DNA from: Dehalococcoidia bacterium
GTDB lineage: Bacteria; Chloroflexota; Dehalococcoidia; Lucifugimonadales; Lucifugimonadaceae
Length of the DNA: 64,000 nt
Reading direction: 5' to 3'
Assembly: GCA_965262065.1 (NCBI GenBank)
Contig: OZ253497.1
Location: 493,637 to 557,636, forward strand
Shown in pieces: positions 1 through 64,000 of this stretch. Every line of letters begins with the position of its first letter. The first letter of the stretch is position 1. Position numbers and translations under genes: made by a program. The notes under the pieces are model-generated. The model had not been told where the DNA came from. It ran no database searches and was given only the letters and a program-made list of their open reading frames with translations.

Positions 1-200
1 TCCCACCGTTACACCCGGACAGATCACAACATTCCGCAATTACTTAGTCCATCCGGACGAGAAAACACGCTTTAAGTATGAGACACTCCAGGCGAAACTC
101 GGAATGCTTCGCATGGAACCCGAACACCTGCTCCACCAACAACAACAACCCGGCTTGCCAGTTTTCACCTCTTGGGTCAGGGAACTCCAGAGAATCGCAT

Positions 201-1466
201 ATGACTCAACGCGATAGGCGAGGATCGATTCCTCGCATCCATGCGTACGCGGCCAGCTTCGGTGAAGATTTGTCGTCCGACCTTATTCACGAGTATACGG
301 AGGAGGGAAACGTTGTCCTTGATCCGTTTGTCGGAGCGGGGACTGCCGCATTGGAATCAATTTTATCGAACCGGAATGCGATCGGCATCGATGTAGACCC
401 AATAGCGTGCAGAATCAGCCGGGTACTCACGTCACGCTTTAATGCTCCATATTTGGTCGCTGCCACCGAATATCTTCAAGAGAGGTTGCACAGCTTTGAA
501 CTGTTGCTAGCCTCCGAACCTGACGTGTATCACGATCTAGGTCCCGGCAGCACATTCAAGATAGGTCCTTGCGTCTTCCACGTTCCCGGCGAGCCAGCCA
601 TCGCCTACTGGTTCGACCCCAGCCACATGGCAACACTCTCCATTGTTCGAGCAATGGTTGCCGGCGAGCGAGATCCTCTCGTACGGCAGGCCTTTGAGGT
701 CGCGATTTCATCTTCCATCATCCGAAAGTGGCCAAACACGCTCAGCTATGCTAGGGATATTGACCACTCGCGTCCGCATAGGCCTCATAACCCGAGGGCA
801 CAAACCATCGAAGCTCAGTTCGCCCTCTTTCATCGGATACTAGGTCGGATAACAGATACCGTCTTAGGTATCCAAGAGAATCTCGCATTCGTCGAATCCT
901 CGGCGACAATTATTGAAGGTGACTCGGTCAGCCGATTATCTATGATCGACTCGGACTCCATAAATTTCGTTCTGACGTCCCCACCGTATCTAAATGCAAT
1001 TGATTATCCCCGCGCTCACAAGTTCTCTCAGTGGTGGATTTCGCCGGATATAGCACCCTTAGGGCGATCTGAATACTTGGGACTACGCCAGTCTGCTGTT
1101 AACAATTCCGATGGAGACTGTTTGTCGGAGATTCCTACGCTTTCCGAGCCTCTTGCCCCTTTTAGAGACATACCAATCTACAGAACGATCTCACGCTATG
1201 TATTGGATCTCGCCACGGTTATAGACCAACTCCATCGAGTTGTTAAGGCAAGAGCAAAGGTGGTTTTTGTTGTCGCTGACAACGTTATTGCGGGAACTGT
1301 CTTGCCGGTCTCCACAATCATCGAGAATCTTTTGAAGCGCAGCGGCTTCTCTTCTGTTGTCGCAACCGGTCGCAACATAAAGAACACAAGAAGGCGCTAT
1401 CCCTTTGGGGTCAACGGTTTCGCTGGTCCTATGAAGCACGAGTATCTGGTCACCGGAGTCAAATAG
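201..1466 (+). CDS. DNA methyltransferase (N4-cytosine/N6-adenine class), no partner nuclease visible in window
   Basis: ORF track 78..1466. SAM motif I 'VLDPFVGAGTAALES' lies near the N-terminus and catalytic 'VLTSPPY' about 215 aa later. I prefer the ATG at 201 because residues 1-41 of the tracked ORF are low-complexity (NNNN). Confidence 0.8.
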   Translation: MTQRDRRGSIPRIHAYAASFGEDLSSDLIHEYTEEGNVVLDPFVGAGTAALESILSNRNAIGIDVDPIACRISRVLTSRFNAPYLVAATEYLQERLHSFELLLASEPDVYHDLGPGSTFKIGPCVFHVPGEPAIAYWFDPSHMATLSIVRAMVAGERDPLVRQAFEVAISSSIIRKWPNTLSYARDIDHSRPHRPHNPRAQTIEAQFALFHRILGRITDTVLGIQENLAFVESSATIIEGDSVSRLSMIDSDSINFVLTSPPYLNAIDYPRAHKFSQWWISPDIAPLGRSEYLGLRQSAVNNSDGDCLSEIPTLSEPLAPFRDIPIYRTISRYVLDLATVIDQLHRVVKARAKVVFVVADNVIAGTVLPVSTIIENLLKRSGFSSVVATGRNIKNTRRRYPFGVNGFAGPMKHEYLVTGVK

Positions 1467-1554
1467 ATCAAATAGCCAATGCTTGTCAGCCGACTCCCAC
1501 CTCCGACTTCACCGTCTGCTTCGCAAAGAACATCGCGATAGTCTTCACCGGTAA

Positions 1555-1776
1555 GATCACGGCGAAGATCGTGAATCGCAGGGTTTAGGATCCGGTCCAC
1601 CACCAGCCGAGGTTCTGGCCGTTGGAGGAGCCGCAGGATTCCATGCGTTTTGGCTAGCGGCCAAAGGATACGAAGTTCATTTCGATGATCCTGTACAGCG
1701 TCACATTAACACGGCCAAGGAAGTGGCTTCTCAGGGCCGTACGTACGCTAGAGAATATTCTGGACACGTGCTGTAA
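1555..1776 (+). pseudogene. start-less fragment of a class I SAM-dependent methyltransferase
   Basis: Hand translation of a frame not in the ORF track: ..PPPAEVLAVGGAAGFHAFWLAAKGYEVHFDDPVQRHINTAKEVASQGRTYAREYSGHVL*. It shows the Rossmann motif I/II pattern hhxhGxGxG..LAxxGxxVxxxD. The frame opens directly after TAA 1552-1554, has no ATG/GTG/TTG, and stops at TAA 1774-1776. Confidence 0.4.
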
Positions 1777-2318
1777 CGGGCGCCCCCCAGTCACAAATCC
1801 CCGTTCCTCGACGCCTCCGAACCCACCAAACAACCCCTCAACACCCATCCCACCCCGAACACCGCGTACGCCAGAGTGCCCTAGATCAACGAAAGCATGA
1901 TCGTAAACCACACCGGCTCAACATCCGCATTGCTCACACCGTATATGGCGAATGCGACAGACAGACTAACCAGCACGATGATCATCACAAAAACCCCGTT
2001 GATCAGTCTTGGCGACAACAACCCGGCAACAAAGGAAGCCGCCATCGCCACCACGAAAACCAGGATCTGAAGCCAGGTCTCCTTGGATTCAAGCCAGGTG
2101 AAATTCAGCGCGATCCCGAACCTGTCCTATTCCCGTGCAGCTGCGACAGTCGCAAGCCCCCCGCTGAAAACACCCCGGTAAGCTGGCCAGCCTCTCCTTA
2201 CTCGTCTTTCCGGACTTGTTCCGGAACCTAGGGGAGCGGGGCCACGCGAACACCGGAGCCACCTCACCCGTCGCGCAAAACGGTACTACCCCCATCTCCT
2301 CTCCCCGCCACTCCCCCC

Positions 2319-3602
2319 TTGACCCCAACCGCCCACACCCATTACCGTAGAACATATGTTCGCCACAGAACAACAAACCGAACAAACCACCAACCCCTCG
2401 CCGACATCATCCGCGAGGAGACCGACGACGGCCGGCTCGTAATCCGCTTCCTCATCGATGTCATGCAGGGCAAGGTCGATGATTCCAAACCCTGCCACCG
2501 CCTCGACGCCGCGCGGCAACTCCTCAACCTCGGCTTCCGTGGCGCACAAACCGTCATGCAGTCCGCCTCCCAGTCGGCCGGCGTCCGCGCGCCTTCTTCC
2601 ACCTCCGGCAATTCCAGCGTAAATCAGGAACTTGCAGACATCATCAAGTCGGAAACATCCAACGGCAGGGACATCGTCCGATTCCTCGTCGACGTCATGC
2701 AGGGCAACCTGGGCGATTTCAAACCGCACCACCGCATCACAGCCGCTAAAGAGCTGCTCCGACGGGGATTCGACAGCTCCCCCGGTCACACCAACAACGA
2801 GTACGAAGACCATGACGAATCGTTCGACGATGACCCCAGTAGCCCCAATTACGTGGACCCCAACGCTATCCGGCGCAACAAGGAAAACGACCCGTTCGAC
2901 TTCGAAAACTACGACGAAGAGCAATACCGGCGCGACGGACACGGCGGCAGGGCCTTAAGACACATCTACGGCAACTGGGAAACCATGATAGTGGCCATCG
3001 ATGCAGCCAACCATTCCCGGCACGACGCCCACATCCCCGACCGCGATTTCACCCCGACTGAGAACCCCGAGGACGACCCCTACGGCAAAGGTTGCTACGG
3101 ATACAACGCTCTGCGCTTTTATTTCCGTGACAACAAGGCCATCAGAGCCGCCAACGAGGCAGTCGAGGAATACAAGAAGCGAAAGGCCGAACGCCCCGAA
3201 GATGAAACAGCACGCGAAGGACCACCTGTGGATCGCCCGTCCTGTTGCTTCCCAAAACCCACCGCTCCTTCTTCCTCCGAAGAAGACGACACAATGCCTC
3301 CAGATCACTGGTCCCGTAAGTACATGGAACGCATCCGCAATCGCTCCATCGAAACAGACGAACCCTCTAAAGACGCGGCCCCCGATCAGTCCGAACCGAT
3401 CCAACCTCCCGAAAGTCCATACACCAGCGAGTCCGAGCCCGGCCAGTCCAAGTCCCACAAATTATCCGACGCCAAGGACCCGCCCAGGAAAAGACCCGTG
3501 AAAATCTTCGTCGGCCCGCCGGACGAAGACCCGCGCCAATGCAGGGACCCAGGCGACTTCCAAGGCGCGATCGACAGCATCCGGTCAGCTGGCGTTTTCT
3601 GA
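2319..3602 (+). CDS. hypothetical protein with tandemly duplicated ~47-aa module and acidic/Pro-rich tail
   Basis: ORF track 427 aa. Module 1 is 'LADIIREETDDGRLVIRFLIDVMQGKVDDSKPCHRLDAARQLLNLGF' and module 2 is 'LADIIKSETSNGRDIVRFLVDVMQGNLGDFKPHHRITAAKELLRRGF' (28/47 identical by hand). The start is uncertain: the track start is TTG 2319, and there is no in-frame ATG before the first module. Confidence 0.55.
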   Translation: MTPTAHTHYRRTYVRHRTTNRTNHQPLADIIREETDDGRLVIRFLIDVMQGKVDDSKPCHRLDAARQLLNLGFRGAQTVMQSASQSAGVRAPSSTSGNSSVNQELADIIKSETSNGRDIVRFLVDVMQGNLGDFKPHHRITAAKELLRRGFDSSPGHTNNEYEDHDESFDDDPSSPNYVDPNAIRRNKENDPFDFENYDEEQYRRDGHGGRALRHIYGNWETMIVAIDAANHSRHDAHIPDRDFTPTENPEDDPYGKGCYGYNALRFYFRDNKAIRAANEAVEEYKKRKAERPEDETAREGPPVDRPSCCFPKPTAPSSSEEDDTMPPDHWSRKYMERIRNRSIETDEPSKDAAPDQSEPIQPPESPYTSESEPGQSKSHKLSDAKDPPRKRPVKIFVGPPDEDPRQCRDPGDFQGAIDSIRSAGVF

Positions 3603-3839
3603 CCGGTTCATGAATCGGACCGGCGCACGCCCTCGCCCCACTGTCTTTGCAACAAAATGCCTTTGCCACCGTGCCGCGTCGTAGGGGCGTTGGGATCTGG
3701 GCGCCCGTTGGGGAGGGCCATGTTAACCGTCGATCGGAAACGGATCGCGCCCAGTCCGGGTCCTCGATCCGAAACCCAGCGACGCGCGGACGACGGGGTG
3801 ATCCGCGGCGCGGCGGTCGCTCCGGGGACGAGGCCTCCG

Positions 3840-5276
3840 CTAGAGCTTCTCCAGCTGCTCCACGACGGTTTCGGCGGAAACCTGGTGGGTGAAGCTCCTA
3901 CCGATGCTCTGCCAGACAACGGCGCCCGATTTGTCAATCAGGAATACCGACGCCGCTGCAAGGCCATCGCCAAACAGGTCGAAGACCTCGTAACCCGCCG
4001 GGACGGCGCTGTCACCGCCGGTGTAAAGCATGGGGAACTGCGGCCCGACCTGCTGAATCAGGGTCTCCGAACCTTCAAAATTGTCCGTGCTGATCGCAAC
4101 CACCTCGGCATCGAGGCCAGCGATTGAAGCGTAATTGTCGTTCAGCTCGACGAGCTGCTGTCGGCAGAAACCTCACCAGAACGCCCTGTAGAAGACCAGC
4201 ACGACGTTCTTGTTGCCCTCGTAGTCGTCAAGACTCACCTGGCCGCCGTGAGCGTTCGGAAGGTTGAAAGCGAAGGCCTTGTCTTCATCGTCCTCGAACG
4301 TGATAGGCGGGGCCGTCGTTGCGGTCGGTTCCGGTATGGCGGTGGGCGCGCGCGTTGCGATTGGATTGCGCACGGGCGTGGGCGTGGGGGCGGACTTTGA
4401 AGTGGGAGTGTCGGCAGGCGCCTCGGTCGCGCCCGGAGCGGCCGTCGGGGAGGGTTGTCCAGGCGCGGCGGTGGGCGTGTCGTCAGGCGGGGTCGCCGCG
4501 GTCGCCGCCGGGGCGGGTGTATCGGCGGGGGCGGTAGTGGGCGTCGGTACGACTGGCGGGCTCTTCACAAACTCGGGCGGCGGCCCGGACATGAAGTCTC
4601 GCGCCACTTTCAGTATGTCCTCGGCGTCCGGCCTGTCCCCGGCGTGCCTGCCTATATAGGCGGCTACGAGGTGGCCGGCCGGGGCGAAAACGAACATGGA
4701 CGGCGCCGAAACTCCGTCACCGAGCAGGTCGTAGACGTTCCACGAGCGGGCGACGGCGGTGGTGGTGTCGTACAGCACCGGGTAGGTGAGTTCATTCCTC
4801 TTTACCATCTCCTCGGCCTGCGGCCTGCTATCGACGCTGATGGCGATTATCTCGAGGTCGAGGGCCTGGAACTCCCGGTACCTTTCCTGCAGCTCGACGA
4901 GCTGCCCGTGGCAAATCTCTCAGAAATAGCCCCGATAAAAAACGACGACGACCGGTTGCTTGCCGATGTAGTCGGCGCTGTTAAATTCGCCACCGCCGGC
5001 CTTGGGCAATGTGAACTCGGGGAAGCCGGCCGGGTCGTAGCTTTGAACTAGCAGGAGAGTCTTGGGAGGCGTGGGCGTGGACGTAGATTTGACGGCAGGG
5101 GCCTGCGTCGACTCTCCCGGCGCCTGGGTCGGGCTGCTCGTCTGGGAGTCAGAACTGCACGCGACGGCCGCAAAGGCAGCTACCAACATGGTTGCCAAAG
5201 CCGCAAATCCGTGCCTTGGCAAAATTCGAAAACTGCTTCGACTTGTCACTGATATTCCCCGCGCCGCGATAGCCAT
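3840..5276 (-). CDS. exported tandem two-domain peroxiredoxin-like/redoxin (thioredoxin fold) with two in-frame UGA codons, probable selenoprotein (2 x U-x-x-C)
   Basis: Track ORFs 4920..5276, 4173..4808 and 3840..4103 (all minus) share one frame. They are separated only by TGA at 4920-4922 and 4173-4175. The gaps translate without stops: EICHGQLVELQERYREFQALDLEIIAISVDSRPQAEE and GFCRQQLVELNDNYASIAGLDAE. Contexts are 'VVVFYRGYF-U-EIC-HGQLVEL' and 'VLVFYRAFW-U-GFC-RQQLVEL', which match the F-Y-R-G-x-W-C-x-x-C-x-x-Q-L redoxin motif. There is an N-terminal signal peptide with 'FAAVAC' and a ~90-aa Pro/Thr/Ala linker between domains. Confidence 0.8.
4143..4157 (-). promoter_or_regulatory. candidate bacterial SECIS hairpin for UGA-2
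   Basis: The mRNA reads UGA + 15 nt, then CAGCUC-GUC-GAGCUG: a 6-bp stem with the same GUC loop. Sequence and spacing match the hairpin after UGA-1. Confidence 0.5.
4889..4905 (-). promoter_or_regulatory. candidate bacterial SECIS hairpin for UGA-1
   Basis: The mRNA reads UGA + 14 nt, then GCAGCUC-GUC-GAGCUGC: a perfect 7-bp stem with a 3-nt loop starting with G-U. Confidence 0.5.
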
Positions 5277-5300
5277 TTGGCCGCGACTTTACGTAATTAT

Positions 5301-6458
5301 CTACGCCTGCATCAACTTCAAGGTTTCTTCTACGGCCTGGAACGCGTCGTCGATGTCGGCCGGGTCGACCCAGCCCATGTGACCGACCCGGAAGATCTTG
5401 CCCGTGAGCTCCTGCTGGCCGCCACCCAATACTACGTCAAAGTTAGCACGTACACGCGCGACCAGATCCTTGCCGTCTATGTCCTCCGGCAACTTCACCG
5501 CGGTCACGGTGGCGGACGCGTATCGTTCTTCAGGCAGGATCTCCAGGCCGAGGGAACGGGCCCTTTTCCTTGTGTGCTCCGCGATCATGTCGTGCCGGGA
5601 AAAGACGTTTTCGACGCCTTCTGCGACCATCCTGTCGAGCGTTCGCTCCAGCGTGTACATCGCAGGCAGGCAGGGTGTGAACGGCGGCTGGCCGATCTCC
5701 AGGTAGTCGCGATACTGCTCCACGTCGAAGTAGTACCGCGGCATCTTCGCCGTCTCGTGCGCCCGCCACGCCTTTTGGCTGAACGACACCATGCTGATGC
5801 CGGGGGGCGATACCCACGATTTCTGGGAGGCCGTCGCCACGACATCGATGCCCCAGGCGTCGACCGATATGGGGGCGCCGCCCGCGCTGCTGACGGCGTC
5901 GACCAATACGAGGGCATCGGAGTTCTGGTGGACGGCTGTGGCGATTTCCTGCAACGGGTTTGTCGTTCCGGTGGAGCTTTCGTTGTGAGTAAACAGGACC
6001 GCCTTGCAGTCCGGCATGTCCGCAAGGGCCTGCGCGACCTCGTCCGGATCGGCGGCCTTCCCGAGCGGAAACTCGAGGCGCGTTACATCGGCCCCGTACG
6101 CCTCGGCGATCTCGGCGAATCGTTTGCCGAACACGCCAATGACGAGAGACAGCACCTTGTCGCCGGGCGACAGCGTGTTGACCACGGCCGTCTCCATGCT
6201 GCCGGTGCCGGATGAGGTGATGAAATAGACATCGTCGGCAGTGGCGAAGACCGTCTGCAGATTGCGGGTCATGCGGTCGAGCATCGCGGCGTATTCGGGG
6301 CCGCGGTGATTGATCATCTGGGAACCGGCGAGTTCCAGCACGTCATCGGGCAGGGGGACAGGACCGGGGATTCGCAGATTTACCCTCGATCGTTCAGTTG
6401 TGGTCATTGTTGTCTCCGGTTGAACGGGACGTTCGGCATCCGCCGTCCCACGTTTCAA
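5301..6458 (-). CDS. class V aminotransferase (alanine-glyoxylate / serine-pyruvate aminotransferase family)
   Basis: ORF track 385 aa. It has 'RIPGPVPLP' near the N-terminus and the PLP-lysine context 'ATASQKSW'. The start may be the internal MTTTERS (about 6407). It ends 24 nt upstream of the redoxin gene start. Confidence 0.8.
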   Translation of the reverse strand: MKRGTADAERPVQPETTMTTTERSRVNLRIPGPVPLPDDVLELAGSQMINHRGPEYAAMLDRMTRNLQTVFATADDVYFITSSGTGSMETAVVNTLSPGDKVLSLVIGVFGKRFAEIAEAYGADVTRLEFPLGKAADPDEVAQALADMPDCKAVLFTHNESSTGTTNPLQEIATAVHQNSDALVLVDAVSSAGGAPISVDAWGIDVVATASQKSWVSPPGISMVSFSQKAWRAHETAKMPRYYFDVEQYRDYLEIGQPPFTPCLPAMYTLERTLDRMVAEGVENVFSRHDMIAEHTRKRARSLGLEILPEERYASATVTAVKLPEDIDGKDLVARVRANFDVVLGGGQQELTGKIFRVGHMGWVDPADIDDAFQAVEETLKLMQA

Positions 6459-6473
6459 GAATACGCCTTGGGA

Positions 6474-7790
6474 TTACCTGACGCGCATCAGTCGATGGTC
6501 CTTCGAGCCTCGCCTCAAAACGAGCACGCGGCCGTCGATCAGGTCGTCCGTTGTCACAGTCCGCCTCGAGTCGTCGACCCTTACGCCGTTCAGGTACAAC
6601 CCGCCCTGCTGGACCAATCTTCTGGCCTCGCCGGCGGAGGAACACAGTTCCTGGCCGATTGCGACGCTTTGAAGGGTTACCGCGGCGTTATCGATTTCAT
6701 GCTTCGAAATGTACCCGCCGGGCGCGCCATCGAACCCGTCTTCGATCTCCGACGCGGAAAGGTCCCTGACGTCGCCTCCAAACAATGCACGGGTTACGCG
6801 CTCCGCCTGGTCCAGGCCGTTCTGGCCGTGCAGGAGCAGCGTAATGTCCCGCGCCAACTGACGTTGGGCCGCCCTTTTTTGAGGTTCAGCCTTTAAGCCG
6901 TGTTCCAGTTCAGGAAGTTGGTTGGGAGTGACGTCCGTAAAAGTCTTCAGATAGGAGATGACATCGGCGTCGGCCGTGTTCAAAAAGAACTGGTAGAGAC
7001 GATACGGGGAGGTCTCATCGGGATTTATCGACGGTGCGCCGCCTATGCTCTTCCCGAACTTTTCGCCCGAAGCGGTCGTGATGAGCGGGTAGACGAGGGC
7101 GTGCCCTTTGCTTCTGCCGATCCCTGCCTGCGTCGCTTCCACGCCGTGGACCCGCCGTATCAGTTCGACCCCGGCAAGTATGTTGCCCCACTGGTCGCTG
7201 CCGCCCATCTGAAACGTGCAGTTGTAATCTTCGTAGAGCCGCAGGAAGTCATAGGCCTGCAACAGCATGTAACTGAACTCGGTGTACGAGATGCCGCTTT
7301 CCCTGTCGAGCCTGGACTTCACCGACTCCTTGGCCATCATGTAGTTGACGCTGAGATGCTTGCCGATGTCCCGCATGAATTCGACCAACCGAAGTTCCAG
7401 CAGCCAGTCGGCGTTGTTGATCAGTCTCGCCGGATTGCTCTTGGCGTTGAAATCGAGAAACTGCTCTAGTTGCAGACGGATGAGTTCCGTGTTGCGCTCG
7501 ATCTGTTCGATATCAAGAAGCGCGCGTTCTTCCGCCCGTCCCCCGGGATCCCCGATCATGCCCGTGCCACCGCCGACCACCGCGATGGGGGTGTGGCCGT
7601 GGCGCTGCAGGCGTACGAGTCCGAGAATCGGGACCATATTGCCGATATGCAGACTGGTCGCCGTGGGATCGAAGCCGTTGTAGCAGGTAACTTTTTCGTT
7701 TCGCAGCGCATCGGCGGCCCCGGCCGTCATGTCATAGATCGAGCCGCGCCAGTGAAGCTCGTCGTATGCGTTGGCGAATGGACTACTCAT
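6474..7790 (-). CDS. tyrS: tyrosine--tRNA ligase
   Basis: HIGH motif 'SLHIGN', KMSKS-equivalent 'EKFGKS', C-terminal S4 domain 'RRLVQQGGLYLNGVRV'. Confidence 0.95.
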   Translation of the reverse strand: MSSPFANAYDELHWRGSIYDMTAGAADALRNEKVTCYNGFDPTATSLHIGNMVPILGLVRLQRHGHTPIAVVGGGTGMIGDPGGRAEERALLDIEQIERNTELIRLQLEQFLDFNAKSNPARLINNADWLLELRLVEFMRDIGKHLSVNYMMAKESVKSRLDRESGISYTEFSYMLLQAYDFLRLYEDYNCTFQMGGSDQWGNILAGVELIRRVHGVEATQAGIGRSKGHALVYPLITTASGEKFGKSIGGAPSINPDETSPYRLYQFFLNTADADVISYLKTFTDVTPNQLPELEHGLKAEPQKRAAQRQLARDITLLLHGQNGLDQAERVTRALFGGDVRDLSASEIEDGFDGAPGGYISKHEIDNAAVTLQSVAIGQELCSSAGEARRLVQQGGLYLNGVRVDDSRRTVTTDDLIDGRVLVLRRGSKDHRLMRVR

Positions 7791-8716
7791 GGCAGTGCTC
7801 CAAGGAGGGCTCGCGTCTCCTCTACGTCTTTTCTGATCTGATCGGTCAACTCGGGAACGCCGTCAAAGGCGACTTCACCCCTCAGACGACGCACGAACTG
7901 CAAGGTCAGGCGCCGGCCGTATATGGAACCGTCGAAATCTAGGAGATACGCCTCGATAGTCCTGGCGCCCTCGCCGAAAGTGGGCCGCACCCCGATGCTG
8001 GTGGCGGCAAGCCGTTTCGTACCGTCGTCGAGCAAAGCACGGGTGGCGTATATGCCGTCCATCGGTAGTACGGAGTCCTCCGCTACGGACAAGTTCGCGG
8101 TCGGATAACCAAGGACCCTGCCCCGGTGTTCGCCGTGTGTAACCGGCCCCGACAGGCTGAAATCCCGGCCAAGCAAGGTGGCGGCTTTCTCCACCTGCCC
8201 GCTCTCGACGCATTTGCGAATCGACGATGATGAGACGAAGTCTTCTCCGACCTTCGCAGGCGGCGCCTCCACGACTTCGAACCCGTTCTGCCGGCCCATC
8301 GCCACCAGCTCCGCGTTGCCCAGCCTGTCATGGCCCTGGCGGGCGCCCGGGCCGATGACCAACACCTTCAGTCCGACCGCCTCCATCAACGTTTGGATGA
8401 ACTCCGACGCTGTAAGTCGCCGCACGGAATCATCGAAATCCACCGGGGCCACGACATCCAGGCCGACACCCTCCAGCAGTTCGAGCCGTTCCTCGAACGG
8501 GCACAGGTAGCGGGCAGGATGATCGGGGTGAATCACGCTGCGGGGCTGTTGGCGAAACGTGATCGCCACTGACGCAAGAGACCGTTCGGCGGCCGCCGTC
8601 ATTGTGGCGCGCAACAGCGAACGATGGCCAAGATGCACGCCGTCGAACGTACCGACACAGACCGCCGATCCGCGTGCTTGTCCAACGCGGGCGGAAAGTG
8701 CGTCAGACAGTTTCAT
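7787..8716 (-). CDS. ribF: bifunctional riboflavin kinase / FMN adenylyltransferase
   Basis: 'GTFDGVHLGHRSLL' and 'GEHRGRVLGYPTANL'. Its TGA stop overlaps the tyrS ATG (ATGA). Confidence 0.95.
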   Translation of the reverse strand: MKLSDALSARVGQARGSAVCVGTFDGVHLGHRSLLRATMTAAAERSLASVAITFRQQPRSVIHPDHPARYLCPFEERLELLEGVGLDVVAPVDFDDSVRRLTASEFIQTLMEAVGLKVLVIGPGARQGHDRLGNAELVAMGRQNGFEVVEAPPAKVGEDFVSSSSIRKCVESGQVEKAATLLGRDFSLSGPVTHGEHRGRVLGYPTANLSVAEDSVLPMDGIYATRALLDDGTKRLAATSIGVRPTFGEGARTIEAYLLDFDGSIYGRRLTLQFVRRLRGEVAFDGVPELTDQIRKDVEETRALLGALP

Positions 8717-8759
8717 TTCGGTCCAACCCTGCCAGCCGATCCGAAGACCGGCGCCGCTG

Positions 8760-9833
8760 CTACCCCACCAGGGCGCCAGCCTTTGCGCCGAGTCCTTCCC
8801 ACGCTTCCGTCAGCAGGTCTTTCGTGGTGTCCCAGCCGACGCAGGCGTCGGTTATCGACACGCCGTACTTTAGTTGCGACGGGTCGGCAGGGAGCGCCTG
8901 GCTGCCTTCGAAGAGATGGCTTTCGAGCATCATGCCCACAATGTGCCGGTTGCCCGCGGTCCTTTGCTCCATTATGTTTCGGAACGCCACAGGCTGCAGG
9001 TTGTGGTCCTTGTTGCTGTTCGCATGAGAGCAGTCGATTACGACGTTTGGATTTTCGCCTGATGCCCGCAACGCCTCGATCGCGCTGTCGACGGATTCGA
9101 CGTCATAGTTGGGTCCGGTCTTTCCACCCCTGAGCACTATGTGGCCGGCCGGATTACCGGAGGTCTTGACTATGCTGGACCTGCCGTCTCCGTCCACACC
9201 GAAAAATACGTGCTGCGTCCGGGCTGCGAGCAGCGCGTCGACTGCGATCTGGATCGTGCCGCCGGTGCCGTTCTTGAATCCGATCGGCATGCTCAGACCG
9301 CTCGCAAGCTGGCGGTGAGTCTGGCTCTCGACCGTGCGAGCCCCTATCGCTCCCCACGAAACGATGTCGGCCAGGTACTGCGGAGTGATCGGGTCGAGCC
9401 ATTCGGTAGCGGTCGGCATGCCCATGTCCACCACGTCCAGCATGAATTGACGGGCGCGGGCCAGGCCGTGCGAAACATCGAAGGTCCCGTTCATGTGCGG
9501 GTCGTTGATGAAACCCTTCCAACCGATGGTCGTTCGCGGCTTTTCGAAGTAGACGCGCATCACGATGGCGATGCGGTCGTTCAGCCTGTCTGCGAGCTTG
9601 GCGAGCCGCTGCGCGTATTCGATGCCGGCGGTCTCGTCATGAATGGAACACGGCCCGACCAGCATCACCATGCGGTCGTCCTCGCCGTTCAGGATCGCCC
9701 CTATCTCTTCTCTGGATCGGTTGACTGTCTCCGAGATCGCCGGTGTGGCCGGGAGACGCCGCAGAAAAGCGTTGGGCGGCTCGAACGGTGTAATGCTTTC
9801 GATATTCAGGTTTGAGTTCTGGCGCAAGGTCAT
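8760..9833 (-). CDS. aroG: 3-deoxy-7-phosphoheptulonate (DAHP) synthase, class I
   Basis: 'LVGPCSIHD', 'KPRTTIGWKGFINDP', 'IDCSHANS'. Isozyme assignment (G/F/H) is not possible from sequence. Confidence 0.9.
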   Translation of the reverse strand: MTLRQNSNLNIESITPFEPPNAFLRRLPATPAISETVNRSREEIGAILNGEDDRMVMLVGPCSIHDETAGIEYAQRLAKLADRLNDRIAIVMRVYFEKPRTTIGWKGFINDPHMNGTFDVSHGLARARQFMLDVVDMGMPTATEWLDPITPQYLADIVSWGAIGARTVESQTHRQLASGLSMPIGFKNGTGGTIQIAVDALLAARTQHVFFGVDGDGRSSIVKTSGNPAGHIVLRGGKTGPNYDVESVDSAIEALRASGENPNVVIDCSHANSNKDHNLQPVAFRNIMEQRTAGNRHIVGMMLESHLFEGSQALPADPSQLKYGVSITDACVGWDTTKDLLTEAWEGLGAKAGALVG

Positions 9834-10078
9834 TTCGTTCTTCTCAACTTGTCAGGGGATGGAGCCGCGGTCGTCCGCGGGACTGATGACGTTTCGGTTG
9901 CCGCGGCACACTCAGGTTATGGTTCTGTGGAGCCGCGAGGGGCGGGGTAAGGACGATCTTGTGCAGTGTCAACTGCTATAAGAACGCCCAATGCTAAACA
10001 ACGGCGCCAGCCTGCAATACGCGTCGAAAGCGCCCGAGAAGAGTGTCCGGAGTCTGGTTGCGTTTGGGCTGATGGGGT

Positions 10079-10453
10079 TCATTGGGGTGACGGCCTGTCG
10101 CGGGATCGGAGGTCTGCGGCCTCTCCCAAGTATACGTGCTTGATCTCCCGCTGAGTCTTGTCAGTGTTCCAGAGTATCAGAATCCTTATACACCTTACCT
10201 GCCCGTGCGGCGTAGCTATTTCCTGAGCAGACATTAGCGGAACGTAGGTCCATCCAAGGCCCACGCGGGCCGCGGCCGCGGGGTATTCGACCGAAAGATC
10301 GGGGCTGGCAGTGAACAGGACCCCCGCGACGTCTTCCGACTCCACCGAGTTCTCCCTGACCAGCGCGCGCAGCAGTTCTTCGGTTGCGGCCAGTACCGAC
10401 TCGCGGGTGCGTTCCGCGGCGGTTGTTGCCCCTCTTATGCCCCTCATCGGCAT
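10079..10453 (-). CDS. aroH: chorismate mutase, AroH type
   Basis: N-terminal 'MRGIRGATT', 'ASPDL', 'CIRILI', 'HVYL'. The length (124 aa) fits monofunctional AroH. Confidence 0.9.
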   Translation of the reverse strand: MPMRGIRGATTAAERTRESVLAATEELLRALVRENSVESEDVAGVLFTASPDLSVEYPAAAARVGLGWTYVPLMSAQEIATPHGQVRCIRILILWNTDKTQREIKHVYLGEAADLRSRDRPSPQ

Positions 10454-10652
10454 TGAATACGCCCTCTATGCACTCGACTGCCGGTGTGATTCGTTCATAT
10501 TCTGCCGGTCCATCCCCTGAATTTCCGAAAGACGGAAGCACTCAGGCAAGGCATTTGACCATCAGCCGCGGCCGCGCAGATTCTACCCCGTCGGGGGCCT
10601 GCGGGCCATACATCGCCCTGAGAATCGCGCCCGCGTACGGGCGCCGTCGAAT

Positions 10653-11489
10653 TCAAGTTGGTTTCTGCGTCGCGGCTGCGAGGAAACGAACGAAATCGCC
10701 AGCGCGTTCAGGGGCCGATTCCGGAGGACCTGCGTTTATGGCGTCGATGAGCGCGCTGCCGACCACCGCCCCGTCTGCGTAGGAGGCGACCTCCTGCACG
10801 TGTTCCGGAGTGGATATGCCGAATCCCACCGCGACGGGGAGATCCGTGTGCCGCCGCACCATGTCCACGAGATCGCGCACCCTGCTCGACATCTCGGCGC
10901 GGGCGCCGGTCACGCCTAGCACCGAAACGCAGTAGACGAACCCGCCCGCGGATCGGCAGGCCGCCTTTACGCGCCCCTCAGTAGAGGTGAGGGCGACCAT
11001 GGGAACAACGCTCATTCCGGCGGCCGCGGCCGCGGCCGTCAGAGGTCCCGCCTCCTCGGCTGGCAGGTCGGCCGCTATCAGGCCGTTCGCCCCGGCCATG
11101 GCCGACATATCGCAGTACCGCTCGATGCCGAGGGACAACACGGGGTTGTAGTAGCCCATGAAAACCAGGGGGACTTCGACCCCCAGGTCGCGGGCAGCCC
11201 GCGCCGCTTCGATCGACGACCGGACCGTAGCGCCCGCCACCAACGCGTCGTGGCTCGACTTTTGGATCGTCGGTCCCTCGGCGAGTGGATCGCTGAACGG
11301 GACCCCCATCTCGATTACGTCGGCGCCGGCGTCGGCGATCGCCTTCACGATGGCCGGAGTAAGGTCGGATCGTGGATGACCGGCTGTCACGAACGGCACC
11401 AGCGCGATACGCCCTGCCTGTCGCGCGTTTTCAAACGCCTTTCGGATTGGATCGTTCAAATCCTTGCCTCGCTTGCAGTCACTCTTCAT
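10653..11489 (-). CDS. trpA: tryptophan synthase alpha chain
   Basis: 'LVPFVTAGHP', 'IEMGVPFSDPLAEGPTIQ', 'VGFGIS'. Confidence 0.93.
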   Translation of the reverse strand: MKSDCKRGKDLNDPIRKAFENARQAGRIALVPFVTAGHPRSDLTPAIVKAIADAGADVIEMGVPFSDPLAEGPTIQKSSHDALVAGATVRSSIEAARAARDLGVEVPLVFMGYYNPVLSLGIERYCDMSAMAGANGLIAADLPAEEAGPLTAAAAAAGMSVVPMVALTSTEGRVKAACRSAGGFVYCVSVLGVTGARAEMSSRVRDLVDMVRRHTDLPVAVGFGISTPEHVQEVASYADGAVVGSALIDAINAGPPESAPERAGDFVRFLAAATQKPT

Positions 11490-12206
11490 TCAGGTCACTT
11501 TGGCCAGAATCAACGCAGCCGTGTTGTGGAGGCCGTGGATGAAAATACACGGCCAGATAGATCTGGTTTTAAGGTACACCCACCCCAGGGCCAACCCCAG
11601 TATGAAAGTTGGTACCAGTGACGCAATATCGAGGTGGGCCAACGCAAAGAGGGCCGAACTCAGCACCACCGCCATCGCCATGCCGTACCGGTTCGCCAGC
11701 CCGGGCAGAGCAAACCCGCGAAAGAATATCTCCTCGGCAATCGGACCCCAGACCCCGACGAGTACGAACGCAATGAGAACGGAATCACCGGCCTCCTGAA
11801 GCAGATCGCGTGCAGTTTCGGGCGGGACCAGGAAGGACGCGTTGAGCAAGTCGACCAAGTACGTCCACACGAGAACCCCTGCGAGACCGGCAATCCAGGC
11901 GCCGACGGCGAAGAGATAGGGAAAATTTCCTTGCGGCCGCGTGAATCCCAGGGCCGACAGACCGACGCCGTACTTCACCACGGAGAACGTGACGGCAGCG
12001 ATCAGAAACATGCCTTCGAGCAACGCGAAGAGCACGATAGTCGATGGCACGCCGAGCAGTTCCCGGCCCTCGAGGGGCAGGGGCGAATCGTCTCCGCCGG
12101 CCGAGCCTGCGACCGCCAGCAACGCCAACACGGCGACCAGGATCGCGGCGCCGCCGAGCAGGGCTGCGAAAACTACGTCACGAGGATTCCACGGCGCCCG
12201 GATCAT
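11490..12206 (-). CDS. CPBP family intramembrane glutamic endopeptidase (CAAX protease-like)
   Basis: Multi-TM protein with 'EEIFFRG', 'FALAHL' and 'HGLHN' motifs. Confidence 0.8.
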   Translation of the reverse strand: MIRAPWNPRDVVFAALLGGAAILVAVLALLAVAGSAGGDDSPLPLEGRELLGVPSTIVLFALLEGMFLIAAVTFSVVKYGVGLSALGFTRPQGNFPYLFAVGAWIAGLAGVLVWTYLVDLLNASFLVPPETARDLLQEAGDSVLIAFVLVGVWGPIAEEIFFRGFALPGLANRYGMAMAVVLSSALFALAHLDIASLVPTFILGLALGWVYLKTRSIWPCIFIHGLHNTAALILAKVT

Positions 12207-12227
12207 GTGTAGGGGATGTTCGAGAGT

Positions 12228-12899
12228 TCAGGACCCCGACCACGAGACGTCGCCAAAAAGGTCGTCGGGGTGGTCCTTCGACGCGAACTCCGAATACTCG
12301 GCCCTGGATCGTCCTATGGTCGTGAAGTCCCCGTGGCCGGGCAGCACAACCGTCTCATCGTCCAGCGGGTACAGCCTGGAAGTAATCGATTCCACTAACT
12401 GCGTCAGCGCCGCAGGGCTCCTCGACTTGCCAGGCCCGCCCGGAAACAGGGTGTCGCCGGTGAACACGTGCTGTGTCCCGTCCGGGTCGTCGGGATCGGC
12501 CAGCAGATAACAGGTGGAACCGTCGGTATGACCCGGCGTGGCGATTGCGGAGAGCGATATTCCGCACACGCCTACGACGCTGCCGTCCGACACGTCGAGC
12601 GCTCCGCCGGCCGTCTTGCCCGCAATCGCCGGTGCGTCCTGCTCGCCTATGCCCACAGGCACTCGAAATACGTTAAGCACGTTTTCGAATCCCTGAAGGT
12701 GGTCCCAGTGGTTGTGGGTGATGAGCACGCCTCTGACGGTCGTCTGCCGGGCGGCCGTAATCAGTTCGTGCGGCTTGTCCGGAGTATCGATGATGATGCT
12801 GGACCGGTCCGCCCCGGCCGTGATCAGGTAGGCGTTGTTGGAGAAGCCGGAAACGAAACGTTCGATCTTCCAGCGGGCGCCTTCATAAACTATCGACAT
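12228..12899 (-). CDS. MBL-fold metallo-hydrolase (glyoxalase II-like)
   Basis: 'LITHNHWDHLQG' (HxHxDH), later 'TPGHTDGS' and 'GDTLF'. Confidence 0.85.
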   Translation of the reverse strand: MSIVYEGARWKIERFVSGFSNNAYLITAGADRSSIIIDTPDKPHELITAARQTTVRGVLITHNHWDHLQGFENVLNVFRVPVGIGEQDAPAIAGKTAGGALDVSDGSVVGVCGISLSAIATPGHTDGSTCYLLADPDDPDGTQHVFTGDTLFPGGPGKSRSPAALTQLVESITSRLYPLDDETVVLPGHGDFTTIGRSRAEYSEFASKDHPDDLFGDVSWSGS

Positions 12900-13015
12900 G
12901 GCAATTCAACAATCCTTTCGCGGCGGATTCGGAAGCATAGTCCGCGGCTTGATGGCTTTGTCCGGCGCATGATGGTACGGAGCGCGCCCGCTCGCCGAGG
13001 CGAACAGGCGGGATT

Positions 13016-14947
13016 TTAGAGGGTCTGCGGCTCCGGATCGGCGGCCGGCGCCACTGTCCGCTCGTCACCAGCGGTTTCCTCGTCGCCGGCGGGCCCGACC
13101 GGTTCAGGTTGGGGAGGCCTGAGCGAAAGCGGATCTCCGCCTTCGAGCAACACCGTCATCTGGTCCCCGTCAATGGTCTCGTATTCGAGCAGGAACTGCG
13201 CCAACTTGTCGAGCTGATCGGTGTGGTCACTCAATATCTGGTTCGCCGTGTCGCGGCCTTCATCGAGCAGCCTGCTGACCTCGCTGTCGATCAGATTCTC
13301 GGTGCGAATGCTGTAGTCGCGCTCCTCGGAGATTTCCCGGCCGAGGAATATGGCTTCCTGCCGTCTTCCGAACGAGCGCAATCCCAGTTTGGCGCTCATT
13401 CCGTAACGGGTCACCATCTGGCGGGCCATGCGGGTCGCCACCTCGATGTCGTTGCTGGCGCCGGTGGTTACTTCGCCGAACTTGATCACTTCCGCCTGTC
13501 TGCCGCCCATGGCGGTTCCGATCATGGCCAGGAACTGGGTCAATGTCTGTAAATAGCGGTCTTCCTCGGGAAGGTAGCGCGTGTATCCACCCATCTGCCC
13601 GCGGGATACGATCGATATCTTCCAGACCATATCGGCGCCTGGAATGTGGTAGGCGACGAGGGCGTGGCCGGCCTCGTGATAGGCGGTGAGCTCCCGCTCC
13701 TTATCGCTGATTACCCGGCTCTTGCGGGCCGGGCCGGCGATCACGCGGTCGATGGCCTCGGTGAGGTCGTCCAGTTCGATCGATTTCTTGTTCCGCCTGG
13801 CTGCGAGGAGGGCTCCTTCGTTGATGAGGTTCGCAAGGTCGGCCCCGGAAAAGCCCGGCGTCTGCTTGGCGATGGAAGCCAGATCGACCGACTTCTCAAT
13901 CGGTTTGCCCTTGGCGTGCACGTCGAGGATGGCGGTACGGCCTCGAATGTCGGGGTTGTCCAGTATGACGCGCCGGTCGAAGCGGCCGGGTCTGAGAAGC
14001 GCCGGGTCGAGGATGTCGGGCCTGTTGGTGGCGGCGATTACTATGACGTTCGTCACGGTGTCGAAACCGTCCATTTCCACGAGGATCTGGTTGAGCGTTT
14101 GCTCCCGCTCATCGTGACCGCCGCCGAGACCGGCTCCCCGGTGCCTGCCCACGGCGTCGATCTCGTCGACGAAAACTATGCAGGGCGAGTGCCGCTTGGC
14201 CTGTTCGAACAGGTCGCGCACACGCGACGCGCCCACGCCCACGAACATTTCTACGAACTCCGAGCCGCTAATGGAGAAGAACGGCACTCCGGCCTCGCCG
14301 GCCACCGCCCTCGCCAGGAGCGTCTTGCCTGTGCCGGGGGGACCGACCAGCAACACACCGCTCGGAATGCGCGCGCCGAGCGCCTGGAATCGCTCCGGAT
14401 ACTTAAGGAACTCTACGACCTCTTCCAGTTCCTGTTTCGCTTCGGGCACACCCGCAACATCAAAGAACGTAACAGTGGCCTTGGTCCCAACGAACATACG
14501 GGCCCTGCTGCGTCCGAAGCTCATGGTCTGGTTATTGCTGCCCTGCGCCTGCCGCATCATGAACAGCAGAACCCCGCCGAACAGGATGAGGGGCAGGAAA
14601 GTGATGAGCACTTTGAACAGGCTGTCAAGCCCGCTCGATCCCTTGACGTCGACCGAGTAGGCGCCAGGGTCGACGCCTGCCTCGTTCATGAGTTGAACCA
14701 GGCTCGACCCCGCTTCCTTGCGCGACCTGAACACCTTGGCCCCGTCGGTTACGGTCAGCGAGTCGCCGCGCATCTCTATGCGAATGCGATCGGTGCTGGT
14801 GTTGTTGCGCGCCAAGGAGATCACTTCAGTGATCTCGATCTCCTGCGGGCTGCCAAGGGGCTTATTAAAGAACAGGAGGAAGACCGTGACGACTGCCACC
14901 ACGATCAACAAATAGACGATACCGTTACGCGTGCAACGGTGGGTCAT
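13016..14947 (-). CDS. ftsH: ATP-dependent zinc metalloprotease FtsH
   Basis: Walker A '[18 protein letters not shown]', 'DEIDAVG', zinc site 'HEAGHAL', N-terminal TM. Confidence 0.97.
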
Positions 14948-15203
14948 GGCATTACCTGAAACTCTGGGATCCGGAAGGGCGTGGAACTCTCGGCTTCACC
15001 TGAATCGCCAGCCTCGAGCGGCTTGGCGCGGGTCTGGCAAAGTGTCGTCCGCCAGTCCCTCAATCGTACCACAGGGGCAGTTCCCGTTCCCGCGCATACA
15101 GATCCCGGTAATACAAACCTTGCTGCGGTGAAAATGCGAGAAACCCCCGGCGCCGCCAACGGTCGCGCCCGGCTCGTTACTATATAATCCCAACACCGGG
15201 AGA

Positions 15204-15869
15204 ATGTCCCGGAATTCGCCCCGGCAAGCGGCCGCTCAGCAGCGCCTGCGGGAGCGACTTTTCGCAGGAGTCGAAAGAATAGCAAGAGATTACCGGGTCA
15301 ACCGCCGCATTCGCGCCCCCATAGTCAGAGTTATCCGGGGCGAGGATTCCAGCAGTTCGACCGTGATGCCCATACAAGACGCCATTAGGCTGGCAGATGA
15401 GGAAGGCCTCGACCTGGTCGAGGTAGCGCCGAACCAATCGCCGCCAGTTTGCAGGCTGCTTGATTACGGCCGCTTCAAGTTCATACAGGCCAAAAAGGCC
15501 AAGGAGGCCAGGAAGGCCTCCCGTGGAACAAACCAGCAACGTGAAGTCAGGATGCGGCCGCGCATTTCAGACAACGACATTCAGTCAAAGATCAGAACGG
15601 TTAAGGGACTGCTCGCAGAGGGCGCAAAGGTGCGCGTGGCGGTACTCTTGAGAGGACGAGAGAACACACACCCCGAGGTCGCTATGAAAGTCCTGCGGCG
15701 GGTCGCCGAAGGCGTCGCGTCAGAGGCCAGGCTCGAGCGTGCGCCAACCAGAGAGGCGCGCTCCATAGCCATCATGCTGGCGCCGGCAGGCAGTCCCGGC
15801 CAGGCGCCGGCGGCGGTCGCCCCGGCATCGGGAAGAACCGCGAATAGCAGTGGCGGGAACGAAGGCTGA
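15204..15869 (+). CDS. infC: translation initiation factor IF-3 (true start possibly non-canonical ATA at 15279)
   Basis: 'RVNRRIRAPIVRVI', 'EEGLDLVEVAPNQSPPVCRLLDYGRFKF'. GGAG at 15267-15270 lies 8 nt before the in-frame ATA at 15279. Confidence 0.9.
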   Translation: MSRNSPRQAAAQQRLRERLFAGVERIARDYRVNRRIRAPIVRVIRGEDSSSSTVMPIQDAIRLADEEGLDLVEVAPNQSPPVCRLLDYGRFKFIQAKKAKEARKASRGTNQQREVRMRPRISDNDIQSKIRTVKGLLAEGAKVRVAVLLRGRENTHPEVAMKVLRRVAEGVASEARLERAPTREARSIAIMLAPAGSPGQAPAAVAPASGRTANSSGGNEG

Positions 15870-15873
15870 CAAT

Positions 15874-16080
15874 ATGCCGAAAATGAAGACCCACAAAGGC
15901 GCGAAACGCCGATTTCACCTTAGCGGCGGCGGCAAGCTGCTCCGGACGAAGGGCCCTAAGAGTCACTTTCGCCGAAACAAGGCGAAGCGGGTGAAGCGGC
16001 TGTTCGCCCGTAAGGTGGGCCTCGACTCTCCCAAGTTCACCCGAAGCATCAAGCATGCCATTTCCGGCGGCAGTCGCTAG
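15874..16080 (+). CDS. rpmI: 50S ribosomal protein L35
   Basis: 'MPKMKTHKGAKRRF'. The ATG at 15874 lies within track ORF 15850..16080. Confidence 0.93.
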   Translation: MPKMKTHKGAKRRFHLSGGGKLLRTKGPKSHFRRNKAKRVKRLFARKVGLDSPKFTRSIKHAISGGSR

Positions 16081-16258
16081 AGTCGCCCCTCGCCGCGAAC
16101 TCTTACAGCGGGGCCGAGGCACAAAAAGACAACAGGTTATCGAGACAGAAAGCGCGCTCGTCCGCAGACGATCCCGGACCCCGACCGCTTCAGTTGCGGA
16201 AACCACTCCGGCAGGCGCGCCGTATAACAACTGACCGCACGAGCAGCGGGAGAGAAAA

Positions 16259-16618
16259 TTGACCAGGGTAACCAGCGGACCACATACAAGACAGCGGCAC
16301 AAGCGGGTGCTCAAGGCGGTGCGAGGCCATCGCGGATCCAGGAACAAGCGCTACCGGCTCGCCAAGGAATCGCTTCTTCACGCGCTCGCCTACTCGACGA
16401 TCGGCCGAAAGCTCAAAAAACGCGAAAACAGGTCACTGGCGATCATTCGGATCAACGCCGCGGCCCGCGAAAACGGCATGACTTACAACGAGTTGATTCA
16501 CGGCCTGAAGTTGGCCAATGTGAGTCTCGACCGGAAATCGCTTTCGGACCTGGCGGTCAGAGAGCCGTCGGCCTTCTCGGAAGTGGTCCAGACGGCAAAG
16601 ACAGCCGTAGGGGCCTGA
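16259..16618 (+). CDS. rplT: 50S ribosomal protein L20
   Basis: 'TRVTSGPHTRQRHKRVLK..GHRGSRNK', 'INAAARENGMTYNELIHGL'. It uses a TTG start preceded by GGGAGAG. Confidence 0.95.
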   Translation: MTRVTSGPHTRQRHKRVLKAVRGHRGSRNKRYRLAKESLLHALAYSTIGRKLKKRENRSLAIIRINAAARENGMTYNELIHGLKLANVSLDRKSLSDLAVREPSAFSEVVQTAKTAVGA

Positions 16619-16641
16619 GGGCAGGGCCCGGCCCGGCAAGT

Positions 16642-17589
16642 TCAGGCGGCCAGGTGCCGGTCGAAGAATCCGGCCACTCTGTTCACGTACTCCGCTCGCC
16701 TCGTTCGGTAACCCTGAACGTGTCCCGTTCCGGGGATTATCCACACCCTGCGTCCGAGGACAGGCGATTGGGCGTCCGCGCCAATCGCCCGGCCAAGAAT
16801 TCGCGCATGGCGGACCGGCACCATTTCGTCATTCTCACCGTGCACGATGAAGACCGGAGTTTCGGTGGCGGCGATCATTCTGGCCGGTGAGACCTCCTTC
16901 ACGTCCAGTCCGTACATCAACCTCGCCATGATCTCCATTCCCGGGGTGAACAGATAAAGCGGTCTCCTGGACCCGGTCAAACTCTCGCGGACCCTGATAG
17001 TCAGGTCTGCAAACGAACTGTCCGCCACCACTGCGGCCGCTGTGCCGGGGTTGGCGCAGGTCATAAGCGCGACGGCCGCCCCCAGCGACGAGCCGTGTAC
17101 GCCGACGCGCCCGCGGTCGGCGCCGGCCGCGACTAGAAAATCAAGGGCGCCCAACAGGTCGAGGCGCTCGTAGAAGCCGACCGAACCCGAGTCGCCGCCC
17201 GAGTCGCCGCAGCCGCGCAGATCGAACATCAGAAGTCCGAAACCGCGGTCCGACAGGTCCCTAGCCAGTCCCAGGCCTCCGGCGGACGGGTTGGCCCTGT
17301 TCGTGCCGAAACCGTGGACCATGACGATCCAGCGGGACGATGCAGGGTCCGGCGCGCTGTGTTCGCCCTGGGGCGGTATCAGCCAGCCGGACAGTTGCAG
17401 TTCGCCGTCCCGGCTCCTGAACGAGACGTCGCTGAACTCCAGGCCAACCGTGGACGGGTCGTCCTCCGGCCTGATCCTCTCCGCACGGGTCATGCCCGCG
17501 GCCATGCCCGCCGAAACTGCGACATATGCTCCGGCAGCGGCGGCGCCTATTAACGCGATCCTGCTCACCCAGCCCATTGCATACTCCAT
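16642..17589 (-). CDS. alpha/beta hydrolase with N-terminal membrane anchor
   Basis: Nucleophile elbow 'VHGSSLGAA', 'VMVHGFG', C-terminal 'IPGTGH'. Confidence 0.75.
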   Translation of the reverse strand: MEYAMGWVSRIALIGAAAAGAYVAVSAGMAAGMTRAERIRPEDDPSTVGLEFSDVSFRSRDGELQLSGWLIPPQGEHSAPDPASSRWIVMVHGFGTNRANPSAGGLGLARDLSDRGFGLLMFDLRGCGDSGGDSGSVGFYERLDLLGALDFLVAAGADRGRVGVHGSSLGAAVALMTCANPGTAAAVVADSSFADLTIRVRESLTGSRRPLYLFTPGMEIMARLMYGLDVKEVSPARMIAATETPVFIVHGENDEMVPVRHARILGRAIGADAQSPVLGRRVWIIPGTGHVQGYRTRRAEYVNRVAGFFDRHLAA

Positions 17590-17753
17590 CGCTCATCCGA
17601 TGCCGCTGCCAGACGTTTTGATCGCGAACCACGGCGCCGGATTCGTTCAAGAGTAACGGCAATCCCGCCGCAGTGCGATGCGCCGTTCTGTCGACGAGGC
17701 GCGATCGACCCCGGATTCCGAGACACCGCCGACGGCTCCCGGCCGTTCTCCTG

Positions 17754-18728
17754 CTAGACCTGTAACGACGTCCGCAATCGCGGCCTACGGATCAACGCAG
17801 TCAGCGTTATCAGGTCGGCCCACAGCAACGTGCCGATACAGAGATGGAGCACCCTCGTCCACTCGTCGAACGTTGTCCAGGGGTTCGCGGCGCCGGCGAG
17901 TGTCTGTGCCAGGATCAGCCCCAACGCGGCCGCTGCGCCCCACCGGACGAGAACGTCAGCCCCGCGCTCGCGCCATGCCTTTAATGACGCCGCAACGACC
18001 AGGATCGCAGCCGCCAGCGAGACGATGCGGTGGAACATGTGTATCCACGCCAGTTCCGACTGCGGGACAAGCGCCCCTCCGCAGAGCGGCCACGAAGGAC
18101 ACACCGCGCCTGCGCCGCGCCACACGGCGTAGGAACCGGCAAGAATTGCCGCCATCGCTGCAACTGAGGCCCAGACAACCAGTTGTGCAGTGAATTTGTC
18201 CCCTGCTCGCGACCCGGGGCCGGCGGATCGGTCTCCCGGCCGCGCTGCCGCGACGACGGCGAATCCAAGGAGCAAGATCACGGTTTCGGCCATTGCGAGG
18301 TGAAGAGTGCGAATCGCCGGATTCAGATCGCTCAGCACCACGGCGCCTCCGATTCCGCCGACAATCGCAATGAGGGCTAGCGACGCACTCGTGAGCCAGA
18401 CGGCCCGTACGTCGTTTCCGGCTTTTGTCCACGCCCTGACCGTCGCAGCCAAAATCGCCAGCCCGACCAGCACTCCCGCGCTGCGATGCGTCCACTCGAT
18501 CAGGGCGTGCTTGTCGACGGGGGGTATCAGCCGCCCATAGCAAAGCGGCCAATCGGGGCAGCCATCGCCCGACTCTGTCACCCTGACGACACCGCCGAAC
18601 GTTATCTGCAGGATTGCGCCGACCAGTGAAGCGACCAGCAGCCATACGAGCCAACCGTCCCGCATCGCCCGGGCGGTTCCGGGGGCGCCGCCTGGCGTTC
18701 GCGATTCCTCCGGGACCGGTGGAGTCAT
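17754..18728 (-). CDS. ctaA: heme A synthase (COX15/CtaA)
   Basis: 'GGVVRVTESGDGCPDWPLCYG', a second 'CPSWPLCGG', and multiple TM segments with conserved His. Confidence 0.88.
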   Translation of the reverse strand: MTPPVPEESRTPGGAPGTARAMRDGWLVWLLVASLVGAILQITFGGVVRVTESGDGCPDWPLCYGRLIPPVDKHALIEWTHRSAGVLVGLAILAATVRAWTKAGNDVRAVWLTSASLALIAIVGGIGGAVVLSDLNPAIRTLHLAMAETVILLLGFAVVAAARPGDRSAGPGSRAGDKFTAQLVVWASVAAMAAILAGSYAVWRGAGAVCPSWPLCGGALVPQSELAWIHMFHRIVSLAAAILVVAASLKAWRERGADVLVRWGAAAALGLILAQTLAGAANPWTTFDEWTRVLHLCIGTLLWADLITLTALIRRPRLRTSLQV

Positions 18729-18945
18729 CGGGTCGGCTCCGAATCGCGAACCCAGCCGGCGGCCGGATACCTGGTATTTTCGGCAACTCCCGGCCGCATC
18801 ATATGGTCATCACCAATTGGCCTGCTCTGCCGCCGGGCAATTCTCAGGAATCTCAGGCAGCTCCCGGCCGCGCCAAATCTCCGCCGCGGGTCCAGTCTCA
18901 TTTGTTCACAACAGCCAGACACAGGGCGCGAGAATTCCGGGTAGA

Positions 18946-19899
18946 TCAGGCGCGTTTGACCGCGATCAACTCGGCGTGGACCAGAATCCGCCGGTCATAG
19001 ACATTCGGCGGCCAGCACGTGACGAGAATAATGCTGGAGTTCGGCGTGTTGGTTATCGCCAGGTCGTCCTGGTGGAGTTGTTCCGTCGCGACCACCCGAT
19101 AGAGATACTCCGCGTCCTCCGTCACGAGCACCACGTCGACGGGGTCCTGTCGTATGAGGTCCGCTATGTCCGGCAGGCGCCTGAACACGTCGCCTTCACC
19201 CTGCAGAATGCTCCGCAGATGCCCGAAGTACCATCCCTGAGCCATCTCGCCGGGGCGCGCCGTATCCGGTATGTGGCCGACGGTGTTGTCCGGCGTCTCG
19301 TACGAGAGTTGGTCCTCGATGTTCACGAGGCCAAGCTCCGCAACGCTCGAATCGAGGTTAACCGCCGGAATCTGAATTCGGACGGCGTTGCTCCTCGCCG
19401 CCTCCGCAACGTTCGTATCACGCGACGACACCGGCTCAAACCCCTCGGGCAGACTCGGTCCGCCGAACGGCGCGGCGCCGGCCCAGTACGGCTCGGCCCA
19501 GTACTTGGGATTGGTCAGGTTGGCCGGATAGACCGAGGCGAGATCGAGTACGTCCTGGCGCGGCAAATCGCCTGTCGCGGGACCGGCGCCGGTCGTCGCG
19601 TATTCATCCTCCGGCTCCAGTACCTCGGTGGTTTCCGGTCGCGCCGCACCGGTGGATCGAAGCGCCGGATCCTTGACAGGGTCGACCGGCGCAGCTTGCG
19701 CAAGCAGTTCCGGCAGGTCCGACGGAGGCGCCTTTACCTCGAACCAATCTTTGTCGGAACCGGATCGTGCGCCGGAGTACAGGTAGTATGCGACCAATCC
19801 GAACAAGACCAGACCGACGACGATCAGCCCTATCGACATCGTCGTCAACCAGGCCTGACGGGCCTTGGGCGTTCGGCGCATCTCTGCAATCTCGTTCAT
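18946..19899 (-). CDS. sortase family transpeptidase
   Basis: N-terminal TM, 'GHIPDT..GWYFGHL', catalytic 'LVTCWPP', downstream 'RRILVHAE'. Confidence 0.8.
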   Translation of the reverse strand: MNEIAEMRRTPKARQAWLTTMSIGLIVVGLVLFGLVAYYLYSGARSGSDKDWFEVKAPPSDLPELLAQAAPVDPVKDPALRSTGAARPETTEVLEPEDEYATTGAGPATGDLPRQDVLDLASVYPANLTNPKYWAEPYWAGAAPFGGPSLPEGFEPVSSRDTNVAEAARSNAVRIQIPAVNLDSSVAELGLVNIEDQLSYETPDNTVGHIPDTARPGEMAQGWYFGHLRSILQGEGDVFRRLPDIADLIRQDPVDVVLVTEDAEYLYRVVATEQLHQDDLAITNTPNSSIILVTCWPPNVYDRRILVHAELIAVKRA

Positions 19900-20014
19900 A
19901 CGACGAATGTACGATCGGCCGGTCTGCCGGTCGACGATCTGCCCTCTAGCCGCGCTCCGGGCTCAGTCAGTCGGCCCCGATTGTCAGGGAAAACGTTCCG
20001 GCGGCCTGTTCCTC

Positions 20015-20221
20015 TTAGTGGTACCTCGGACTCGCCCCCTGGATGATCGGCTCGTTGAGGTGGATCTCTCCATTACGGATCTTGATGTTGTACCCGCAGT
20101 CGGGGACGGTGCAGACCCATGCCTTGTAGTGTACGGCCGCCCCCTGACCGCCAAAGTCTGAAAGTGGTACCAGTACTCCTGTTGAACAAGACTGGCACAA
20201 TGGAAGGTCGTGCGATTCCAA
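20015..20221 (-). CDS. small Cys4 zinc-ribbon-like protein
   Basis: 68 aa with 'CQSC' and 'CTVPDC'. It has a TTG start preceded by GGGGAGAGG (hand reverse-complement). Confidence 0.5.
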   Translation of the reverse strand: MESHDLPLCQSCSTGVLVPLSDFGGQGAAVHYKAWVCTVPDCGYNIKIRNGEIHLNEPIIQGASPRYH

Positions 20222-20532
20222 CTTCTACCTCTCCCCTTTTACGATTTAGAGAATCGTATGGATACGTCGCCGGGTTCCGTACCCGGAGTAGTCTAGTTTA
20301 TCGGCTTACTTCCGCCGCCGCTTTGAATTCTCCGGCCGGCGCGTTGGCCAAAACACGCGATCCACAACAAGAATCCAGCCAAAAACACAACACCTGGCTC
20401 ATTTGAACGGTTCTTTCCACTGGCGCGCAAGCCCAAGAGGCTATCCAAAAAGGTACTGCCGGGGCCGAGCGGAGACGTGTGCCACGCGGAGGGTGAACAT
20501 TTGTCAGGAGCGTAAAGGAATGTCATTCTGAG

Positions 20533-20629
20533 AGCCTGTGAATAAATCCCCAGGAACCGTCTAATTGAGACCGTTTTCAAAGTCAAATTGAGACTGAAAA
20601 CCGCAGGTTTCGCAATAAAATCACAAGCT
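20533..20629. mobile_element. 97-nt MITE-like insertion inside a palindromic repeat unit
   Basis: Terminal inverted repeats are agcctgtga (20533-20541) and tcacaagct (20621-20629), 8/9 complementary. It is flanked by direct 'ctgag' at 20528-20532 and 20630-20634. Removing it joins gtcattctgag + cgaagcgaagaatc into one hairpin-forming unit. Confidence 0.35.
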
Positions 20630-20730
20630 CTGAGCGAAGCGAAGAATCTAACGTCTCCCGGGCACCGCGGTCCACCCATCTGACCCCAGACCCTTCGACT
20701 TCGCTCAGGGTGACACCTAGGGGACTCAGA

Positions 20731-20868
20731 ATGACATCTTGGGACCGAGGGCCATACGGGCGGGGTCAAGAAAAAGATGACATCTTGGGACCGAGGGCCA
20801 TACGGGCGGGGTCAAGAAAAAGATGACATCTTGGGACTCAGGGCCACACGGGCGGGGTCAAGAAAAAA
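20731..20868. repeat. 3 x 46-nt perfect/near-perfect tandem repeat
   Basis: The unit atgacatcttgggaccgagggccatacgggcggggtcaagaaaaag occurs at 20731, 20777 and 20823. The third copy has 3 substitutions. Confidence 0.9.
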
Positions 20869-20954
20869 GGGGGTTGCGGAATATGAGGGAGTACTCAGGG
20901 ACGTAGTTGGTAGGCAATTCATTGACAATATTTGGGTCAGCCAAAAAACCAAAA

Positions 20955-22010
20955 ATGAAGATCCTTGGGATAGAGACGTCTTGCGACGAGACGGCGGCGG
21001 GTCTGGTGGACCAGGACGGCCGTCTGTTGGCGAACGTCGTGGCGTCTCAATCTGAACTGCACGCCCGGTTCGGCGGAGTGGTCCCTGAAGTCGCGTCGAG
21101 GCAACACCTGTTGTCGATACAAGGCGTTCTTCGAAGAGCGCTCGACGAGTCCGGGACCGGCTGGGAAGAGATCGACGCCGTCGCCGTAACGAACGGGCCG
21201 GGACTCGCCGGCGCGCTGATCGTAGGCGTAAACGTCGCCAAGGGTCTCGCGGCTTCGCTGGGAGTGCCACTCGTCGGCGTCAATCACCTCGCAGGCCACG
21301 TCTACGCGGCGTGGATCGACAGCGGCGCCGGCCCCGCCGTGGAGGACGACCGACTCCCCTCGACGGGGCATGGCCCAGTTACCCCGCGCATGTGCCTGAT
21401 CGTGTCCGGAGGCCACACGGAGTTGGTGCTAATGGACGATGAGGGGCGTTTCCGGATGATCGGCGAGACGCGTGATGACGCCGCGGGTGAGGCCTTCGAC
21501 AAGGTCGCCAGGGTGCTGGGCCTGAGGTATCCGGGCGGCCCCGAGATTCAAAGGGCGGCCAGGGACGGGGGACGTACCGGGCCGCTTCCCCGCGCATGGC
21601 TGAGAGGCACGCATGACTTCAGCTTCAGCGGCCTAAAGACGGCGGTGATTCGGCGGGCGCGGCAGGATGGGATCTATCCGCCGCCGCCGGACGGGCCTCC
21701 CTGGGAAAATGTAGCCGCGCTGGCGCGGGAGTTTCAGAATTCGGTGGTGGACGTTCTTGTCAAAAAGACCGTCGACGCGTCCGCAAGATACGGGTGCGGC
21801 GAGGTGGTGTTGGCCGGCGGGGTAGCGGCAAACTCGGCGCTCAGGGAAACCTTGGCCCGCGCCTCGGACGTGCCCGTTGCCGTGCCTCCCGTGGCGCTGT
21901 GCACAGACAACGGCGCCATGATCGCCATGGCGGGGCTGGTGGAGTTGGAACGGGGCAGGACTTCCGGATGGGACCTGGACGTGATCCCCGGGCTGCGGCT
22001 CGCCGCCTGA
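20955..22010 (+). CDS. tsaD: tRNA N6-adenosine threonylcarbamoyltransferase
   Basis: 'MKILGIETSCDETAAG', 'GGVVPEVASRQH', 'VNHLAGH'. The ATG at 20955 lies within track ORF 20907..22010. Confidence 0.93.
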   Translation: MKILGIETSCDETAAGLVDQDGRLLANVVASQSELHARFGGVVPEVASRQHLLSIQGVLRRALDESGTGWEEIDAVAVTNGPGLAGALIVGVNVAKGLAASLGVPLVGVNHLAGHVYAAWIDSGAGPAVEDDRLPSTGHGPVTPRMCLIVSGGHTELVLMDDEGRFRMIGETRDDAAGEAFDKVARVLGLRYPGGPEIQRAARDGGRTGPLPRAWLRGTHDFSFSGLKTAVIRRARQDGIYPPPPDGPPWENVAALAREFQNSVVDVLVKKTVDASARYGCGEVVLAGGVAANSALRETLARASDVPVAVPPVALCTDNGAMIAMAGLVELERGRTSGWDLDVIPGLRLAA

Positions 22011-22098
22011 ACTGACCCGCGCCGGCCTCGAAAGCGCAAGCAAACTGCGAAACATGATCAGGGCCTGCGGCTTGTCGGCTGAAACGTCCTGTGCAGTC

Positions 22099-22674
22099 CT
22101 AAAGTAGAGGATTCCTCACGGCCCCGAACGGACGGGAAGGCGGACCCGGCCTCGTCCTCCAGGTCAATTCGGCACGCTGGCGTTCGAACTTCGCCGCAAA
22201 AGCCTGCGCGGCCCCGGCATCTGCGTGCTCCACCTGCCCTCCCAACGGGCCGCCCGGCGTCAGGAACGTCAACATGATCCCCGGCCGCCTGAGCCAGTAG
22301 TCGGCCAGCAGCGCAATCGAGACAACGCCAACTACGCCAGCCGCGATCGCGCCGACGGACTCGCTCCTGGTCACCTGCCATACAGCGATCGCGGCGAGAA
22401 GGCCTATGACACCCCATACTGCGCTGCGCCTGTCCCTCGACCTGCGTTCGAGCCTCACCGCTGCCACGTCCGTGAGACGAGCTGATTCAGCGATGATCCG
22501 GTCCTCACTGCCGCCGGCGTAGAGGACCCGTCGGTCCGTAAGAACGAACAGTGCGCCGCCCGCGCCGGGGGCTTCTGCAATCCATTCTTCGCCGGGGAGC
22601 AGCGCCAGCGGCCCGCTCTCGCTCCCCGGAGCCTCGTCCGCCGGGATGCCGGCGTATCGTGGTTCAACAGCCAT
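22099..22674 (-). CDS. hypothetical membrane protein (PH-like N-terminal region plus 2 TM)
   Basis: 'LFVLTDRRVLYAGGSEDRII' followed by hydrophobic 'VWGVIGLLAAIAVWQV' and 'AGVVGVVSIALLA'. Confidence 0.5.
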   Translation of the reverse strand: MAVEPRYAGIPADEAPGSESGPLALLPGEEWIAEAPGAGGALFVLTDRRVLYAGGSEDRIIAESARLTDVAAVRLERRSRDRRSAVWGVIGLLAAIAVWQVTRSESVGAIAAGVVGVVSIALLADYWLRRPGIMLTFLTPGGPLGGQVEHADAGAAQAFAAKFERQRAELTWRTRPGPPSRPFGAVRNPLL

Positions 22675-22704
22675 TACTGAGGTCCTGCCGGGGGTCGCAA
22701 CGAC

Positions 22705-24252
22705 TCATCGCATGGATCGCAGACGCGCCGCGCCAAGGGGCAACTGCCGCGTCATGTCGATGGGAGTGGTCAATGATCGATAGAGGTAGATCAAACCCTG
22801 CTGTTCCCTTGCGCCGTACGCCGAAGCACGTTTCGCCGGTCCCAGGGCGAACATCAACTTCGCCTCGCGGGTTATGGAGTTTTCCGGAAGGGCCGGAAAA
22901 CTACGGTATAGATCGACTACGACGGACTCCAGCGTGCTGTCGTCCTGCAGGCGCGCCGCAGCGCACAACCCAGGCAGTACTGCGTTAACGACTATTTCCG
23001 CCGCCCTCCCGCGCCCGATCAGCGAACGCCTTCCACCTTCTCCCGGCGCCTCGAACGCGCGAATGACGTCACGGGGTTTCCTGGACCCAAGCACGATCGC
23101 AGTCATGGTACGCGCCGGCCCGCCGCCTTCGCTCCAGCGCGCCGCCAGCCGCGCCGCGCCCCTGATCCGGCGTTCCGGCGCATTGTCCGGCCTTCCCGCC
23201 GGACGGGTCCAGACCGGGGCCGTCCCGTTCAGCCGGCCTGCGCCGGTCGGTTTGCCGGCAAATCCGCCTGCCCAAAGCAGCAGGTCCTCCATTGGGGAGA
23301 CGTCTCCGGTAGCCACCCGGGAAACCAACGAGGCCCATGGCAGCCTGCGGGCCAACTCCCTGAACTGGCGCTTGTTGCGCGGATAGCCCATGCACTCCAT
23401 TACGGCCAAATACAGCGCCTGGTCAACTCCCTCGTGACGCATCGCCAACTCCGCCCCGCTGACCCTGGCCGCGAAACGCTCCTCGCCCGCGGTGGACAGA
23501 TCGAGCGGCAACGGCAGCGGCTCTACGACCGGGACATCCAGACCGGCAGCGCTTTCCGAACGGCTGCCAACGCGCCTTTTTCCGCCGAGCAACGGACCCA
23601 GCCGCAGTTCCCGCACATCGCGATTGGCCGACGATACGGTGCCTGCCTCACCTGCGTTTTCCAGGAAAGCGTGGAAGGTCACGCCGTTGTAACGCGGGTC
23701 CTTGTCGTGCCCATGGGCGCGCCAGCCGTTTCGTCTCACGTGAATCTCGACGTCGCCCGTGACCCTCGCGCCGTCGTCCCTCATCAGGACCGCGTCGACG
23801 AAGTCGGGGCCGTAGCTGCCGCCACGTCTGCCGGAATACACAACCTGATACCAACGCCCGTCGCTGGCCTTCAGCGAGATATCGCGAGCCGCCGAGCGCC
23901 GCCATGCGTCCTGGAGGGTCTTCTCCGGTGTGCCGCGCGGCGATTTCCGGGGGATTACGGGAGCCGGCCGGGTGCGGCCGCTATCCGCCGCAACGACAAA
24001 AGCGGTCCGTTTGTGAACGGAGCGTTCGGCGACCCGCACGCGCCGTGTCGGGCCCGGATCGGCGGCGGAACGCAGAAGTAACCGGCCGACGCCAAAACCG
24101 GTCGCATAAACGGCGTTTCCCGTAACTCGACAGTTGCGCCCATCTACGCAATAGTGCGCCGAATCCTCGCGAACAAGCTGCGACATACGCGTGGCGCGTC
24201 GTTCGCCGGGCTCTGCGCGTTCGCCTTGAGGCCGACCGATTGCGACAGTCAT
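22705..24252 (-). CDS. DUF2851-like protein
   Basis: 'GPDFVDAVLMRDDGARVTGDVEIHVRRNGWRAHGHDKDPRYNGVTFHAFL' matches my memory of the DUF2851 signature (GPDF..VEIHv..s.W..HgH..Dp.Y..V.LHvv). Confidence 0.55.
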   Translation of the reverse strand: MTVAIGRPQGERAEPGERRATRMSQLVREDSAHYCVDGRNCRVTGNAVYATGFGVGRLLLRSAADPGPTRRVRVAERSVHKRTAFVVAADSGRTRPAPVIPRKSPRGTPEKTLQDAWRRSAARDISLKASDGRWYQVVYSGRRGGSYGPDFVDAVLMRDDGARVTGDVEIHVRRNGWRAHGHDKDPRYNGVTFHAFLENAGEAGTVSSANRDVRELRLGPLLGGKRRVGSRSESAAGLDVPVVEPLPLPLDLSTAGEERFAARVSGAELAMRHEGVDQALYLAVMECMGYPRNKRQFRELARRLPWASLVSRVATGDVSPMEDLLLWAGGFAGKPTGAGRLNGTAPVWTRPAGRPDNAPERRIRGAARLAARWSEGGGPARTMTAIVLGSRKPRDVIRAFEAPGEGGRRSLIGRGRAAEIVVNAVLPGLCAAARLQDDSTLESVVVDLYRSFPALPENSITREAKLMFALGPAKRASAYGAREQQGLIYLYRSLTTPIDMTRQLPLGAARLRSMR

Positions 24253-24258
24253 TGTTGA

Positions 24259-25050
24259 CTAGCCGCCGAATGCGTTATCGCGATTAGAGTTCACGAACGC
24301 CCTTGCGTTGTCGAACATCAAGTCAGTGATCGCGAGTGTTACGGAGTAGTCGGAAGCCAGACTCTTGCCGGAAGCGCGGGTCTTGCTGACGACATCCTGC
24401 CACGCCTCCAACGCCGCCGGATGATCCGGTTCGCCGGGGTGGCCCAACGAAGCGGCGAAATCGTGGGGTCCGGCGGTTATTCCGGTCAGCCCGGGAACCG
24501 TCAGAATCTCCTCGAGGTTTTCCCAGGCGACCTTCGATTCGATTTGGCCGAACACCAGCATGTTTGCGTTGGACCACTTCGCGAAACCCAGTTTGCCGCC
24601 CATGGCATCCAGTTTCTCGGTGTCTCCGAACTCGGTCCCCCGGCCTCCGCCCCAGGACCTCTGCCCGTCCGGTGGAAACAGGCATGCGTCGGCCAGCATT
24701 TGGGCTTGATCGAGGGTGTCGATGTGCGGCCCGACGATGCCCTGAACCCCGCGGTCGAGAAACAGGTTGATGGTGTCCGAGTTGATGTTCGGGACTCGCG
24801 CGGTGACGGACATCCCGTACCCGTTAGCGACCCGGCAGATCTCGTCCACCGACTCGGGGGTGAAATGACCGTGCTCTCCGTCGACATTGATGGAGTCGAA
24901 CCCGCACTGCGCCGCGATCTCGACAAGTTGCATCGAGGGGAATATTAGGCCGAATCCGACGGCCTTCTTGCCCGCCCGATTTCTACGCATTATGGAATTC
25001 TCAATCATTGTTTTGTTTGACTCCTTTTTTGGCTGACCTGCTAGCCACAT
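24259..25050 (-). CDS. HpcH/HpaI family 2-keto-3-deoxy-acid aldolase
   Basis: 'FDSINVDGEHGHF', 'VTARVPN', 'VFGQIES', 'GPHDFAASLG'. Confidence 0.8.
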   Translation of the reverse strand: MWLAGQPKKESNKTMIENSIMRRNRAGKKAVGFGLIFPSMQLVEIAAQCGFDSINVDGEHGHFTPESVDEICRVANGYGMSVTARVPNINSDTINLFLDRGVQGIVGPHIDTLDQAQMLADACLFPPDGQRSWGGGRGTEFGDTEKLDAMGGKLGFAKWSNANMLVFGQIESKVAWENLEEILTVPGLTGITAGPHDFAASLGHPGEPDHPAALEAWQDVVSKTRASGKSLASDYSVTLAITDLMFDNARAFVNSNRDNAFGG

Positions 25051-25237
25051 TATTCGGTATTCAAGACTTTACTTGCCCTGCCTAAGTATCGGAATTGTGG
25101 GCCGGATTTCGGCTGATCTCCTGGTCATCGTGTTCGGGTCCAAGACGGTGTCCAATGATACCGATTCGTTTCGATTACGCCGTCACTACGCGTGCGGATT
25201 CGTCCCCAACGTGGTCGAGAGTCAGCCCGTTCGCACC

Positions 25238-26395
25238 TTAAATCCCGCGGATCGATCCTCCCGCGGAGGTTGTTCGTTCCATCGGAGGATGCCGCGCTAT
25301 TTCGTCTTCGACAAATTCCAGGCCCAGTCCCGGCGCGTCGGATAACTTCACGTAGCCGTCCTCCTGGCGTGGGAAACCGGCCGTCACGTCGAAGTAGTGC
25401 GGATCGTAGAACTCTGCGTGGTACTCCTGGATGAGGAAGTTCCATACCGCCGCGTCGAGGTGCATCTCCGCCATCGCTCCCACCGGGGAGCAGACGTTGT
25501 GCGGCGCCATCGTTGCGTGCTCCGCCTCGGCGAGCGTGGCGATCTTCCTGAGCTCCGTGATGCCGCCCGCGTTGGCTATGTCCGGCTGCAGCACGTCGAC
25601 CGCCCTCGCCTTCAACAGCTGGTTGAACGGGAAAATCGTGTACAGCCGCTCGCCCGTGGCGATCGGGATATCGACGCGGTCTCTAACCTCCGCCATCTCG
25701 TGCACGTTCTCCGGCGAGACCGGTTCTTCATAGAAGAGCGGCCGGTACTCCTCCATCCGCTTGCCGAGTTGAATGGCAGTGACAACGTTGAACTTGGCAT
25801 GCGCCTCTACGAGGATGTCGACCTCCGGCCCGACCGCGTTGCTCACTGCGGCCACCCGGTCCTGCGCAAGTTGCGCCTCGCGCAGCGAGATGGTGTAGTA
25901 GTTTGTCTGGCCGAACGGGTCGAACTTGAGGGCCGTGTATCCCATGTCCACCACGACCTTCGCCTCGTCGGCGTTCTGCGCGGGCGTGCCGGGGTTCGTA
26001 TACCAGCCGTTGGCGTACACCCTGATTCGGGTGCGATGCGCGCCGCCGAGCAGCCGGTAGACCGGCTGGTCAAGGATCTTGCCCTTGAGGTCCCACAGCG
26101 CCATGTCGATCCCGGACAACGCGGTCGTCGCAATGCGTCCGCCGCGCGCTTGTTGGTCCATGTACAGCACGTTGTGCAGCACGCCGGAGTCGAGCGGGTC
26201 TTTTCCCACGAGGTAACGCGCCGTCAGTTCTTCGACGAACGACATCACCTCGGCGTCGTTCTGCATGGGGCTGGCGTCCCCGAGGCCGCTGAGCCCGGGC
26301 TGATCGGTGTTCAGCTTGACCATCAGCCAATTGCGGCTCGCGTTGTGGTGCCTCGCCGAGAATCGCCTGAACTCTACGCCCGTTATCGCTGGCAT
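25238..26395 (-). CDS. enolase-superfamily dehydratase (mandelate racemase/muconate lactonizing family), paralogue 1
   Basis: Start at 'MPAITGVEF' (ATG 26393-26395, AAGGA upstream). Motifs: 'ALWDLKGK', 'LKFDPFG', 'VEAHAKF', 'FYEEP', 'IATGERL', 'VLQPD'. The tracked extension to 26824 overlaps the next gene and looks non-coding. Confidence 0.88.
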   Translation of the reverse strand: MPAITGVEFRRFSARHHNASRNWLMVKLNTDQPGLSGLGDASPMQNDAEVMSFVEELTARYLVGKDPLDSGVLHNVLYMDQQARGGRIATTALSGIDMALWDLKGKILDQPVYRLLGGAHRTRIRVYANGWYTNPGTPAQNADEAKVVVDMGYTALKFDPFGQTNYYTISLREAQLAQDRVAAVSNAVGPEVDILVEAHAKFNVVTAIQLGKRMEEYRPLFYEEPVSPENVHEMAEVRDRVDIPIATGERLYTIFPFNQLLKARAVDVLQPDIANAGGITELRKIATLAEAEHATMAPHNVCSPVGAMAEMHLDAAVWNFLIQEYHAEFYDPHYFDVTAGFPRQEDGYVKLSDAPGLGLEFVEDEIARHPPMERTTSAGGSIRGI

Positions 26396-26638
26396 CGTGT
26401 TTCCTTGCCAACCCGCTGTATTCACGGGCCCGTTGTCGTCCGCACCCCTGCCGATGAAAGGGAACCCACGATCCCGCCGCCGTCGGCTAGTCGTCGCAGT
26501 GTAACGGCCCTGACAAAATCGCGGCGGCGCCAGCCGTTCCAGTGGATGTACCGCGGGCCGCTTTAACGGCCTCCAACGCCGGGCGCGCCCACCCTTTGCG
26601 TACAATCCAGCCAGAACCGGCGCCGGAGAAGGAGAAAC

Positions 26639-27748
26639 ATGTCCAGGCCGATCATCATCATCTGCATAGACGGGTTCGACCCCGATTATCTCGAGGCGGC
26701 CGAAATGCCCAACCTGCGGGAAATCGGCCGCAAGGGCTTCATGACCACGGGCCGGTCGATGATGCCGTCGGTGACCAACGTGAACAACGTCTCGATCGTC
26801 ACCGCCAGCTATCCCGCCGAGCACGGAATATGCTCGAACTACCGATGGGACAGGGAGACGGGCGAAGGGTTCTACATGGAGTCGGCCGAGAACATCCGCT
26901 CCCGGACGATGTTCCGGCGCGCCGGTGAACTTGGAATGACGTCGATCGTGGTCACCGCCAAAGACAAGCTTCGTACGCTCGTGGGCGTCGACGCCACGAC
27001 ACCGGTCTCCTCCGAGCGGGCGCCCGATTGGATCACCGCCGCCGTAGGCGACCCGCCGGAGGTCTACTCCCTGGAGGTGAACGGGTGGGTGATTGACGTC
27101 GGCAACTTCCTAATGAAGCAGCGGCCGGTGGATATCGCCTATCTCACGACCACGGACTTTGCGATGCACATGAACCCGCCCGACCATCCGGAGGCCCTCC
27201 GCCACATGGCCATCCTCGACGACGCCATAGGCCGCATCGCCGCCGACCACCCAGACGCGACGATCCTAATCACGGCCGACCATGGGATGAACCAAAAAAC
27301 CGAAATGGTCGATCTCAAGGCCATTCTTTCTGGGCGGGGCATCCAGTCCAACCCCGTCGCGATCATCAAGGACCGCTATGTCTTGCACCACTCGAACCTC
27401 GGTGGGTGCATGTACATCTACCTCGATCCGGCGAACGTCCGCGAGGCCATCGAAATCCTCCGCGACACGCCCGGAGTCGACGGCGCGATGACGAGAGAGG
27501 CGGCAGCGGAACGATTCGATCTCAGGCCGGACGCTATCGGCGATATCGTGGTGACGGCCTCTCGGTCTGTCGTTTTCGGGGACGCGGCAGAGGTCTCCAT
27601 TCCCGATGGCCTGCGGTCCCACGGCTCCGTGCACGAGCGCGACATACCGATCGTCGGGTACAAAGGCGATTTCGACGGCTTCGAGTTTCGTGAGAACCGC
27701 GACGTAGGCCGATACGTGTTCGAACGCGTGCTCGGGCGATCCGATTGA
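26639..27748 (+). CDS. alkaline-phosphatase-superfamily hydrolase, phosphonoacetate hydrolase (PhnA)-like
   Basis: 'IIICIDGFDPDYL', 'MPSVTNVNNVSIVTASYPAEHGI', 'VTAKDKLRTL', 'TTDFAMH', 'ITADHGMNQKT', 'LRSHGS'. These resemble PhnA as I remember it. Confidence 0.6.
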   Translation: MSRPIIIICIDGFDPDYLEAAEMPNLREIGRKGFMTTGRSMMPSVTNVNNVSIVTASYPAEHGICSNYRWDRETGEGFYMESAENIRSRTMFRRAGELGMTSIVVTAKDKLRTLVGVDATTPVSSERAPDWITAAVGDPPEVYSLEVNGWVIDVGNFLMKQRPVDIAYLTTTDFAMHMNPPDHPEALRHMAILDDAIGRIAADHPDATILITADHGMNQKTEMVDLKAILSGRGIQSNPVAIIKDRYVLHHSNLGGCMYIYLDPANVREAIEILRDTPGVDGAMTREAAAERFDLRPDAIGDIVVTASRSVVFGDAAEVSIPDGLRSHGSVHERDIPIVGYKGDFDGFEFRENRDVGRYVFERVLGRSD

Positions 27749-27828
27749 GGCCTCAGCCACTAAAGATTTCGTATGCTGGCGCCACGTGACGTCCCCGCCC
27801 CACCCAAGCGCCACGAAATGGAGCGAAC

Positions 27829-28848
27829 TTGCTTAGAATAGCCGCCCGCATCGGCCCCGATTGGCTTGAACGGCCCGACGACCTCGCACTGCTAAAGCAG
27901 ATCGGCATCGACTTCGTGGACACGACGATCGACGCGTTCGCCGAATACCGGTCGAACGGCCGCAGATTGAACCGCGACGATGTCTCGAGGACCCTCGGGA
28001 TTCTCGAAAGCGCGGGGCTGCGAATGGAGCGTTGCCAGGTCACTCACGACGATCTGCGAAATGCGTTCCTGTGCCAACCCGGCGGGCAGGCGGAGATCGA
28101 CGACCTGTCCGCCAACACGGCGATTCTCGGGGAGTTCGACATCCCTGTCCTAGGCATACAGGTCTTCCATTCCAGGCAGGTGGTCGGCTGGAACGACACG
28201 ATCTCATGGCCGGAAGGCCGGGGCGGATCGACCCACCTGCGGCAGGACCTGAACGCCGCGCTCGACCGCCCCACCCGGCCGGACGCGCCAAGTAGAGAGC
28301 AGCTATGGGATGGCACGCTCGACGTCTATCGGCAGGTCCTGCCGGTCGCCGAGGACTCCGGCGTCCTGGTGGCGACCCACGGCGTCGACCCGCCGGTACC
28401 GTCGGTGCACGGCGTTCCGCAGATCCTCTACAACTTCGCCGACTTCGACCGACTGTTCGACGAACTGCCATCGCCCAACAATGGGATGACCTACTGCATT
28501 GGCACCCGCTACGAGTCCGGTGAAGACGTGCTTGCGGGGATAGAAAAGTACGGTCGGCAGGACCGCCTGTTTCACGTGCACTTCCGGAACGTAGTGGGCA
28601 CGATCCCCGACGGCGGGGTGTACGACGAGGTGGCTCCCGACGAGGGCCACATGGACATGTTCAGGGTCGCCCAGGCGCTCGACGAGGTTGGTTACAAGGG
28701 AGTGCTCGACTACGACCACCCGAACGCGGTGAACCTGACCGGCGACGACCCGCAGCACAGGATCTACGTCGCCTATCTCACCGGTTACAACCGGGCCATT
28801 TCACAGGCCGTCGCCAGCGCGGCCGGCCAAAAAGTACAACTCAGCTGA
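27829..28848 (+). CDS. UxuA-like (mannonate dehydratase family) TIM-barrel protein
   Basis: TTG start. 'LFHVHFRNVVG' resembles the UxuA family HxRNV signature. The size (339 aa) fits. Confidence 0.5.
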   Translation: MLRIAARIGPDWLERPDDLALLKQIGIDFVDTTIDAFAEYRSNGRRLNRDDVSRTLGILESAGLRMERCQVTHDDLRNAFLCQPGGQAEIDDLSANTAILGEFDIPVLGIQVFHSRQVVGWNDTISWPEGRGGSTHLRQDLNAALDRPTRPDAPSREQLWDGTLDVYRQVLPVAEDSGVLVATHGVDPPVPSVHGVPQILYNFADFDRLFDELPSPNNGMTYCIGTRYESGEDVLAGIEKYGRQDRLFHVHFRNVVGTIPDGGVYDEVAPDEGHMDMFRVAQALDEVGYKGVLDYDHPNAVNLTGDDPQHRIYVAYLTGYNRAISQAVASAAGQKVQLS

Positions 28849-28911
28849 ACGGATTTTTGCAAGACCGCGATGTGGGGCGGATTTGAATCCCGCCCCACAT
28901 CGCGACAGTTC

Positions 28912-30054
28912 TTACTGGTCTATGACCGATCCGTCGGCGTGCAGCCTCGTATTGATCTCGCGGGGCGTGAAGGGAACCTTCTCTCGCGCGTCGGGCTTTA
29001 GCTCGACACCGATTCCCGGCTCGTCGGAGATAATCAGGTAGCCGTTGCCATCGTGCACCGGCGTGCCGGTGACCATGTCGCTCTTCGGCGGCACGTCCTC
29101 GCCCGTCGGGTACTCCTGCAGTGAGAAGTTCGGCACGGAGGCGGCAATCTGCAAGCAGGCCGCAGTGCTGACCGGACTGAGCGGGTTGTGCGGCACGACG
29201 CCCACGTGTCTGGCCTCTGCGGCTGCGGCGATCTTCTTCGTTGCAGAGATGCCGCCCACGATGCACACGTCAGGCCGGACGTACTGGACCGCGTTCCTGC
29301 TGAGCGCCATCTCGAAGTCCCAGAGCGAGGTGAACCGCTCACCGGTGGCTATGGGGATGTTTATCTTGTCGGCCACGTACGCCATCTCATCGATGTTGTC
29401 CGGCGTCACGGGGTCTTCGTAGAAATAGGGGTGGAACTTCTCGATGCCCAGGCCGAGCTGGACCGCTTCGGTGGGCGTGAGCCTCCGGTGTATCTCGATG
29501 CACAGATCGACGTCGCGGCCTACCGCCGCACGGTAGTCGGCCACTGTGTCGATGGCGTCTTCGATCTTCGCCACGTGGGTCTTGAAGTACGGCAGGTCGT
29601 GCGATTCGTCCAGGAACGGCGTCAGGTGCCCCACGGCAGTGAAACCCAATTCCTTTGCGGCCTTGACGCCGTTGACGAGCTTCTCGCGGGTGTTTCCGAA
29701 CACGTGGTAGTAGACACGCGCCTTGTCCCTGACCTTGCCGCCGAGCAATTGATGCACGGGGACGTCGAAGTGCTTGCCGGCTATATCCCAGAGCGCGATG
29801 TCGATCGCGCTGATAGCGCCCATAATGGCCGAGCCGCGGAAGTGGGATGAGCGGTACATGAACTGCCAGTGGTGCTCGATCCGGAGAGGGTCCTTCCCCA
29901 TGAGGTAGCGGCCGTATTTTTCGATTGCGACGGCAGACGATTCGAGGTAGCCCCACGCGCCCGACTCACCCAGGCCGGTAATGCCTGCGTCCGTCTCGAT
30001 CTCTACCAGCAGGTACCTGTCCAGAAAGATCGGTTCAACTTTAGTTATCTTCAA
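28912..30054 (-). CDS. enolase-superfamily dehydratase, D-galactonate dehydratase (DgoD)-like, paralogue 2
   Basis: TTG start with AGGAGAG upstream. Motifs: 'MKITKVEP..LLVEIETDAGITGLGES', 'ALWDIAGK', 'IEIHRRL', 'FYEDP', 'IATGERF', 'YVRPD'. Confidence 0.88.
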   Translation of the reverse strand: MKITKVEPIFLDRYLLVEIETDAGITGLGESGAWGYLESSAVAIEKYGRYLMGKDPLRIEHHWQFMYRSSHFRGSAIMGAISAIDIALWDIAGKHFDVPVHQLLGGKVRDKARVYYHVFGNTREKLVNGVKAAKELGFTAVGHLTPFLDESHDLPYFKTHVAKIEDAIDTVADYRAAVGRDVDLCIEIHRRLTPTEAVQLGLGIEKFHPYFYEDPVTPDNIDEMAYVADKINIPIATGERFTSLWDFEMALSRNAVQYVRPDVCIVGGISATKKIAAAAEARHVGVVPHNPLSPVSTAACLQIAASVPNFSLQEYPTGEDVPPKSDMVTGTPVHDGNGYLIISDEPGIGVELKPDAREKVPFTPREINTRLHADGSVIDQ

Positions 30055-30156
30055 TTCGTTTCTCTCCTGAATCGACTCGCGCTCATCCGTGATCGCCTCC
30101 CGGCGCGTCAGCGAATGTTATCCCGCCGCGCCCGTCATTGAAACCGTCCCTTTACG

Positions 30157-31704
30157 TCAGCCCCGGTCCCTGATCACGGAGTGGGCAGCGTTATGCCCGG
30201 GCGCGCCCGACACCTCCCCGCCGGGGTGCATTCCGGAGCCGCACATGTACAGACCCGGCAGCGGAGTCCGGTACGGCGCGCAGCCGGGCAGGGAGCGGTT
30301 GGCGAACATCTGGACCGGCACAATGTCGAGGTGGCGGATGTTGCCGTCGGTCATGCCGACCCGCTCGCCGATGTCCGCCGGCGTGAACAGGTCCCACTGT
30401 TCGATGCAGTCGCGTATGTCGGGCAGATAACTCTCGAGTTGGTCGAGGAGGGCATTGCCGACATCCTGTTTAATCTCTGCCCATGAGCCGGCGCGGGGAT
30501 GAGCCGGCTCGAAGGTAACCCAGATCGACATCACGTGCTTGCCGGGAGGGGCGAGGGTCGGATCGAAGACGCTTGGGATCTGCAGTTGCATGATCGGGTA
30601 GCGAGTCGGAACCCCATTCATCGCGTCGCGCCAACTCGCTTCGAGATAGTCGGCCGAAGGCATGATGCGGACCATGGCGGCCACGGTTTCGGCGTCGCCG
30701 GCGCGAAGGTACTTTGAAAAGTCGGGCAAACAGCTTAGGGCAGCGTGCAGTTTCAAAGACGCCGAGCGGGTCGAAAGGCCCTGCACTTTTTTGGCAAACC
30801 CCTGGAACCCGGCAGGCAGCGAACACGCGTCGATCAGCTTTGTAAACGTCGACTTGGGGTCGGCGTTCGAGACGACGATTTCCGCCCCTATCTCTTCGCC
30901 CGTCTCCAGCCGCACACCGACGGCGCGCCCGTCACGGACAATGATCGAGCCAACGGGAGCGCTCGTCCGGACCTCCACCCCCGCCTCCTGCGCGGCATTT
31001 GCCATCGCCTGCGTCACTCCGCCCATTCCGCCGCGGACGATCCCCAGATCCTCGTCATGCGTCAGCAGGCTCATCTTGAAGTAGGCTTGAGCCAGCGCGC
31101 TGCCCGGCTCCGATATCGCCCCGTAGTCGCCCGAGCCGATGGCCGCCGCGACGATCCGTTGGTCTTCAAAATAGTCCTCGGCCATCGTCCGGACAGGGAT
31201 ATTCAGCAACCGTTCCCAGATCGCCTCGTACTTTGTTCCGGCCACGTCGTTCGTAATTTCATCAAACGTAGGCGGCTCCGAGAGGAAGTACCGTTGCAAA
31301 AGCCGCGCCGCCGCCTCCCAAAACTCCATCCATCTCGGCCAGGCGCTCCGGTCGCGAGGGGAAATGAGCGCTATCTCTTCGTCGGTCCGTTCGTGATCGT
31401 GCCAAAATCTCAGGGTGTCGCCGTCGGGATACACGATCAGGGCCGCCGGGTCGAGTGGGTAGATGTGCAGGCCGTGGCGGCGCAGTTCCATGTCGTCGAT
31501 GACACGGCGCTGCAGCATGTGGCAGACGTATGCGCAGGTCCCGATTCGATAACCTGGGAACAGTTCGTCGGTGACCGCCCCGCCGCCAACCCGTTCCGCG
31601 CGTTCCAGCACGGTCACGTCGATACCGGCCCGCGCGAGATAATATGCGGCGACCAGCCCGTTGTGGCCTGCGCCTACTATGATGCAACTATCTGACTGCG
31701 CCAT
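30157..31704 (-). CDS. FAD-dependent oxidoreductase (phytoene desaturase-related family)
   Basis: N-terminal dinucleotide fold 'IIVGAGHNGLVAAYYLARAGIDVTVLE'; 515 aa. Confidence 0.8.
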   Translation of the reverse strand: MAQSDSCIIVGAGHNGLVAAYYLARAGIDVTVLERAERVGGGAVTDELFPGYRIGTCAYVCHMLQRRVIDDMELRRHGLHIYPLDPAALIVYPDGDTLRFWHDHERTDEEIALISPRDRSAWPRWMEFWEAAARLLQRYFLSEPPTFDEITNDVAGTKYEAIWERLLNIPVRTMAEDYFEDQRIVAAAIGSGDYGAISEPGSALAQAYFKMSLLTHDEDLGIVRGGMGGVTQAMANAAQEAGVEVRTSAPVGSIIVRDGRAVGVRLETGEEIGAEIVVSNADPKSTFTKLIDACSLPAGFQGFAKKVQGLSTRSASLKLHAALSCLPDFSKYLRAGDAETVAAMVRIMPSADYLEASWRDAMNGVPTRYPIMQLQIPSVFDPTLAPPGKHVMSIWVTFEPAHPRAGSWAEIKQDVGNALLDQLESYLPDIRDCIEQWDLFTPADIGERVGMTDGNIRHLDIVPVQMFANRSLPGCAPYRTPLPGLYMCGSGMHPGGEVSGAPGHNAAHSVIRDRG

Positions 31705-31977
31705 ACTCGAACCCGCCTTGCGGGCCGTCGAAGTCCCGCGCCGGTCTTGTGGGGGAAACAGGGAGCAACACGTTGGTTGACCGACGCAGTCCTGAAAGAT
31801 CGAACTGCGTCGGCGATTCTCTTTGCTCCGCAGACCCGGCGTGGAATACTACTACCCCGCGGAGCGCCCGCCTCGCCAATTGCCGAGATATTCGGGCCCG
31901 GGACCAACTATCGACTAGAGGACGGCCGAACGCGTAGAGTCGGCCACGCATATCGCCGCGAATTCGGAGGAAAAAAG

Positions 31978-33108
31978 ATGAACGGACCAGACATATACGA
32001 CCGGCTCGGCGTCACAAAGGTGATCAACGCCCGCAGCTGGGTAACCGCCCTCGGCGGATCGATCATGCGGCCGGAAGTATTTGCGGCCATGGAAGAGGCG
32101 GGGCGGCACTTCGTCGACATGGACGAGTTGATGGCTGCCGGCGGCAAGGTCGTGGCGCGGGCGTGCGGCGCTGAGGCGGGCATGGTCTGCGCCGGAGCGG
32201 CGGCCGGAAACCTGCTCATGGCGGCCGCCGCCATCACCGGGACCGACAGGTCCAAGGTCGACCGCCTCCCCGATACGACCGGCATGAAGAACGAAATCGT
32301 CATCTTCAAGTCGCAACGAAATTCATACGACCGGACGTTCGAGACCGCGGGCGGCAAGCTCGTGGAGATAGGCATGCCGAAGACGGTGACGGCATACCAG
32401 CTTGAAGCCGCCATCGGAGACGCGACGGCAGGAGTGGTCTACACGCTTGCGCCGTTCCTTCCGCGCCCGCTCTCCCTCGAAGAGACCATAGAGATCGCCC
32501 ACGCATGTGGCGCGCCCGTCCTGGTCGACGCCTCGGCGGAGGTGCCGCCGGCCGACAATCTGACAAAACCGATGAGAGCCGGCGCCGACATGGTGACCTA
32601 CTCAGGCGGCAAGGGCATCTGCGGCCCGCAAAACTCCGGTCTGCTGGCCGGCCGGGCAGATTTGATTGAAGCGGCGTTCATGAACTACCTGCCCGCAGGC
32701 GCGCCGCGCGCCGGCATCGCGCGCCCGGCGAAGGTGTCCAAGGAGACCATCGTCGGCCTGGTCACGGCGATCGAGCTGTTCCTCGACTCCGATCACGAGT
32801 CGGTGTGGGCAGGCTGGCGGCAGAAGTGCGAGCACGTCGTCGAAAAGGTCAGAGGAATCCCCGGCCTGCGGGTGGTGATAGAGGACAACGAGAACCGGCA
32901 GGGGCCGCAGCCGGTGATTTACCTCGAACCCGAGTGGAGCGGTCCGCCCGCGGACGAAATACGCAGGCGTCTCGCCGAGGGCAACCCACCGATAATGATC
33001 GGCTCAGGCGGTTACGGGGACGAGCTGAACGTGGTGATGGTCAACGTGCGGCCTGGCGAAGAGAAGATCATCGCCGATCGCCTGCACGCAATCCTCACCT
33101 CCGAGTGA
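31978..33108 (+). CDS. SelA-fold PLP-dependent enzyme (DgaE-like), copy 1
   Basis: ATG 31978 preceded by GGAGG. Motifs: 'VINARSWVTALGGSIMRPEV' and PLP-Lys context 'YSGGKGICGPQNSGLLAG'. At 376 aa it lacks the N-terminal extension of true SelA. Confidence 0.75.
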   Translation: MNGPDIYDRLGVTKVINARSWVTALGGSIMRPEVFAAMEEAGRHFVDMDELMAAGGKVVARACGAEAGMVCAGAAAGNLLMAAAAITGTDRSKVDRLPDTTGMKNEIVIFKSQRNSYDRTFETAGGKLVEIGMPKTVTAYQLEAAIGDATAGVVYTLAPFLPRPLSLEETIEIAHACGAPVLVDASAEVPPADNLTKPMRAGADMVTYSGGKGICGPQNSGLLAGRADLIEAAFMNYLPAGAPRAGIARPAKVSKETIVGLVTAIELFLDSDHESVWAGWRQKCEHVVEKVRGIPGLRVVIEDNENRQGPQPVIYLEPEWSGPPADEIRRRLAEGNPPIMIGSGGYGDELNVVMVNVRPGEEKIIADRLHAILTSE

Positions 33109-33124
33109 CCGGGACGCGATCGCG

Positions 33125-34270
33125 ATGCCGATGCCGCTCCGAACCCCCGAACCGTACGCCAGGCTGGGCGTAAAGCCGGTCATCAACGCCCAAAGCTGGG
33201 TGACGGCGCTCGGCGGCAGCCTCATGCGGCCCGAAGTATTGAGCGCCATGAACGAGGCGGCGGCGTGCTTCGTCGACATGGTCGAACTCAACCGGGCGGC
33301 GGGCAAGGTAGTGGCGCGGGCATGCGGGGCCGAATCGGGCATGGTCACCGCGGGAGCGTCGGCGGCCGGGACCATCGCCGTCGCGGCCTGTATGACCGGC
33401 GTCGATCGAGCAAGGGCGGAGCACCTGCCCGACCCGACGGGAATGAAGAACGAGGTGGTCGTCTTCTGGGGAGAGCGCAACCGCTACGACATGTCGTTCG
33501 AGTTGCCGGGGGCGCGGATCGTCGAATGGGGCGTGCCGGGCGCCGGGGCGGCCTACCAGCTCGACGCTGCGATCACCGAACGCACCTGCGCCGTCGCGGC
33601 CGTATTCCAGCCGCTGTTGAAACGCGGCCTGCCGGTGAGCGAAATGTGCGAGGTCGCCCACGCCCGCAACGTGCCGGTGATCGTGGACGCCGCCGCCGAG
33701 GTCCCGCCGCTGGCCAACCTCACGCGCTTTATTCAGGATGGCGCCGACCTGGCGTTCTTTTCCGGCGGCAAGGGCATCGGGGGGCCGCAGAACGCCGGCC
33801 TGCTAGCCGGCAGCAGCGACCTGATGGAGGCTGCGTACGTCAACGCGCTCAACCTTGACGCGCCGCGGGCTGGAGTGGCTCGGGGGATGAAGGCGTCCAA
33901 GGAGTCGATCGTGGGAATGGTCACGGCGCTCGAACTCCTGGTCGAAACGGGGGAGGACGCCCTGTACGGAGGATGGATGGCCAAGGCGCGGCATATTCAC
34001 GGCCGCCTGGAGCACGTCGAAGGGCTGCGAGTCGTCATCGAAGAGACGGGGCCCGACCGTCACGGGCCGCAGCCGGTGGTCTACTTCGAACCTGGGTGGC
34101 GCGGGCCCTCGCCAGCCGAGATCCGCCAACGCCTGCTCGACGGCGACCCGCCAATACACGTCGGCATGGGCCACTACGCCGATGAGATCAACCTCGTCAT
34201 GGTGTGCCTCCAAGACGGCGAAGAAGAGATCGTCGCCGAGCGGTTGTTGGAGATTCTCGACACGGCCTAA
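33125..34270 (+). CDS. SelA-fold PLP-dependent enzyme (DgaE-like), copy 2
   Basis: 'VINAQSWVTALGGSLMRPEV', 'FSGGKGIGGPQNAGLLAG'. It is a clear paralogue of the upstream gene. Confidence 0.75.
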   Translation: MPMPLRTPEPYARLGVKPVINAQSWVTALGGSLMRPEVLSAMNEAAACFVDMVELNRAAGKVVARACGAESGMVTAGASAAGTIAVAACMTGVDRARAEHLPDPTGMKNEVVVFWGERNRYDMSFELPGARIVEWGVPGAGAAYQLDAAITERTCAVAAVFQPLLKRGLPVSEMCEVAHARNVPVIVDAAAEVPPLANLTRFIQDGADLAFFSGGKGIGGPQNAGLLAGSSDLMEAAYVNALNLDAPRAGVARGMKASKESIVGMVTALELLVETGEDALYGGWMAKARHIHGRLEHVEGLRVVIEETGPDRHGPQPVVYFEPGWRGPSPAEIRQRLLDGDPPIHVGMGHYADEINLVMVCLQDGEEEIVAERLLEILDTA

Positions 34271-34299
34271 GCTCGGGTTCGTGCGGTCGACCCGCTGCC

Positions 34300-34380
34300 C
34301 TAATCTCCCCGCGGGGGTAAGACGCCGGCCTTGTGGAAATCCCGTTCGTCTTCGACTGTCCTGAGGGACCGGGGCGCGTG
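34300..34380 (-). pseudogene. orphan copy of the 3' end of the enolase gene at 35869..37050 (direct-repeat copy A)
   Basis: 70/81 nt are identical by hand alignment to 35869-35949. It encodes HAPRSLRTVEDERDFHKAGVLPPRGD* versus HAPRPLRTVEDERNFHKAGVSPPRGD* at the true gene end. Confidence 0.75.
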
Positions 34381-34547
34381 AAACTGCCACAAGGTCGCTT
34401 GTACATGTGCCATACGGCGCAGGCGCTGAATAAAGCTCGGGCACCGTCCAGCATCGGGTACTTTATATTGAGTTCGGCGACTATCCTTCGCGGGTGGCCC
34501 GAAAGAGGACGCAGGGCAACGCGCGAACATCAAGACCCCTCTAAATC

Positions 34548-35570
34548 ATGGCGCTCGAAATACATCAGTTGGAACCAGAGCAAATTGACCAGGCAGGAAG
34601 AGTCCTGGTGCACGAGACGGATATCGACAAATGGTCGCAATCCGCCCGCGTGATCAATACGTGGCGTGCCTCTCACGCCGGTCCGCTGAATACATTTAGG
34701 ATGAATCTTCGCAGGCGAGTCCGAGGTCGCGACTTCGTCGCGCAGCGCCTCAAGCGTTTGCCCTCGATCGTTTCGAAAGTGGAAAGACTACCGCGGATCC
34801 GTTTGTCGCAAATGCAAGACATTGGCGGTTGCCGTGCCGTGTTACGCACATCGGACCATGCATATGACCTGGCCCTGGATTTCGCATCCAGCAGGATCCG
34901 GCACAAGCTGATTCGGTACAAGGACTATATTGAGAATCCGAGGCGATCAGGTTACCGCAGTCTGCACATGGTGTATGCCTACGACAGTGATCGATCCATG
35001 CAATGGAATGGCCTAAACATCGAAATTCAAATCCGTTCCCTTCTCCAACACCAATGGGCGACAGCCGTCGAAACTGTCGGCACGTTTACGCGGAACGACC
35101 TCAAGTCAAACCACGGCAATGCGATCTGGCTACGCTTCTTCGCGCTTATGAGTACTGTGATCGCACAGACTGAAGGAATGCCCGGCATCCCCAACACTCC
35201 AACAAGCCGAAGCAAACTCCTGCGCGAGATCAGGGAATGCGACCAACTACTTGGAATCTCTGAACAATTGGCTGCGTTTCAAGACCTTACGCCCATGCTC
35301 CCGGGTCTTTCGACGAGAAACAAGTGGATCGGTCTGGAACTGGACCTGGCGAACCAAACGGTGATTGGGTCCGTCTTTAATCCAGGGGACCTGGAGGCTG
35401 CAACCAACTGGTATGTGGAGAGGGAAGTTGAGAGCCGGGGGGATTCGCAAGTAGAGGTAGTTTTGGTCTCAACTGCATCGTTGTCAGCGCTCAGAAGGGC
35501 CTATCCGAACTACCTCGCGGACTTGGGCGATTTCAGGCGCCTGGTTCAGGAGACGATTGCGATTCCATGA
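34548..35570 (+). CDS. RelA/SpoT-domain protein (small alarmone synthetase / toxSAS-like nucleotide pyrophosphokinase) with ~140-aa C-terminal domain
   Basis: 'RLKRLPSIVSKVER', 'MQDIGGCRAVL', 'ENPRRSGYRSLHMVYAY', 'IEIQIRSLLQHQWATAVE'. This is the synthetase-domain motif set. There is no HD hydrolase domain. Confidence 0.8.
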   Translation: MALEIHQLEPEQIDQAGRVLVHETDIDKWSQSARVINTWRASHAGPLNTFRMNLRRRVRGRDFVAQRLKRLPSIVSKVERLPRIRLSQMQDIGGCRAVLRTSDHAYDLALDFASSRIRHKLIRYKDYIENPRRSGYRSLHMVYAYDSDRSMQWNGLNIEIQIRSLLQHQWATAVETVGTFTRNDLKSNHGNAIWLRFFALMSTVIAQTEGMPGIPNTPTSRSKLLREIRECDQLLGISEQLAAFQDLTPMLPGLSTRNKWIGLELDLANQTVIGSVFNPGDLEAATNWYVEREVESRGDSQVEVVLVSTASLSALRRAYPNYLADLGDFRRLVQETIAIP

Positions 35571-35703
35571 CGGCCATTTCGCGGAACCGCTTCTCCCGTC
35601 TCACGATGGCTCTGCGATCGCGGGCAAGGACTCTTTGCATAACCCGTTCGAATCTCTGGGCCGGCGTTTCGACCGGTCGAGCGTTCTTCCTCTTGCCAGC
35701 CAT
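35533..35703 (-). CDS. possible 56-aa basic helical protein, convergent with and overlapping the RelA/SpoT gene end
   Basis: Hand translation (below the track cut-off): MAGKRKNARPVETPAQRFERVMQRVLARDRRAIVRREKRFREMAVMESQSSPEPGA*. ATG at 35701-35703, TGA at 35533-35535. No clear RBS was seen. Confidence 0.25.
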   Translation of the reverse strand: MAGKRKNARPVETPAQRFERVMQRVLARDRRAIVRREKRFREMAVMESQSSPEPGA

Positions 35704-35868
35704 AATTTATGTCCCCTGAGCCGACACGGCCCACTGTAATCGAATCACTACACACTGGACAATTGTCGCATATGCCTCAGGTGGTCAAGCAAGAGTAGAA
35801 AGGCAGCCGCCAGCCCGATAGACGCGGCATGAATGTCGCAATGGAACTTGATCCGGCTACTCGCGGCC

Positions 35869-37050
35869 CTAGTCCCCGCGCGGGGGTGAGACGCCTGCTT
35901 TGTGGAAGTTTCGTTCGTCTTCGACGGTCCTGAGGGGCCGGGGCGCGTGTCGGTCGTATGTGTACTCTTTCAGAGCCGCCTCGTTGATTTCGATGCCGAT
36001 CCCCGGCTCGGTGGGCAACTCGACGTAGCCCTGGTCCGGCACGAGCGGCTTCACCATCAGCTTGTTGCACACGTCCTGCAGGCCGTGGGGGTACTCGTAC
36101 ATCAGGAAGTTCGGTATGACGGCGGACGCCTGCACGCCGGCCGCGAACGAGATCGCCGCGCTATTGGCGCCGTGGGGCGAAATGCCCATGTCGTACGCCT
36201 CGGCCATGGCGGCGATCTGCACGATCTCCAGTATCCCGCCCGTGTTCGAGATGTCTGGGTTGAGGTAGTCGGCCGCACGGCGCTCGAATACCTCGACGAA
36301 GCCGCGCCGCCCGTAGATCGCCTCGCCGATCGTTACCGGAATGTTGAGGGCGTTCTTGACCTCGGCGATGCCCCGGATGTTCTCCGGCGGACACGGCTCC
36401 TCGAACCAGTAGGGCCGGTACTTCTCGATCATGCGGCCGACCATGATCGCCTCGATGGGCGATAGACGCCGGTGGACCTCGATGAGTATCTCGACGCGCG
36501 GTCCGACCGCCTCTCGCACCGCTCCGACCTTGGCGGCCGCCAGTTCAAGGTCGGCGTGATCCACGAACGAACGCCACGGCCCGGGGAACGGGTCGAACTT
36601 CAGGGCGTCGTACCCCAGTTTCACTGACTTCAGCGCGCTGTTTGCGCACTCCTCCGGCGTGTCGCCCGCCGCTCCGCCGCCGTAGACCCTGAGCGCCGGG
36701 CGAACGGCGCCTCCCAGCAGGTTGTAGACCGGCTGGTCGAGGGCCTTGCCGGTGATGTCCCACATGGCGATCTCCAACCCGCTCACTGCGCTGTAGACGT
36801 CCATGGAGCCGCGCTTGAGAAACATGTCCTCGTAGGCCCAGTGACGGAAGTGGCCGATCTGCATCGGATCGCGGCCGATGAGGTAACGCTTCATCTCGTC
36901 GATATGCGCCGTGATCGCCGTGTCACGGTCGAGTTGCGTGTACGCCTCGCCCCAGCCGACGATTCCGTTGTCGGTGGTTATCTTGACGAACACCCAGTTC
37001 TTGGTCTGTGGCGGATGCACTATGAAGGTTTCGATGTCCTGGATTTTCAC
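35869..37050 (-). CDS. enolase-superfamily dehydratase, paralogue 3
   Basis: GTG 37048-37050 is preceded by AGGAG (7-nt spacer) and gives 'VKIQDIETFIVHPP'. Motifs: 'AMWDITGK', 'IEVHRRL', 'WFEEP', 'VTIGEAI', 'YLNPD'. The track ORF extends to 37224; ATG 37122 is an alternative start. Confidence 0.88.
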   Translation of the reverse strand: MKIQDIETFIVHPPQTKNWVFVKITTDNGIVGWGEAYTQLDRDTAITAHIDEMKRYLIGRDPMQIGHFRHWAYEDMFLKRGSMDVYSAVSGLEIAMWDITGKALDQPVYNLLGGAVRPALRVYGGGAAGDTPEECANSALKSVKLGYDALKFDPFPGPWRSFVDHADLELAAAKVGAVREAVGPRVEILIEVHRRLSPIEAIMVGRMIEKYRPYWFEEPCPPENIRGIAEVKNALNIPVTIGEAIYGRRGFVEVFERRAADYLNPDISNTGGILEIVQIAAMAEAYDMGISPHGANSAAISFAAGVQASAVIPNFLMYEYPHGLQDVCNKLMVKPLVPDQGYVELPTEPGIGIEINEAALKEYTYDRHAPRPLRTVEDERNFHKAGVSPPRGD

Positions 37051-37239
37051 TTCGCCGCTCCTCTTGTCTGCGAGGTCATGATGGCCCGGCCACTTAGTCG
37101 GGCCGTGAGTTGCTGGGAACATGTTACGGCCGACCCGCCCGGCGTAGAGCATGGCCGGGGGTAATCGCGCGATACTGTCCGTTTGAATGTGCACGCAGCG
37201 CGGCATGACAGCCGGACGCCGCAAAATCAGGGATAGGCA

Positions 37240-38190
37240 ATGATCTACCGGACCCTTGGCCGAACCGGCCAGAAAGTATCGCTCCTAAGCTACGGCACGG
37301 GCGGGCCGAGCGGGTTTGGCGCGCGCACCGGCGTCGACCGTTCGGGCCGTCGCCGCCTGATCCGCCGGGCGCTGGATATCGGCGTGAATCTCATCGACAC
37401 CGCAGAGGGTTACGGGAACTCCGAGGAATGGCTGGGCGATGCCTTACAGGGCACGACCCGCGATTCGTACCTCATCGCCACCAAGTGGAGTCCTCCGTGC
37501 ACGTTTCGCGTTAACGACGAAAAAAAGTTCACAGGGCTGGCCGATTCGTTCGAACGCAGTCTCAAGCGGTTGCGCACCGGCTATATCGACATCATGCAGT
37601 TCCACGGGGTGACCATGGCTACGTACAGCGCCGTCGTGGACCGCTATTACCCGATTCTGAAGGCGCTGCAGGAACAGGGAAAGCTCCGGTTTATCGGCGC
37701 GACGTTCCAGTTGAAGGCCGAGCCGCGGCACGAGACCGCAGTCCTCGCCCTGCGCAACGATCCCGGGCTCTGGGACACGATCATGCTCAAGTACGGCTTC
37801 CTGAACCAATGGGCGGCCAAAGAGGTGTTCCCGCTGGCCATCGAACACGGAGTGGGCATACTCAACATGGCGGCCGTGCGGCTGTCGCTGTCCCGTCCGC
37901 AACGCTCACGCGAGGTCGTCGCACGGTGGAAGGAAGAGGGCTTGATCGCGCCCGACGATTTGCCGGACGATGGACCTTTCGACTGGCTATTGGGCGAGGA
38001 CGTGGACTCGGTCATCTCCGCCGGCTACAAGTTCGGCGCGGACCACGCGGCTGTTTCGACAGTGATCACGGGCACATCGAGCATCGAGCATCTCGAGGCC
38101 AACGCAAGATCGCTCGAAAAACCCGCGCTGCCGAGCCATAACCACGAGCGTCTTGTCCGGCTGTTCGAGGATTCCGCCGAGCCGGATTGA
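37240..38190 (+). CDS. aldo/keto reductase
   Basis: 'MIYRTLGRTGQKVSLLSYGTG', 'IDTAEGYGNSEEWLG', 'IDIMQFH'. Confidence 0.88.
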   Translation: MIYRTLGRTGQKVSLLSYGTGGPSGFGARTGVDRSGRRRLIRRALDIGVNLIDTAEGYGNSEEWLGDALQGTTRDSYLIATKWSPPCTFRVNDEKKFTGLADSFERSLKRLRTGYIDIMQFHGVTMATYSAVVDRYYPILKALQEQGKLRFIGATFQLKAEPRHETAVLALRNDPGLWDTIMLKYGFLNQWAAKEVFPLAIEHGVGILNMAAVRLSLSRPQRSREVVARWKEEGLIAPDDLPDDGPFDWLLGEDVDSVISAGYKFGADHAAVSTVITGTSSIEHLEANARSLEKPALPSHNHERLVRLFEDSAEPD

Positions 38191-38800
38191 TCCGCGTGTC
38201 GCCCATGTTTCGCCGACAACCGGGTATTAGGGCAATCCTGCCTATAGAAGAACCCGACGGCGGGTTTGAAGAGCCTGTTTCAAAAGTCTCCTCTCAAGAA
38301 TTAGGCCGCACATGGCGAGACGATTTACGACATCAACCCTCCCATCACTACGTAATACGGCCCCAAATCCCGTCATTCCCGTGAAAACGGGAATCTAGAG
38401 GTGGGGGGTCTCCGTAGGATTCGAGTTAGTGAAACACCCTCTTGAAACCCGCCGCTACGACTCGAAAAGACGAGGCCACCGATACGAAATTGCGCTTGTC
38501 GTTGCTCACTATGCTAGGTGGGGCATTGGAGCCGTGAAACTGACATTGGACCTGGGCAATCGCCCTGTGCCTGACTGATCATAGTGCACAGGCATTCGGT
38601 TATCGTGACCCATGAGGAAGCGGGCGAGCTTAGACTTCCGCTGCGAACATTAGGAAGATGACGGCTTAGGCTTGTTTTCGAAAGAGTGTAAAACTGATAA
38701 TAAGATTCTGAGCAATTCTCACTTGCGCTAATAAGTAACGGTATGGCATCTGCGTCTGAGCCAAAACGCCGGCCTCATGGCCGTCATTAGGTTGAGCATC
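38191..38800. mobile_element. ~610-bp AT-rich non-coding insert between the AKR gene and its displaced 3' fragment
   Basis: There are no ORFs of 60 aa or more. A hand count of 38641-38740 gave about 39 % G+C. It contains an inverted-repeat element and a GTCAYYC-type hairpin. Confidence 0.4.
38258..38454. repeat. inverted-repeat element with central perfect hairpin
   Basis: The arms cggcgggtttgaagagcctgtttca (38258-38282) and tgaaacaccctcttgaaacccgccg (38430-38454) are complementary at 21/25 positions. An internal hairpin attcccgt-gaaa-acgggaat lies at 38375-38394. Confidence 0.6.
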
Positions 38801-38887
38801 TGGACTCGGTCATCTCCGCCGTTTCAAGTTCGGCGCGGACCACCCGGCGATTGCCACGGTGATCAAAACAGACGAGACGATCAACTA
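38801..38887 (+). pseudogene. frameshifted fragment duplicating part of the AKR gene 3' region
   Basis: 38801-38866 aligns to 38003-38069 (tggactcggtcatctccgcc.. and ttcggcgcggaccac identical) with a 1-nt deletion. It reads ..KFGADHPAIATVIKTDETIN* versus ..KFGADHAAVSTVITGTSS.. in the intact gene. Confidence 0.65.
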
Positions 38888-38910
38888 GGTATGGCGAGTG
38901 TCGTCCACCG

Positions 38911-39777
38911 CTAGGCTATGTGGCTCATGGCCTGGTCTACGATGTCCATGCCGGCACGCTCCGACCAGGCCGCCAGGATCTGTTTCGTAATCGGCCCGGG
39001 CGGGTCGTTCCGCAGCGGGCTGTCGTTGATCTTGCCGACCGGCAGCGCGCAGTAGCTCGTGGTCGTCAGAAACGCATCGTACGGCGTGAGGGGCTCTTCG
39101 GCGGTCGGAATATCGAGGTCGTCGGCCAGTTCGAGCACGGTCATGCGACTGACACCCGCAAGCACGTTGCGCGCCGGGGCGGTGCGGACCACTCCATTGG
39201 TGACCACGAAGAAGTTGCCGCCAGTGTTCTCGGAGAGGTTCCCGTCGACATCGAGGAGCACGGCGTAGGCCTCCGGGTCGACCAGCTTCGCCTCGATTTC
39301 GGCCATCACCAGGTTCATGCGGCTAATCGTCTTGAGCCTGGCGTCGAGGGCCTGTACAGGGTCTCTGCGAGTGGTCGGAATTACAACGTGCGCGCCCTCG
39401 TCGTAGAATCTGGCGTACGAAGTGAAAGGTATCGGCCTCATCCTGATCACAACCGTCGCCTGTTCCGGCTCCAGCACCGAATAGACCGCGCCGCGCTAGA
39501 TCATCTGCGTTACGGAATAGTCGCCGTTCGGCGCCCGCATCCGGTCGTTGCGGCGGGCCAGCTCTTCCGTGACTTCCTGCATCTCGTCGATCGACATGCC
39601 GGGATCGATGCGGACCATGTGAAGGGTCCTGTACAGCCGCTCCAGGTGTTCCCTCAGGCGGAATACCTTGCCACCGAACGTGCGCTCCGTGTCCATGCCT
39701 GCAACGCGATAGCAACGGAAAACTGCGGTACTCGTGGGTAGTTGACCTGAATTCGGCCGAAACCGGATAGGCAACAA
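38911..39777 (-). pseudogene. class IV (fold type IV) aminotransferase pseudogene, paralogue of 42069..42980
   Basis: Track ORFs 38911..39477 and 39496..39777 are colinear with the intact copy but are split by an in-frame TAG ('TQMI*' versus 'TQMISRGSG'). The fragment lacks the first ~38 codons and the 'YNADE' block ('PYDAFLTTT' versus 'PYDAYNADEAFLTTT'). Confidence 0.85.
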
Positions 39778-39792
39778 GTAGGGGGTTAGGTG

Positions 39793-41400
39793 CTAACTCG
39801 GCGTGTATGTGTCCGGGGGAGTTAGATCATGAAATATGGAATACTGCGAAATAAGGACGTCTTCTCCGCTGACGGTGCCCCACACCAAGAGTGTGTAGAC
39901 CCCCTTGCCGTGCTCGCCCAGCACGTCCCATAAGTCGGCAGCGATAGAGAATTCTGTGCCCCTGGCCGTCCACTCCAGCGCGGTGTTCCACGGGACCTCG
40001 ATTGTCCGCGGCTCCAGCCCCAGGTGCTCAGATTGAACCCACTCCCAAAGCAGGCGGGCCTCGTCGTATGAGGAAGGGTGTTCAGCGTCCGCGGGAACGT
40101 CGTAGGGATTGAGGGATGGGGTGTACGTATAGGTAAATTGGTGGTCTTTGTAAAATTGATTCGCCGTGCGGATCGGCGGTCTCAGCGCAACCACCAAAAG
40201 CCCATTGTCGTAGGAGTAGGCTCTCGCGACCTGTCCCGCGGTAAGCCTGTGCGGCGGCGGATCGAAAGTGAGCAGCACACCGAGGTCGAGTTCGTCGACA
40301 AAAACCGCGCCGTTCTTCGTCGACCCAGACATACTAAGAACACCTCTGTTAATGACCGGTAGTTGAGCGTATTCAACGTAGTCGCCCTCGAAGTGCTGGA
40401 CAACTTGGAGGGAGTAGTCGTCCCATGCAAGTCCGATGTTGACCCGCTTGCGCCACGGATCCAGGATGTTGTCCCGGTGGCCCGGGCTTCCCATCAACCT
40501 CTCCATCGCCAGACTTATTTCCGGCTCGACGCTACCAATTACACGAAATCCTTCCGAAGCTTTGACGCAATAGGGAAGGCCGCTTAGGTTCTCCCCATTG
40601 GACTGAAAGCCCCCGGCAAGGCTGTATCTCATGTAGGGTTTCAGGCCGTCCATGCCCCAATGAGACCCGAAGCAATTCTCCACCTCCGCCTCAGCGTGCA
40701 GTTGAGCGGCTACGTTGTCGCCGAGAACAACGGGGTCCAGACCAACTTTCACACGCTCGTCATTGATGAGTTCGAGCATGTATAGCTTTTCCTCGATGTG
40801 ACGTAGTGGGGGTGGGGGAGCGGGCGAAGGCGTTGATACCACCGATGGCAACAGGGGGGCGAGCGTTGGAGGAGGCGTCGATACAGGAGCAAGCGTGGGC
40901 AAAGGGGCCAGTGTCGGCGGAGGCGTCGGCACAGGAGCAAGCGTGGGCAGAGGCGCCAGTGTCGGAGGAGGCGTCGGCAAAGGAACAAGCGTGGGCAGAG
41001 GCACAAGTGTCGGCGGCGGCGTCGATACAGCAGTCGGCACGGGCAGGGGGGCGAGAGTTGGGGGAGGCGTCGGCACAGCAGTCGGCGCGGGCAGGGGCGC
41101 CAGTGTCGGACGAGGGGTTGGCAGGGCAGCCAGCGTGGGCAGGGGCGCCAGTGTCGGAGGAGGCGTCGGCAGGGCAGCCAGCGTGGGCAGGGGCGCCAGT
41201 GTCGGAGGAGGCGTCGGCAGAGCAGCCAGCGTGGGCAAGGGCGCCAGCGTCGGCGGCTCAGCTTCCCGCGATGACTCTTCTACACGCAACAGGTCAGATA
41301 TGCGTCGAGGTAGCACGTCCTCAACATAGGCATAGTAAGCCACGCTCACCAGGACACCGACGACAAAGCCGAGTACCAACCTCTTTGTGGCCCGACTCAT
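39793..41400 (-). CDS. membrane-anchored secreted protein: Pro-rich repeat stalk + CAP/SCP (PR-1-like) domain + unassigned C-terminal domain
   Basis: N-terminal TM 'LVLGFVVGVLVSVAYYAYV', about 9 x 16-aa 'PPTLAPLPTLAALPTP' repeats, then 'LELINDERVKVGLDPVVLGDNVAAQLHAEA..CFGSHWG..GENLSG', typical of CAP/YkwD-like domains. Confidence 0.75.
   Translation of the reverse strand: MSRATKRLVLGFVVGVLVSVAYYAYVEDVLPRRISDLLRVEESSREAEPPTLAPLPTLAALPTPPPTLAPLPTLAALPTPPPTLAPLPTLAALPTPRPTLAPLPAPTAVPTPPPTLAPLPVPTAVSTPPPTLVPLPTLVPLPTPPPTLAPLPTLAPVPTPPPTLAPLPTLAPVSTPPPTLAPLLPSVVSTPSPAPPPPLRHIEEKLYMLELINDERVKVGLDPVVLGDNVAAQLHAEAEVENCFGSHWGMDGLKPYMRYSLAGGFQSNGENLSGLPYCVKASEGFRVIGSVEPEISLAMERLMGSPGHRDNILDPWRKRVNIGLAWDDYSLQVVQHFEGDYVEYAQLPVINRGVLSMSGSTKNGAVFVDELDLGVLLTFDPPPHRLTAGQVARAYSYDNGLLVVALRPPIRTANQFYKDHQFTYTYTPSLNPYDVPADAEHPSSYDEARLLWEWVQSEHLGLEPRTIEVPWNTALEWTARGTEFSIAADLWDVLGEHGKGVYTLLVWGTVSGEDVLISQYSIFHDLTPPDTYTPS
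40825..41256 (-). repeat. 48-nt periodic coding tandem repeat (16-aa PPTLAPLPTLAALPTP x ~9)
   Basis: Residues 49-192 of the CAP-domain protein. The first three units are identical at protein level and later units diverge progressively. Confidence 0.9.
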
Positions 41401-41606
41401 TCAATCCACCTCACCTCGTCCATTATATCGCGGGCTTCCAAGTAAACGCAGAATCCCTAGAAATCCACGGGCTGCGGTCAAGGCCCGCCCCCACTGACAA
41501 GTTGGAGATAGTCAGTGGGACGGCGGACGGGCAGTCTACACGCCCCCGGAATTAAACACTTTAGGTAGGAGTCTCACAATTCGTAGAACCGGGCAGCGCG
41601 GGGATT

Positions 41607-41951
41607 CTACCAGACCTTCCACCAGGACCGCGGCGACTGCGGCGGAAATGAGCCCTGCCGAAACGCGTCGATCAATGCTCCCTCGCGGTCTTGAGCCAGT
41701 CGCAATTGTTCTCGCAGCACGTCGGTCAGCCCTTCGAGTGCGCGGATGCGCTCGCGGGCCGCGGCGATCTCCCCGTCAGCCACCGGCGCGGCGAGTCCGG
41801 GGTTGTCCAGGATTTCGAGCTTCCCGCGTCCGCCATTTGTCGAACTGCCCGTCCGCAACTCACCGGTTCGGATGCGCCGGTCAACAGTCCTAAGTGAGAC
41901 ACCAAGCCACCGCGCAGCGTCGACCTTGGTCAAGGAAATCGTACTCGCCAT
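41607..41951 (-). CDS. excisionase/MerR-like helix-turn-helix DNA-binding protein with coiled-coil tail
   Basis: 'LTKVDAARWLGVSLRTVDRRIRTGEL' is typical of excisionase-family HTH domains; 114 aa. Confidence 0.6.
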   Translation of the reverse strand: MASTISLTKVDAARWLGVSLRTVDRRIRTGELRTGSSTNGGRGKLEILDNPGLAAPVADGEIAAARERIRALEGLTDVLREQLRLAQDREGALIDAFRQGSFPPQSPRSWWKVW

Positions 41952-42068
41952 GTGCCCCCTTGCGCCTAACGAGATAGCCGGGAATGTTTGTAGTCCAAAA
42001 CCGGCCTGATCAGATGGAAGTCGAGAGAGGCGAGGCGATAAACGCGAAATGACGTTTATCGTAGATCG

Positions 42069-42980
42069 CTAACTCACGTGGCTCATCGCCTGGTCTACGA
42101 TGTCCATGCCGGCACGCTCCGACCAAGCCGCCAAAATCTGCTTCGTTACCGGTCCGGGTGTGTCGGCCCGCAACGGGTTGCCATTGATCTTGCACACCGG
42201 CAACGCGCAGTAGCTCGTGGTCGTCAGAAACGCCTCGTCGGCGTTGTAGGCGTCATACGGTGTGAGGGTCTCCTCCGCCGTCGGAATATCGAGGTCCCGC
42301 GCCAGTTCCAGCACGGTTTGGCGGCTGATTCCGGCCAGAACGTTTCGCGCCGGGGCCGTCCGAATCACGCCGTCGGTCACCACGAAAAAGTTACCGCCGG
42401 TGTTCTCGGACAGGTTTCCATCGACATCCAGAAGCACAGCGTAGGCGGCCGGGTCGATCTGCTTCGCCTCGATCTCGGCCATCACCAGATTCATACGGCT
42501 TATCGTCTTCAGCCTGGCGTCAAGGGCCTGCGGAGGGTCTCTGCGCGTAGTTGGGAAGACGACGTGCGCGCCCGTGTCGTACAACTTGGCGTACGAAGCG
42601 AAAACGATCGGCGTCATCTTGACCACCACGGTCGCCCGCTCCGGCTCCAGCAAAGATGTCCCCGACCCGCGCGAGATCATCTGCGTTACCCAATAGTCGT
42701 CGTTCGGTTGGCGCATCCGGTCGTTGCGGCGCGCCAACTCCTCGGTGATCGACTGCAGTTCCTCTATCGATATGCCCGGATCGATGCGCACCATGTGAAG
42801 GGCCTTGTACAGCCGCTCCAGGTGTTCCCTCAACCGGAACACCTTGCCCGCGAATGTCCGCTCTGTGTCGAAAACCGCATCGCCGACCGAAAGGGCGCGG
42901 TCCAACACCGATATCTTCGCCTGAGAGGTCGGCACGAACTCGCCGTTCACGTATTGGATCAACTCTTGCATTGGAATCAC
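42069..42980 (-). CDS. class IV aminotransferase (branched-chain/D-amino-acid aminotransferase family), intact copy
   Basis: 303 aa. Motifs: 'ERTFAGKVFRLREHLERL', 'LKTISRMNLVMAE', 'ADEAFLTTT'. Confidence 0.85.
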   Translation of the reverse strand: MIPMQELIQYVNGEFVPTSQAKISVLDRALSVGDAVFDTERTFAGKVFRLREHLERLYKALHMVRIDPGISIEELQSITEELARRNDRMRQPNDDYWVTQMISRGSGTSLLEPERATVVVKMTPIVFASYAKLYDTGAHVVFPTTRRDPPQALDARLKTISRMNLVMAEIEAKQIDPAAYAVLLDVDGNLSENTGGNFFVVTDGVIRTAPARNVLAGISRQTVLELARDLDIPTAEETLTPYDAYNADEAFLTTTSYCALPVCKINGNPLRADTPGPVTKQILAAWSERAGMDIVDQAMSHVS

Positions 42981-43051
42981 CCCGCTGTACTAGTGCGTAC
43001 GGATTAAGCGGATTTTAGGCCATTCGGCAGCCCGGGGCGCAAGGCCGGCAA

Positions 43052-44239
43052 CTATTCCGTCGCATTCTTTAGCGCCCCCGCCAAATCGCCACGCGGCTCT
43101 ACTGCCGTGTGCCGCAGACCGAGCCACTCCGCCATCGACGCCAGTTCCCGCGCCAGCGCCGCCGATACGTCGCCGGCGTCGCGGCCTTCCTCAAGGTACG
43201 CGGCCTGAACCAGCAAGACGCCTGCGGAACGGTCTGCCTTCAGATCGACCCGCGCGACTAGTTCGCCGGCGTGAAGAAACGGGTAGACATAGTAGCCGTA
43301 CCGTCTCTTGGGCTTCGGAACATATATTTCGATGCGATACAAGAAGTCGAAGAGTCGTTCCGTCCGATCCCGAAACCAGACCAGGGAGTCGAACGGGCTT
43401 ACGATCGCCGTCGCGCCGGACCGACGCGGCAGCCGGGCGTCCTTGTGCATGTAAGCGGGCTGAGGCCAACCTTCAACGCTTGCCTCGTTCAGCACTCCCT
43501 CTTCGACCAGCTCCTGCACTCGGGGCCGCGCTTCAGGAACCTTGATCCGGTAGTAGTCCGCCAGGTCGGCGAGCGTCCCAATCCCGAGGGCCTCGGCGCC
43601 GAGCTTGAGCATCTCGCGTTGCGCGTCTGGACGAGACAGCGGAGACATTTTTAGAAACTTGGGCGGAATCACCCTTTCGGCCAGATCGTAGACGCGGGTG
43701 AAGTTCCCGCGCCTAGTCGCGGCCAGCGAGCCGTTGTGAAACAACCACTCCAGCGCTATCTTGCCCTTGCTCAGGCCCCACCACGGGCCGTTTCGTTCTC
43801 CCGCCTCGTGCAGGTCGGAAACTGTCAAAGGGCCGCGGGCGGCAACCTGTTCCCGCACCGACTCGATATAGCCTCGCTGCTCCTCTATGAGGCCCTCCAA
43901 CCGTGGCCATGGGCGCGCCGATTCCATGCGATGCCGAAGCAGCGAATAGTGGTCCATCGGCATGAGCGATGCCATGTGGCCCCAGCCCTCGAAGAGCCTC
44001 GATTTGCGGTAGGCGAAGTCGTCCAGCTGCTCACGGGGATAGGGTCCGAGCCGCGAAAACGCCGGCATGTAGTGCGTACGCACAGCCACGTTCACCGAGT
44101 CGAGTTGCAGCAGCTTTACGTGCCGGAACAGCCGGTCGTAGTGCCGGACGTCGACCCGCCCAGACGGCCGCTTCCCTGTGAATCCCTGGGCAGCGAGGGC
44201 GATGCGGCGGGCTTCGGCTCGGCTAAGCGTGACTTTCAT
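43052..44239 (-). CDS. winged-helix DNA-binding protein, YcaQ/AlkZ-like (DUF1006) putative crosslink-repair glycosylase
   Basis: 'LSRAEARRIALAAQGF', 'LLQLDSVNVAVRTHYMPAFSRLGPY'. ATG at 44237-44239 lies within track ORF 43052..44293. Confidence 0.65.
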   Translation of the reverse strand: MKVTLSRAEARRIALAAQGFTGKRPSGRVDVRHYDRLFRHVKLLQLDSVNVAVRTHYMPAFSRLGPYPREQLDDFAYRKSRLFEGWGHMASLMPMDHYSLLRHRMESARPWPRLEGLIEEQRGYIESVREQVAARGPLTVSDLHEAGERNGPWWGLSKGKIALEWLFHNGSLAATRRGNFTRVYDLAERVIPPKFLKMSPLSRPDAQREMLKLGAEALGIGTLADLADYYRIKVPEARPRVQELVEEGVLNEASVEGWPQPAYMHKDARLPRRSGATAIVSPFDSLVWFRDRTERLFDFLYRIEIYVPKPKRRYGYYVYPFLHAGELVARVDLKADRSAGVLLVQAAYLEEGRDAGDVSAALARELASMAEWLGLRHTAVEPRGDLAGALKNATE

Positions 44240-44318
44240 AGTCGGACGATTGATGAAGTACGACTCGGCTGACCGGACTGCTAAGGCGGGCAACTACGCA
44301 ACTTCATGCTCAAGGGGA

Positions 44319-45611
44319 TCACGGTCTTACAATGCTGCCATCGGCTCGCCGGACCTCGTTCCACGCTCCCCCGAACCCCCATTCGCTATGCGGAAACTTC
44401 GCAGCAAGTTCCTCGTCGATGTCGATGCCCAGGCCGGGCTTGCCGTTTGACCACATGTGGCCGTCCCTGACTTCGGGGCATCCCGGGAAGACCTCTTTCG
44501 TGCGTTCGCCGAAGATGGCGTATTCCTGCACACCGAAGTTCCAGCTATTCAGGTCCATCATCAGGTTTGCGGCGTGGCCGACTGGAGACGTGTCCCCCGG
44601 CCCGTGCCACGCCGTTCGCACCCCGAACATCTCCCCCATCGCAGCCAACTTGCGGCATGGCGTGATCCCGCCCATCTGCGAAACGTGGATCCGTATGAAG
44701 TCGATCAGCCGGTCCTTGACCATGGGAACCACCTCGTGCGGGTTGTTCCAAAGTTCGCCCATCGCCAGAGGTGTGGCGCACAGGCGACGGACCATCCGGA
44801 AGTAGTCCTGGTCCTCCGGCGAAAACAGGTCTTCGAGGAAAAACAGGCGGTACTGCTCGACCTCTTTGGCGAACCAAACGCCGTCGATCGCCGGGATGCG
44901 CTCGTGGACATCGTGCAGCATCTCGAAGTCCCAGCCGCACTGTGAACGAACGAGTTCGAACAGCCGCAGGGCGCTATTCATGTATGGCTTCGGCTCGAAT
45001 ATGCCGGGTGGGTGCGCGTACCGCTTGTCGGGCGAAAGTTCTTTGTTCCAGGTGGTTACCTGGCGGGGAGCGCCTCCGGCCACACCTGCGGTTTCGGCCT
45101 TTTTCTCCAGGCCCTTTGTGCCGTAAGTCGCGTATCCGGGCGTGTCGACCTGGACGCGGATGTGATGGAATCCCTGGTCCATGAAGGCGCTAACTTTGTC
45201 TGCCACCTCGGCCGGTTCTCGGCCGCTCGCGTGCACATAGACCGCGGCGGCCTCCCTCGCACGGCCTCCCAACAGGTCATACACCGGCATACCGGCCATT
45301 TTGCCCTTGATGTCCCACAGGGCCTGGTCCACCCCGCTCAGCGCGTTGTTGAGGACGCCGCCGTTGCGCCAGTACGAACTGACGTAACTCGATTGCCAGA
45401 TGTCCTCGATGTCCGCCACGTTCCACCCGATCAAAAACGGGCGCAGATAATTCTCCACCGCCACCTTGACCGGCAGCGGTCGCTGCGTGAAGGTGGCGCA
45501 TCCGACCCCGTAGAGGCCCGGCTCGCTTGTCTCCACCTTGACGATGACCAGACGTATGCCGTCCGGCTCGGTCAGGATGACTTTTATGTCTCTGATAGTG
45601 ACGTTGCTCAC
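44319..45611 (-). CDS. enolase-superfamily dehydratase, D-mannonate dehydratase (ManD) subgroup-like, paralogue 4
   Basis: 'IEDIWQSSYVSSYWRNGGVLNNALSGVDQALWDIKGK', 'HDVHERI', 'FLEDLF', 'LAMGELW', 'IRIHVS'. Confidence 0.88.
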   Translation of the reverse strand: MSNVTIRDIKVILTEPDGIRLVIVKVETSEPGLYGVGCATFTQRPLPVKVAVENYLRPFLIGWNVADIEDIWQSSYVSSYWRNGGVLNNALSGVDQALWDIKGKMAGMPVYDLLGGRAREAAAVYVHASGREPAEVADKVSAFMDQGFHHIRVQVDTPGYATYGTKGLEKKAETAGVAGGAPRQVTTWNKELSPDKRYAHPPGIFEPKPYMNSALRLFELVRSQCGWDFEMLHDVHERIPAIDGVWFAKEVEQYRLFFLEDLFSPEDQDYFRMVRRLCATPLAMGELWNNPHEVVPMVKDRLIDFIRIHVSQMGGITPCRKLAAMGEMFGVRTAWHGPGDTSPVGHAANLMMDLNSWNFGVQEYAIFGERTKEVFPGCPEVRDGHMWSNGKPGLGIDIDEELAAKFPHSEWGFGGAWNEVRRADGSIVRP

Positions 45612-45671
45612 GTGAATCTCCTCGTCCGGGCGCGTTCTGCATTCGAACCGGTGTCGTTGCCTCGTAAGGAT

Positions 45672-46919
45672 TTATGGTCGGACAATCGCGCCGTCGGCCC
45701 GGCGAACGAGCTCCCTGAACATATCCCGTTCCGGTATCGGATATTTAGCCGCCAACTTCTCGTCGATGTCGATGCCGAGTCCGGGCTCGCCGTTGGGCCA
45801 CATGTGGCCATCCCGCACCTCGGGGCAACCGGGGAAGACCTCGCGGGTCCGTTCGGGAAACACAGCCCACTCGTGGACGCCGAAATTCCACGTGTTCAAC
45901 TCCAGCATCAGGTTGGCCGAGTGGCCGACCGGCGAAGTGCCGCCCGGCCCGTGCCACACTGTGCGCACGCCGAACATCTCGCTCAGCGCGGCGTACTTGC
46001 GGCACGGCGTCAGGCCGCCCACACGCGAGACGTGAATCCTAATGAAGTCGACGAGGCGGTCCTTGACCATCGGGATGATCTCGTGCGGGTTCGACCAAAG
46101 TTCCCCCATGGCTATAGGAGTCGTGCAGATCTGGCGCACCTGGCGGAAGTAGTCCTGGTCCTCGGGCGTGAACAGGTCTTCGAGGAAGAAGAGGCGGTAC
46201 TGCTCCACCTCTTTGGCGAGCCATACCCCGTCGATCGCAGGGATGCGTTCGTGGACGTCGTGCAGCATCTCGAAGTCCCAACCGACCTTGCTGCGAAGGT
46301 GATCGAACAGGCTGAGGGCCGAGTTCATGTAGGGCTTCGGTTCGAAGATGCCCCCGCGCCATGACGTCACGGCCCTTGGCCCGCCCATCGTTCCGGCGCG
46401 CCCATCCACCTCGCCGCCGCCGTGTGCGCCGTAGGTCTGGTAACCCGGCGTTTCGACCTGAACCCGCAGGTAGTGGAAACCCTGTTCGATATAGTCCCGG
46501 ACCTGGTCCTCGACGGCCTCGTTGTCCGGTCCGCTGGGGTGCACGTAGACGGCGGCGGCTTCCCTGGCGCGGCCGCCAAGCAGGTCGTACACCGGCATGT
46601 TGGCCAGCTTTCCCTTGATATCCCACAGTGCTTGATCGACACCGCTGAGAGCGTTTCCCAGTATCGTGCCGTTGCGCCAGTAAGAACTGACGTTGGCGGA
46701 TTGCCATATGTCTTCTATGTCGGAGACGCTGCGGCCAATGAGAAACGGACGCAGATAGTCATCCACCGCAGACTTGACCGTGAACGGTTGCCGGTCGTAC
46801 GTCGCGCAGCCGAGGCCGTACAGGCCGGGCTCCGTGGTTTCGACCTTGACGACTGCGAGGGCGTTGTTGTCCGGCTGGGTCAGGATCGTCCGGATGTCGC
46901 GGATTTTCGGGTCGCTCAA
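45672..46919 (-). CDS. enolase-superfamily dehydratase, ManD subgroup-like, paralogue 5 (tandem to paralogue 4)
   Basis: It has the same motif set as 44319..45611, for example 'FEMLHDVHERIPAIDGVWLAKEVEQYRLFFLEDLF'. It differs mainly in the loop after 'QVETPGY'. Confidence 0.88.
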   Translation of the reverse strand: MSDPKIRDIRTILTQPDNNALAVVKVETTEPGLYGLGCATYDRQPFTVKSAVDDYLRPFLIGRSVSDIEDIWQSANVSSYWRNGTILGNALSGVDQALWDIKGKLANMPVYDLLGGRAREAAAVYVHPSGPDNEAVEDQVRDYIEQGFHYLRVQVETPGYQTYGAHGGGEVDGRAGTMGGPRAVTSWRGGIFEPKPYMNSALSLFDHLRSKVGWDFEMLHDVHERIPAIDGVWLAKEVEQYRLFFLEDLFTPEDQDYFRQVRQICTTPIAMGELWSNPHEIIPMVKDRLVDFIRIHVSRVGGLTPCRKYAALSEMFGVRTVWHGPGGTSPVGHSANLMLELNTWNFGVHEWAVFPERTREVFPGCPEVRDGHMWPNGEPGLGIDIDEKLAAKYPIPERDMFRELVRRADGAIVRP

Positions 46920-47096
46920 AAGGTGTCCTCCAATGCCCCGCCTATTGTCGGGCTGGCACGGCGGATTTTAGCGTCCGCGTTCCCGTCGCGAAACGACCGG
47001 CACCGGAGCCGAGCGAATCCGGGTCTGGCTCAGGCCCGGCTATGGACGCATAGGGCCGGGCTCACGCGTCCGGCACAACGCGACGAGCGGTTGGGA

Positions 47097-47300
47097 TCAG
47101 CCCCCGCCCACGGGCCGGACTATCTCAACCTGGTCACCGTCGCAGATCGTGACATCGGCAAATTGTCCCCGCGGTAATACGTCGCCGTTGATAGCAACAG
47201 CCAGGGATCGGTTGGCGAGACCCCGATCCTCGAGATAGTCGACTACGCGTGTTGGGCCGTCGAGTTCGTATAGCTTGCCGTTAATTGTTATGGAGATCAT
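47097..47300 (-). CDS. thiS: sulfur carrier protein ThiS
   Basis: 67 aa with 'ITINGK' and a C-terminal 'VGGG'. The start overlaps the thiE stop. Confidence 0.9.
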   Translation of the reverse strand: MISITINGKLYELDGPTRVVDYLEDRGLANRSLAVAINGDVLPRGQFADVTICDGDQVEIVRPVGGG

Positions 47301-47962
47301 TGGGTGTCATCATTCGACCCGCGCTGATCGATGTGTTCTGCGATTGCGGCCGCCGCAAGACGCGGGTCTTTTGCGGCAAGTATCGCGCTAATGCAGGCCA
47401 CGCCGCGCGCGCCAGCGCCCATCACGCGGGCCGCGTTCGACGCGTCTATACCGCCTATGCCTATGACTGGCAGGTCAACCATTCCGACGATGCTCCGGAT
47501 GATGGCGGTTCCGCTTGCCGTTCCGCCGGGGTGGGATGGAGATGGGTACACGGTACCGGCAATCAGGTAGTCGGCGCCCTGCCCCGCGGCCGACGCTGCC
47601 GCGGCCGTGCTATGCACCGAACGACCAACGAGAGCTCCGGGCCCTGCGATTTGCCGGGCCGTCAAAACGGGCATCGCCGATTCCGGCAGGTGCACACCGT
47701 CCGCGCCCGTCTGCGCCGTCAACTCGGGGTCCCCGTTCACTACGAACACCGCTCGATCCCTGGTTATTTCCCGAACGTCCATGGCCAAATAGGTTCTCGC
47801 CCGCCCGGTCGACGCGCGGTCGCGCAACTGGACCATGTTGACGCCGCCCTGAATCGCCGCGCCGATGGCGTCAATCAACTCCCGGGGCGGCATATGCGGA
47901 CCCGGCCCGGCGACGAGGCACAGGACGCGATCCGGTACAAGCAGGGTCGACTTTGGGCCCAT
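47297..47962 (-). CDS. thiE: thiamine-phosphate synthase
   Basis: 'VQLRDR', 'VNGDPELTAQTGADGVHL', 'DYLIAGTVYPS', 'PVIGIGGI'. Confidence 0.88.
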   Translation of the reverse strand: MGPKSTLLVPDRVLCLVAGPGPHMPPRELIDAIGAAIQGGVNMVQLRDRASTGRARTYLAMDVREITRDRAVFVVNGDPELTAQTGADGVHLPESAMPVLTARQIAGPGALVGRSVHSTAAAASAAGQGADYLIAGTVYPSPSHPGGTASGTAIIRSIVGMVDLPVIGIGGIDASNAARVMGAGARGVACISAILAAKDPRLAAAAIAEHIDQRGSNDDTQ

Positions 47963-47996
47963 ACGGACGCGATCGCCTCACACCGGCAGGATGCGG

Positions 47997-48788
47997 TCAG
48001 CCGCTCCGCCCGGCGGCCACCGCCACGCCGGCGGTCGGGCTGCTTGGGGAGGCCTGTTCCCGTATGGGGATGCGGCCAGCCTGGTATGCCATCCTGCCGG
48101 CCTCGACACCCAGCTTGAACGCCTCGCCCATGGCGCCCGGGTCGCCTGCCTGCGCGATCGCCGTATTCACCAACACGCAGTCCGCGCCCATCTCCATGAC
48201 CAGGGACGCATCCGACGGGACACCCAGCCCGGCGTCGACGACGACCGGAACGCTGGACTGTTCGATGATTATCTGGATTTCCTCGGAGGTCAGCACACCG
48301 CGGCCTGACCCTATCGGCGACCCCAACGGCATGACCGTGGCGCATCCGATGTCTTCGAGCCGCATGGCCAGGACCGGATCGGCATGGATGTACGGCAGCA
48401 CCACGAAACCTTCGGCAATAAGCCGCTTCGAAGCCTCGTACGTGCCTACAGGGTCCGGCAACAGGTACTTCGCATCCGGAATCACCTCCACCTTGACCCA
48501 GTTCGACCCCGTCACCTCTCGCGCCATGCGCGCCGTGAATACAGCTTCTTCGGCGGTCTTCGATCCGGCCGTGTTGGGAAGAATCCGGTAGCGGTCCCAG
48601 TCGAGGTGGTCGAGCAGCGTTTCCTGGTTCGGATCGTCGAGGTTGAGCCTTCGGATCGCTACGGTAATCATCTCCGTGCCGGAGCGCTGGACGGAATCGA
48701 GAAGGTCTTGCTTTGAGCGGTGCTTGCCAGTACCGGTTATCAGGCGTGACTTGAAAGTGACGCCCGCAATTACTAAATCATCATTCAT
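47997..48788 (-). CDS. thiG: thiazole synthase
   Basis: 'SRLITGTGK', 'VKVEVIPD', '[13 protein letters not shown]'. Confidence 0.95.
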
Positions 48789-48859
48789 GGTGTTATCTCC
48801 GTACTCTCAGGAATGGAGCATGCGCGGGGCGCGTCCTCACCCTCAGGGCGAGGACTCTT

Positions 48860-48894
48860 AAGCAAAGAGACACCGCGTATCTCAGCGGTGTCTG
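48860..48894 (-). terminator. riboswitch expression-platform hairpin / putative attenuator
   Basis: The minus-strand RNA reads AGACACCGC-UGAGAUAC-GCGGUGUCU (9-bp stem) followed by CUUUGCUU. It lies between the TPP aptamer and the thiG RBS. Confidence 0.5.
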
Positions 48895-48903
48895 CGGATG
48901 TTT

Positions 48904-49000
48904 CCATGTACTCCCTCCGCTGGCATTACCCAGATCAGGTGGTGGGGTCGGCGCAATTTCCCGCGCCCTCTCAGCCCGAATTCTCGAGCTCCCCCGCACC
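48904..49000 (-). promoter_or_regulatory. TPP (THI-box) riboswitch
   Basis: The minus strand reads GGUGCGGGGGAGC..GGGCUGAGAGGGCGCGGGAAAUUGCGCCGACCCCACCACCUGAUCUGGGUAAUGCCAGCGGAGGGA. It contains the conserved CUGAGA and ACCUGAUCUGG(A/G)UAAUGCCAGCG boxes, upstream of thiG-thiE-thiS. Confidence 0.9.
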
Positions 49001-49034
49001 CCCGCCGTTAACAGGGGTGAATCATTACAAGCGT

Positions 49035-49063
49035 AGCGTAGATTGGGATCAACGGCGCGTCAA
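49035..49063 (-). promoter_or_regulatory. candidate promoter for the thi leader
   Basis: On the minus strand, TTGACG (49063-49058), a 17-nt spacer and TACGCT (49040-49035) sit about 30 nt upstream of the aptamer. Confidence 0.3.
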
Positions 49064-49194
49064 TTCCGGTTAACTTGCGGTTTTGGGTAGGTGTGGCGGA
49101 TTCCGCCGATGGGAAATTCCGACTATGCGCGAACGTGCGAAAATGCCACGATAGGCAGGCGTCAGGAACGCAGGTCTGAATTTGGAGACGAAAA

Positions 49195-50175
49195 ATGGGA
49201 AGCAGGGTCATTTATTGGGGAGCAATCGCGGATCCGCGAACAGTGCGGGCGCGGGCATTGGTCCCTCAGGACCTGGACGTTACCTTTGTCGATCCCGCGT
49301 ACGGAGACGTCAATCGTGACCGTCAACTGGCCGACTGCGAATTCCTGATCGTGGGGGTCGGCGGTATCGGCGAGGAGACCATGCGCTTCATGCCTCGTCT
49401 CAGGACGCTGCAGATCCTGAGCGCCGGATTCGACAAAATCGACGTGATCGGCCTGCGCGAGAGGGGCGTGGAGGTCTGCAACAACTCCGCCGCCATCGCC
49501 AACTCGGTCGCAGAACACGCCATCATGCTCATGCTGGCCGTCTACAAACGCGTCTCGCGGTCCATCGAGGGCGCCCGCGACGGCAGGTGGCAGGCGCCGG
49601 CAAAGACCGGCCGTTACGGGCAACTTTTTGAACTCACGCACAAGACCGTAGGTATCGTCGGAGTCGGCCACATCGGCTCGCTTGTTGCCCGGCGGCTGCG
49701 GGGTTTCGAGACCACGACCCTATATCACGACGTTCGGGCGCTACCGCCCGATATCGAGCGCGAACTGGAGATCACCCGCGTACCATTGGACGAACTGCTG
49801 GAGCGGTCCGACATAGTCACTGCGCACATGCCCCTCAACTCGGCGACCCGCGGGATGTTCAGTTCCCGCGAGTTCAATTTGATGCGACCACAGGCGATTT
49901 TCATCAATACGTGCCGGGGCCCGGTGCACGATGAAGACGCCCTTATTGCAGCGCTGAGTAACGGGGACATTCGGGCCGCAGGGCTCGATGTGACGGAGGT
50001 CGAGCCGACACCGGCGGACAACCCGCTGCTGAACATGGAAAACGTAATCGTCACGCCGCATATAGCGGGTTCGACCGAGGAACGCGTCGATCGGGCCCTC
50101 GAATTTTCGTACGGCAACGCGCGGCGGGTTCTGAACGGCGACAAGCCGCTGAGCCCGGTGGTTGTCCAGGACTGA
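49195..50175 (+). CDS. D-isomer-specific 2-hydroxyacid dehydrogenase (NAD-binding)
   Basis: 'VGIVGVGHIGSLVARRL', 'INTCRG', 'VTPHIAGST'. Confidence 0.85.
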   Translation: MGSRVIYWGAIADPRTVRARALVPQDLDVTFVDPAYGDVNRDRQLADCEFLIVGVGGIGEETMRFMPRLRTLQILSAGFDKIDVIGLRERGVEVCNNSAAIANSVAEHAIMLMLAVYKRVSRSIEGARDGRWQAPAKTGRYGQLFELTHKTVGIVGVGHIGSLVARRLRGFETTTLYHDVRALPPDIERELEITRVPLDELLERSDIVTAHMPLNSATRGMFSSREFNLMRPQAIFINTCRGPVHDEDALIAALSNGDIRAAGLDVTEVEPTPADNPLLNMENVIVTPHIAGSTEERVDRALEFSYGNARRVLNGDKPLSPVVVQD

Positions 50176-50926
50176 GCCAGCCGCGTCCGTGTTCAAGCCA
50201 TCCGGCATTTTGATTGATCTCGACGGTACGTTGATCGACACGGACGACCGGTGCTCCCCGGTCGTTGCGAGGGCGGTGAGGCGGGCCGCGAAACGAATAC
50301 CTGTGGCCATCGCATCCGGTCGGGAACCGGACGAAGTCTCCCACTTCGCACGGATGCTCGGGCTCCAACTGCCGCAGGTTTGCGACAACGGAGCACGCCT
50401 CGTAGATCCCTTGACCGGCCGGTCCCTGCAAGATAGTCCAATGCCCGAGCCTGTGGCCCGTGGATTGATCGATTCGATCTGCGCCGCCGGCCTGGGTTTC
50501 TACGCCGTCGAAAATGGCCGGATGGTGAAAACAAAAGACGGCTTCAGGGAATGGGCCGTCACGATCATCGCTGCCAACGCCGGTGACGAAAGCACAGCCA
50601 GATCTTTGGCTCACAAGTTGGCATCGGACGAGACCACCACGGAACTATCTACCAACCCCGACGGCACGTTCTGGTACGTGAACTTCGTGCGCCCCGGCAT
50701 AGACAAGGCCCACGGGGTCCGGCAATTTGCAGAAACCCAGGGGCTTGATCCACGGGAACTGATGGCGGTTGGCGACGGCCTCAACGACGTGTCGATGTTC
50801 AATTTGGTGGGCCTGCCCGTAGCCATGGGAAACGCGTCGGAAGAGGTCAAACGGTACGCCGGATTCGTTGCCCGAAGCCTGGCAGACGACGGTCTGGCCG
50901 AAGCCATCGAACGCTTCGTGCTCTAG
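50162..50926 (+). CDS. HAD-IIB (Cof-type) phosphatase
   Basis: 'ILIDLDGTLIDTD', 'AVGDGLNDVSMF'. A TTG start overlaps the upstream gene by 14 nt; the start is uncertain. Confidence 0.8.
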   Translation: MSRTEPAASVFKPSGILIDLDGTLIDTDDRCSPVVARAVRRAAKRIPVAIASGREPDEVSHFARMLGLQLPQVCDNGARLVDPLTGRSLQDSPMPEPVARGLIDSICAAGLGFYAVENGRMVKTKDGFREWAVTIIAANAGDESTARSLAHKLASDETTTELSTNPDGTFWYVNFVRPGIDKAHGVRQFAETQGLDPRELMAVGDGLNDVSMFNLVGLPVAMGNASEEVKRYAGFVARSLADDGLAEAIERFVL

Positions 50927-52743
50927 CCTCGTTCGCCGGTGTCGAGGATGTCGGTGTCATCCCCCCGCAGGGCACTTACACTCGCCGCCAGTGCCGCCTG
51001 CCAGACTCGTAGCTCGCGGCGCACGGCAGACCGGAAGCGGCTCCCATACTCCCCAACGTTTCGGTACTTCTTCTGCCGCCTCCGCACGAGAGTTCGTCGC
51101 CGCTTGTCCCGCAGCTCTATGAGCGCCCGCATGAGGCTCCGCTTAAGCAGCCGAGCAGCCTCGTCCGGTGAGCCGTCAACCGGTTCAGGCACGACCAGGT
51201 CCACGATGCCCATATTCAGGCAGTCCACAGACGTGAGTTTCAGGGCCCTCGCCAGTTCTTCTGCGCGGGCGGCGTCGCTCAACTCGGTCTCGGCGCCCTC
51301 TTCCGGCGCAATAGGGGTGTAGATGGCGTTTTGCTGCATCAAGACGATGTCGGCCACGCCGAGGGCCAACGCAGCCTCGCTGCCTCCCTCACCTATTAGC
51401 ACGGAAACTGTTGGGACCTCCACGTTGGACATGGCGTCTATCGTTCCGGCAATTGCGGCCGCTATGCCGTGCCGCTCTGAGTCGAGTCCGATCCTGGGAC
51501 CCGGAGTGTCCACGAGTGTGATCACGGGGAGGGTGAAACGTTCGGCCAGCTTGATGGCGCGTGTCGCCTTACGGAATCCCTCGCTGGTGATGCGGCCCTC
51601 TGTCTCCCAGCCATGGTCGCCGTCCGGCTTTGCCTGGCCGGATTGCTTCTGCTGGCCTATTACGACCACCGATTCTCCGGCCAGCCTGGCAAGTCCGACC
51701 ACGATCGACGGATCATCGCCGCGCAGCCGATCGCCGTGGAGTTCGATGAAATTTGCGAACACCCGGTCGATGTAGTCCCGCGCCTTCGGCCGATTGGGGC
51801 GCCGGGCATTTTGTACCATCTCCCACGGCTCAAGGGGCGCAATGCTGGTCTCGACGGGCTTCATGCGCCGAGACGTAGCCAGTTTGAATTCCGGGGTGAT
51901 GAGGTCCAGGACGGACGCAATCTCGTGCTTCAGGCGCTGCCGGCTGACCACCCGGTCTATGTGGCCATGGGCCTGGAAGAATTCGGCCGTGTAGTCGTGT
52001 TGGGCGCGCCTGGGTCCATTTCCGCCCTGCTCGGCTCTGAACGGCGCGAACCCCATCTGAGCGCCCGGCTCTGCGAATATGACGTCGGCAAGGGAGGCGA
52101 AACTGGCGAGAACCTGGCCAGTACATGGATTTCCCAGAACGGCGATCAACGGCATGCCCTTGCTGTGCAAGGAGTTGAGCGCCACCACCGTCTTCGCCAT
52201 CTGCATCAGCGAAAGCACGCCTTCCTGAATACGCGCGCCCCCGCTGGTGACGACGGCCACGACCGGCAACTTCTGTCGGGCCGCAAGTTCTAGCGCCAAA
52301 GACACCTTTTCGCCCACCACGAGGCCCATGCTGCCGCCGAGGAAACCGAAATCAAGGACGATGACTACTGCATGAGTGCCGCCGATGTGGCAGGTGCCCG
52401 TGACCGCGGCCTCGGCCAGGCCCGTGCGGGTCTGGTCCTCGAGCAGCCTGACTCGATAGGAAATTCTGGGTGAGAACTCGAGCGGGTCAAGCGACTGAAT
52501 CCACTGGCTGGTCTCCTTGAAGCTTCCTTCGTCGGCGAGCATGGCGATTTTCCGACGCGCCGAGGTAGTGTAGTGGAACTTGCATCTTGGGCAGACGCGC
52601 AGTCGCCGGTAGAGCCGGGACTCGGTAAGGCCGACGCCGCACGCAAGGCAGTTTGGCCTGGGACGTTCGAGATCAAGGACCGGCCGGTCTGTCAGTTCCT
52701 GTTCAGGCCGCTCCTCCGGAAAGAGGGGCGTGACGTTGCTCAT
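50923..52743 (-). CDS. accD/accA: acetyl-CoA carboxylase carboxyltransferase, fused beta (AccD) + alpha (AccA) subunits
   Basis: N-terminal Zn-ribbon 'CLACGV..CPRCKFHY' and an AccD body, then the AccA-like 'PWEMVQNARRPNRPKARDYIDRVFANFIELHGDRLRGDDPSIVVGLARL'. Total 606 aa. Confidence 0.85.
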   Translation of the reverse strand: MSNVTPLFPEERPEQELTDRPVLDLERPRPNCLACGVGLTESRLYRRLRVCPRCKFHYTTSARRKIAMLADEGSFKETSQWIQSLDPLEFSPRISYRVRLLEDQTRTGLAEAAVTGTCHIGGTHAVVIVLDFGFLGGSMGLVVGEKVSLALELAARQKLPVVAVVTSGGARIQEGVLSLMQMAKTVVALNSLHSKGMPLIAVLGNPCTGQVLASFASLADVIFAEPGAQMGFAPFRAEQGGNGPRRAQHDYTAEFFQAHGHIDRVVSRQRLKHEIASVLDLITPEFKLATSRRMKPVETSIAPLEPWEMVQNARRPNRPKARDYIDRVFANFIELHGDRLRGDDPSIVVGLARLAGESVVVIGQQKQSGQAKPDGDHGWETEGRITSEGFRKATRAIKLAERFTLPVITLVDTPGPRIGLDSERHGIAAAIAGTIDAMSNVEVPTVSVLIGEGGSEAALALGVADIVLMQQNAIYTPIAPEEGAETELSDAARAEELARALKLTSVDCLNMGIVDLVVPEPVDGSPDEAARLLKRSLMRALIELRDKRRRTLVRRRQKKYRNVGEYGSRFRSAVRRELRVWQAALAASVSALRGDDTDILDTGERG

Positions 52744-52948
52744 TTGGGGCCCTTCCGCATTTGCAGTTGTGAGAGAACAGGTACTTAATTCAAGTCTTGC
52801 ACATAATCCAGCGCCCGGAATCCATACACGCGGGCAAGTTTTCCCACATCGGCAATTCTTCCGCGCCTTCGCATCCGTTCCCTTGCGGCCAAATCAGGTG
52901 GACGGGATGGGGTTTGACGGCCATGCGGCCGTGGATGTACCGGTTTCG

Positions 52949-55198
52949 TTACAGGACCTGTCGCGGTTTGCCCGCCTCGCCCGGACCCACCACACCTTCG
53001 TCTTCCAGCTCATCCATCAGCCGGGCTGCCCGGGGGTAGCCGATCCGCAGTCTGCGTTGCAACAACGAAGTGGATAACGTGCGTTGAGACTTAGCCAACG
53101 AAACGGCGTTGTCGAAGAGGGAGTCGCCTCCGCTGGGCGCAATGTCGACCGAACCTGACTCCTCATCGAAGTTGACCTCCAGCATGGGCATTTCAGGACG
53201 GTCCGCTTTTCGCCAGTAGTCGACCACCGCCTCCACTTCGTCGTCGCCGAGAAACGCTCCCTGTACTCTGAGCGGTCTTGCCCTGTCGACCGGCAGGAAC
53301 AGCATGTCGCCCTTGCCCAGCAGTTTCTCTGCGCCGGGGCTGTCGAGAATGGTGCGGGAATCGATCTGGGACATTACGGAGAAGCTGATTCGGCTTGGGA
53401 AGTTGGCCTTGATCAGCCCCGTCACAACGTCCACGGACGGCCGTTGTGTAGCCACGACCAGGTGAACGCCCGTCGCCCGGCCAAGCTGTGCAAGGCGCAC
53501 GAGCAGCCGTTCCACGTCGTTGGCGCCGGTGAGCATGAGGTCTGCCAGTTCGTCTACCAGGATCAGCAAGAACGGCATCTTCACGGACGATTTTGCGTTG
53601 AACGCGGCGATGTTCCTGACGCCGGCCGATTCCAATAGCCGAAACCGCTCCATCATCTCCTGGACGAGAGAGCGCAAAATCACGATCGCCCGCTCCGGCT
53701 CTACGACGGGCTCCGTATACAGATGAGGAATCCCGGCGTACGGCGTGAGTTCAACCCGCTTGGGGTCGATCATTACCATGCGTACCTGCTCCGGAGTGCG
53801 GTTCATTAGTAGTCCCACTATCAGGGCGTTGATGCACACGCTCTTGCCCGATCCGGTCGCGCCTGCGACGAGAAGGTGAGGCATTCGCGTCAGGTCGGCG
53901 ATCGCCGGCTGGCCGCCGGAGTCGAGTCCCAGGGGCACGGGCAGCCCCATTTTCGGATGTGCGGACTTGTACGAGTCGACGTCCATTACCGACTTGACCG
54001 TGACCGGCGCCGGGTTCGTGTTCGGCACCTCGATACCGACAACCGATTCGCCCGGCACCGGCGCTTCGAATCGGAGGTTAGGAGAAGCCAGGGCAAGCGC
54101 CAGGTCTTTTTCGCGGTTGAGGATCGTGTCTACCCTGACCCGCTGTGTGCCTGATTTCTCACCGCCCTCACCCTTCCAACCGGGCTTCAGTCCGTACATC
54201 GTCACGGTAGGCCCAACCCGGACCTGGTCCACGGAGACATTGATTGTGTGTTGCCTCAGGGTTTCGACGATCAGTTCTCCTGTCGCCGTCAGTTCGGACC
54301 TCGAAACTCCTCCACCGGAAGCGGACTTGAGCATTGATAGTGGTGGGAGCTTCCAGGGGAACGGAGGAATTCCCAGCGCGGCCGCACCGGGGGACGGAGC
54401 CGCCGGGACCGGTCCTTCTTGAACGCCGTCCAACTCGTCCAATTCGGTAACTTCGTTCACCTCGACGAGGTCCGGCACGTCCACGTCGCCGAATCCGTTG
54501 ATATCCGATGAAATGCCCGGATCAACCGCCAACTCGATTGAGTCTTCGACCAATTCGGCGCCGACAATGTTCATCTCGTGGGCCATGGCGGGAACGGCCT
54601 CGATCTTTTCCTGCCGGCGGGCAGCGCGCGCTTCGCGCCATTCGCCGAATTTAGCCGTACTCCACGCCGCCGACGCCATCAGCGCAGATGCGACATAACC
54701 CGCGCCGACCCATGCGCCCCGGCCTGCCACGACGGCGCCGTGAGGCGATATGACCGCCCCGGCCAACAAGACGAGGACTCCCACCCGTAAGCCGGCGAGG
54801 GCATACTGGCCGGTTGTAACCCCGTAGGCGTCCCACTCAGAGGGCCAGCGCGACAGCAACTCGCCCACGCGCCCGCCGAGAGACTCGTCGGCGTAGAACG
54901 CTCCCGGCGCGGCAACTATGCCGAGCGCGGCCGATGCCGCCAACGCAATCAGCAGTCCGGCGGTCAGACCGCGGTACCACCCCAGGATTAGTCGAGGCCG
55001 GCCGTTGGCAAGATAAAGGAGTACTGCGAGCCAACCAAGAAGCGGCGCTGCGCTCCAACCAAGCCAGGAAACAAACTGTTCCCGAACGACAAATGCGACA
55101 ACCAGACCGGCCACGACAATCAGCGCAAGGAACCTGCCGTGCTGCGTCATGAGCAACCTGAATGTATTGCCAGCGATTTTCCCAAGCTTTGATTTCAC
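52949..55198 (-). CDS. ftsK: DNA translocase FtsK
   Basis: N-terminal TMs, Walker A 'GATGSGKSVCINALI', 'LVVATQRPSVDV', gamma domain 'LQRRLRIGYPRAARLMDELEDEGVVGP'. Confidence 0.95.
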   Translation of the reverse strand: MKSKLGKIAGNTFRLLMTQHGRFLALIVVAGLVVAFVVREQFVSWLGWSAAPLLGWLAVLLYLANGRPRLILGWYRGLTAGLLIALAASAALGIVAAPGAFYADESLGGRVGELLSRWPSEWDAYGVTTGQYALAGLRVGVLVLLAGAVISPHGAVVAGRGAWVGAGYVASALMASAAWSTAKFGEWREARAARRQEKIEAVPAMAHEMNIVGAELVEDSIELAVDPGISSDINGFGDVDVPDLVEVNEVTELDELDGVQEGPVPAAPSPGAAALGIPPFPWKLPPLSMLKSASGGGVSRSELTATGELIVETLRQHTINVSVDQVRVGPTVTMYGLKPGWKGEGGEKSGTQRVRVDTILNREKDLALALASPNLRFEAPVPGESVVGIEVPNTNPAPVTVKSVMDVDSYKSAHPKMGLPVPLGLDSGGQPAIADLTRMPHLLVAGATGSGKSVCINALIVGLLMNRTPEQVRMVMIDPKRVELTPYAGIPHLYTEPVVEPERAIVILRSLVQEMMERFRLLESAGVRNIAAFNAKSSVKMPFLLILVDELADLMLTGANDVERLLVRLAQLGRATGVHLVVATQRPSVDVVTGLIKANFPSRISFSVMSQIDSRTILDSPGAEKLLGKGDMLFLPVDRARPLRVQGAFLGDDEVEAVVDYWRKADRPEMPMLEVNFDEESGSVDIAPSGGDSLFDNAVSLAKSQRTLSTSLLQRRLRIGYPRAARLMDELEDEGVVGPGEAGKPRQVL

Positions 55199-55309
55199 TA
55201 GATAAATCCCAAGCAGGAGTTAGTCGGCCAGCCTGGCCGGGCTCACGGCGTTATTGGTCGCCGGCAGGCTGCCTGGGCAGAGTCGTTCCGCGGCCCGAAA
55301 CGAACCGCC

Positions 55310-57055
55310 CTAGACGTCTACGGGAACCAGAATAATAAGTGGGCGGCGACGGGTTCGTTTTCCCAGGAACCGGCCGGCCGCCACCCTGAGTTGCTGTTCA
55401 ATCTGCGTCCACTTTATTGATTCGCTTCTCGCCCGGTCAAGGATGGGAGAAAGCGCGTCTTTGGTGTCTTTGAAAAGGACATCGGACTGATCGGAGTGAA
55501 CGAACCCGGCTGAGACGAATTTCGGTTCGCCTTTTATTCGACCATCGCGCCCTCGGGCCAGAGAAACGACCACGATTCCGTCTCGGGCGAGGGAGCGCCT
55601 TTCGACCACGACGTTTCCGGATTCGTCCCACATACCGAGACCGTGGACGAACACGTGCCCCGCCGGGAGCCGGTCGATGATCTCACCCCCCGTTGCGGAA
55701 AGCTCGAGATGGTCGCCGTCGGTGAGGACAAAGACATTCTCTTCGGCCACGCCATGATTCATTGCCAGTTCTGCATGGGCTTTTAGCATCCGGTACTCGC
55801 CATGGACAGGGACGAAATAGCGGGGTTGAGTGAGGTTGATAATCGTCCGAAGCTCCTCGCGGCGTGCATGCCCCTGCACGTGAGTTACTTGCTGCCGATT
55901 CGTAATGACCCGTGCGCCCAATCTGACCAGGTCGTCTATCGACTCGTTTACAGACACTTCGTTGCCAGGTATCGCGTTCGCCGAGATGACGATCGTGTCC
56001 CCCTCCCTGGCATCCACATCCCTGTGTTCCCCGCGTGACATCCTGACCAGGACCGAAGAGGCTTCGCCCTGGCTGCCTGTCGTCATGTACAGGACCCTGT
56101 GGTCGGGCAGACTTGCCGCCTCGGCGGGTTTCACCATCAGTTCCTGGGGAATGTCGAGGTGGCCGAGGTCCCGAGCTATACGAATGTTGTTGATCATGCT
56201 TCTGCCGAGCACCGCCAGTTTCCGGCCGGTGGCCCGAGCCGCGTCCGCAGCTATCTGCACACGTGCGATTTGCGAAGCGAAACTGGCGACGAACACTCGA
56301 CCCTCAGCCTCTCCGATTACTTTGAACAGCCCTTCGGCCGCGATGCGGTCCGACCCCGAGTAGCCTTCATCCTCGGCGTAGGTCGAGTCGGAAAGAAGCA
56401 GGAAAACGCCATCCCTGGAAATTCGCGCCAGGTCGGTAAAGTCGGTCGGATCGCCTACTACCGGATCGTGGTCGATCTTGAAGTCACCGGTGTGAATCAC
56501 GGCGCCCAACGGCGTGTGGACCGCGATGCCGTGCGCGTCCGGGATGCTGTGGCACACAGGGAACCACTCGGCAGTTAGCTCGCCTGCCCGAACGGTCTGG
56601 CCGGGCCTTGCGATACGCAGGTCCGTCGAATCAAGACGGCGGGACTCGCGTAGTTTGTTTCGCAGCAGCTCGACGGCCATCGGCGGCGCGTATACAGGCG
56701 CAGATACGTGGTCGACCAAATAAGGCACAGCGCCGATGTGGTCTTCGTGGCCGTGGGTGATCAGGATCGCCCGGACCCTGTCGGAGTTTTCCGACAAATA
56801 ATCGAGGTTGGGGATGACGACTTCGACGCCCGGCATGTCGAACTCCGGAAAGAGCACGCCGGCATCGATGACGACAATGTCCTCGTCTACTTCGAGGACC
56901 ATCATGTTCTTGCCGATCTCCCCAAGGCCGCCGAGTGGCAGCAACTTGAGAGTGGGCCGTTTTCCCGGTCCTAGCGGCATTTGTTTGGGAGCTTCATGTA
57001 TGTATGTGGCAGGAGATACCTCCAATTGCGGAGTTGATTCGCGTCGATGGCCCAT
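55310..57055 (-). CDS. rnj: ribonuclease J
   Basis: Metallo-beta-lactamase 'ILITHGHEDHIGAVPYL' followed by beta-CASP and C-terminal domains. The start may be an internal Met. Confidence 0.9.
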   Translation of the reverse strand: MGHRRESTPQLEVSPATYIHEAPKQMPLGPGKRPTLKLLPLGGLGEIGKNMMVLEVDEDIVVIDAGVLFPEFDMPGVEVVIPNLDYLSENSDRVRAILITHGHEDHIGAVPYLVDHVSAPVYAPPMAVELLRNKLRESRRLDSTDLRIARPGQTVRAGELTAEWFPVCHSIPDAHGIAVHTPLGAVIHTGDFKIDHDPVVGDPTDFTDLARISRDGVFLLLSDSTYAEDEGYSGSDRIAAEGLFKVIGEAEGRVFVASFASQIARVQIAADAARATGRKLAVLGRSMINNIRIARDLGHLDIPQELMVKPAEAASLPDHRVLYMTTGSQGEASSVLVRMSRGEHRDVDAREGDTIVISANAIPGNEVSVNESIDDLVRLGARVITNRQQVTHVQGHARREELRTIINLTQPRYFVPVHGEYRMLKAHAELAMNHGVAEENVFVLTDGDHLELSATGGEIIDRLPAGHVFVHGLGMWDESGNVVVERRSLARDGIVVVSLARGRDGRIKGEPKFVSAGFVHSDQSDVLFKDTKDALSPILDRARSESIKWTQIEQQLRVAAGRFLGKRTRRRPLIILVPVDV

Positions 57056-57073
57056 TGCTGGAGACTATCGCGG

Positions 57074-57796
57074 TCAAAACATAGTCATTTGTTCGTTTTC
57101 GTCTTCGACGTCCGAATAGCCTGTGGTATCAGTCGATTGATCCGTCGTACCTGGCTTTTCAGTCGGTTGGTCCGCGTGCTGTCGTGCGCGGTCGTTCGGC
57201 GTCGCTGATTCCACGGGAGTTAGAGCTGCGAGAATCGCCTGTGGGAGCCGCTTGAAGTCCTCAACAGTGGCCTCCATGACTTGCGTCGATCTCAACGCCG
57301 CGGCCGGGTGATACAGGGGGTATATGACCCGGCCTTGCCAACGCTTTATCGTGCCGTGGTCCCGCGAAATTCGTGCGTCCGGAACGAAGCGCAAAAGGGA
57401 GTGCCTGCCAAGCGTCGCGATCACTCTTGGGTTGAGCAATTCGATTTGTGCTTTCAGGTAACCGCTACAGGCGGCTACCTCGTCCGGCAGCGGGTCCCGA
57501 TTGTCCGGCGGGCGGCACTTGACGATGTTCGTGATGAACACATCCTCTCGCCTGATGGGCACGGAACCAAGGAGGTCATCAAGCAACTTCCCCGCCCTCC
57601 CTACAAACGGCCGACCCTGTTGGTCCTCGTTGAATCCTGGCCCCTCGCCTATGAACATCACGGCCGCCGCGGTCGAACCCTCGCCGGGAACGGCCTGCGT
57701 CCGTGTTTCGGCCAGCCGGCAGAGTGTGCAAGCAATTACGTCGTTGGAAACGGACTCGAGTGAATCCCAGGATTGCAGACCGGCAGGCGGGGGCAT
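57074..57796 (-). CDS. uracil-DNA glycosylase, family 4
   Basis: 'CTLCRL', 'FIGEGPGFNEDQQGRPFVGRAGKLLD', 'LYHPAAALR'. ATG at 57794-57796 lies within track ORF 57074..57880. Confidence 0.88.
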   Translation of the reverse strand: MPPPAGLQSWDSLESVSNDVIACTLCRLAETRTQAVPGEGSTAAAVMFIGEGPGFNEDQQGRPFVGRAGKLLDDLLGSVPIRREDVFITNIVKCRPPDNRDPLPDEVAACSGYLKAQIELLNPRVIATLGRHSLLRFVPDARISRDHGTIKRWQGRVIYPLYHPAAALRSTQVMEATVEDFKRLPQAILAALTPVESATPNDRARQHADQPTEKPGTTDQSTDTTGYSDVEDENEQMTMF

Positions 57797-58015
57797 TTTC
57801 GTGAACGGAATAAGAGCGCGAAAGGAAGGGGTAGAAATACAATTCCAAGTTATCACAAACGCCCGGGCGCGCCTGAACAATCTGGAAGACTTCAGTACGT
57901 CCCAAGGATGTCCCCGCCGATTTGCCGGCGCGACGGGGAATCGGTCAAGCAGACCGGTAGAGAGCTATCGGCCTTTTCGCGAAGTGCCGTCTTGCCCTTC
58001 GGCGACGGCGGAGCG

Positions 58016-58273
58016 CTAGCTGCTTATGCCGCGCTCGCTGAGGTACGTGACGGCGTCGTTGACCGTCCTGATGTTCTCAGCGTCTTCGTCGGAGATCTCA
58101 AGGGGCTGTTCGTCGCTGCCGAACTCTTCCTCGATGGCCATTATCAGTTCGACGACGTCCAGGGAGTCGGCGTTCAGGTCTTCGGTGAATGATGACTCGG
58201 CGGTTATCTCGTCCGTGTCCACGCTAAGTTTGTCTGCTGTGATGTCGCGCACCCGCTCGAACACGGTGGCCAT
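58016..58273 (-). CDS. acpP: acyl carrier protein
   Basis: '[21 protein letters not shown]' (the phosphopantetheine Ser is in DSLD). Confidence 0.95.
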
Positions 58274-58376
58274 GTGCCTCTACCTCCGCGATTTCCTTGT
58301 TACGGCCACATTTGGCCCAAAATCGGTCAATTCGTGTTTTAGTGCGTGATCTAAAAAACAGATCGACGCAGTCCAA

Positions 58377-58907
58377 TTATCGTAGCAGAGCGCCAAGGAC
58401 ACCGTTAACGAATTTCCCGGATGATTCTGAGCCGAACAAACCGGCGACCTCTACCGCCTCGTTTATGATCACCGCCACGGGAAGGTCCGGAAAGGCGCGG
58501 AACTCCGCCAAAGCCACCCGTAGAACGCTTCGGTCAATCGTCGCCATCTGGCCGGTCGGAAATTCGTCAGCGCTCTCGCTTATCTGTCTGTCGAGATGGA
58601 GGCGGTCCGGCTCAACCCGTTCGACAAGACTCGAGGCGAACTCCAGCAGGCGTTTACTTAGTCCCTGCTCCTCGGCCAGACGATGGAGGGCGGCTTGGGC
58701 CGGACGGCCGTTCAGATCGGTCTCGTAGAGGGCCTGCACCACCAACGCCCGGGCCCTGCGTCTACCATCCGGCAGGGGAGGTGAGACTTCACTCACCGGA
58801 TCGCCTTCGACCAGATCCGTAAGGCGGTCGTTCAGGGCTTCACTGTCGGATTCGCCCGCGTCCGAGGTCGAAATCGCGGCGGCAGGCATCATATCGGGCG
58901 CCGTCAA
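58377..58907 (-). CDS. nusB: transcription antitermination factor NusB (N-terminally extended ORF)
   Basis: 'RRRARALVVQALYETDL', 'NEAVEVAGLFGSESSGKFVNGVLG'. Confidence 0.85.
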   Translation of the reverse strand: MTAPDMMPAAAISTSDAGESDSEALNDRLTDLVEGDPVSEVSPPLPDGRRRARALVVQALYETDLNGRPAQAALHRLAEEQGLSKRLLEFASSLVERVEPDRLHLDRQISESADEFPTGQMATIDRSVLRVALAEFRAFPDLPVAVIINEAVEVAGLFGSESSGKFVNGVLGALLR

Positions 58908-58929
58908 AGTTGGTTATCGCGGTATGCGG

Positions 58930-59868
58930 CTAGGCCGCTGCGTAGGCGCAAGCGCCCGCGTAATCTCCAATGCTCGTTACCGAAACCTTACGGTCGATCC
59001 GCTTTATCAGGCCACCCAAGACCCGTCCCGGACCGAGTTCGACGTAATGTCTCACGCCACTGTCGAGCATGAAGCCCATCGTGCGGTTCCACTGCACGCA
59101 TGACATCAGTTGGAGCCGCAGCTCTTCCTTTATTTCACCAGCGGTGTTCAACGCTTTCGCCTCGACATTGCCGACGATCGGGATCACGGGGTCGTTGAAT
59201 TTGAGAGATTCGATCAATTCGTTGAGTTCATGTTGAGCAGGCGCCATGAGACCGGAGTGAAATGCGCCGGCGACCGAGAGCGGAATGGCCTTGCGGGCGC
59301 CTCTTGCGGCCGCAAGGTCGATGGCTCTGGCGAGCTCCATGTGACTGCCACTGATAATTATCTGCCCGGGAGCGTTGATGTTGGACGTGTAGGCGCCGGT
59401 TTCGCGGCACACCTCTGCCGCCGTAACCTCATCTATCCCAATGAGCGCCGCCATTCCACCGGGCCGATCGTCACACGCGCCCTGCATGAACCGGCCTCGC
59501 TGGGCCACCAAACGGACTACGTCTGAAATAGAGAGAACACCGGCAACGGCCAGGGCCGTGTATTCGCCGAGGCTGTGGCCAGCCGCCATATCGGGGGCCT
59601 GCGGACTGCCCGTTACCTCTTCAAGAGTCTTCCAGACGGCCAACGACACCGCCGCAATAGCCGGCTGAGCGTTTTCGGTACGGGTCAGGACGTCGGCCGG
59701 ACCTTCAAACATGATCGAACTGAGTTTCAGGCCAAGGGCGTCGTCTACCTCGTCGAATACCGCCCTCGAAGCGGGGGAAGCAGAGTAGAGTTTCTTACCC
59801 ATTCCCACCGCCTGCGATCCCTGACCAGGAAACAGGTACGCAATTTTGTCACCGCTTGGAACTGGCAT
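58930..59868 (-). CDS. fabD: malonyl-CoA:ACP transacylase
   Basis: 'AYLFPGQGSQAVGMG', 'AGHSLGEYTAL', 'VAGAFHS'. Confidence 0.95.
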   Translation of the reverse strand: MPVPSGDKIAYLFPGQGSQAVGMGKKLYSASPASRAVFDEVDDALGLKLSSIMFEGPADVLTRTENAQPAIAAVSLAVWKTLEEVTGSPQAPDMAAGHSLGEYTALAVAGVLSISDVVRLVAQRGRFMQGACDDRPGGMAALIGIDEVTAAEVCRETGAYTSNINAPGQIIISGSHMELARAIDLAAARGARKAIPLSVAGAFHSGLMAPAQHELNELIESLKFNDPVIPIVGNVEAKALNTAGEIKEELRLQLMSCVQWNRTMGFMLDSGVRHYVELGPGRVLGGLIKRIDRKVSVTSIGDYAGACAYAAA

Positions 59869-59908
59869 TCTCAGAAATACTCCCCGGGCATGCTATCGCT
59901 GACGGCGA

Positions 59909-60124
59909 TTATCGCTCGGTCTCTTCTGTGGCGGCATTTTCGCCGCCCTGGTCAGCCGTGATATAGCGGCCATTGTAATATCCGCACTCGCCGCATGCCC
60001 GGTGAGGCAACCGCGTAGCGCCGCACGCGGAACACGTGGAGAGGGTCACACGCGTTAAGCCGTGATGCGCCGCCCTACCGCCTTTTCGGGCGCGGGAGTG
60101 CTTTTTCTTGGGTAGTGGTGGCAT
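59909..60124 (-). CDS. rpmF: 50S ribosomal protein L32
   Basis: 'PKKKHSRARKGGRAAH', 'CSACGATRLPHRACGECGYY'. Confidence 0.93.
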   Translation of the reverse strand: MPPLPKKKHSRARKGGRAAHHGLTRVTLSTCSACGATRLPHRACGECGYYNGRYITADQGGENAATEETER

Positions 60125-60160
60125 CGCTTCTCTGGTTTCAGTTGGTGTAGTACATGCTGG

Positions 60161-60742
60161 TCAACCGGCAGGGCCCTTCAGACCAAGGCCGATCTCCGCC
60201 AATGCGCTCCACTGTGGGTTTTCAATCGTTTCTTCGCATTCGCAGGCTTCGGAATCGAGCCGGACTGAGCACCAGGCGCAATGTCCCTCGCAATCATCAC
60301 GGCACAATGGGGCCATGGGAATTGCACTTGTCAGCGATTGCCGGACCGCTTCGCCAAGATCGACAAAGTTCCGTTCGTCGATCCGAAAGACCTGTTCTTC
60401 AGGGTCGATCGGGAACGGATCTATGTCCATTAAGCCGGCGTTTACCGGAAAGTACTCCTGCTCGATTGTGGTCCTGAGTTCAATGAGGGCGGGATCGAGG
60501 CAGCGTGCACACCTACTCGTCGTGTGCCCACTGACTTCCGCAGTCGCCAAGATGGTCCGGCCAGTGTGAAGTAGTTGCACCTGACCCGAAATATCCCGGA
60601 ATTCTTCGTACTCGGTTTCGAGAAACTCACCATCCAGGTCAAAATATCGAGTGGCGCCCGTCGGCCCCATCATCAGTCCGGATACGTTGAATATCATCGT
60701 GCCGAATTCGACCAGAAGCCGCGCGCGTGCCCATCCGGGCAC
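60161..60742 (-). CDS. yceD: YceD/DUF177 family protein
   Basis: It sits in the conserved position upstream of rpmF. Motifs: 'CARCLDP' and 'CRDDCEGHCAWC'. Confidence 0.8.
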   Translation of the reverse strand: MPGWARARLLVEFGTMIFNVSGLMMGPTGATRYFDLDGEFLETEYEEFRDISGQVQLLHTGRTILATAEVSGHTTSRCARCLDPALIELRTTIEQEYFPVNAGLMDIDPFPIDPEEQVFRIDERNFVDLGEAVRQSLTSAIPMAPLCRDDCEGHCAWCSVRLDSEACECEETIENPQWSALAEIGLGLKGPAG

Positions 60743-60888
60743 AAAGCGGAATACTATTCCCGGCGGTCGAATGTGTCAATATTCACAAAGTCCACAGAGC
60801 GGTATCGTAACCTGCCGGCAACATGTGTAGACGCCCGCGGGAGAGCTTCTCGCGGCGTGACGGCCCGTTGACGACGCCCCGGGCGCCG

Positions 60889-62091
60889 TCAGTCCGAGGA
60901 ATTCCCCAACAGCGCCCGAGAGATAACGATTCGCTGAATCTCGGACGTTCCCTCGTATATCTCTGTAACCCGTTGGTCGCGGTAGATTCGTTCGACTGCG
61001 CTGGGCCGGAAGTATCCGGCGCCGCCGTGGATCTGCAGCGCTTTGGACGCGATACGCCCAGCGGCCTCCGATGCAAACAGCTTGGCCATCGCCGCTTCGG
61101 CGCCATGAGGCAAACCGGCGTCGTAAAGGCTGGCCGCGCGAAATGTGAGCAGGCGCGCCGCATCGAGTTCGGTCGCCATGTCAGCAAGCATGAACTGTAT
61201 GGCCTGACGGGAGGCGATCGGCCGTCCAAACGATTCCCGATGCCGTGCGTATTCGATAGCCGCCTCAAGAGCGCCTCGTCCAAGTCCGACACACTGCGCC
61301 CCGATCATGATGCGGCTCGAATTCAGGATCGCCAGCGCGGTCCGATAGCCTGAGCCCTCTTCACCGAGCAAATTGGCTCTCGGCACCCGGCAGTTCTCGA
61401 ACACGAGTTCGGCCGTGCCGGATCCTCGCATCCCCATGTTCCCGTGCTGCGGATTGGCGGTGAACCCCGGCGTGCCCTTTTCGACCACGATGGCGTTGAT
61501 CCCGCGATATCCGGCTGAACGGTCCTGATTCGCAAATACAACGAAGACATCGGCAACAGCGCCATTGGTGCAAAAGACCTTGTTGCCATTCAGGACAAAG
61601 TCGTCACCGTCGGGAATGGCGGTCGTGACGAGTCCGAGGGCGTCGCTGCCGGACTGCGGTTCTGTGAGCGCGAACGCGGCCACGCGTTTCCCTGACGCCA
61701 GGTCGGGTATCCAACGGCGCTTCTGGGCTTCATTGCCCATTTGATTGATCGGCTGTGAGCCAAGAGAAACGTGGGTGATGAAGACTGTGCTCGTCGATCC
61801 GCATGCCGCCGCGACTTCTTCAACCACAACCATCATGTCTCTGTAGCCGCCGCCCGCCCCTCCGTACGCCTCGTCAAGCGTCAGGCCCGTAACGCCCAGC
61901 CCGGCCAGCCCTGCCAACTGGGTGAATGGGAATTCTCCCGATTCGTCTACGTTTGATGCATACGGCGCCAACTCGGCCGCGGCGAACTCCGAGACCGCGC
62001 CAAGAAGCATGTTCTGCTGTTCTGAGTAAAGAGGCTTCAACGACTTTGCCAAACCGCGGGGATACTTGACCGGACTCGCAATACGATACAT
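60889..62091 (-). CDS. acyl-CoA dehydrogenase
   Basis: 'AFALTEPQSGSDA', 'QIHGGAGY', 'YEGTSEIQR'. Confidence 0.9.
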   Translation of the reverse strand: MYRIASPVKYPRGLAKSLKPLYSEQQNMLLGAVSEFAAAELAPYASNVDESGEFPFTQLAGLAGLGVTGLTLDEAYGGAGGGYRDMMVVVEEVAAACGSTSTVFITHVSLGSQPINQMGNEAQKRRWIPDLASGKRVAAFALTEPQSGSDALGLVTTAIPDGDDFVLNGNKVFCTNGAVADVFVVFANQDRSAGYRGINAIVVEKGTPGFTANPQHGNMGMRGSGTAELVFENCRVPRANLLGEEGSGYRTALAILNSSRIMIGAQCVGLGRGALEAAIEYARHRESFGRPIASRQAIQFMLADMATELDAARLLTFRAASLYDAGLPHGAEAAMAKLFASEAAGRIASKALQIHGGAGYFRPSAVERIYRDQRVTEIYEGTSEIQRIVISRALLGNSSD

Positions 62092-62204
62092 ACAATGGAC
62101 GAGGCAAAGACCATGCCGCGGCTACCGATCAGGACCGATTGGACGTCCGAACAGCCGACTGACGGATGTCGCCGGACTGTCCTCCGCCTGCACTAACGCA
62201 GGCT

Positions 62205-62762
62205 TCAGATCCGTCTGGAAAATACCCTCACTGACGACGTCTCAAACTCACATGCCATCAGGAAGGCCGCGTCGCGAGCGTCTTCGGCCCTTAGGACCGA
62301 ATATATCCGCTCGAGTCCTTGTGCCCGGCAGTAATCCACCAAAGCGTCTATGAGCCGACGGCCCACACCGCGGCGCTGCATCTCCGGGGTGACCGTCAAG
62401 GCGACAATGCGCGCGCCGGGCGGCAATCCGTAGCCCGACGACTGCTTTTCCGAGATCAGGAATCCAGCCAACTCCCCATCTTGCTCCGCCACGAAACAGC
62501 CCCACGGCGGGTGTGGAAGCACATCGAGTTCGCTTACTGCAAGGAATCTCTCGAGGTAAGTAGCCCACGTCTGTGAACGCTCGGAGCCCAGGATGCGTTT
62601 GTCCAGCTCGCGGACCATTTCCGAGTCCGATTGCATTAGTTGACGGATCTGCAAGTACGACCTCCGTAAGTTTCGAATCTCATCACCATCGTAGAGTATT
62701 CTCGCGTCGAAGGGCCCTAGGGTATTCGGAACATCGCTACATGACGTGTCGGGCGCGCCCAT
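62205..62762 (-). CDS. GNAT family N-acetyltransferase
   Basis: Acetyl-CoA site 'LTVTPEMQRRGVGRRLIDAL'. Confidence 0.8.
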   Translation of the reverse strand: MGAPDTSCSDVPNTLGPFDARILYDGDEIRNLRRSYLQIRQLMQSDSEMVRELDKRILGSERSQTWATYLERFLAVSELDVLPHPPWGCFVAEQDGELAGFLISEKQSSGYGLPPGARIVALTVTPEMQRRGVGRRLIDALVDYCRAQGLERIYSVLRAEDARDAAFLMACEFETSSVRVFSRRI

Positions 62763-62838
62763 GATGGGAACTCCGTAGAATCACGTTACGGCGCCGCTGC
62801 AGGAAACCAGACTAATTTCGACGGCGCGGGAGTGCAAC

Positions 62839-63393
62839 GTGCGTGTTCTCGGCATCGATCCCGGCTTAGGCAACACCGGATACGGCGTTATCGACACCAC
62901 GGGCCGAGATTACTCTGCCGTCGAGGGTGGCGTGATAACCACGCGCGCCGCCTCGCCGCTCGAGGAGCGCCTCCTGACGATCTTCCAGGACATTCGAGGT
63001 GTGATCAGCGCCAACAAACCCGATGTCATGGCGGTTGAGGACCTACACTCGCGATACGTCAATCTCAAGACCGCGATAGTGATGGGGCACGCGCGCGGGG
63101 TTGTGTGCATGGCCGCGGCGGAGGCCGGTATTCCGGTTTTCAACTATCAGCCGACAAGAGCTAAAAACGCCGTGACCGGGTACGGACGGGCCAGCAAGGA
63201 GCAGATCAGGAGCGCGGTCGCAGCACATCTCGACGAGCCGGACGCGGCCCGCAACGAACATGTGGCCGACGCTTTTGCGATTGCGATTTGCCACGCAATC
63301 ATGGCCGATAGCAAGGCGGTAGCGGCGATAGCGGCGGCGGGAAGCGGCGCTGGACGCGGCCGAAGGAAAAAAACAGCGGCCATTAAGGCATGA
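62839..63393 (+). CDS. ruvC: crossover junction endodeoxyribonuclease RuvC
   Basis: GTG start. Motifs: 'RVLGIDPGLGNTGYGVI', 'MAVEDLH', 'DAFAIAICH'. Confidence 0.93.
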   Translation: MRVLGIDPGLGNTGYGVIDTTGRDYSAVEGGVITTRAASPLEERLLTIFQDIRGVISANKPDVMAVEDLHSRYVNLKTAIVMGHARGVVCMAAAEAGIPVFNYQPTRAKNAVTGYGRASKEQIRSAVAAHLDEPDAARNEHVADAFAIAICHAIMADSKAVAAIAAAGSGAGRGRRKKTAAIKA

Positions 63394-63457
63394 TCCGGGT
63401 CTGCGGGGTCTACACGCCAAGTCGTAAGGTGATGCAAAACGGCGGACGGGCGATACC

Positions 63458-64000
63458 ATGATCACCTATCTCAATGGACGAATAAGGACCCTGAATCGCG
63501 ATCCAGCCCGCGCGGTGGTCGTCTGCGGGGGGGTAGGGTATGAGGTCACCCTGCCTGTATTTGTCCAGCAGTCACTGACAGATGCGGGGTTGAACGTGGG
63601 CGACGAAGTCGAATTGGAAATCTACTACCACGTCACGGACCGTCAGCCAAAACCGTTGCTTGTGGGGTTCAGGCTTCCCGACGAGCGCGAGTTTTTCGAG
63701 CAGCTTGTGCAGGTCGAGGGGATCGGCCCTGTTCGTGCCGCCGCGGCTCTCGTCTTCCCTGTGTCGGTAATCGCACGCGCCATCGAATCCGAGGACACCT
63801 CAGTCCTGACACAGCTTCCCGGCGTCGGTGCAAGGGCGGCACAGAAAATGATCGCCACTCTGCGCGGAAAAGTTACTGCGACCGCATTACTACGGGACGA
63901 AGGGATTCCAGAGTCACGGTCGGCCACCCCGGTTGCCGATCCCCGCGTCGAGGCCGTCGACGTGCTGGTAAGTCTGGGCTACCGGCCCATCGAAGCGCGT
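63458..64000 (+). CDS. ruvA: Holliday junction DNA helicase RuvA (3' end cut by window edge)
   Basis: Hand translation from ATG 63458 is open to 64000 (181 codons): 'MITYLNGRI..GGVGYEV', 'FEQLVQVEGIGPVRA', 'LTQLPGVGARAAQKMI'. It is not in the ORF track because no stop lies within the window. Confidence 0.9.
   Translation, partial: MITYLNGRIRTLNRDPARAVVVCGGVGYEVTLPVFVQQSLTDAGLNVGDEVELEIYYHVTDRQPKPLLVGFRLPDEREFFEQLVQVEGIGPVRAAAALVFPVSVIARAIESEDTSVLTQLPGVGARAAQKMIATLRGKVTATALLRDEGIPESRSATPVADPRVEAVDVLVSLGYRPIEAR

Follow-up and report, generated by a model that had tools for sequence, protein, structure and literature searches.

The window, i.e. the whole stretch of 64,000 nucleotides analyzed here (contig OZ253497.1, positions 493,637 to 557,636, from a Dehalococcoidia bacterium), harbors a gene for a 340-residue protein with a RelA_SpoT synthetase domain and, converging on it from the opposite strand, a small gene for a basic protein (Table 1). 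Together the two genes form an insert of about 1.3-1.6 kb within a sugar-acid/metabolic gene cluster, with genes for a SelA-like aminotransferase, an MR_MLE enolase and an aldo-keto reductase as neighbors. An imperfect 91-nt direct repeat, the copies of which are 86% identical, flanks the insert. The left copy comprises the last ~24 codons, the stop codon and ~10 nt of an enolase-family gene, with a translation that reads ...APRSLRTVEDERDFHKAGVLPPRGD vs. ...APRPLRTVEDERNFHKAGVSPPRGD in the live gene, and alignment revealed it to be absent from L001 and L002; these two and L182 are syntenic with the window, and synteny of the locus is limited to the nearest relatives.

Upstream of the larger gene, the candidate -10-like element is identical in the window, L001 and L002 (alignment A2) and was not picked up by a sigma-70 consensus scan. 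The spacer between the small gene and the enolase-family gene, presumably the 5' region of the small gene, shares 93-98% identity with L001 in 60-nt windows, above the level of the CapRel coding sequence, and yielded no Rfam family and no promoter-like or terminator-like match. Scans around the CapRel locus for Rfam families, sigma-70 promoters, terminators and tRNAs likewise returned no matches.

Table 1. Position of the genes, domains and repeats at the locus, numbered from the first nucleotide of the window.
Feature	Coordinates	Strand	Remarks
Left repeat copy, orphan 3'-end remnant of enolase-family gene	34290..34380	-	direct repeat D1
TATATTGAG, candidate -10-like element	34464..34472	+	76 nt upstream of CapRel ATG
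Fused CapRel-type toxSAS CDS	34548..35570	+	ATG start, 340 aa plus stop codon
toxSYNTH (RelA_SpoT) catalytic core, aa 66-172	34743..35063	+	Pfam PF04607; mapping to CapRelSJ46
Putative C-terminal antitoxin/sensor half, aa 211-340	35178..35567	+	aligned to CapRelSJ46 residues 247-371
Putative YXXY neutralization motif, Y319-P-N-Y322	35502..35513	+	aligns with Y352/Y355 of CapRelSJ46
Gene for 56-aa basic protein, convergent with CapRel gene	35533..35703	-	38-nt overlap at CapRel 3' end
Spacer, enolase-family gene stop to small gene start	35704..35868	.	alignment A3
Right repeat copy, functional 3' end of enolase-family gene	35859..35949	-	repeat D1
Enolase-family gene	35869..37050/37224	-	MR_MLE_N/MR_MLE_C

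Relationship to the CapRel family

An earlier note made from the DNA alone had described the larger gene as encoding a synthetase-only protein, and this description holds: RelA_SpoT is the only Pfam match (E 6.5e-19), and neither an HD hydrolase nor a TGS or ACT domain was found by Pfam. The synthetase motifs quoted in that note are all intact (R67-L-K69-R70, D91-IGGC-R96, G135-Y136-RSL-H140 and E159-IQIRS ... Q167-HQWA171), as is the C-terminal stretch RRAYPNYLADLGDF at residues 316-329. However, the C-terminal domain had been considered unassigned, and this part of the description has to be given up, as ~130 residues can be aligned to the antitoxin/sensor half of CapRelSJ46, the fused toxin-antitoxin of Salmonella phage SJ46 (7ZTB, 9ERV). 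The further proposal of a toxSAS, possibly a fused toxin-antitoxin resembling CapRel, gained support from several comparisons: 1) in a sequence search of the PDB, CapRelSJ46 (7ZTB/9ERV) was the top match (E 8e-36), with small alarmone synthetases (SAS) of the RelQ/RelP type next best at 2e-12 or weaker, more than 20 orders of magnitude behind; 2) BLASTP aligned residues 12-337 with residues 19-370 of CapRelSJ46 (28% identity, E 5e-44); 3) hhalign of the family profile against CapRelSJ46 gave a probability of 100% (E 1.5e-43) over 326 columns, covering residues 14-371 of 373; 4) the protein matched the PADLOC model PDC-S33 over its full length (E 7.7e-105, 349 bits, profile positions 1-342 of 349), as does CapRelSJ46 itself (290 bits, E 7e-87); 5) a Foldseek search of the PDB with the AlphaFold model returned 7ZTB_B as top match (E 9.7e-21, TM 0.69, 349 columns), with an rmsd of 9.9 Å between the model and the open crystal form 7ZTB that reflects only a differing domain arrangement.

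On sequence grounds, the 340-residue protein is thus a member of the known CapRel anti-phage family and an end-to-end homologue of CapRelSJ46, with the reservation that its characterized relatives are only 28% identical. For annotation, the proper name would be CapRel-family fused toxin-antitoxin, not 'GTP pyrophosphokinase'. PDC-S33, an anonymous candidate label in PADLOC for which a literature search found no mention, is now tied to a protein that has been solved and characterized; an automatic defense finder would assign the window protein to this model.

In common with the fused anti-phage toxSAS toxin-antitoxins CapRelSJ46, CapRelEbc and CapRelKp, the gene product is a single polypeptide (340 vs. 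373 residues in CapRelSJ46), and it shares with CapRelSJ46 a toxSYNTH at the N terminus, including the arginines of the donor site and the tyrosine of the G-loop, a C-terminal part with anchors, a pseudo-zinc-finger domain (pseudo-ZFD; beta-beta-alpha-beta), an AYPNY (YXXY) motif and scaffold residues, and the PADLOC model. Unlike CapRelSJ46, it has shorter loops, the 73-86 insertion being missing, and a shorter pseudo-ZFD, and it resides on the chromosome of an uncultured member of the Dehalococcoidia (Chloroflexota) rather than in an enterobacterial prophage. The published distribution of the CapRel subfamily covers six bacterial phyla, with Chloroflexota and archaea not among them. A mechanistically understood immunity sensor is hereby extended to uncultured Dehalococcoidia and, as judged by related loci, to many archaeal lineages; since the catalytic and autoinhibitory residues are intact in both, the CapRel mechanism is probably universal.

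Catalytic core, C-terminal fold and proposed mode of action

Within the core lie R67 and R96, which are the donor-adenine arginines, together with E159/Q161 and the G-loop S134-G135-Y136, whose Y136 codon occupies 34953-34955. Residues A77, R79, R116 and Y155 in the toxin part of CapRelSJ46 correspond to A65, R67, R96 and Y136, and V338/L339, A351 and Y352/Y355 in its C-terminal part to V305/L306, A318 and Y319/Y322. In CapRelSJ46, the Y155A substitution abolishes defense and substitutions at the other mapped residues result in constitutive toxicity (PMC9712102). The window protein keeps, or conservatively replaces, every catalytic, interface and YXXY residue tested; the scaffold residue A341 of CapRelSJ46 is represented by S308, serine being the majority choice in the family (121/154). 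Among the 154 family sequences, R96, Y136, E159 and Q161 are invariant and R67 is present in 152, while Y319 and Y322 are found in 147 and 146 members, respectively, archaeal ones included, with AYPNY in about 146. Conservation within the family is lowest in the C-terminal half, with a majority fraction of 0.54-0.57 (0.54 for the pseudo-ZFD) vs. 0.77 for the core; in CapRelSJ46 it is likewise the pseudo-ZFD that is least conserved. Comparison with three syntenic orthologues yielded a pN/pS of 0.26-0.30, indicating that the CapRel gene is under purifying selection; in the adjacent enolase gene, pN is lower by a factor of 7-12.

The AF2 model of the protein (pLDDT 88.7, pTM 0.86) has a C-terminal half composed of anchor helices, the pseudo-ZFD (nt 35322-35474) and C-terminal helices. 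Within the pseudo-ZFD, strands are predicted at residues 259-266, 271-277 and 302-309 and a helix at 282-295, flanked by helices at 221-245 and 312-338 (pLDDT 81-94). In the pseudo-ZFD of CapRelSJ46, three strands run antiparallel and a helix separates the second from the third (PMC9712102), and the predicted fold of the window protein, a beta-beta-alpha-beta module, has this same topology. A fold search in BFVD for a closed-state CapRel model did not find a CapRel entry.

We favor, with a probability of roughly 0.8, the explanation that the window encodes a single-chain toxin-antitoxin of the CapRel subfamily that would be released by phage and would abort infection via tRNA pyrophosphorylation. 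On this model, the N-terminal toxSYNTH would be a pyrophosphokinase with ATP as the pyrophosphate donor. In the resting cell, the C-terminal half, with its two anchor regions, pseudo-ZFD and YXXY, would be folded back on the catalytic sheet, with the YXXY motif positioned between R67 and R96, thereby blocking the ATP donor site and rendering the protein harmless; the neutralizing role of YXXY is taken from PMC9712102 and PMC11782079. Upon infection, a phage protein would bind the variable pseudo-ZFD and keep it off the active site, a step to which the low conservation of the pseudo-ZFD lends indirect support; in characterized relatives this role falls to the major capsid protein or to a small protein of the phage. 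The freed enzyme would then pyrophosphorylate the 3'-CCA ends of tRNA, leading to a stop in translation, and the infected cell would yield no phage. We surmise by analogy, based on the biochemistry of CapRelSJ46 and FaRel2, that the window protein would likewise be autoinhibited, act on tRNA, be triggered by a phage protein and confer defense.

The toxSYNTH fold and the donor-site residues are common to all toxSAS, so the acceptor is not fixed by sequence alone, and the activated enzyme might instead synthesize (pp)pApp or (p)ppGpp, depleting ATP or GTP in the manner of FaRel, Tas1 or GRel. We consider such a nucleotide-targeting toxin highly improbable, given that: 1) the nearest characterized relative by far is a tRNA pyrophosphokinase, CapRelSJ46; 2) no Tas1 or FaRel chain was among the PDB sequence matches at E <= 1; 3) blocking of the donor site by YXXY/pZFD, the reported mode of neutralization of tRNA-targeting toxSAS, is a hallmark of those directed at translation, whereas metabolism-targeting ones are neutralized differently (PMC11782079); 4) genes for SAH hydrolase, Tis1-like or YejK-like partners were not found adjacent. 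The bipartite PhRel/ATphRel, unfused CapRel/ATcapRel and FaRel2/ATfaRel2 modules, which target tRNA, share with the CapRel reading that we favor the toxSYNTH toxin, an antitoxin of the pZFD type and the YXXY block of the donor ATP site, but there the toxin and antitoxin are separate proteins from a co-directional operon whereas here they are fused.

PANGU type I (Pag1A, YejK-like, with Pag1B/GRel) also combines a second gene with a toxSAS effector whose C-terminal domain is regulatory. There, Pag1B does not show the CapRel features; it makes pppGpp, forms a tetramer, has no tRNA-binding pocket and is activated by a nucleoid protein (preprint). The PANGU partner is a large YejK-like protein from a co-directional operon, in contrast to the 56-residue helix on the opposite strand in the window. 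We rejected identity with PANGU type I; no YejK-like gene lies nearby, and the window effector is CapRel-like with YXXY.

Composition and accessory status of the insert

With a GC content of 0.543 and a GC3 of 0.622, vs. 0.615-0.68 and 0.78-0.87 in six flanking genes, the CapRel gene is compositionally foreign to its surroundings. The earlier note had called it foreign and island-borne; the first term is upheld by these values, but the second fails as far as a defense island is concerned, as the two genes are inserted among metabolic ones and no other defense genes were found beside the CapRel gene. The note also found no same-strand antitoxin gene evident, which is correct; however, a conserved opposite-strand gene overlaps the 3' end.

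The CapRel gene is accessory at this site. In L169, a more distant relative, the flanking genes are the same and the cargo is a methyltransferase/helicase cluster, with the CapRel gene absent. Among distant relatives, L170 and L172 carry the next enolase homologues (<=64% identity); these lie in unrelated contexts and are uninformative as to an empty site.

These features bear on whether the protein could be a housekeeping SAS of the RelQ/RelP/RelV type that serves the stringent response, a reading to which the RelA_SpoT domain and the synteny of the gene in the four closest genomes would lend themselves. Besides the limited synteny and the absence from L169, this reading has to contend with a score of 62.5 bits against the YjbM/RelQ equivalog NF053588 (cut-off 320) and of 36.6 against spoT_relA (cut-off 499), with the extra 130 residues of the CapRel antitoxin domain, with the foreign codon composition, and with a family of patchy occurrence in bacteria and archaea that is, in places, transposon-borne. 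As a result, the housekeeping role is almost certainly wrong and is effectively refuted already.

The convergent small gene

The 56-residue protein is predicted by AF2 to form a single long helix (residues 14-49, pLDDT 80). Its gene is intact in the syntenic L001, L002 and L182 and occupies the same convergent position at the non-syntenic Chloroflexota loci L003-L007 and L082/L083, where CapRel is only 52-62% identical; in the soil-metagenome elements L162 and L174 the convergent pair is again found, with a 4-nt overlap and CapRel ~41% identical. A third-position bias and a pN/pS of 0.27-0.65 over the 44 non-overlapping codons indicate purifying selection on the small gene, whose GC3 of 0.63 matches that of CapRel, not the flanks. 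At least 643 small 'hypothetical' relatives are found in the database; the consensus of this basic single-helix protein of 45-70 residues is ETPFERFKR...VVSVPRAEIQKRE, and matches to Pfam, NCBIfam and PADLOC models were not found. CapRelSJ46 has no such conserved convergent neighbor, its downstream gene being lxc, and unlike the bipartite toxSAS antitoxins, the small gene is convergent and encodes a single basic helix without YXXY.

The conservation of this neighbor suggests that the system is perhaps not strictly single-component, even though the 'S' in PDC-S33 stands for single gene. The 56-residue protein could be a partner of CapRel, e.g. a trans-acting regulator or second antitoxin, or else regulation could be exerted by its mRNA, antisense to the CapRel 3' end that it overlaps. 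The retention of the 3'-overlapping convergent arrangement at syntenic and non-syntenic loci, with CapRel identity falling to ~41%, the purifying selection and the shared GC3 argue for such a partnership, which would be compatible with the single-chain CapRel toxin-antitoxin we favor. We regard it as a tentative and rather unlikely proposal, as the small gene is detectable in only 19 of the 160 CapRel family loci, its product lacks any domain or defense-model match, and CapRelSJ46 functions alone (PMC9712102). Moreover, the small gene occurs without CapRel within IS1595 units (L164, L176 and L178-181), and therefore may belong to the transposon backbone rather than to the toxin; in L165-168 it lies beside unrelated ORFs.

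Carriage by mobile elements

In other phyla, relatives of both window genes reside inside IS1595-family transposons. Complete units around CapRel homologues have terminal inverted repeats of 23-28 nt (consensus GGTAAtAATATACTTGAC), 8-bp target duplications (CTATTATT in L162, TTCGAGAC in L174) and a transposase with Zn_ribbon_IS1595 and DDE_Tnp_IS1595 domains; L162, L174, L098, L043, L106, L119, L123 and others display the features of such units. Overall, a transposase gene of this family lies within 3 kb in 19 of the 160 CapRel loci, with both repeats in 8. A literature search on carriage of CapRel by IS1595 or other transposons yielded no relevant report.

In the window, however, neither an IS1595 transposase (tblastn) nor an inverted repeat (<=3 mismatches; nhmmer profile of 25 repeat ends) nor an 8-bp target duplication was found, and the insert is bounded instead by a duplicated 91-nt stretch from the 3' end of the target gene. 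Transposase and inverted repeat were likewise not found in L001-L007 and L082. Two segments of the window, 34463-34483 and 35780-35802, that by eye resembled IS1595 end remnants were dropped, as pattern and nhmmer searches were negative.

A selfish role would also be consistent with the transposon-borne CapRel genes of other phyla; the gene would then be an addiction or stabilization module of the mobile element, kept as transposon cargo and not for host defense. The complete units that enclose CapRel homologues point in this direction, but a toxin and antitoxin in one polypeptide provide no labile antitoxin to enforce post-segregational killing, and characterized CapRel members protect against phages (PMC9712102). 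In addition, CapRel is intact and under purifying selection in the window and in L001-L007 and L082, all devoid of transposase and inverted repeat. We therefore judge the selfish role improbable and retain the anti-phage CapRel reading.

As for origin, the CapRel gene and its convergent neighbor probably came together as a two-gene cassette. In a bolder version, a sizeable minority of fused CapRel would be fixed two-gene IS1595 cassettes, in which the small protein or an antisense RNA regulates the toxic cargo, with the Dehalococcoidia copy as a domesticated remnant; we offer this as a speculation that is probably incorrect. If true, IS1595 elements would constitute a previously unrecognized vehicle by which immunity of the CapRel type spreads among phyla of bacteria and archaea. 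The small convergent gene and IS1595 carriage provide leads on the mobility of single-gene defense systems and on whether some of them have a hidden second component.

Two other neighbors of the small gene deserve mention. A 133-residue ORF opposite it in L165 had been considered HEPN-like (RDTTMH) and was dropped, with no Pfam or PADLOC match. In L178, a 179-residue neighbor displays a sub-threshold match to HEPN_RiboL-PSP (E 7.7e-4).

Kinship with CapRelSJ46

The earlier note had read the window gene as a synthetase-only toxSAS or fused CapRel candidate with an unassigned C-terminal domain. All of the synthetase motifs that it quoted were found, namely RLKR (67-70), DIGGCR (91-96), GYRSLH (135-140) and EIQIRS...QHQWA (159-171), as was the C-terminal stretch RRAYPNYLADLGDF (aa 316-329). 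The sole Pfam domain is the RelA_SpoT synthetase (aa 66-172, E 6.5e-19), with hydrolase, TGS and ACT domains all missing, as had been claimed. We rejected a housekeeping alarmone synthetase, for which the models fall short by a wide margin (62.5 bits vs. a cut-off of 320 for the YjbM/RelQ equivalog; 36.6 vs. 499 for spoT_relA).

The C-terminal domain proved to be assignable, with four lines in agreement: 1) in a sequence search of the entire PDB, CapRelSJ46 (7ZTB, 9ERV), the fused toxSAS toxin-antitoxin of Salmonella phage SJ46, was matched at E 8e-36, followed by RelQ/RelP-type enzymes at E 2e-12 or weaker, with a second stretch aligned to CapRelSJ46 spanning the C-terminal ...AYPNY... segment; 2) tblastn of phage genomes recovered the SJ46 CapRel gene over 97% of the query, and BLASTP against CapRelSJ46 gave 28% identity (residues 12-337 against 19-370, E 5e-44); 3) the alignment of a profile from 103 relatives to CapRelSJ46 spanned 326 columns and residues 14-371 of its 373 (probability 100%, E 1.5e-43); 4) the single PADLOC match was the defence-candidate model PDC-S33, full-length at E 7.7e-105. 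Since PDC-S33 also matches CapRelSJ46 full-length (E 7e-87), in addition to transposon-borne relatives, the only fused CapRel studied experimentally falls under this model too. These data supported the fused CapRel interpretation and add the window gene to this family as a new and divergent member. An automatic defence finder would name it PDC-S33, and in that respect it is ordinary; our literature search found no paper on PDC-S33.

Residues defining CapRelSJ46 function have been reported (Zhang et al. 2022, PMC9712102), and those we mapped are kept in the window protein: the G-loop tyrosine Y155 (window Y136), the adenine-coordinating arginines R79 and R116 (R67, R96), Y352 and Y355 of the YXXY neutralisation motif (Y319, Y322) and, in the interface scaffold, A77, V338, L339 and A351 (A65, V305, L306, A318). 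The sole exception is scaffold residue A341 (S308), a position at which serine is the majority residue in the family. When 154 family sequences were aligned, R96, Y136, E159 and Q161 proved invariant; 147 of the sequences have Y319 and 146 have Y322, and among these are all 16 of the archaeal sequences that we checked. C-terminal to the catalytic domain, the AlphaFold model (pLDDT 88.7, pTM 0.86) predicts three strands (259-266, 271-277, 302-309), the second and third of which are separated by a helix (282-295); this helix-flanked strand/helix module has the topology published for the pseudo-zinc-finger domain (pZFD) of CapRelSJ46 (PMC9712102). The top PDB match in Foldseek was 7ZTB_B (E 9.7e-21, TM 0.69, 349 columns), at an rmsd of 9.9 A, which indicates that the two halves of the predicted model are oriented differently than in the open crystal form.

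Proposed mechanism and selection

Function, substrate and trigger of the window protein are inferred here from 28%-identical relatives. By homology to these, the C-terminal domain would keep the resting protein autoinhibited, its YXXY motif wedged between R67 and R96 and presumably docking on the ATP site. A phage protein on the variable pZFD would hold the enzyme open, and the opened enzyme would then move pyrophosphate from ATP onto tRNA 3'-CCA ends, so that translation would stop. We favour tRNA as the probable substrate because donor-site blocking by YXXY/pZFD is the described neutralisation mode of translation-targeting toxSAS. The least conserved regions of the family are the anchor and the pZFD (majority fraction 0.54-0.57 vs. 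0.77 for the core), consistent with a sensor role.

Purifying selection acts on the CapRel gene (pN/pS 0.26-0.30), in which non-synonymous change is 7-12 times faster than in the adjoining enolase gene; between the window and L182, a syntenic relative, identity is 75% for CapRel, 97.7% for the enolase and 94% for the aldo-keto reductase. The first 60 CapRel codons have a pS of 0.08 vs. L001, another syntenic locus, compared with 0.28 for the whole gene, and include a tract of complete identity. This low divergence, seen vs. L001 and not vs. L002 (also syntenic) or L182, could stem from recent recombination in this tract or from constraint on an element at the 5' end.

A variable spot and a convergent small gene

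The foreign composition claimed for the CapRel gene was borne out (GC 0.543, GC3 0.622 vs. 0.615-0.68 and 0.78-0.87 in six flanking genes), and the small gene, with a GC3 of 0.63, is like CapRel and unlike the flanks. The flanks are metabolic, comprising two MR_MLE enolase-family, UxuA-like, FAD oxidase, two SelA-like aminotransferase and aldo-keto reductase genes, on which defence models gave no match apart from a generic flavoprotein one. With its tandem paralogues (the SelA-like genes, at ~65% nt identity, and the MR_MLE pair), the cluster resembles a locus for the catabolism of sugar acids or amino sugars.

The closest genomes come from Dehalococcoidia MAGs. CapRel is syntenic in L001, L002 and L182 (84%, 81% and 75% aa identity) and non-syntenic in L003-L007 (52-62%). 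L169, a related locus, has AlkZ-like, Aminotran_4, aldo-keto reductase and enolase (87.5% aa) genes in common with the window, with homology ending at the enolase stop codon; CapRel and the small gene are both missing there, and in their place follow genes for proteins of 67 and 302 aa, an N6_N4 methyltransferase and a ResIII helicase. As this cargo, which looks restriction-modification-like, differs from the window insert, the spot downstream of the enolase gene is variable, with defence-type cargo in both.

The window insert lies between the two copies of a 91-nt direct repeat (86% identity). The left copy, absent from L001 and L002, abuts the SelA-like gene and is an orphan piece left from the final ~24 codons of an enolase gene. 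No tRNA gene, integrase or transposase was found near the insert. Further along, ~2.3 kb of the window are missing from L001 and L002, including a 535-aa ORF that contains long repeats of Pro/Thr/Leu/Ala and has no match in Pfam; it is flanked by two ~0.8-0.9-kb Aminotran_4 copies that both match one place in L001, and in L182 Aminotran_4 is called immediately after the aldo-keto reductase.

Features of the window and of related loci
Feature	Location	Strand	Remark
CapRel CDS	window 34548..35570	+	ATG start, 340 aa
First 60 CapRel codons	window 34548-34727
Tract within CapRel	window 34581-34640		100% identical to L001
Small gene	window 35533..35703	-	56 aa, convergent, 38-nt overlap at CapRel 3' end
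Spacer upstream of small gene	window 35704-35868		165 nt
91-nt repeat copies	window 34290-34380; 35859-35949
Cluster around insert	window 28912-34270; 35869-38190
SelA-like genes	window 31747-33108; 33125-34270
Region with ~2.3 kb missing from L001/L002	window 38909-43027
535-aa ORF	window 39793-41400	-
Aminotran_4 copies	window 38909-39693; 42055-43027
Cargo after enolase stop	L169 7188-12624
Small-gene copies	L001 10989-11156; L002 7977-8144; L182 6106-6273; L082/L083 6013-6204		also L003-L007
Non-syntenic loci	L004 7166-8662; L005 8170-9858; L082 2127-4958, 6254-6913; L003 12231-16661
IS1595-family transposons, CapRel (PDC-S33) cargo	L162 2092-5256; L174 1645-4774		complete
179-aa gene, then small gene	L178 1353-1892		also L179-L181

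The small gene is intact and of equal length in L001, L002 and L182. In its 44 codons outside the overlap, substitutions fall mostly at third positions (e.g. 6/6/20) and pN/pS is 0.27-0.65; it is therefore protein-coding. Its profile found the gene at the same convergent position in L003-L007 and also in L082/L083 (E 3e-15), which are independent loci from metagenomes, with L098, L106, L123/124, L149 and L156 added upon iteration; L017, L021, L054 and L119 have it at another place in the locus, no more than about 2.5 kb from CapRel. The product is basic, predicted by AlphaFold to form one long helix (residues 14-49, pLDDT 80), and has no family in Pfam, NCBIfam or PADLOC, while a database search yielded at least 643 short 'hypothetical' relatives, an unannotated family with the consensus ETPFERFKRLT..VVSVPRAEIQKRE. 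The spacer upstream is 93-98% identical to L001, above the adjoining CapRel coding sequence, and gave no match in Rfam, promoter and terminator scans.

Carriage on IS1595-family transposons

Among the sampled contexts of the small-protein family, an IS1595-family transposase (Zn_ribbon_IS1595 plus DDE_Tnp_IS1595) recurs. In L162/163 the order is transposase, 107 aa, DUF2335, small gene and convergent CapRel, and in L174/175 transposase, 88 aa, 134 aa, small gene and convergent CapRel. In L162 and L174 these genes are enclosed by terminal inverted repeats with the core GGTAAtAATATACTTGAC (23 nt, 96% in L162; 28 nt, 89% in L174), and the target duplications are 8 bp long (CTATTATT in L162, TTCGAGAC in L174). 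L043, L098, L106, L119, L123/124, L015 and L017 hold further complete units with such repeats and duplications and with CapRel cargo, usually with the small gene too. Among 160 CapRel-family loci, many on contigs too short to show these features, the transposase lies within 3 kb in 19, both repeats are found in 8, the small gene in 19 and at least one of the three in 34. In the window and its Chloroflexota relatives we found neither transposase nor inverted repeat, and the 91-nt duplication in the window is not of the 8-bp kind that is usual for IS1595.

The small protein may serve either the toxin or the transposon. Transposase and small gene occur without CapRel in L164, L176/177 and L178-181, L165 has the flanking genes of L162 around a different insert with only the small gene in common, and in L165-168 the small gene lies opposite unrelated ORFs. 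The 179-aa protein preceding it in L178 has a sub-threshold HEPN_RiboL-PSP match (E 7.7e-4), a hint that the small gene accompanies other toxin-like cargo as well. Our literature search found no description of CapRel on IS1595 elements; only two features extend present knowledge, namely the conserved partner gene convergent with CapRel and, in other phyla, the carriage on IS1595 elements, and we regard both as leads, not results.

Relatives in other Chloroflexota and in archaea

At non-syntenic Chloroflexota loci, CapRel and the small gene stand alone as a pair between housekeeping genes. The pair adjoins tRNA-related genes (GltX-type, GlnS-type, LysS+SerS, peptidyl-tRNA hydrolase) and, in L003, Cas9/Cas1 and a putative Cas2. 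For a toxin that targets tRNA, aminoacyl-tRNA synthetase neighbours at 3 of 6 loci are, in our impression, more than chance would give. The phyla listed for the CapRel subfamily in the cited work are all bacterial; we found full-length family genes with intact R/R/Y and AYPNY in many archaeal MAGs (L031, L034, L039, L040, L042, L047, L048, L052, L058, L063, L064, L067, L072, L074, L078, L080), the carriers including Micrarchaeota, Woesearchaeota, Nanoarchaeota, Aenigmatarchaeota, Thermoplasmata, Methanosarcinales and Methanoperedens.
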